From a virus (taxonomy: Duplodnaviria > Heunggongvirae > Uroviricota > Caudoviricetes), in IMG/VR virus record IMGVR_UViG_2923360383_000002: DNA of 35,428 nucleotides; one strand, 5' to 3'. The first letter of the stretch is position 1. Each line of letters opens with the position of its first letter. The position numbers and the translations under genes were made by a program. Positions 1 through 35,428 of this stretch are shown here, piece by piece. The notes beneath the pieces are model-generated. The model was not told the DNA's origin. It was given only the letters and a program-made list of their open reading frames with translations, and did not search any database.

Positions 1-288
1 TTAACGGATCAACATCCAGATCAGCAGACACGCCACCACCGGCACAGCAAAATCCATCAGGCTTGCCACATCCCATGCACGTGGATCAAAACCGCCCCAC
101 CACGGCATGTTAATCCGCTTGCCATGCCCGAACATTTCAATCCAGCGATATTCTGCCTGGGTGTGTTCACGCGCAATGAAGAACGTACAACCGGCTATCG
201 CCCCGTAAGCCCAGTTTCCGGTAAAAAGACCAGCCAGTACCTGCACCGCCACGGCACAAAGCGCATGAAGTATCGACGTGATATCCAT
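1..288 (-). CDS. Hypothetical small membrane protein (95 aa) at the distal end of the tail-fibre cluster
   Basis: Complete ORF with ATG at 288 preceded by AGGA-like RBS; hydrophobic segments in the translation (LHALCAVAVQVLAGLF, VPVVACLLIWMLI). No family recognised. Confidence 0.4.
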   Translation of the reverse strand: MDITSILHALCAVAVQVLAGLFTGNWAYGAIAGCTFFIAREHTQAEYRWIEMFGHGKRINMPWWGGFDPRAWDVASLMDFAVPVVACLLIWMLIR

Positions 289-297
289 CTGCTATCC

Positions 298-576
298 TTA
301 AAACCACTCCCTGAGCGGGTGCTCTGGTGTAACCACCCACTCACGGAACACGGAATCATCAAATCCATCCTCAAGAAGACGGATATTAACAAAGTACCCT
401 TCGTTTCGCGTGTATTCTGGTTCTCCGTCATCAGAAACATCTGTCTCCCTGAACGTAAAACCAATCTCATCAACCAGAACGGCATTCTGCAGCTCTTCGT
501 CCTCTTCCCAGTTAAGTTTCCTGAGAAATGCCCTGAAATCTGCTTTATCACTGAAACGCAACGTGAAATCTCTCAC
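298..576 (-). CDS. Hypothetical acidic protein (92 aa), translationally coupled to stf, in the position normally held by tail fibre assembly protein Tfa
   Basis: Start ATG overlaps the stf stop (ATGA); does not resemble lambda Tfa as I recall it. Confidence 0.5.
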   Translation of the reverse strand: MRDFTLRFSDKADFRAFLRKLNWEEDEELQNAVLVDEIGFTFRETDVSDDGEPEYTRNEGYFVNIRLLEDGFDDSVFREWVVTPEHPLREWF

Positions 577-2636
577 TCCACAACCTCCCCAAGCTGCGCA
601 TCTGTTAGCTCTTTATGCCAGAGACGAAAATTCCTCACATGCCCAAATAAATGGCGTAATCCTGCTGTAGTTTGTCCACCAATGCGAATGGTTGCTGTAC
701 TCCGGATATATTCCCATTTGGTTTTAGTTTCGCTGGATATACGCCCGTTACTTACTGCACATGTAGACTGATCTGACTTTACACGCATCCCCATAACCAT
801 TTTTTTCAACGATGCGTTTTCGTTAACACGTCTATTTGATCCACCAATATCGCAATAAGGAAATCCGTCTGGCCCATCTGCCGAAGATCCGAAGCCAAGA
901 ATAATAGCCGCTCCGGTTTGATGACCGCCGGTATCAAAAACACGTGGCGCTGCATTTGGCGTTTTATACCAGTTCTTATGTACCTCACAAAGAACCGTAA
1001 AAGGAAGATTATAAAGATTATTCTTAATCGGAACTGTAACCATATCGCTTGCGCGCGTCGCCGCCGTCGTTCCTGATATAATAAAAGATGATACACACGA
1101 ACCATCCTCAACCTGAGGGGTGGCCAGATAAATATAGTCACCAGATTCAACGACACCACCTTTTTTTGGTGCGTATTGTATTGCAGAGGTTATGTAAGTT
1201 TCTTTACTTGCTTGAATCGTTGCCTCTGCAAAAATCCAGCCCGTAACTTCATCTTTGTTAACTCGTGCAGTGAGCCTGTCGGCAGCTACACCGGTGATTT
1301 CAACCAATAAAGACCGCGTATTAACAATGGCATATCCAAGATTAGATGAAGCGCTGCCATCGAAGGCTTCAAACCTGATCCTTAACAGGAGTTCCAAATC
1401 CGTTTTAAATCTGCACGATGTCGTCACACACTTATTATCGCCTGATACATCGACAGCCCCCGAGGTTGAAACTACTGCCATATTAAGGGTTGTACTTTGC
1501 CCAATTAATGATTCATTACAAACAAACTTTCCATAAGTAAAACCAAAACTATCAGTTCCAACCTCAGCGACATTCATATTTGCAGATTTACCCCAAGAAG
1601 CTGGAGTTGCTGAATTCAACATGTAGTTGGTTCGCTGACCTTCAATCAATAAACCTTCTTTTTCAAATCGTGGCTCATTAATTTCCGCCGTTTTCAGTTC
1701 GCCAGATTTATTGATATATGTTGCCGTTGATGCGCGACTGAAATTAACCTGTTTATCACTGGCAACCTGAACCACATTATCACCAATCTTCACTTTTTTA
1801 TAACCCGGAGAATAGCCCGTAATCATATCCAGCGAATCATTAAAGGGTATCCACACATCCGGCAGCGGCTGTAAAACATATCTGTACGGCTCTGCTGTCT
1901 GGTTTGCGTATTCTCTGGCAGCATCTTCACTTGCTTTTGCTGCCGTCTGGCTTGCTGCCGATGCTTTCGCCGAGTTCGCCGCCGCTGTTTCGCTCACCTT
2001 TGCGTTGGCTTCACTGTCTTTGGCATTCGTCTCACTGGTTTTCGCTGCCGTCTGGCTGGATTTTGCGTTTTTTTCGCTGGCCTTTGTGGCTGTCTCGCTA
2101 TTTTTCGCGTTGGTTTCTGATTTTTTGGCTGCTGTCGCGGAGTTTGCCGATGCAGTCTGCGAGGCCGCTGCCGCCTGTGCGCTGTTAGCTGCATTCGTTT
2201 CTGAGGTTTTCGCCGCGTTCTTCGATGATGCCGCTGCAGTTTCGGATTTCTTTGCTGCCGCTGCGCTCTGTGATGATGCTCCGGCATGACGTGCCACTTC
2301 ATTCACCATCAGCTCAAAACGGCGCAGTGCCTCCGGACGGGCATCATCCTCCGTCATGGCACCGAGAAAATCATTCAGCGTACCTGGTCTGGAACCTTCA
2401 TAGACGGTAATGGTCCCGGCATGTGAAGGTGGAAAACCTTCAACCAGCAGGGTGACGCTGTACTGGCCATACTCAACATCCATGCTGTAACGCCCGGCTT
2501 CATCAGGATTTTCAGAGGCCACCGTGTTCACCAGTACCGTGGTGCTGTTACGCTTTGCCTTCAGTTGAATAGTGCAGTTCTGTATTGGTTTTCCCGCACC
2601 ATCTTTCAGCACACCTGAGATTTTTACTGCTGCCAT
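573..2636 (-). CDS. stf: Side tail fibre protein (Stf-like) with lambda-Stf-type N-terminus, A/S/T/K-rich repeat shaft and a divergent C-terminal domain
   Basis: N-terminus MAAVKISGVLKDGAGKPIQNCTIQLKAKRNSTTV...YSMDVEYGQYSV closely matches lambda Stf; likely start is ATG at 2636 with GGAG RBS (the track start at 2642 is a GTG). Confidence 0.85.
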   Translation of the reverse strand: MAAVKISGVLKDGAGKPIQNCTIQLKAKRNSTTVLVNTVASENPDEAGRYSMDVEYGQYSVTLLVEGFPPSHAGTITVYEGSRPGTLNDFLGAMTEDDARPEALRRFELMVNEVARHAGASSQSAAAAKKSETAAASSKNAAKTSETNAANSAQAAAASQTASANSATAAKKSETNAKNSETATKASEKNAKSSQTAAKTSETNAKDSEANAKVSETAAANSAKASAASQTAAKASEDAAREYANQTAEPYRYVLQPLPDVWIPFNDSLDMITGYSPGYKKVKIGDNVVQVASDKQVNFSRASTATYINKSGELKTAEINEPRFEKEGLLIEGQRTNYMLNSATPASWGKSANMNVAEVGTDSFGFTYGKFVCNESLIGQSTTLNMAVVSTSGAVDVSGDNKCVTTSCRFKTDLELLLRIRFEAFDGSASSNLGYAIVNTRSLLVEITGVAADRLTARVNKDEVTGWIFAEATIQASKETYITSAIQYAPKKGGVVESGDYIYLATPQVEDGSCVSSFIISGTTAATRASDMVTVPIKNNLYNLPFTVLCEVHKNWYKTPNAAPRVFDTGGHQTGAAIILGFGSSADGPDGFPYCDIGGSNRRVNENASLKKMVMGMRVKSDQSTCAVSNGRISSETKTKWEYIRSTATIRIGGQTTAGLRHLFGHVRNFRLWHKELTDAQLGEVVE
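1900..2290. repeat. Imperfect tandem low-complexity repeats inside stf (encode AAKTSETNAKNSETA-type shaft)
   Basis: Reiterated gctgccg/ttttcgc-type nucleotide units; all three overlapping track ORFs here show repetitive translations. Confidence 0.6.
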
Positions 2637-2647
2637 ATCCACTCCAC

Positions 2648-2673
2648 AAAAAAGCCCGCCTGAACCGGCGGGC
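2648..2673 (-). terminator. Intrinsic terminator between lom and stf
   Basis: On the minus strand, hairpin GCCCGCC-ggttca-GGCGGGC followed by TTTTTT. Confidence 0.6.
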
Positions 2674-2700
2674 TGTCATAACACTGTGTTACCTGGCTAA

Positions 2701-3300
2701 TCAGAATTTATAACCGACACCCACGATGAAACCGTCAGTGCGCCAGTCGCCACTGCCGGAGCCTTCATAAGCAATATCAATGGCCACGGATTCGGTCGGG
2801 TTAAACTGCACGCCAGCCCCCCACGCCAGAGAGGTATTGCTGTGGCGACCGTCATCACTTCCGGTCAGCACATCGTGCGTATCCCCCTTGTTGTCGGTCA
2901 CCTGAAGATAATCCCCGGAAAAAGTCGACACACGGCTGTAAGTCACACCCGCGATCGCATACGCGCTGAACCATTCATTCACGCGCACAGATGGCCCCGC
3001 CATCACGCTGAACCAGCGGTTACGCACAGAATCCTCATGCCAGCGGGTATCGCTGTAGTGCGTTTTTTTCTCATCTTCAGCATTGGCATAACTGAAGGAC
3101 GTAATCAGCCCCAGTGTGTCCGTAAACTCATAACGGTATTTCACGTTAATCCCGTTCAGATTATCGCTGCCGGGAGCGTTCGTACGGGCATGAAGATACC
3201 CTGCGCTCAGTGTGGACTGATGTTCAGACGCCCATGCAGGCGCACCGGATACGGACAGACAGATGGCTGCGGACAAAATGGCTGCACAAACTTTACGCAT
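2701..3300 (-). CDS. lom: Outer membrane protein Lom (Ail/Lom family)
   Basis: Translation has signal peptide and C-terminus IAYEGSGSGDWRTDGFIVGVGYKF matching lambda Lom; position between J and stf as in lambda. Confidence 0.9.
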   Translation of the reverse strand: MRKVCAAILSAAICLSVSGAPAWASEHQSTLSAGYLHARTNAPGSDNLNGINVKYRYEFTDTLGLITSFSYANAEDEKKTHYSDTRWHEDSVRNRWFSVMAGPSVRVNEWFSAYAIAGVTYSRVSTFSGDYLQVTDNKGDTHDVLTGSDDGRHSNTSLAWGAGVQFNPTESVAIDIAYEGSGSGDWRTDGFIVGVGYKF

Positions 3301-3321
3301 AATTACCTCTCGCTTTTCTGC

Positions 3322-3348
3322 AATAAAAAAGGCGCCATTTCTGGCGCC
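3322..3348 (-). terminator. Intrinsic terminator between J and lom
   Basis: On the minus strand, hairpin GGCGCCA-gaaa-TGGCGCC followed by TTTTTTATT. Confidence 0.6.
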
Positions 3349-3367
3349 CGTATTGGGGTTATAAAAT

Positions 3368-6300
3368 TCAGCTAATCGTGATGCCTGCAGTGGCTTTCTT
3401 CATCACAACAACCAGCAAATCGCTGATACTTGCTGTGGGATACCAGCCATTTACCCACCATGCTGATACAGAAAACTCCAGCGTCATGTGGCCGCGACCA
3501 GCAGGCATATCAATAACACCACTGTAAACCAGCGTATTATCCATCGCGGTACGGTTATAAATTTCAGCACCGTTTTTCTTCACTATCAGGCGGCATGACG
3601 AATAAGTATCGCTGTTCTCCCGCTCATGTCTGGCACCGCTGAAAGCCACCGCCGGAATAACAATCTGCCGGTTAAACGGCTGATCGTCATAAACCCTGAC
3701 GGTAATGGTTCCTGATGGCCAACGCTCCGGTGCACGGGAGTCACGGGGGAAAGCCTTACCCACTGTTTTAACGAGATCGCCTTCAATCTGGTTTGCAGAC
3801 AGTTTCCCTCTGATGACACAGTTCTCGTTAATGGTGACATTATTGAGCGTGCCGGTATTCGCCGTGATGGCTCCACTGATATCCGCATTGCGGGCTGTCA
3901 GCCTGCCATCCGGCGTCAGGGAAAACGTCGGAGGATTGCCGGATGACGTGATGCTCACCGCAAACAGTCGCTTCAGGAACACGTCGTTCATGAACAGCTG
4001 ATTCCCCTGCGCCACAAACAGCGGCGTGGTGTTGCCGTTCTCCGGGGTAATCATCGCGATACGGTCCGCCTGCAGCAGAATACTGCTCAGGGTCTGACCA
4101 TCAACATCCTCAATCCCCGCGCCAATCCCGGCCACATAGGGAATACCGTTTTTTGTTTTCTGCACCTTCAGCATATACATGGCATTCAGCTCATTGCGCG
4201 TGTCTGACTGAACCCGCTGGATTTGCTGTATGGTCACGGCCTGGTCACCCAGCTTTTTATCCGTGGTCGAGGTAATTTCACTCCCTTTTTTATCCACGTA
4301 CTGGCGGACCTGTGCTATCTGTCGGGCGTTTTCTGACTGCCCCTGGCTGACAGTCTGTGAGATTTCACTGCTCACCCGGTCCACTTTCTGGCTCACCTGC
4401 GCGATGGCCAGTGTCTGGTCCTCATTCTTTTTCGCAACCAGCTGCGTGAGGCTGTTTTCCGCCTTCCCGATTTTCCGGGTCACTTCTGCGATATCCGTGT
4501 CCATCCGCTGACGGATGTCTTCTTCCAGTTGCGTGACCTCCGTACGCAGCGCTGAAGCATCAATGCGCTCTTTCAGTGCCTGGCCCAGAAGCGTCTCATC
4601 TATCAGCCCCCGGAAAATTTCCAGATACCCTTCACCATCATTGCTGGGCTGCCCGCTGGCTTCCACAAAAGCAGATTTTCCCACCAGGTTGACGCTTCGC
4701 ACGTAAAACCAGAAATCCGTCCCCGGCTTAATCCGGCTCCCCTGGACAGTCCACTGACTGCCGGTCCCCAGATAACGGGCAGATTTTTCCACCTGTGCCG
4801 TGTTCGTGATGCGTTTTTCTGAGAACCAGAATTCAAACTGTACCGTCGGGTCATACACCGCAAGACGCGGGACCGCCGTTATCTGAAAATACCCCGGCGT
4901 CAGCTCAATCCGAGACGGCGCTGCCGGTGCGGCAATCCGGAACGATACCGATGCCGGATCGCCCTGCTGCCCCCACGCATTTACTGCCCGGACTGTCAGC
5001 GTGTACCGCCCCAGCGCCAGTTGCGTGAAGCGGTATGTGGTTTCCGTCGTCCGGGCCGTGCTGACCAGCCGCTCACTGCCGTCATCCGCTGCCACGGTCA
5101 GGCGAAGCATAAAGCTCACGCCCTTCACCACCTTCGGCGTGTCCCAGCGCGCCAGCACCTGATATTCCCCGCTGTCTGCGGTAACTTCGGCGGTCAGGTG
5201 CTGCACCGCTGGCGGCGTGACACCATTCACCGTGCCGCTCTGGTCGCCGTCAAAGTGCGCCCCGTTATCCACGATGGCCTCTTTTGCCGGTACATGCTGT
5301 ACGGCGGTGATGGCATACGTACCGTCGTCATTCTCACGGATACTCACACAGCGGAACAGGCGCTGGCGCAGCGTCGGCAGCTTCAGCCCCCACACGCTGT
5401 ATCCGGCAACGCCGTCAGGAACACGGCTCACTTTCACCTTCACACCGTCGGTGACGGACTGGACCTCCACGCTCACCGGATTACCCTGCCCGTCAACCAG
5501 GCTTATCAGAGTGGTGCCGGAGGATGGCAGCGTGATTTCACGGTCGAGCGTCAGCGTCCGGGTCTGGCTGTTTACCGCCAGCACGCGCCCGCCGGTGCTG
5601 ATACCGGCATAGTCATCATCGCAGATTTCAATGACATCGCCCGGTACATGGCGAAGCCCTTCGGCACCCACGCTGAAGTCCACGGTCTGCGTTTCCAGCA
5701 GTTCCGTTTTAATCAGCCACAGCCCGGCGCGGTGCGCCTGCCCCCGGCTGGTACAGCCAAAGGCATCCATCTTCGTGACGTTACGACCGTAACGGGCAAT
5801 GGCCTGCGTATCTTCAACAAGCTCTGTCGCCGTCTCCCAGCCGTTATCCGGGTCAATCCAGTTCACCTCAACGGCATTATGGCGGTCCTTCAGGGCGCTG
5901 AAGCTGTAGCGGAACGGCGCGCCATCATCCGGCATCACCACATTACTGCGGTTATAGGTCCACACCTTATCCGACGGTCGGTCCTGCACGAACGTCAGCG
6001 TCTGCCCGTTCCATACCGGCATACAACGCATCGCCGAGCAGAAATCACTGAGAACATCCCACGCCTTACGCTGTGTGGTCAGCCAGGCATTACAGGTGAT
6101 GCGCGGCTCCGTGCCACCAAAGCCATCCGGCACCGACTGGTCGCAATACTGGCCGATGACATACAGCGCCCATTTATCCACATCCGCCGCACCAAGACGT
6201 TTCCCCATGCCGTAGCGCGGATGGGTCAGCATATCCCACAGACACCAGGCCATGTTGTTGCTGTATGCTGGCTTAAACGTTCCGTCCCAGATACCGCTGT

Positions 6301-7066
6301 ATTGCCGCGTCTGCGGGTTATAATTCGACGGCACCTGCAGAATACGCCCGCGAAGATGATAATTACGGCTCACCTGCTGGCTGCCGAACTGTTCCGAGTC
6401 CACCTGTACGCCGACCAGTGCCGTGTTCGGGTAGCACTGTTTCACATCGATGATTTCAGTGTATGACGACCAGAGCGTTTTGTTCTGCAGCTGGTCTGTG
6501 GTGCTGTCCGGCGTCATCCTGCGCATCCGGATGTTGAACGGGCGCGGCGGCAGGTTACCCACCACCACCGAGGCCAGATACTGCGAGGTGGTTTTGCCCT
6601 TAATGGTGATGTCTTTTTCCGTCACCCAGCCACCGTTACGCTGTATCTGAACCAGCAGGCGGACTTCCGACGGATTCCGGTCCCCCTTTGAGGTGGTTTC
6701 CACCAGTGCCTGCACACCGAAGGTAAAGCGCAGACGGTCAATGTTTGCCGACGTGATGGTCCGGGTGATCGGCGTGTCATATTTCACTTCCGTACCCAGC
6801 ACCGTCTCGGAGCCGGAGGATTCAAATCCCTCCGGCGGAGTCTGCTCCTGCTCACCTGCCCGGAACACCACCGTTACGCCGGAGATGTTGGTATTCCCCT
6901 CACTGTCCAGCACCGGTGTACTGTTCAGCAGCACGCTTTTTAAGCCATCCACCGGACCTTCAACCGGCCCTTCACTGATGGCATCGATCACACTCAGCAA
7001 CTGCGTGGACTTCAGATTGTCCTTCGCTTCGCGCGGGGTATGCCCCTTACTGCTGCCTTTACCCAT
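3368..7066 (-). CDS. J: Host specificity / tail tip protein J
   Basis: 1232-aa translation nearly colinear with lambda gpJ from [17 protein letters not shown] onward. Confidence 0.95.
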
Positions 7067-7126
7067 TCGTCATGCTCCATAAACGACAAAACCGCCCGGA
7101 GGCGGTTTCACATAAAATATTTTGCA

Positions 7127-7774
7127 TCATCGACCAATCATCACAACCTGACCACCATCCCCTTCGTCTGCCGTGCTGATCTCCTGAGATACCACGCGTG
7201 ACCCCACGCGCATTTCACCGTACAGAACGGGCAGAACATTCCCCTGGGCAACCATGTTATCCAGTGAGGAGAAATACGTGTTCTGTTTGCCGTTATCCGT
7301 TGTCTGTGTGCGGGGAGTTCTGGCTTTCGGTGCCAGCATCTGCGCCACACCGCCCAGGATCATACTGGCCCCTGCCGCATACATACCCGATACAGCCGCG
7401 GCACCCAGCCAGCCCACAGGGTTCCACCATGCCACCGCAATCAGCGCAGCCCCCAGCACTGCCTGAAAAACACCGCCACTTTTGGCACCCGCCAGACGCG
7501 GTACGATGTGGATCACGGCACCATTTGCCAGCGGCTCATTAAGACGGGCAGATAATTCGTTTTCGCCTGCATCACGCCCGGCAATGCGCACCTGATACCA
7601 GCCCTCATTCAGTTTCTGACGAAACGCCGGGAGCTGCGTGGCCAGCGCCCGGATAGCTTCGGCTCCCGTTTTCACACGAAGGTCGATGCGGTGGCCAAAT
7701 CGTTGCAAATCCCCGTAAAGGCAGATGCGTGCCATGCCCGGTGACGCCAGAGGGAGTGTGTGCGTCGCTGCCAT
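7127..7774 (-). CDS. I: Tail assembly protein I
   Basis: MAATHTLPLASPGMARICLYGDLQRFG...SQEISTADEGDGGQVV matches lambda gpI. Confidence 0.85.
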   Translation of the reverse strand: MAATHTLPLASPGMARICLYGDLQRFGHRIDLRVKTGAEAIRALATQLPAFRQKLNEGWYQVRIAGRDAGENELSARLNEPLANGAVIHIVPRLAGAKSGGVFQAVLGAALIAVAWWNPVGWLGAAAVSGMYAAGASMILGGVAQMLAPKARTPRTQTTDNGKQNTYFSSLDNMVAQGNVLPVLYGEMRVGSRVVSQEISTADEGDGGQVVMIGR

Positions 7775-8415
7775 TTGTCGGTATACCTCTCTCGTTTGCT
7801 CAGTTGTTCAGGAATATGGTGCAGCAGCTCGCCGTCGCCGCAGTAAATGGCGGCATGATTCGGCACCGATGAACCAAAGCAGCACAGCAGCACATCGCCC
7901 GGTTGTGCTGATGACAACGGCACCTGATACAGCCCTGTGGCCTCCAGATTATCCAGATAGAGATTCTGACCGTGACGCCACCAGTCATCCTCACGATGAA
8001 AATCCGGCATCTCAATCCCCGCCAGATGATAAGCATCCCGGAACAGCGTGTAACAGTCCGTCACCCCGTGCTCAAAGCGCCGCCCGGTAAGATGCGGCAC
8101 ACAGCGGAACTTATGAATCGCCCCCCGGCAGACCAGCCACCACGGCAAATCACTCTGCACCTGCAGCCGCCTGTCAGCCTCACTCAGCCAGGGCAGACCA
8201 CCGGGGTGACTGTGGACCAGCGCCACAATCTCACCCTGCATTTTGGCCTGCAGCCAGTCCTCCGGCGACATCCGGAAATAATCTTCCGGCTCACCGGAGA
8301 TATTCACGCAGGGGAAATATCTTTCCCCCTCCGGCGTTCTCACCACGAAGCCGCACGACTCCGCTGGCGCACATCGCCGGGCATGCGCCAGAATCGCTGA
8401 TTCTGTCTCTGTCAT
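7672..8415 (-). CDS. K: Tail assembly protein K (MPN/JAB plus NlpC/P60-like domains)
   Basis: MTETESAILAHARRCAPAESCGFVV, HSHPGG JAMM-type motif and DCYTL cysteine motif; lambda gpK-like. The ORF overlaps I by 103 nt. Confidence 0.85.
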   Translation of the reverse strand: MTETESAILAHARRCAPAESCGFVVRTPEGERYFPCVNISGEPEDYFRMSPEDWLQAKMQGEIVALVHSHPGGLPWLSEADRRLQVQSDLPWWLVCRGAIHKFRCVPHLTGRRFEHGVTDCYTLFRDAYHLAGIEMPDFHREDDWWRHGQNLYLDNLEATGLYQVPLSSAQPGDVLLCCFGSSVPNHAAIYCGDGELLHHIPEQLSKRERYTDKWQRRTHSLWRHRAWHASAFTGICNDLATASTFV

Positions 8416-8420
8416 GGGAT

Positions 8421-9119
8421 TTACTGCGAAAGTTTGTTAATGGAAAGGAAGCCGCCAAAGTTGCCGACGTTATTGCGAAACTTACAGCCGCTCAGGCATT
8501 TGCTGCATTTATCCTTCGTGATATCGGAAGTCGGCTGATCATATTCATCCGCGACCGCCGGACCGTGATAACCGCACTCATCACCGCGATAGGTCCAGGT
8601 GCAGGTATTAGCCAGCATGATGCGCCCCGGAAAAACGGCACCATCCGTTTCCGTCGGTGTGGACAGTACAAAGGAGGCACTGACCGCACTCAGTTCGCTG
8701 CACTGCTCGATGCGCCAGCGGCTGATCACCTCCTGCTCCGGATCGGCGTCGCTGTTTCCGTTGACGAAGTTCACCGCATCCAGAAAACGGGCGTAAACCT
8801 TACGCCTGACCACCGTTCCGCCGACCAGACTCTGCAGGTCTTCCGCCATCCCGGTGACCATGCCGTACAGATTAGAGACTTTAAGCGTTGGCCTTGCACT
8901 GGCTCCTTTGCCGTTCATCTCAAATCCACTTCCCTGAATGGGATAGGCCTGATACTGCCGCCGCTGCCAGGTGACTGGTTCACCTTTTTCGTTCTGCTCA
9001 TTACAGAAGAAATAACGATCTCCGCCGACCTCTGTCAGATCAATTTCCCAGAGCACGATCAGCGCGGATTGCTCCGTTTTAGTGCACTCATTGAGTGTTT
9101 CCTGCTGTATATCCTGCAT
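8421..9119 (-). CDS. L: Minor tail protein L
   Basis: Near-identical to lambda gpL across the translation (MQDIQQETLNECT...FGGFLSINKLSQ). Confidence 0.95.
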   Translation of the reverse strand: MQDIQQETLNECTKTEQSALIVLWEIDLTEVGGDRYFFCNEQNEKGEPVTWQRRQYQAYPIQGSGFEMNGKGASARPTLKVSNLYGMVTGMAEDLQSLVGGTVVRRKVYARFLDAVNFVNGNSDADPEQEVISRWRIEQCSELSAVSASFVLSTPTETDGAVFPGRIMLANTCTWTYRGDECGYHGPAVADEYDQPTSDITKDKCSKCLSGCKFRNNVGNFGGFLSINKLSQ

Positions 9120-9418
9120 CAGTGAGTGACCTCTTCAAAGGTACAGTTAAAATCGGTATACATGGCATTATCCGAAATGCTCCACTCCCTGCAGACAACC
9201 CGGACAGTCCTGTTGTGTTTTGGCGGACGCCACAAAAAAGCACGAATCCCGGCATGACGGGATAAAAAACTGTCCAGCGCGGCACGGGAATATTCATCTG
9301 TGACACGAAATACCGGTTTAAACGTTTTCAGATCCGCATTCAGACCACCAGCCCGTCTCTGTTCATATCCGTCACCAAACTTTACCGTAATAACTGATGG
9401 CTTTCGTGTCGTCTCCAT
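9119..9418 (-). CDS. M: Minor tail protein M
   Basis: VKFGDGYEQRRAGGLNADLKT and FLWRPP motifs as in lambda gpM; start taken at ATG 9418 with GAGG RBS (track ORF extends to 9505); stop overlaps the L start. Confidence 0.8.
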   Translation of the reverse strand: METTRKPSVITVKFGDGYEQRRAGGLNADLKTFKPVFRVTDEYSRAALDSFLSRHAGIRAFLWRPPKHNRTVRVVCREWSISDNAMYTDFNCTFEEVTH

Positions 9419-9452
9419 CCCCTCACGGGGGATCCAGTTAAAAACTTCAGGC

Positions 9453-18905: not shown

Positions 18906-20663
18906 TCACAGAATTAACAGGTCCTCATCAGGATCAAGCGTGGACAGAAAGTCATTCACGCCCCCGCCATTTACCAGAAAGCGGCTCATGGCTGTAAAAA
19001 GCGCAACAGGGCCGTCGATTTTGGCTTCCGGCGTGGATTTATTCGGGAAGATGTTGTCGTTTTTGTCCGGTTTTACAGTAACGTTAGACATCATCCAGTT
19101 CATGACCGGATGATTGCTGTGATGGAAACGCCCGGCATAAACCAGTGATTCCGTTTCCTTCATGGCCTCTGACAGATTGCGGACCGTCTGCGGAACCTCC
19201 ACCAGCGGTATCCCTTCTTCAGCCAGTGCCAGACTGAACTGCATTGCGCTCCACGGGTCAAATCCCAGTTCCCTGAGGTTTTCACCGCCAATCCATTCCA
19301 GTAAGTCACTTTTTATCTGAGCATGATCGATAACATCACCATCCGTCAGGATGAGCTTATCCATCTCCGCCCACTTCCGGTAAAGTTCTGCCTGCTGCCG
19401 CGAGCATCGTTCCAGCCGTCCTTCCGGAAGCCAGAATTTAAAATCAGCATGAACATGTCCGTTATCGGTTCGCCAGAGTTTTGCCGCCGCACAGATATCA
19501 ATCTTATGAGCAAGGTCGACGCCGACCCACATGGGATATGTTTTCAGCTCATGTTGTGGAGCAATGTATTCGCACTTCTCCCACTTAATCATATCCATCC
19601 AGGCAGATTCGGCAGTGACCCACACATTCATGTGTTTGGTAAAAAAATTCACCCGCGCAGAGACCTGCTCCTTCGCTTTTTTCGCCAGACGACGCAGATC
19701 ATCCCAGCGTTTACAGATGCCCAGGCCAGGATTCGCTTTCTGCCAGACCGTTTCATCAAACGGATCATCTCCCTCATCAAGCGTGTAAATGATCGCAAAG
19801 TAAGAGTCGTCTTTTACAGCGCCCTCCACGTCGCTGTTATAGCCTCGCAATACCTTGATGGCGTAATCACGCTGCTCGTAACAAATCCCTTCCTTGTTAA
19901 AGCCAGCCGTGGTGATACCAAATAACAGGGACTGCAGACGGGCACCGGTTGCCGTTTCCAGAACGTCCCACACGTCGCGGGTTTTATGTGCATGCAGCTC
20001 ATCAATAATGGCGCAGTGGATGTTCAGACCGTCCAGGTTGTTTGCATCCGAGGAAAGCGGTTCAAATTTTGATGCGCTCTGCTCCTGGTAAATCGCCAGC
20101 TTGTTGAAATCAAACAACCGCCCGAGTGTCGACCGGGCTTTTCTGACCATATTTTTGGCGTCTTCAAACACGATTCTGGCCTGGTCACGCGTGGTTGCGG
20201 CTGAATACACCTCAGCTCCGCCTTCACTATCTGCCCCCGTCATATACAGGCCGATACCCGATGACAGGGTTGATTTTGCGTTTTTACGGGCGACTTCGTT
20301 GTACGCCGTCCGGAACCGGCGCACCATCACCGGACGTCCGCTGCCATCGCTGCGCATGACAACTTCCCCGGTTTCTTCATTGACCAGCGGAATGACAAAA
20401 CCAAAAATATTAATGAGGATAAATACATGCCAGTCCATCAACTCAATGGGCTGGCCTGCCAGTGCCCCTTTTACATGAGGCACAAATTTGTAGAAATTCA
20501 GGATGTGCTGCGCACGGGGTTCACTGAAATAAATCCCCCGCTTTTCGCCGTACTTCAGATCATCAAGAAAACGCTGGCAGGCCAGGCGGACAAATTCGCC
20601 AGCAACAATTTCTCCTGCAACAACACGTTCGGCGTAGCGGATCCCGTCAGCCACTTTTGCCAT
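18906..20663 (-). CDS. Terminase large subunit
   Basis: 585-aa protein following the small subunit; stop/start overlap with TerS at 20663. Confidence 0.9.
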   Translation of the reverse strand: MAKVADGIRYAERVVAGEIVAGEFVRLACQRFLDDLKYGEKRGIYFSEPRAQHILNFYKFVPHVKGALAGQPIELMDWHVFILINIFGFVIPLVNEETGEVVMRSDGSGRPVMVRRFRTAYNEVARKNAKSTLSSGIGLYMTGADSEGGAEVYSAATTRDQARIVFEDAKNMVRKARSTLGRLFDFNKLAIYQEQSASKFEPLSSDANNLDGLNIHCAIIDELHAHKTRDVWDVLETATGARLQSLLFGITTAGFNKEGICYEQRDYAIKVLRGYNSDVEGAVKDDSYFAIIYTLDEGDDPFDETVWQKANPGLGICKRWDDLRRLAKKAKEQVSARVNFFTKHMNVWVTAESAWMDMIKWEKCEYIAPQHELKTYPMWVGVDLAHKIDICAAAKLWRTDNGHVHADFKFWLPEGRLERCSRQQAELYRKWAEMDKLILTDGDVIDHAQIKSDLLEWIGGENLRELGFDPWSAMQFSLALAEEGIPLVEVPQTVRNLSEAMKETESLVYAGRFHHSNHPVMNWMMSNVTVKPDKNDNIFPNKSTPEAKIDGPVALFTAMSRFLVNGGGVNDFLSTLDPDEDLLIL

Positions 20664-21145
20664 CAGTCTCTCGCTTTTAAAAGCTCTGCCAGCGGATCAA
20701 CATTATCCGGTCCGGCGGTATTTACTTTTGCCCGGCTTGCCGGTGACATACCAAATTCTGCAAGCATCGCCCGGATCCGCTTCCAGGCATCCGCTTTCAT
20801 CGCAGCAGCCGGGTGTGCCTTAATCAGCACATCACCGTTCTGCGTTTTCGAGCGGTAGGTGTACCCCTCAACATCGAGTGTTTCGCAGTGATGCCGGTAT
20901 TCGGTATAGGCTTCCACCAGTAGCTCAAGCGCACGCGCATCAAGCTGAGAAATGATCCCTTCCGCATTCAGCTCTTCCGCCATTCGCCTGAACCAGTACT
21001 TCCCCTGCGCCCCTAAATGTTGCGGAATTTTAGGGAGACCTTTTTCATCCTTTTTAGCGGTTTTTTTGAGGTCTTTAACTGGCCGCTTTGAGGGGTTGCC
21101 TCGTATCAAATGCAGGCGTGGCGGGGTTTTCGGGGGTCCAGACAT
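20663..21145 (-). CDS. Terminase small subunit
   Basis: 160-aa basic protein immediately upstream of TerL and downstream of the HNH gene. Confidence 0.75.
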   Translation of the reverse strand: MSGPPKTPPRLHLIRGNPSKRPVKDLKKTAKKDEKGLPKIPQHLGAQGKYWFRRMAEELNAEGIISQLDARALELLVEAYTEYRHHCETLDVEGYTYRSKTQNGDVLIKAHPAAAMKADAWKRIRAMLAEFGMSPASRAKVNTAGPDNVDPLAELLKARD

Positions 21146-21292
21146 AATCGGTTTTACCTATCAATCATTTAATCACATTCCAAAAAAAAGTTTTCGAACC
21201 TGCGGCGATGCGAGGAAAGGTCAGGCGGCGGTACTGAACAGCCAGGGTTGCAGAGATTTGACCCGCCCCTCCCCTGCAGATGGGAGCTGTTA

Positions 21293-21643
21293 TCAATTGA
21301 TGCGTTCGCGCGCTGTTTTTGCTTTATGACAGGGCCAGCACAGACTCTGCAGGTTACTGTCTGCATCCGTGCCACCATGAGCTTTCGGAATGATGTGGTC
21401 CACAGTTCTGGCTTCAACGGCTCTCCCATTGCGCAGGCAGTTCTGACACAGATGATTATCACGCTTCAGTATGCGCGCACGTATGGCATCCCATTTCGAG
21501 CCATAGCCACGCTGGTGGCGGCTCAGTCCGCGTTGATGCTGTACCCATCCTTCGCCACGATGTTTATCGCAGTAACCAGAACTGTCTGTGGTTGTACCTG
21601 CACATCCACGCTTACGGCAGGCGCGTGGGATTAGTGCTGGCAT
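21293..21643 (-). CDS. HNH endonuclease (packaging-associated, HK97 gp74-like)
   Basis: Cys-rich zinc-finger-like N-terminus plus DHIIPKAHGGTDADSNLQSLCWPCH HNH motif. Confidence 0.85.
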   Translation of the reverse strand: MPALIPRACRKRGCAGTTTDSSGYCDKHRGEGWVQHQRGLSRHQRGYGSKWDAIRARILKRDNHLCQNCLRNGRAVEARTVDHIIPKAHGGTDADSNLQSLCWPCHKAKTARERIN

Positions 21644-21781
21644 GTTTCGCCCTTATATAAATCAAAGGTGACCTGCATTGAGTATCTCCATGGAATAGAT
21701 TTGCTGCTGATATGAGACAGATCAATAGACTTCATGAGCCAACGGGTGTAGATATTACTTTTTACTTCAGAGGGTTAACTC

Positions 21782-22321
21782 ATGGATATTAAAGATAAAA
21801 TCAATACCATTTTGTTATGTGACATTGCCATCCACCTAGGTATCGAAACTGATATTGATCCACAGCTTGTTAAATATGCTGTGTCATCTGGTAATGATTG
21901 GGTTATCAAGGCCGAATATTCACATTTGGATGTTGACGAACCAAGTAAAGAAGATCGTGATTTTGTTACTGCTGTCTTGAATATGTATCGCGGACTTTCC
22001 AATGCTTTCAGGAAACTTAGTGATGACGAGCAAAAAGAATTAGTCCGTGACCATCATCTAAAAATACATGATGGGGCAATTCAGCTCCCAGGTTTCGACG
22101 GTAATAATGAATGCGATTACTTCAGTATCATTGAGGCATATCAGAAAATTGATCGCTTCCCCGAACAGAAACAGCCCATTGCCAATACTCATTCACGTAC
22201 AGAACATCTCTATAACGCAATGCTTGATGAGTTTAAGAAAATTGACGCTGTAAATCGAAGCTGGGATTTATCGAAGGAAGAACTGGCATCCATTCTTTCC
22301 ACAGCTCCACGCAGTTTCTAA
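21782..22321 (+). CDS. Hypothetical protein, possibly YfbU-family-like; plus-strand cargo gene between lysis and packaging modules
   Basis: ATG with AGAGGG RBS; AT-rich; weak pattern resemblance to YfbU family (recollection only). Confidence 0.4.
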   Translation: MDIKDKINTILLCDIAIHLGIETDIDPQLVKYAVSSGNDWVIKAEYSHLDVDEPSKEDRDFVTAVLNMYRGLSNAFRKLSDDEQKELVRDHHLKIHDGAIQLPGFDGNNECDYFSIIEAYQKIDRFPEQKQPIANTHSRTEHLYNAMLDEFKKIDAVNRSWDLSKEELASILSTAPRSF

Positions 22322-22326
22322 GTGCT

Positions 22327-22593
22327 TTAGGCGGGTTTCCAACCCGCCTTATTATGCTCGTATATAGAGAAGGAAGCACCCAAATTAACCAGCGCGGATT
22401 TCTTTTCCTCAATACGGCTGTTAAGTTCAGCAACTGCATGCGGGCGTATGGCCTCAAGAAAAGCACTATATTGATAGGCAGACTGGATTGTCACACCAAG
22501 CCCTGCACCACTTTCCAGTATACCTTTCTGTCGCTGTAGCTCTTTCATCTCGTTATAGATGTAATGTGCGTTACTTAGGTTTTCTACGTTCAC
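22327..22593 (-). CDS. Hypothetical protein (88 aa) downstream of Rz
   Basis: ORF begins with GTG at 22593 (alternative ATG at 22548); convergent with the 21782-22321 gene. Confidence 0.35.
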   Translation of the reverse strand: MNVENLSNAHYIYNEMKELQRQKGILESGAGLGVTIQSAYQYSAFLEAIRPHAVAELNSRIEEKKSALVNLGASFSIYEHNKAGWKPA

Positions 22594-22748
22594 GCCCTAA
22601 GTTCTTCCTGCAGTTAGCCTGCACTGATTTGTTATGCGCCAATATGTCCCGCTTCGTCTGTTGCATTATCATAAGTAATAGCGTAGGTTGACACCTTGGC
22701 TCTCTTTCGCCACCGGCGAATCTTTAGCGGATTATCCTTGGCCGGTTT

Positions 22749-23231
22749 TTATCTGAGACATTGCTCACGAATGTATAGCTGTGCCCCTTCCAGTTGCTTC
22801 TGCATCGTCATCAACCGTTCTCTGAGGGTGAAATAATCCCGTTCAGCTGTGTCTGCCAGTCTGGGGCTGGTTGCATTATCCACGCTGGTGGGTCCGGTGG
22901 CTTCACGCACGGCTGCGGAGCAACTGGCATTGACCCGCAGGCGCTTACGACCAGCGGCAACATCAGCGCGCAGAGTTTCATTTTCAGCTTTCGCATTGGC
23001 TAATTCTCTCGAGTACTTTGCATCGAGCGCAGCAACATCACGCTGACGCTGCTGCATGTCAGCGATGGTGGCGGTCAGCTGCTTCAGCTCACTGACTTTT
23101 TTATCACGCTGTTCTTTGTAGGTGATGGCGTTATCACGGTAATGATTGACCGCCCACGACAGGCAGACGATGATGCAGATAACCAGAGCATAAATAATCG
23201 CGGCGACTCTGCTCACTGATCTATTCCCCAA
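22749..23231 (-). CDS. Rz: Spanin inner-membrane subunit Rz
   Basis: [30 protein letters not shown] and [16 protein letters not shown] match lambda Rz. Confidence 0.9.
22811..22996 (-). CDS. Rz1: Spanin outer-membrane lipoprotein Rz1 (embedded in Rz, +1 frame)
   Basis: Lipobox LVVSAC and proline-rich [30 protein letters not shown], as in lambda Rz1. Confidence 0.85.
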
Positions 23232-23746
23232 CAGGCTAATGCGCTTTCTTGGTCACGACGAATAACCTGTCCATAGCAGTTATTTGAACGTATGCGGCAA
23301 TCGCGCCCACCATCTTTTATCCACCAGCGAATCGCCTCGCATGCGCCCTTACGATCACCAGCATTCAGCCGCTTATAAAACGTCGATGGAAAACACTTAC
23401 CGGGGCCAATGTTATAGGGACAAAATGACGCGATACCCGCTTTTTGTGGTTCGGTCAGTGGTACTTTAATATTGCGCTCCACCCATGCCAGCGCCTTATC
23501 ACGCTCAATGGCGTTGACCTGGTCGCATTTTTCCTTCGACAGTTTCATACCGGGAAAAACGGGTTTTCCATCCACCATCGTGGCACCCCGACAGATGGTC
23601 CAGATGCCGGAACCATCGCGGTATGCCGTTGTGTGGTTACCTTCTTTTTCATCCAGAAACTGGTCGAGAATATCAGGCGCGGGCGCACCGACGGCAATCA
23701 GTGCCAGAACGGCAGCCGACAGGCCGTATCTGATTTTTGCGTTCAT
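23213..23746 (-). CDS. SAR endolysin (T4-lysozyme-type, phage 21 R-like)
   Basis: N-terminal signal-anchor-release helix ([14 protein letters not shown]) and catalytic E-x8-D-x5-T triad ([16 protein letters not shown]). Confidence 0.85.
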
Positions 23747-23809
23747 GGATATTTATCAGGATTTATCGGTTTCTGCCCACGGACAGGTTTATCTGTTCCG
23801 GTCAGTGAC

Positions 23810-24160
23810 TTAAGGTTGTGATTCCGGAGGAGTCTTCAGAGAACCAGTAATTCTTCCTGGTAGCTTTCCTTTGTAGGTTATCCACACATTCTGCGCCTCT
23901 AAAATTACGGGGCGCGTTTCTGGCAACAGCTCGTCCCCTTCACATAACCCGGCAGCAACATCCAGGAAGACCTGTCTGATGCTCCTTCTGGCTGCTGCCT
24001 CATAAAACTCCAGCGCGGCACCTTCAACACGGTCCAGCGAGATGTCCAGGTCAAAAATTTCACCGTCAAAGCGTTTTTTGTCCCGTAACGCTAAAGTTAC
24101 CGTAACTTTATTCTCAAAATTGCGGATCCCTTTCACAATCAGTTCATAGTTTTGAGTCAT
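23810..24160 (-). CDS. Hypothetical protein (116 aa) inserted between holin and endolysin
   Basis: Own GGGGAGAG RBS 4 nt after the holin stop; no recognisable family. Confidence 0.5.
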   Translation of the reverse strand: MTQNYELIVKGIRNFENKVTVTLALRDKKRFDGEIFDLDISLDRVEGAALEFYEAAARRSIRQVFLDVAAGLCEGDELLPETRPVILEAQNVWITYKGKLPGRITGSLKTPPESQP

Positions 24161-24164
24161 TGAA

Positions 24165-24380
24165 TTACTCTCCCCGTGCAGCCTTACGCTTGTCTTCTCT
24201 GATTTTGAAGTACAGATTTGTCAGATAAGTCAGGAAGCCCAGAACCAGACTCCCCAGTACACCAATCGCAGCCCACTGTGACGGACTGACCTGATCAAGC
24301 CACTGTAAAAACCAGTAGCCAGCACTGCCTGCGGAGGTGCCGTAGGCAATGCCCGTTGAAATTTTGTCCATGGATTTCAT
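24165..24380 (-). CDS. Pinholin, phage 21 S-type (class II holin with dual start)
   Basis: [63 protein letters not shown] is essentially the S21 sequence; GGAGGTG RBS. Confidence 0.9.
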
Positions 24381-24671
24381 AGCCTCACCTCCGCAAATAA
24401 CGGATGGCGTAGTTTTACACTGAGAAATGAAAGGGATTTGAAAAGAAAAAACCGCAAAAACGGGCGAAACGATATATACAGTAAGGAAAGCACTCTATCC
24501 AACAAACCACCCACAGTTAATCGGAATAAAAGCAGAGTGCTTATGAATGATCGCCTGCCCGAAGGTTAGTATTTCTGCACAGCAATTTTGCAAAAAAAGC
24601 GATCATTCATAACTTAAACGTCTTTCAGTCACTCCGGGATTTCCCATCATCGCAGACTGAAAGACTCTAAC

Positions 24672-24746
<75 letters not shown>

Positions 24747-24749
24747 ATA

Positions 24750-24825
<76 letters not shown>

Positions 24826-24827
24826 AC

Positions 24828-24904
24828 TGGACCGCCACCGGGGACTCGAACCTCGCACACTCAACTTAAAGGGTTGACGCTCTTTCCTGATGAGCTAGTG
24901 GCGG
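24828..24904 (-). tRNA. tRNA-like gene; anticodon UUU (Lys) by position, with atypical C33 and mismatches - possibly divergent or a pseudo-tRNA
   Basis: 7-bp acceptor stem (CCGCCAC/GTGGCGG), TTCGAGT T-loop, CCA end; anticodon loop CCTTTAA; T-stem has one mismatch. Confidence 0.45.
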
Positions 24905-24905
24905 T

Positions 24906-24981
24906 TGGTGGCCCTTGCTGGATTTGAACCAGCGACCTGGCGATTATGAGTCGCTCGCTCTCACCACTGAGCTAAAGGGCC
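24906..24981 (-). tRNA. tRNA with CAU anticodon, ileX-like (Ile2 if lysidine-modified, otherwise Met)
   Basis: GGCCCTTTAGCTCAGTGGTGAGAGCGAGCGACTCATAATCGCCAGGTCGCTGGTTCAAATCCAGCAAGGGCCACCA; resembles E. coli ileX more than elongator Met. Confidence 0.8.
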
Positions 24982-24990
24982 GGGCGCAGG

Positions 24991-25019
24991 ATAATAACGT
25001 TACGAAATCAATGTTGCAA
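24991..25019 (-). promoter_or_regulatory. Candidate sigma70 promoter for the tRNA cluster
   Basis: On the minus strand, TTGCAA, 17-nt spacer, TATTAT, ending about 9 nt before the first tRNA 5' end. Confidence 0.4.
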
Positions 25020-25277
25020 GCATTCAAAAATCACCTGGTTAAAAATCACCCTTACCTCCTCCACCAGCGCATTCACCATAATTATCAGAGATAAACGACA
25101 AAAAAACGCACGGCAGCGGTTTTAAGCTGTATGCCGAAGTGACCACTCTTAACACAATAAACAAGAAAATGCGGACCGCGTTAGTGATTTTATCTTCTTT
25201 TCTAGGTAAATTAAGTCTCTACAAATTTAGCCATCAACAAGATATGCATTAATCAATGAGGCATAGCAAGGACCGTC

Positions 25278-26159
25278 ATGGAGAAGTCAACTTCCTTTAA
25301 GGTGTTTTATGACGCCAATGATAAAGAATTGTCAAAGCATGCTATTGACGCTGAAACACTTGGTAAATCAATACTTTCCATGACAACTCTTATTAATAAA
25401 GCTGATAGCTTGTTAAATGAGGGCAACAAATCTGTAAAAATTTTAGTCACTGCCCCCATCCAGAAAGGATCTGTGGGTATTGCATATACTGTAGTGCAAC
25501 TCCTACCGCATGCAATTGACGTTCTGCAAACTATCGGGATTGTTGGAACTGTGGGCGCAACAGCTCATGCCACCGCTTTATCGTTAATAAGACAATTAGG
25601 CTCAAAAAAAGTTGTTTCGATTACCAAAAAAGCAGGAACAGATAAGGCTGTTCTTGAATTTGAAGATGGTGAGATTGAATGCTCATCAGCAGTTGCAACC
25701 TTGGTAACTGAGCCAACAATTCGGGATGCGTTGATTTCTGTTGTTCAGGCTCCTTTAGATGGTAAAGACTCTCCCATTTTTAAAATTGTAGATGAGAATG
25801 ATAAAGTTTTGCTCAAGCTTGAAGGAGAGCAAACTGAAGAGATTAAACCCCTTCCCAGAGGGACGCTTTTGACCAAAACAGTTGAAGAAAAAGAGGTTAA
25901 TGTAAAATTTACCCAAGTTAACTTTCATAGTGAGAAGGGGTGGAGGATGGACTACAACCAAGATGAGCACTCCGTACTACTTACAGACTATGAGTTTTTA
26001 GCTAAAGTAAGGCAAGCAGAGGGAACGATCACTAGTGAAGATATGTTTTCTGTGCTTCTAGAAACAACACGTACAACTTCCGCACGAGGACAAACAGAAA
26101 AGTATGTTATCAAGAAAGTACTTCGTCATCGCGTGATTCAAGGGAAAAAATTGATCTAG
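25278..26159 (+). CDS. Hypothetical soluble protein (293 aa), first gene of the plus-strand cargo operon
   Basis: ATG with AAGGA RBS; AT-rich codon usage unlike flanking phage genes; no Walker or other motif recognised. Confidence 0.6.
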   Translation: MEKSTSFKVFYDANDKELSKHAIDAETLGKSILSMTTLINKADSLLNEGNKSVKILVTAPIQKGSVGIAYTVVQLLPHAIDVLQTIGIVGTVGATAHATALSLIRQLGSKKVVSITKKAGTDKAVLEFEDGEIECSSAVATLVTEPTIRDALISVVQAPLDGKDSPIFKIVDENDKVLLKLEGEQTEEIKPLPRGTLLTKTVEEKEVNVKFTQVNFHSEKGWRMDYNQDEHSVLLTDYEFLAKVRQAEGTITSEDMFSVLLETTRTTSARGQTEKYVIKKVLRHRVIQGKKLI

Positions 26160-26174
26160 CTTTGGTAGAAACTA

Positions 26175-26438
26175 ATGATTCAGCAACAGCTTTTACAAAT
26201 CGTTTTTTGGTTGGGGGTGCTTGTAAGTCTCCCGACCTTCTATCGCTTTGTTTATGCTGGTTCCGCGTTGTTGTGGCGTAAAATTTTTCCTACAAAAATC
26301 GTAGAACTAAGGTTTTACAGTGCTGAACGCATGCTTGAAAAAACGATTACTATCCACTTAGATGCTAAAGATGGAAAGAAGATCGTTGAGCTAATTGATG
26401 ATGCAACCGCGCACAGGCAGTCAAATAATGAGCGGTGA
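26175..26438 (+). CDS. Hypothetical small membrane protein (87 aa, one N-terminal hydrophobic helix)
   Basis: Starts 16 nt after the ORF A stop; hydrophobic segment LLQIVFWLGVLVSLPTFY. Confidence 0.5.
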   Translation: MIQQQLLQIVFWLGVLVSLPTFYRFVYAGSALLWRKIFPTKIVELRFYSAERMLEKTITIHLDAKDGKKIVELIDDATAHRQSNNER

Positions 26439-26826
26439 TAAAAAAAGCATTTTAAGTAGTAATTCTGGTCTAACAACAGGCGGGATTGGCGCAGTTCTAA
26501 CTACATTGGTACCACTATTGGCGCCTGACCCTAATAGTGAATGGAGAGCTTTTTTGTATGCCCTCGCCCCATTAGTGTCAGCAATGCTAACCTACATTAT
26601 GTTGTATGTTATCAATCGACATGGACTTGAGTCTCCAGCCGAAGCCGCCCTAAGAAATCGCCTTGAGCGAGATTTAAAAGGTATTGATGAGCAACTGAAA
26701 AGCCCTCATCTAAGCGAGAAATTTAAAGCTGAGCTTATTGCTGATCGGGAAGAAACTGTTAGAAAGATTGTTAACATTGGTAAGAATGTAGAAGTTTTAC
26801 CTATTGAAGTTACTAAAGAAGAATAA
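26398..26826 (+). CDS. Hypothetical membrane protein (about 132-142 aa, two hydrophobic helices plus charged C-terminal region)
   Basis: Overlaps the ORF B 3' end (alternative starts ATG 26398 or ATG 26428); hydrophobic segments GIGAVLTTLVPLLAP and AFLYALAPLVSAMLTYIMLYVI. Confidence 0.5.
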   Translation: MMQPRTGSQIMSGDKKSILSSNSGLTTGGIGAVLTTLVPLLAPDPNSEWRAFLYALAPLVSAMLTYIMLYVINRHGLESPAEAALRNRLERDLKGIDEQLKSPHLSEKFKAELIADREETVRKIVNIGKNVEVLPIEVTKEE

Positions 26827-26845
26827 AACGGCCCTTAGGCCGTTT
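26825..26845. terminator. Hairpin between the convergent plus-strand operon and the Q gene (likely bidirectional terminator)
   Basis: AAAACGGCC-ctta-GGCCGTTT; T-rich on the minus-strand side (TTTTATTCTTC). Confidence 0.55.
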
Positions 26846-26861
26846 AGAATATTCAAGAGGT

Positions 26862-27230
26862 TCACAATTCCATCTCGAGACGAACATCAAGCATTGAGAG
26901 ACAGCCATCGATAAAGCCCTCTGCCATCTGGATCTCTATCCGTATCAATTTCTCATCTTTTTTACGTGCCTTTGCAATCTTCCGTTTCGAGATGCCGTAT
27001 AGGTAATGAGCCACAATCAGAGAATGTTCGTACGGTTTTTTCTTTTTTAGTAAAGCAAGGCAGCTCTCAATGATAAGAGCGTCATCGTCTGTACAAGAAA
27101 TTCGTGTTTTACTTATCTGCGGCATAAGCCCCTTAAAACCAGCTGCTATAGGTGAATAGTCTACCCCAGAGCTATCACTCGCAGCCCATGCCCCCCACCG
27201 CTCAAGAACCATCTGAATATCACGCACCAT
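26862..27230 (-). CDS. Late-gene antiterminator Q (DLP12 QuuD-like family)
   Basis: MVRDIQMVLERWGAWAA...IAAGFKGL...AEGFIDGCLSMLDVRLEMEL resembles the QuuD-type Q protein as I recall it. Confidence 0.8.
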   Translation of the reverse strand: MVRDIQMVLERWGAWAASDSSGVDYSPIAAGFKGLMPQISKTRISCTDDDALIIESCLALLKKKKPYEHSLIVAHYLYGISKRKIAKARKKDEKLIRIEIQMAEGFIDGCLSMLDVRLEMEL

Positions 27231-27591
27231 CTTTACTATCTCTTATTACGTAAATCTTCACGCCCAACCGACCACCAGGAACGAGCTGACCGCGCACAAT
27301 ATTGATTTCATCAAACTGCTCGTCGTCTATAAGTAGTCCGGCATGCGTCAGCGCATCCAGTGGTGCTTTCAGGATATTGTCCAGGTCACGACGGCGCTTA
27401 TCCGGTGGCTCTGCAATCACCTTTATCGCCAGCCTTCCGGACAGGTTTGATTTTAACCGCTGCCGGCGAACAATTAGCGCCACATCACGGCGATAACGCT
27501 CACCGACTTTTGATACAAAATATGTGTTGCCACGACGTCGCCAGTAAGTATTCACCGTCGGCGGATAAGGCAAAACAAACTCAATACGCAT
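27220..27591 (-). CDS. rusA: Holliday junction resolvase RusA
   Basis: RusA-like motifs (RRRDLDNILKAPLDALTHAGLLIDDEQ); start taken at ATG 27591 with AAGAGG RBS. Confidence 0.85.
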   Translation of the reverse strand: MRIEFVLPYPPTVNTYWRRRGNTYFVSKVGERYRRDVALIVRRQRLKSNLSGRLAIKVIAEPPDKRRRDLDNILKAPLDALTHAGLLIDDEQFDEINIVRGQLVPGGRLGVKIYVIRDSKDGA

Positions 27592-27603
27592 CAATAACCT
27601 CTT

Positions 27604-28653
27604 TTACCCAAGCACGCCGGTTGCAAAGGCGTGATCAAGAAAACGAAAAATTAAATCAACCTGGGAACCATGCTTTTCTTCGAACGCCAGCGGATCCGCA
27701 TGAAGTTCGTTGTGATGTTCCCGGCACAACGGTAGCGTGAAAATATCGTGGGCCTTTGTTCCCATCCCTCCCTGACCGTGACCAATCAGGTGATGGGGAT
27801 CGTCGGCTGGCTGACCACAACACGCACACGGCTGTGTCTTCACCCAGCGCGTATATTTCTCATTTACCCAACGGCGACGTTTAGGTCGCCTCATGAAAGA
27901 TTCCGGAGAGTCCGGATCAACGGCAATGCTGACCACCGCCTTTTCCAGTGGTGGGTTCTGTTGCTGGTGGAAGTGAGGCAACGGCGCAAGATTTTTTGTG
28001 CGCTGCTTTAGTATGCTGGTGGCGGTCTGCTCTCCCGGTACGATGTCGCTTTCGCGGTACACCGCGCGGATTTTTTCCGCACGTAACCCCAGAGAACGAC
28101 GTAATACTGCCTCCGGAAGCGCGTCCGCCACTTGATTGCAGACCGCCCACCAGGATAATTCAGCCAGCGATAACTCCCGCTCCTGCGTGCCATTCATTGC
28201 ATGGCGTATGACGTCAATCATCCATGCTGCCAGGTTTTGTTGAGCAAGTTGCTCAAGTGATTCGGATGTCTGGTCACGCAGCTGGTTATCGCAGTGCCAG
28301 CACAACACCATCGCGCCGGTGCCGTAACGATGTATGACGGTTTCACTGTGATGATAGTCACCATGAGGCCACTGGCAGGATTTGACATGACGCAACAGCC
28401 AGCCAGACAGTGCACCAGCGCCGCCAGCAGCACGAATCACACGCTCATTGCTGAAAAACCGCAGTAATGATTTATCCTCCGCCAGCGGCTGGCGAACGGC
28501 AGGGACGATGCCGGACGGCAGACCACGCATGCTTTTCGGTTCCGGCTCCACCAGCACTCGAGGGTTATGGAATACCTGCATGGATTCACGGCCTGGTTTA
28601 AGGACCACCAGCCCAAGTTCCGGTACCGGAACAGGTCGAAGTAATACCCGCAC
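27604..28653 (-). CDS. DUF968-type protein (Qin YdfU-like) with C-terminal Cys/His HNH-like motif
   Basis: 349 aa; C-terminal QPCACCG...HHLIGHGQGG...CREHHNELH; GTG start with GGAGGT RBS; position upstream of rusA as in Qin/DLP12. Confidence 0.6.
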   Translation of the reverse strand: MRVLLRPVPVPELGLVVLKPGRESMQVFHNPRVLVEPEPKSMRGLPSGIVPAVRQPLAEDKSLLRFFSNERVIRAAGGAGALSGWLLRHVKSCQWPHGDYHHSETVIHRYGTGAMVLCWHCDNQLRDQTSESLEQLAQQNLAAWMIDVIRHAMNGTQERELSLAELSWWAVCNQVADALPEAVLRRSLGLRAEKIRAVYRESDIVPGEQTATSILKQRTKNLAPLPHFHQQQNPPLEKAVVSIAVDPDSPESFMRRPKRRRWVNEKYTRWVKTQPCACCGQPADDPHHLIGHGQGGMGTKAHDIFTLPLCREHHNELHADPLAFEEKHGSQVDLIFRFLDHAFATGVLG

Positions 28654-28654
28654 G

Positions 28655-28933
28655 TTACCTCCAGATGCGTTGCTGGAATGTGCGGGACGGACGCGGTGGG
28701 CGCTCGGAGTACGGCAGCCTGACGTAGATTATCCAGTGACGATAATCGAGGCTGAGGGCTTTCTTAACCTCGTATCCACGCCTGCGGTAACACTGAATTA
28801 TCCATTCAGCCTGCTCTTCAGTGCATGGAGGATGCTGGAACCAGTCTGATTTGAATGCGTGAAAACGCCGTCCGCACCTACTGGCAAAGACGGCAGAATC
28901 ATTAGAATTGTGTAATTTGGTATCGTGCGCCAT
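28655..28933 (-). CDS. Hypothetical protein (about 92 aa from MAHDTKL; track ORF extends to 29062)
   Basis: ORF between hok and the DUF968 gene; start uncertain. Confidence 0.4.
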   Translation of the reverse strand: MAHDTKLHNSNDSAVFASRCGRRFHAFKSDWFQHPPCTEEQAEWIIQCYRRRGYEVKKALSLDYRHWIIYVRLPYSERPPRPSRTFQQRIWR

Positions 28934-29100
28934 CGGTTGTCTCTGCTGGCGCAGCAGGTGCCAGTTGTTCAGGCTGGCGTGCGAATTGTAAACCAGAATG
29001 CCAGGAAAAAACAAAACCCGCCGAAGCGGGTTACGTGCGGGTGCGTTGAGGATGCCTGACACATCAGAGGTGGCGAGGGATTTCTCCCCCGCCAGGTCTC

Positions 29101-29256
29101 TTACTCCTCAGGTTCGTAAGCTGTGAAGACAGCGACCTCCGTCTGGCCGGTTCGGATTCGTACCTCGCAGAGGTCTTTCCTCGTTACCAGTGCCGTCACA
29201 ATGACGGTTAAACAGATGACGATCAGGGCGATTAGCATCGCCTTTTGCTGCTTCAT
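29101..29256 (-). CDS. hokD: Hok/Gef-family type I toxin (HokD/RelF-like, 51 aa)
   Basis: MKQQKAMLIALIVICLTVIVTALVTRKDLCEVRIRTGQTEVAVFTAYEPEE matches HokD; AGGAG RBS; in-frame upstream extension to 29313. Confidence 0.85.
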   Translation of the reverse strand: MKQQKAMLIALIVICLTVIVTALVTRKDLCEVRIRTGQTEVAVFTAYEPEE

Positions 29257-29493
29257 AGCCTGCTTCTCCTTGCCTTTCGGCGCGTAAGAGGCTAACCTAG
29301 ATTTGCCGTTCATAGATTGAGCCTCAGATTAATGTTAAGCGTCTTGCCGGACGCGTAATGTTAACTGGGGCTTTTCTCTATCTGCCTTTCAGTGTTCATG
29401 CCTGAGACAGATAGCCTCAAGCACCCGCAGCCATTCTACTTAACTCACGTCACCTCGCCAATATGAAATCAATCAGAAAGGTGATCCATAAAA

Positions 29494-30180
29494 TCACTCC
29501 TTCTCTTCTTTTCCGTAGTGGAGTTGGCCAATTTTGATAAGAGGGCGTCCCTGAGATTTGCGGTGTAGATTGGTATCGCGCAGAGAATACACACAGCCAC
29601 AATATTCCTGCTGATAGAATTTTTCGCGCTTGCTGATTTCAATCATACGGGACGAGCCGCCCTGCTTGCGCCAGTTATAATCCCAGTACACCATACCCGG
29701 ATAATGCGCAACAGCTCGCCGCCCACACTCGTTAACCTGCTGCATATTTTTCCAGCGTGAAATGCCCAGTGAACTACTGATCACACTGAAACCATTTTCA
29801 GCAGCGTACAACGCTGTCCGCTCAAAACGCATGTCAAAACACATGGTACAACGGATCCCCCTCTCAGGCTCCCATTCCATTCCTTTGGCACGTTCAAACC
29901 AGTTGTCGGTGTCGTAATCAGCATCGATAAACGGCACGCCGTGTTGTTCAGCAAAGCGAATATTTTCATCCTTACGAATTAAATACTCTTTCTGAGGATG
30001 AATGTTCGGGTTGTAGAAAAAGATGGTGTAGTCGATTCCCGAGGCCTGAAGCGCCTCCATCACTTCACCGGAACATGGAGCACAGCAAGAGTGCAGTAGT
30101 AGTTTGTTTGCCCCGTTTGGGAGCTCCAATTTAGGCCGTTTGAAATCAGCAATAGTCATAAATATTTTTATTGGGGTCAT
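29494..30180 (-). CDS. DUF208-family protein (QueH-like, epoxyqueuosine reductase family)
   Basis: N-terminal [11 protein letters not shown] cysteine motif and further Cys residues (CTMCFD, CGCVYS) typical of DUF208/QueH as I recall; unverified. Confidence 0.45.
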
Positions 30181-30333
30181 GAAAATAGCACAGAGTGTAG
30201 CATCAGAGCAGGGCTATCGGGAATATATGTCTAAATCTGGTAATATCTGGTTTTGACGCAAAGCGGACAACCACGCTGGCTCTACCCTGCGCCATGAAAA
30301 TGTCAATTCACATCTGAACTAATGCTCTTTAAT

Positions 30334-30759
30334 CTAGTAACGTCTAAAATACCTAACATTTCCTTGATAAAATGCCAGTACACGCTGCATAGCTTCGCTC
30401 TTCCGGCACTCGCGACAGATTATGTTCATACGCCTGTCGTAGCGGCGTATTTCGCCGTCTGGTAACGACCAGATAAGGTCCGGATCAACCACTGCAGGTT
30501 TCTTCAGCTTTGCCCTTGAGAGCTTTTTACGGGCATTTTGCCAGTCCTTACGCGCCTGTTCAGACGGGAATAACCCGTAACCAGAGTTGTATACATCGCC
30601 ACTGGCAACCAGTTCTCTGGCCAGAACGCTCATCAGATATCTTGTCGCACCTGTCTTGGCTTCCAGTTGCCGTAACGTCTCGCGCCCACTCCGGCGTACT
30701 AGCTCAACAACCTGCCCTTTAATTTTTTCCCGCTCTTCTTGTGTAAATACTTTTGCCAT
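30334..30759 (-). CDS. Hypothetical protein (141 aa)
   Basis: Start taken at ATG 30759 with GGAGGTG RBS (the track start is a TTG). Confidence 0.45.
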   Translation of the reverse strand: MAKVFTQEEREKIKGQVVELVRRSGRETLRQLEAKTGATRYLMSVLARELVASGDVYNSGYGLFPSEQARKDWQNARKKLSRAKLKKPAVVDPDLIWSLPDGEIRRYDRRMNIICRECRKSEAMQRVLAFYQGNVRYFRRY

Positions 30760-30774
30760 AAGCACCTCCGGCAA

Positions 30775-31545
30775 TCACTTTTCCGATACAACACGGCGGG
30801 AAGAATCAGTAATCTGTCGAACAATATCCCGGTGCTTGTTCAACTCCCGCAGCGCGGCGCAGACTCGCTCCCACTTCTGAACATCACTTTTCGCCCTGCG
30901 CAGCGCCAGGTTTGCCCTGCGAAGGGACGGAAAAATCAGCTCATCTGCTTGCGTTTCGGTAAACGATGGCAACGGCTGCACAATGTCCGCCACAGTTTCT
31001 GTTTTAATTTCTTCCTGTGTTGCGGCTTCCCGGACTGGTAACGCAGCACCTGCTGGCTGAGGAAAGGCCTTACCATCACTTTCCGTTACCAGCGCGGCTT
31101 TCGGCTCTGCTGGTAAATTATCGCCCGGCATGCAGTAACGAAATTTACCGTTCTGATTAACGCGTGCCAGCCGCCCCGTTGCGGTTACCACCGCCAGCGT
31201 GGAAGCAACCTTGCGAGTACTGACACCGAACTTACCCGCCAGTTCCTCACACGTTTTAGCCCCATCCTGACCGATAAACTCAATCATCATGTCTGCGGTA
31301 ACTTTTTGTTCGACCTCCCCGGTCAGCATATCCTGTGCTTCAGATTTTACTGGCCGCTCTTCGGTTACCCGGGATTCACCTTCGCCAGCCAGAAACCAGG
31401 TGTGACCAGTTTTATCAACGACGCCATTTCTTTTGAGTTCCCACAGCTCGTTAACAGCCTCTTCACGACTGATTCCAAGGCGAGCTGCCACCACATGTGA
31501 AGAGGCTTTTTTCAGTGCTTTCAGTGCGTCAGATACGGTTTCCAT
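30775..31545 (-). CDS. Hypothetical protein (256 aa), acidic with N-terminal helix-turn-helix-like region
   Basis: GGAGG RBS; sits between the replication genes and the nin-type region. Confidence 0.5.
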   Translation of the reverse strand: METVSDALKALKKASSHVVAARLGISREEAVNELWELKRNGVVDKTGHTWFLAGEGESRVTEERPVKSEAQDMLTGEVEQKVTADMMIEFIGQDGAKTCEELAGKFGVSTRKVASTLAVVTATGRLARVNQNGKFRYCMPGDNLPAEPKAALVTESDGKAFPQPAGAALPVREAATQEEIKTETVADIVQPLPSFTETQADELIFPSLRRANLALRRAKSDVQKWERVCAALRELNKHRDIVRQITDSSRRVVSEK

Positions 31546-31566
31546 TAAAATTTCCTCCGGACAAAA

Positions 31567-32313
31567 TTACTTCACAACCCTCATATTGCTGACATTTGGA
31601 CGCCAGCTATCCCAGTTAAACGTCACCCATCGACCACCGTTCATGGTCATGCGGTCCATAATCCTCTCACCAAGAAGCGTACTCATTGCGGCATGATTCA
31701 GGTTTGTTAACATCCCGACACTGCACAGTGATGCTGTCCGGCGATCAATTATCTGGTGCAATACCACCTGCTCGTTTTTCGTCTCCCGCTGAACGCCTAT
31801 TTCATCCAGGACCAGCAAATCAACCCCGCAAAGCTCCTGTAAAAATTTTTCCCCGGATTTGCCGTTGTCGTAGCTGTCATGCAACACGCTCATGACGTCA
31901 GACACGGTGACGATAATCACGCTGCGCCCCTTCACCATCAGCCGGTTGCCCATCGCCGCTGCAAGGTGATTTTTCCCGGTGCCGGTTTTACCGCTGAACA
32001 CAAAATTCGTGCACCCGGTCATCAGTTCGTCAGCTATGGATTTGGCCTGGCTCAGCGCGTATTTTTGCCCGTCGTTCTGCACCTGATAATTTGCAAACGA
32101 GCATTTGCTGTGCAGAGGCTGGATGCCCGAACGATTCAGGATTTTTTCCACCCGCAACTGGCGATTCTGGCGGTTAATCTCCTCGCTGCGTTTTCGTCCT
32201 TCAGCAAGTTGCCATTCCCGCCACTCCTCCACCGTCCGGTACGGTGGAACCGACCCCTGTGGTGCAAGTCTGCGAATACGTTCAAGAACCCCAACTGCCG
32301 CAATGTTTTTCAT
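31567..32313 (-). CDS. DnaC/IstB-like replication ATPase (helicase loader; Rac YdaV-like)
   Basis: Walker A GKTGTGKNHLA and Walker B LLVLDEIG; immediately downstream of the initiator gene. Confidence 0.8.
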   Translation of the reverse strand: MKNIAAVGVLERIRRLAPQGSVPPYRTVEEWREWQLAEGRKRSEEINRQNRQLRVEKILNRSGIQPLHSKCSFANYQVQNDGQKYALSQAKSIADELMTGCTNFVFSGKTGTGKNHLAAAMGNRLMVKGRSVIIVTVSDVMSVLHDSYDNGKSGEKFLQELCGVDLLVLDEIGVQRETKNEQVVLHQIIDRRTASLCSVGMLTNLNHAAMSTLLGERIMDRMTMNGGRWVTFNWDSWRPNVSNMRVVK

Positions 32314-32319
32314 GACACG

Positions 32320-33282
32320 TCACCCCCTGAATCCCGGCGGTATTTCAGTGTCCGGTTCAGAAATGTGATTCACGCAACGCTGCGCAGGCGAACGCCCCAG
32401 GCGGATAACCAGTTCATCCCATTTTTCCCGGAGTTTTGCCGGACTCATGATGTTTTTTACCCAGAACGAATCCCGCTGGAGACGCCCAAACATTTCACAA
32501 ATTTGTCTGTGAGTTCTGCCATCCAGCATCCGCATTGTGCGAACGTCATTGGCCCATGCTGTCCAGTTGGGTTCTTTCGGTCTAGTGATCTCGCCATCAT
32601 CGCTGGCCGCCTGCTCGTAAAGACTCACGATTCGTCCCCAGATCCACTGTGCGCACACCAAATCTTCCTGACTTCCCCACTGGCGTTTTTTCGCACTGAA
32701 CACAACCGCGTCAGGGTGTCGGGTTAAAAAATCCTGTTCAGCCGTCTGCGGGTCCGGTTGCGAAGCGTCCGGACAAGAAGATCTTTTATCTGACGGATCA
32801 GGTTTTAATACTGACGGATCGGGGTCAATCATCGCCCCCCTAATCGGCAGTTTTTTATCAACAGTTGATCCATCAAAATTTGACGGGTCAACCGTTGAGG
32901 GGTCAATATTTGACGGGTCAACTGTTAACGGGTCATTTTTTGCCGGGCTAATTTTTCTTTTCGGTTTATATGACTCACGCGCCGCCGCCGCAGCTGCTTC
33001 GAGTTTTTCCACATTAAGCCGATAGATATTGCTTACATTACGCCCACCGACCTTACGCTCTTCCTTCGTCAGCCAGCCCTCTTTCGCCAGTTCTGCAATA
33101 GCCGATTTCACTGTGGATTCACTTCTTGCACCGATCTGACGCCGGATAGTTTCAATGGCAGGCCATGACACGCCCTCGTCATTGCTGTAGTCTGCAAGAC
33201 GGGCCATAACCGCCACCCTGGATAAGATCATGCCGGTGAAGGCGCACCCTTCCCAGACAAGACCATGAAGCTTGCTGCTCAT
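32320..33282 (-). CDS. Replication initiator (O-like / Rac YdaU-like) with N-terminal winged helix and internal repeat peptide
   Basis: Start taken at ATG 33282 with GGGGG RBS; repeated DPSNIDPSTVDPSNFDGSTVD segment is encoded by the iteron DNA. Confidence 0.7.
   Translation of the reverse strand: MSSKLHGLVWEGCAFTGMILSRVAVMARLADYSNDEGVSWPAIETIRRQIGARSESTVKSAIAELAKEGWLTKEERKVGGRNVSNIYRLNVEKLEAAAAAARESYKPKRKISPAKNDPLTVDPSNIDPSTVDPSNFDGSTVDKKLPIRGAMIDPDPSVLKPDPSDKRSSCPDASQPDPQTAEQDFLTRHPDAVVFSAKKRQWGSQEDLVCAQWIWGRIVSLYEQAASDDGEITRPKEPNWTAWANDVRTMRMLDGRTHRQICEMFGRLQRDSFWVKNIMSPAKLREKWDELVIRLGRSPAQRCVNHISEPDTEIPPGFRG
32790..32940. repeat. Iteron-like direct repeats (candidate origin of replication) inside the initiator gene
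   Basis: At least six copies of a TGACGG(A/G)TCA-like unit, followed by an AT-rich stretch at about 32934-32970. Confidence 0.55.
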
Positions 33283-33304
33283 AAAACCCCCGAACACCGT
33301 GCTT

Positions 33305-33730
33305 TTAGTGCATCACCACAGCATTCCCTGCCGGGCCGCCGCGATTCATCTGGTCATACAAAACAACCGCTGACGCAACAAAATCATCGACATCCTTCAC
33401 CAGCCGATCCCTCCGTTCGACGATCTCACGGTAATATTCAGAACTGTGGCTGCGCATACGGGCCACCAGCAAAGGCGGCATCGCCTTTTCGATCGCCGGT
33501 AACAGAGCCTGCATTTTTTCAACAGCATCAGGGGTGTCTTTATCCAGCCAACGGAAAATTTTCTGGGTATTACGGGCCAGGGCTTCCGGATGGCTGTCGT
33601 CATACAGTTCCGGGAACGTCATTCCCAGCTCGAAATACGCTTTGGTAATTTTCGCAGCCGGTACTTTTTCGCCGTCCGGATGCGCCCAGGCATTCATCGC
33701 CATGCGGATGTGTTCATGCTTGATTTTCAT
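33305..33730 (-). CDS. YdaT-like protein (CII-position regulator/toxin family of Rac-type prophages)
   Basis: Starts MKIKHEHI; start overlaps the Cro-like stop (ATGA). Confidence 0.5.
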   Translation of the reverse strand: MKIKHEHIRMAMNAWAHPDGEKVPAAKITKAYFELGMTFPELYDDSHPEALARNTQKIFRWLDKDTPDAVEKMQALLPAIEKAMPPLLVARMRSHSSEYYREIVERRDRLVKDVDDFVASAVVLYDQMNRGGPAGNAVVMH

Positions 33731-33981
33731 GAATCAACTCCCATCAGCTTTTTCGTAGTAGTTTTATTCCTGCCAATAGTTAAAATTGCATCGGCAGAAA
33801 ATAATCCGTTTGATGCAAGAGCGATTTTTTCAGCGTAATTTGTTTCGCCGGTATATTCTGTGCGAGGCAATTTTCCGTTATCCATCCATTTATAGATTGC
33901 TCTTTGGCTGACACCACAAACGTCGGCCACAACAGCAACGCGAACAGTTTTGATTACATCTTCAAGTGTTTTCTGGTTCAT
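33727..33981 (-). CDS. Cro-like / YdaS-like HTH regulator
   Basis: Start ATG 33981 with GAGGGTG RBS (MNQKTLEDV...); HTH-like VCGVSQRAIYKWMDNGKLP; divergent from the repressor gene. Confidence 0.65.
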   Translation of the reverse strand: MNQKTLEDVIKTVRVAVVADVCGVSQRAIYKWMDNGKLPRTEYTGETNYAEKIALASNGLFSADAILTIGRNKTTTKKLMGVDS

Positions 33982-34060
33982 ATCACCCTCACAATGTGAA
34001 CTTTGAGTACATGCTATAACAGAACTGACAGTACATTCAAGAGCGAATATCATTGAACTT
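33982..34060. promoter_or_regulatory. Divergent immunity control region (operators/promoters between Cro-like and repressor genes)
   Basis: 79-bp intergenic region containing two AGTACAT copies. Confidence 0.5.
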
Positions 34061-34480
34061 ATGGTTCATGAAGATAAAGCGCGTAAAGAGTTCGCCAGTA
34101 GGCTTGCGCTAGCCTGTGAAAACGCTGGTTATGAACAACATGGAAGGCAGGCAGAAATTGCCCGTCGAATGAAATTAACACCAAAAGCGGTTAGCAAATG
34201 GTTTAATGGCGAAACAATTCCTCGCCGGGAGAAATTAAGGGAATTAGCAACACTAATAGGAACAACACCAACCTATCTTTTGGGAGAGGATACAGAAGAA
34301 AGTGGACAGGTACGTTTCTATCAGGAGTTAAATCCAAGACAAAAAATCATCATTGACCTTCTGGACGAGCTCCCTGACAGTGAGACAGATGAACTTTTAA
34401 AAACTCTTGAAGAGAAAAAACAGAAGTACAATGCAATTTACGAAGAGTTAGCACGAAAGAAAAAACAAAAAGCCTCTTAA
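34061..34480 (+). CDS. CI-like prophage repressor (XRE-family HTH, RacR-like; no peptidase domain)
   Basis: HTH-like GRQAEIARRMKLTPKAVSKWFNGETIP; divergent from the Cro-like gene. Confidence 0.7.
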   Translation: MVHEDKARKEFASRLALACENAGYEQHGRQAEIARRMKLTPKAVSKWFNGETIPRREKLRELATLIGTTPTYLLGEDTEESGQVRFYQELNPRQKIIIDLLDELPDSETDELLKTLEEKKQKYNAIYEELARKKKQKAS

Positions 34481-34916
34481 ACCAGCATAAATCCGGTAGC
34501 GCCTTCCTCCGGGTTTGTGCTTCACTTTATCCCATCTCATTTTTTTACACACAAAATGTACTAAAAGTACTTTACAAAAATGAACGCAAAGTACATTATA
34601 TACCTGCCACCCACCCCGCCCCACAGAATGCAGGGCAATACTTCGAGTTACCAGGCAGTGGTCAGGGGTTAAGTAGCCAGCCCGAGGCGTAAGAACATGA
34701 CGGCAGGGTTCAACTTTAATAACTATGCAGCAGGTTTTTGTTCCGCTACCCCGGCGTTAAGGGGAAACAGAGGATTTCTCAGTGGGCGAAGTCAAACATC
34801 AGAATGGAAGGCATCCCGGGATCGGCAAAGAAGCAGCAATGGCGCTTTATATTGACATCAGCGCCATTGCCGGACAGGTAAGAATTATCAGAGCGGTAAC
34901 TAAGCGGTATGCGCCT

Positions 34917-35117
34917 TTACTTCAGAAAGTCTCTGGTGAGTGCACCGAAGATATTGTCAACGATTTCGTCATCGAACTGCGAGGACTCATCTTCAGTTAC
35001 AAGGTGACCACAATTTTTGCAGATGGCTCCCGCGAAACTGTCAGAGCCCTGCGGCTTAAAGGATGTGTCAAAGACTTCGCCACCACATTCTGGGCAAGAA
35101 AACTTGATTGTACTCAT
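34917..35117 (-). CDS. Small zinc-ribbon protein (about 66 aa)
   Basis: CPECGG...CKNCG motif; ATG at 35117 with GAGAGGAAA RBS. Confidence 0.45.
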   Translation of the reverse strand: MSTIKFSCPECGGEVFDTSFKPQGSDSFAGAICKNCGHLVTEDESSQFDDEIVDNIFGALTRDFLK

Positions 35118-35209
35118 AACCAATTTCCTCTCGAGTAACAGACCCCTCAGAGGATACCACCTCGCCTGACGTGGTTAAAAGCAGGCAACGCTAACCACAA
35201 GGAGCCGAC

Positions 35210-35428
35210 ATGCAGAAACGAGAACCCGTCATCATCGCGCCAGACTATACCGATGATGAACTTTATGAGTGGATGCGCCAGAAAATTAATGCAGCGCAGG
35301 ATCTGAAATGGGCCAATGAAGCCAGGGCTAAGCAGGCTGAAAATCTGTCCGCTCTGGAGCAGGATATCACCAATCTGGAAAAAGCAGCGGCATTAAGCAT
35401 TGCCAGAATGATTACATACCCGCGTTAA
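35210..35428 (+). CDS. Hypothetical protein (72 aa)
   Basis: Complete ORF ending at the window edge, preceded by AAGGAG; no family recognised. Confidence 0.35.
   Translation: MQKREPVIIAPDYTDDELYEWMRQKINAAQDLKWANEARAKQAENLSALEQDITNLEKAAALSIARMITYPR

Follow-up and report, generated by a model that had tools for sequence, protein, structure and literature searches.

Short words of the form AGTACAT, or ATGTACT on the opposite strand, recur on both sides of a repressor gene in a 35,428-nucleotide stretch of viral DNA (the window), raising the question of whether they are operators and, if so, for which protein and at which promoters. Our analyses indicate, with a probability of about 90%, that the window belongs to a lambdoid prophage of E. 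coli, that positions 33982-34600 are its immunity region, and that five dyads in this region would bind the 139 aa repressor encoded there and very probably also the Cro-like protein. The operators are of a type already known from HK022 and 933W and the locus is, as far as sequence can tell, an ordinary lambdoid genetic switch. Although the arrangement is conceptually standard lambdoid biology, it provides a base-level switch map (OR1-3, OL1-2, PR, PRM, and PL) for a module that is widespread in E. coli genomes.

An earlier note on this DNA had pointed out the recurrence of these words in the immunity region and past the repressor gene, and four of the five copies in the window indeed lie within 33982-34600. 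The copies of AGTACAT, counted on both strands, are found at 34006-34012 (+), 34030-34036 (+), 34556-34562 (-), 34590-34596 (+), and 17376, and their number alone is not significant (5 vs. 2.35 +/- 1.53 expected; 10 of 100 shuffles reach 5). The repeated unit is longer, viz. a 17-bp dyad, ATGWAC-N5-GTWCAT, with the core GWAC-N5-GTWC, five copies of which (OR1-3 and OL1-2) flank the repressor gene. Since each of these sites is GWAC-N5-GTWC, the words AGTACAT and ATGTACT represent their outer half-sites; the interpretation of the words as operator half-sites can thus be retained, whereas the unit had been overlooked, being a dyad of 15-17 bp and not a 7-mer. In contrast to the count of the 7-mer, both the clustering and the occurrence of the longer unit reach significance. 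The core is present seven times in the 35,428 bases, five of the seven occurrences falling in a 600-bp stretch around the repressor gene, and the form GAAC-N4-AGTACAT has just three exact occurrences (33998, 34022, and 34582), besides one with a single mismatch at 34556 (-). A weight matrix constructed solely from the GenBank-annotated operators of HK022 and 933W, with no window sequence included, places the five sites at ranks 1-5 window-wide (OR3, 19.7 bits; OL2, 18.1; OR1, 17.6; OR2, 16.2; OL1, 12.8), the next match scoring 11.2 bits. Random Markov-1 windows contain 0.37 sites of at least 12.8 bits and their best matches average 12.1 bits, to which the lowest-scoring site, OL1, is the closest of the five. 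In OL1, 12 of the 12 specified dyad positions are present. The window-wide motif search that had been proposed as a check therefore gives a frequency within chance for the 7-mer and a cluster of top-ranked sites for the extended dyad.

Three of the dyads are located between the cro-like and repressor genes, where the earlier note had recorded two copies of AGTACAT; both are present, and a third site, over the start codon, had been missed. OR1 (GTGAACTTTGAGTACAT, 33996-34012) covers the start site predicted for the promoter PR near 34006 on the minus strand, has the position of HK022 oR1 with respect to the pR -10 element, and lies about 63 bp upstream of the repressor ATG, a position that is conserved in relatives. 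OR2 (CAGAACTGACAGTACAT, 34020-34036), 24 bp from OR1, is situated within the PR spacer and matches HK022 oR2 (GGAACTGATAGTACA). OR3 (TTGAACTTATGGTTCAT, 34053-34069) is 33 bp from OR2 and lies over the repressor start codon, as do HK022 oR3 and the OR3 of 933W-type phages over the cI ATG; the 15-mer TGAACTTATGGTTCA within it is identical to HK022 oR1 and oR3. The PR-like promoter for cro, read by eye on the minus strand (34013-34040), consists of a -35 element TTGAAT (34040-34035), a 16-bp spacer, and a -10 element TGt-TATAGC (34018-34013), and it was not called by the automatic scan because its weak -10 hexamer, TATAGC, ends in C. Its geometry is that of the annotated HK022 pR, in which oR2 and the -35 element share 1 nt and the -10 element is placed between oR2 and oR1, and relatives carry TTGCGT/CATAAT at the same place. 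A PRM-like promoter for the repressor (34025-34053, plus strand; CTGACA-17-TATCAT, 10/12 matches), which the promoter scan called independently, has its -35 element inside OR2, so that the repressor may either activate this promoter or act on it purely as a repressor, and a TAnnAT hexamer ends at the place of its -10 element in nearly all related loci. The start predicted for PRM, 34060-34061, is at or beside the A of the ATG, so that the repressor message would be leaderless; leaderless starts have been experimentally shown for paaR2 (PMC8630535).

The remaining two dyads lie 75-115 bp beyond the repressor stop. The first element of this cluster had been placed about 60 bp after the stop codon, but the distance is 74 bp (the stop ends at 34480 and AATGTACT starts at 34555), and the gap given as 22 nt between AGTACT (34566-34571) and AGTACATT (34590) is 18 nt. 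OL2 (ATGTACTAAAAGTACTT, 34556-34572) abuts the -35 element of a PL-like promoter, matches HK022 oL2 (TGTACTAcTGGTACTT), and is conserved in relatives; OL1 (ATGAACGCAAAGTACAT, 34580-34596) occupies the spacer and -10 element of the same promoter and matches HK022 oL1. The two sites are 24 bp apart, as are OR1 and OR2, and a repeat finder reports copies 24 bp and 560 bp apart. The PL-like promoter itself (34571-34599, plus strand; TTTACA-17-CATTAT, 9/12 matches, predicted start near 34606) was likewise called by the scan and points away from the repressor gene into ydfC. The pL of HK022/HK75 is TTTACA-17-CATCAT and has the same overlaps, of 1 nt with oL2 and 2 nt with oL1. The suggestion of the earlier note that a second regulated target lies to the right of the repressor gene is supported by this geometry. 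This target is probably the leftward early (PL) operon, since the OL pair lies where K-12 Qin has dicBp and CP-933P-type phages have PL933P; dicBp is repressed by DicA (PMC10448788) and PL933P is repressed about 100-fold by PaaR2 and YdaS (PMC8630535).

The repressor gene (34061-34480, plus strand), annotated merely as "helix-turn-helix domain-containing protein," encodes a protein with an HK022/933W-type helix-turn-helix (Pfam HTH_3) followed by a DicA-like C-terminal domain. Over the N-terminal 80 aa, it shares 58% identity with HK022 CI and 51% with 933W CI. The recognition helix TPKAVSKWFNGE (TPKAVSKW) corresponds to SSKGVSKW in 933W, and residues K42, S45, K46, and W47 are invariant in the repressor alignment. 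In 933W, base contacts were modelled for S41, K42, and K46, and base preference or specific binding was confirmed to be lost in the S41A and K46A mutants (PMC3317979). The protein also shows 29% identity to K-12 DicA over 112 aa (residues 30-137, BLASTP E 5e-15), including the C-terminal half; it has no Peptidase_S24 match in Pfam and ends in the alignment where the S24 domains of the HK022, 933W, and Raoultella CI proteins begin. Hence, the DNA-recognition part is a member of the HK022/933W type, and the repressor as a whole is a domain chimera. A PDB sequence search with the repressor returned only the N-terminal domain of P22 C2 (E 0.006). The divergent cro-like gene (33727-33981, minus strand; 84 aa), with a GAGG Shine-Dalgarno sequence before its ATG, encodes a protein that aligns end to end with HK022 Cro at 58% identity. 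It is followed in the PR operon by a YdaT-family (CII-like) gene (33305-33730, minus strand; Pfam YdaT_toxin, E 2.8e-10; PHROG 163 "CII-like transcriptional activator," E 3e-48) and by replication genes, and a dicB- or kil-type left operon lies behind the repressor.

The comparison with HK022 and 933W makes use of operator data from GenBank features and citing papers, viz. record X16093 for the HK022/HK75 immunity region (cI, cro, oR1-3, oL1-3, pR, and pL; Oberto et al. 1989; Carlson and Little 1993, via PMC8053113) and, for OR1-3 and OL1-2 of 933W, Tyler et al. 2004 (via PMC3121763) and Bullwinkle et al. 2012 (PMC3317979). HK022 and the window share the half-site TGWAC, the 15-bp dyad, and the OR spacings of 24 and 33 bp, and their promoter/operator overlaps at pR and pL agree base for base. 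However, HK022 CI has a self-cleaving S24 C-terminal domain in place of the short DicA-like domain, and HK022 differs further in having an oL3, an OFR site downstream of cro, a lambda-type CII instead of YdaT, and a left operon of nun-cIII-kil instead of ydfC-dicF-dicB; no putL is annotated or was found in the window. The sites of 933W are also 15 bp long and rotationally symmetric, with G-(A/T)-A-C at positions 2-5 (PMC3317979); 933W likewise has no more than two OL sites, places the last of its three OR sites (OR3) over the cI start, and shares K42 and K46 in the recognition helix. It differs from the window in its preference for C at position 1 and in the S24 domain of its repressor, and a 933W-like phage carries the cargo gene stk between cI and OL. 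The earlier suggestion that the words serve a CI-like or Cro-like protein agrees with these correspondences in site sequence, spacing, promoter overlap, and protein homology. Binding itself, and the preference of each protein among the sites, are predicted by this homology. Pairwise cooperativity across the 24-bp spacing and looping between OL and OR may also occur by homology to HK022 CI, for which both have been shown (PMC8053113); the 933W repressor reportedly does not bind cooperatively to adjacent sites (PMC3317979), and the different C-terminal domain means that the properties of HK022 CI are not simply transferable.

A very unlikely alternative is that the sites are bound only by Cro or by the YdaT/CII-like protein, with the 139 aa protein recognizing some other sequence. 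Cro-like homologues are found at the same position in most of the related loci, so that co-occurrence by itself does not distinguish between Cro and the repressor, and the YdaT of CP-933P binds DNA in a sequence-specific manner (PMC9986795). However, two loci (L008 and L016) retain a three-site OR beside a repressor homologue where cro is replaced by an antiterminator Q gene, and the HK022, 933W, and Raoultella loci have the same operators but no YdaT. YdaT moreover recognizes a different sequence, TTGATT-N6-AATCAA (PMC9986795), for which inspection of the cro region by eye yielded one half-match only (TTGATTACATCTTCAAG, near 33950), whereas the 933W repressor, whose K42 and K46 are retained here, binds GWAC dyads in vitro, with a dependence on half-site positions 2-5 (G-W-A-C) in measurements on natural and consensus sites (PMC3317979). 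Binding by the repressor, very probably together with Cro, thus remains our favored explanation.

It is also highly improbable that the operators are relicts of a cryptic prophage whose switch no longer works. The related switches of Qin, Rac, and CP-933P reside in cryptic prophages (PMC10448788, PMC8630535), and in strain 94EC, which is 100% identical to the window over 33700-34700 and in which dicB, an exonuclease (recE), and an integrase follow beyond ydfC, the integrase gene is frameshifted and the left arm contains an IS1. On the other hand, the repressor ORF is intact, and of 5426 complete E. coli genomes, 1046 (about 19%) carry the module. It is also found, at 99.6% identity, in the deposited 46-kb genome of phage Tritos, which has DicF, DicB, exonuclease VIII, xis, and int. 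Among 51 close haplotypes, 3 of 40 core half-site positions are variable in comparison to 47 of 182 other non-coding positions, indicating that the core is preferentially conserved, and the DicA switch is functional even in cryptic Qin, where it is needed to silence dicB (PMC3441716). No paper on the Tritos immunity region was found, and a full-text literature search for the motif in the context of phage operators returned only unrelated primer matches.

Tritos is too similar to the window for footprinting by itself, and more distant homologues were therefore used, viz. 33 proteobacterial loci ranging from Escherichia to Vibrio, Haemophilus, Pseudomonas, and one Pseudooceanicola MAG, in which the repressor identity falls to 36-50%. 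These loci contain 165 core matches where 9 are expected, and only 15 of the matches are outside the OR/OL layout. A three-site OR at approximately -63, -39, and -6 is found in 29 of the 33 loci, and a downstream pair 24-25 bp apart in 24. Where cargo genes are inserted, HigBA in Salmonella and an AAA ATPase in Raoultella, the downstream pair has shifted along with the cargo, which is the behavior expected of OL. Two Firmicutes loci sharing only the peptide TPKAVSKW have zero core matches. An interpretation of the downstream pair mainly as an RNA hairpin or terminator, of a leftward transcript or of the repressor message, instead of as operators is scarcely credible in light of these results. 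A scan does report one terminator-like structure there, a minus-strand hairpin (34594-34567) whose stem of 10 pairs includes three G-C pairs and precedes a T run, but a single match is no more than chance (1.6 in shuffles), and the stem is simply the two GTAC-containing half-sites. The geometry of the downstream pair equals that of the annotated HK022 pL, oL1, and oL2. The cross-genus conservation, furthermore, resides in the half-sites and in the PL -35 and -10 elements at the fixed spacing, and not in a compensating stem. The chance recurrence of a short, functionless, AT-rich word in AT-rich intergenic DNA, which would be compatible with the whole-window count of the 7-mer, is of negligible probability given the clustering of the dyads, their top ranks in an independently derived matrix, and their constant offsets in 29 of 33 distant loci that are not near-identical copies.

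The region following the operator pair is common to prophages of other immunity types. Within the PL transcript leader (34600-34770, plus strand), homology to phage Evi, which has PaaR2/CP-933P-type immunity, starts at ATACC..ACCCACCCCGCCCC, directly after the PL -10 element, and homology to K-12 Qin resumes at GTTCCGCTACCCCGGCGTTAAGGGGAAA (34741-34768). The leader (34606-34775) does not fold more stably than shuffled sequences (z = +1.26), and an Rfam scan of 33500-35428 at E <= 1 gave no match, so that no known RNA element, e.g., of the put or nut family, was detected. Among the conserved genes of the leftward, dicB-type operon, ydfC (35210-35428, plus strand; RefSeq annotation of strain 94EC) comes first; it is nearly identical to K-12 ydfC.

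The gene order cro-like gene, short repressor, promoter, ydfC, dicF, and dicB is shared with K-12 Qin, as is the homologous C-terminal domain of DicA. In the window, ydfA and ydfB of Qin are replaced by a segment of about 440 bp, and the operators are unrelated to DicA Oc, TTGTTAGTCATAACTAACAA (PMC3441716); the flanks of K-12 dicA contain TGTTAGT-type sites and zero GWAC dyads. As the specificities of the two HTH domains differ, the module of the window is predicted to be heteroimmune with that of Qin. CP-933P (PaaR2/YdaS/YdaT) resembles the window in its short non-S24 repressor, its divergent Cro-like gene with YdaT, its probably leaderless repressor gene, its distal PL operators, which are repressed by both regulators, and the transcript leader that it shares after PL (PMC8630535). 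The similarity between the C-terminal domains of PaaR2 and the window repressor is weak (21% identity, E 7e-4), however, and the paaA2-parE2 cargo of CP-933P is absent from the window. The operators of CP-933P (GTTTAGTAA repeats) and of the RacR/YdaS switch of Rac (WTAGGC-n3-GCCTAW) both differ from those in the window, and the GWAC-N5-GTWC sites match none of the DicA (TTGTTAGT-N4-ACTAACAA), RacR, and PaaR2 operator types. RacR O3 overlaps its own ATG (PMC9638921), as OR3 does here. In overall build the repressor fits the short DicA/RacR/PaaR2/Gifsy type, the members of which are about 120-160 aa long and lack an S24 domain, with the HTH at the N-terminus and a helical part at the C-terminus. 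Gifsy repressors were considered as close relatives and rejected, no Gifsy record being among the phage matches of the Salmonella homologue.

On the basis of the HK022-like layout, the switch would operate as follows. A repressor dimer on OR1 would cover the start of PR and one on OR2 would fill the PR spacer, their joint occupancy shutting off cro, ydaT, and the replication genes. Cro, or the repressor itself when abundant, may act at OR3, which covers the start of the predicted leaderless message; in the latter case the repressor gene would be under negative autoregulation. At OL, 560 bp away, OL2 next to the PL -35 element and OL1 in its spacer and -10 element would, when occupied, shut off the early left operon, viz. 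ydfC and, beyond the window, dicF, dicB, the exonuclease gene, xis, and int. In many module-bearing genomes, toxic left operons of the dicF/dicB or kilR kind would be under the control of the module.

A more tentative idea, which we consider possible but doubtful, is that an ancient HK022-type cassette (HTH, three-site OR, two-site OL, and Cro) has been freely paired with different induction domains, here a non-cleavable DicA-like one, and that the repressor might read the operators of phages like HK022 and perhaps also those of Stx phages like 933W. Cassettes of this type are found in Enterobacteria, Vibrio, Pasteurellaceae, Pseudomonas, and an alphaproteobacterial MAG. If this idea is correct, SOS-insensitive cross-immunity or cross-regulation between prophages would result, with the cell-division inhibitors dicF and dicB coupled to the network. 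Cross-immunity with HK022-like and Stx phages and induction that is independent of SOS are predictions of the main reading, in which a repressor with a DicA-like C-terminal half would read HK022/933W-type operators. The absence of an S24 domain and the DicA-like C-terminal half suggest induction through an antirepressor rather than through RecA-stimulated cleavage, and by analogy with DicA/Rem and the Gifsy repressors this would be the most likely route. A tblastn search with K-12 Rem found no homologue in the window, and no convincing LexA box is present there, the two weak CTG-N10-CAG matches both lying within genes. The Rem position is occupied by a gene for a 92 aa protein.

Our analyses place the interval 33982-34600 inside the immunity region of a lambdoid E. 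coli prophage and support, from sequence comparison, the reading of five sites in it as HK022/933W-type operators located at the prophage OR and OL. A cro-like gene (33727-33981) and a ydaT-family gene (33305-33730), both on the minus strand, are transcribed leftward; the gene for a 139-aa helix-turn-helix repressor (34061-34480, plus strand) is transcribed rightward, with ydfC downstream of it (from 35210). The recurrence of AGTACAT described in the earlier note is confirmed: four of the five copies in the window lie within 33982-34600, as half-sites in a cluster of five dyads. Over the whole window, the total for this 7-mer alone is no higher than chance allows (5 against 2.35 expected; at least 5 copies in 10 of 100 shuffles). 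AGTACAT is a portion of a longer dyad, ATGWAC-N5-GTWCAT, and of the seven matches to its core, GWAC-N5-GTWC, in 35 kb, five lie at 33998, 34022, 34055, 34558 and 34582. Perfect matches to GAAC-N4-AGTACAT are found at 33998, 34022 and 34582, with a one-mismatch copy on the opposite strand at 34556, and a repeat finder separates the motif copies by 24 bp and 560 bp. The core matches define three predicted operators between cro and the repressor gene (viz. OR1, 33996-34012; OR2, 34020-34036; and OR3, 34053-34069, which covers the repressor ATG) and two downstream of the repressor gene (OL2, 34556-34572, and OL1, 34580-34596), and the start-to-start distance is 24 bp in both OR1/OR2 and OL2/OL1. 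The third intergenic site, OR3, had been overlooked in the earlier note; the downstream cluster begins 74 bp, not about 60 bp, past the repressor stop, and its gap is 18 nt, not 22.

A tblastn search of phage records with the first 80 residues of the repressor matched HK022 CI (58% identity), HK75 CI and 933W-type CI (51%), whose operators are annotated features in GenBank. Those of HK022/HK75 (oR1, TGAACTTATGGTTCA; oR2, GGAACTGATAGTACA; oR3, TGAACTTATGGTTCA, over the cI ATG; oL2, TGTACTAcTGGTACTT; oL1, TGAACTTTAgGTAC), those of 933W-like phages (OR1, CGTACTTTCAGTACG; OR2, TGAACTGAAAGTTTT; OR3, CGTACTCATGGTTCA; OL2, GTACCAATAGTTCTTG; OL1, TCGAACTATTGGTTCA) and the window sites are one and the same dyad, and the sequence of HK022 oR1 and oR3 is identical to window OR3. 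A weight matrix derived solely from these ten annotated operators gives its five highest scores in the window to the five sites (19.7, 18.1, 17.6, 16.2 and 12.8 bits; next 11.2), and random windows hold 0.37 sites scoring at least 12.8 bits, which supports the operator half-site reading. The ninth-best match (9.1 bits; CGTGCTTTTAGTGCA, 33298-33312) falls where the ydaT stop meets the start of the replication gene. It is reminiscent of the OFR operator, which in HK022 lies downstream of cro, but is probably due to chance, since its core is GTGC instead of GTAC. In HK022 (X16093), the pR -35 shares one base with oR2 and its -10 lies between oR2 and oR1, while the pL -35 shares one base with the distal oL and its -10 shares two with the proximal oL; all of these offsets recur in the window, in the predicted PR (minus strand; -35 TTGAAT, 34040-34035; 16-bp spacer; TGt-TATAGC, 34018-34013) and PL (plus strand; -35 TTTACA, 34571-34576; 17-bp spacer; CATTAT, 34594-34599), the latter also called by a promoter scan. 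Across genera, the five central bases of OR2 (34022-34034; CTGA-A/T/C-A) show an unusual conservation that the other operators lack at their centres. They coincide with the predicted PRM -35, so that occupancy of OR2 must somehow be linked to PRM activity.

The arrangement was compared across 33 proteobacterial loci with repressor homologues 36-100% identical (viz. from Shigella, Kluyvera, Klebsiella, Enterobacter, Brenneria, Pantoea, Photobacterium, Vibrio, Providencia, Volucribacter, Haemophilus, Pseudomonas, Gallibacterium, Salinicola, Avibacterium and a Pseudooceanicola MAG). These loci contain 165 core matches, against 9 expected, and only 15 of the 165 fall outside the OR and downstream-pair positions; a set of three sites, at roughly -63, -39 and -6 relative to the repressor ATG, is present in 29 loci, and a downstream pair with 24-25 bp spacing in 24. 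The core dyad is absent from two Firmicutes loci whose sole shared element is the peptide TPKAVSKW. The downstream pair lies 500-3100 bp from the repressor start, beyond variable cargo that includes a HigB/HigA toxin-antitoxin in Salmonella (L003 3553-4220), a possibly defence-related 480-aa AAA ATPase in Raoultella (L006 3808-5250) and the Ser/Thr kinase gene stk in a 933W-like phage (L129 1722-2768); this cargo slot corresponds to the position of rexAB in lambda, where OL likewise lies beyond these genes. Conserved promoter elements comprise TT(T/G)AC(A/T)-17-CAT(T/A)AT at PL and a CATAAT-like -10 between OR1 and OR2 at PR. In enterobacterial loci a TAnnAT hexamer ends 7 nt ahead of the repressor ATG, which predicts a leaderless repressor message. 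The lambda cI message is leaderless. For paaR2, a leaderless message has been shown experimentally (PMC8630535). Four Enterobacter-type loci (L008-L010 and L016; around 2440-3010 and 4440-5010) have the three-site OR and repressor adjoining antiterminator Q and lysis genes, with neither cro nor the downstream pair, and represent a different switch wiring on the same operators.

That the sites are relict operators is unlikely, because among 51 haplotypes of the E. coli module only 3 of 40 core half-site positions vary, against 47 of 182 other non-coding positions, and the module is carried by an intact phage, Tritos. Recognition by Cro only or by YdaT only is also improbable: L008 and L016 lack cro but retain the OR sites, HK022 and 933W lack YdaT but retain theirs, and YdaT recognises another sequence (PMC9986795). 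The downstream pair could be read as a terminator-like hairpin (34594-34567), but its stem is merely the two half-sites and a single such scan match does not exceed chance level. Chance recurrence of AGTACAT is excluded by the ranking from the independent matrix and by the recurrence of the same three-site OR across loci.

The proteins agree with an HK022/933W-type operator assignment. The affinity of the 933W repressor requires operator positions 2-5 (G, A/T, A, C), its modelled base contacts are S41, K42 and K46, and the K46A substitution abolishes specificity altogether (PMC3317979). Among the repressor homologues, the recognition helix TPKAVSKWFNGE is unchanged, as are K42 and K46 in the alignment with HK022 CI and 933W CI. 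The Cro-like protein shares 58% identity with HK022 Cro. Domain search and alignment found no S24 peptidase in the C-terminal half of the repressor, which aligns with K-12 DicA (29% identical over 112 residues, E 5e-15) and shows weak similarity to a PaaR2-type protein. Hence, the repressor is a chimera of an HK022-type DNA-binding domain and a DicA-type C-terminal domain. In homologues from Raoultella, Klebsiella, Enterobacter and Kluyvera prophages with the same operators (P0021, P0034, P0038; L006-L010, L013-L019), a DNA-binding domain 62-74% identical is fused to an S24 LexA-like peptidase domain; the induction domain is swapped and the DNA specificity retained.

Repressor dimers bound at OR1 and OR2 would occlude PR, and those at OL2 and OL1 would occlude PL, while OR3, over the PRM start, may serve autoregulation or be the preferred Cro site. 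The 24-bp spacing suggests HK022-like pairwise cooperativity, and looping between OL and OR across 560 bp may occur; HK022 CI loops OL and OR (PMC8053113) and PaaR2 forms octamers (PMC8630535). Since the HK022 C-terminal domain is unlike that of the window repressor, and binding by the 933W repressor is reportedly non-cooperative (PMC3317979), both may or may not apply here. As the repressor is without an S24 domain, induction by an antirepressor would be expected, as for DicA/Rem (PMC10448788) and the Gifsy repressors (PMC3121763). No antirepressor was identified in the window, including by comparison with Rem. A 92-aa protein (PHROG 1212; 28655-28933, minus strand), between hokD and a DUF968 gene, occupies the position of the antirepressor gene rem in K-12 Qin and has no sequence similarity to Rem.

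The second regulated target proposed to the right of the repressor gene is supported by the overlap of the downstream pair with the PL-like promoter, in HK022 pL geometry. The dicA-ydfA interval of K-12 Qin contains dicBp, a DicA-repressed promoter and the main one of the dicBF operon (PMC10448788); Qin and the window become homologous again at GTTCCGCTACCCCGGCGTTAAGGGGAAA (34741-34768). Phage Evi has PaaR2/CP-933P-type immunity with GTTTAGT-type operators and paaA2-parE2 cargo, and its homology to the window starts at ATACC..ACCCACCCCGCCCC, directly past the PL -10; PaaR2 and YdaS each repress PL933P about 100-fold (PMC8630535). By these comparisons, the downstream pair sits where the operators of a promoter belong that has a transcript leader common to prophages of different immunity, and the boundary of the immunity module falls at the predicted PL start site. 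The leader of about 135 nt right after PL (34600-34740) is 96-99% conserved in Evi, vB_EcoS-683R6 and other phages whose immunity modules are unrelated. No Rfam family matches it, its predicted fold is no more stable than those of shuffled sequences (z = +1.26), and it may be a processing or antitermination signal. The conserved, hairpin-like 34741-34768 element, the point at which left-operon homology resumes, is also present in Tritos, O157 NE1127 and K-12 Qin, where it closely precedes ydfA. Where Qin and Tritos have ydfA and ydfB, the window has some 440 bp (34770-35200) of ambiguous coding: RefSeq places on the minus strand a 66-aa 'ECs_2282 family putative zinc-binding protein' (68 aa, 34917-35123, in the ORF listing) with a promoter-like site of its own (35134-35107), convergent with PL, and the Evi annotation an overlapping plus-strand 118-aa ORF (34782-35138).

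The 1-kb core of the module (33700-34700) is present, at coverage of at least 80%, in 1046 of 5426 complete E. coli genomes, with 100% identity in the best-matching ones and 99.6% in the deposited phage Tritos. Past the window end, strain 94EC carries dicB, an exonuclease and an integrase, and Tritos carries DicF, DicB, exonuclease VIII, xis and int; in O157:H7 NE1127 a 97.2% identical immunity module lies ahead of a Rac-type left arm (ydaF, sieB, kilR, recE, recT). A literature search found no paper on this particular immunity module; its kind of operator has long been known. A 15-bp unit (TCAAC-NGTTGA-CGGG-like) is repeated in tandem five to six times at 32858-32947, within the replication-initiator gene (32320-33297, minus strand); the repeats look like origin iterons inside an O-like gene, as is the case for the origin iterons in lambda O.
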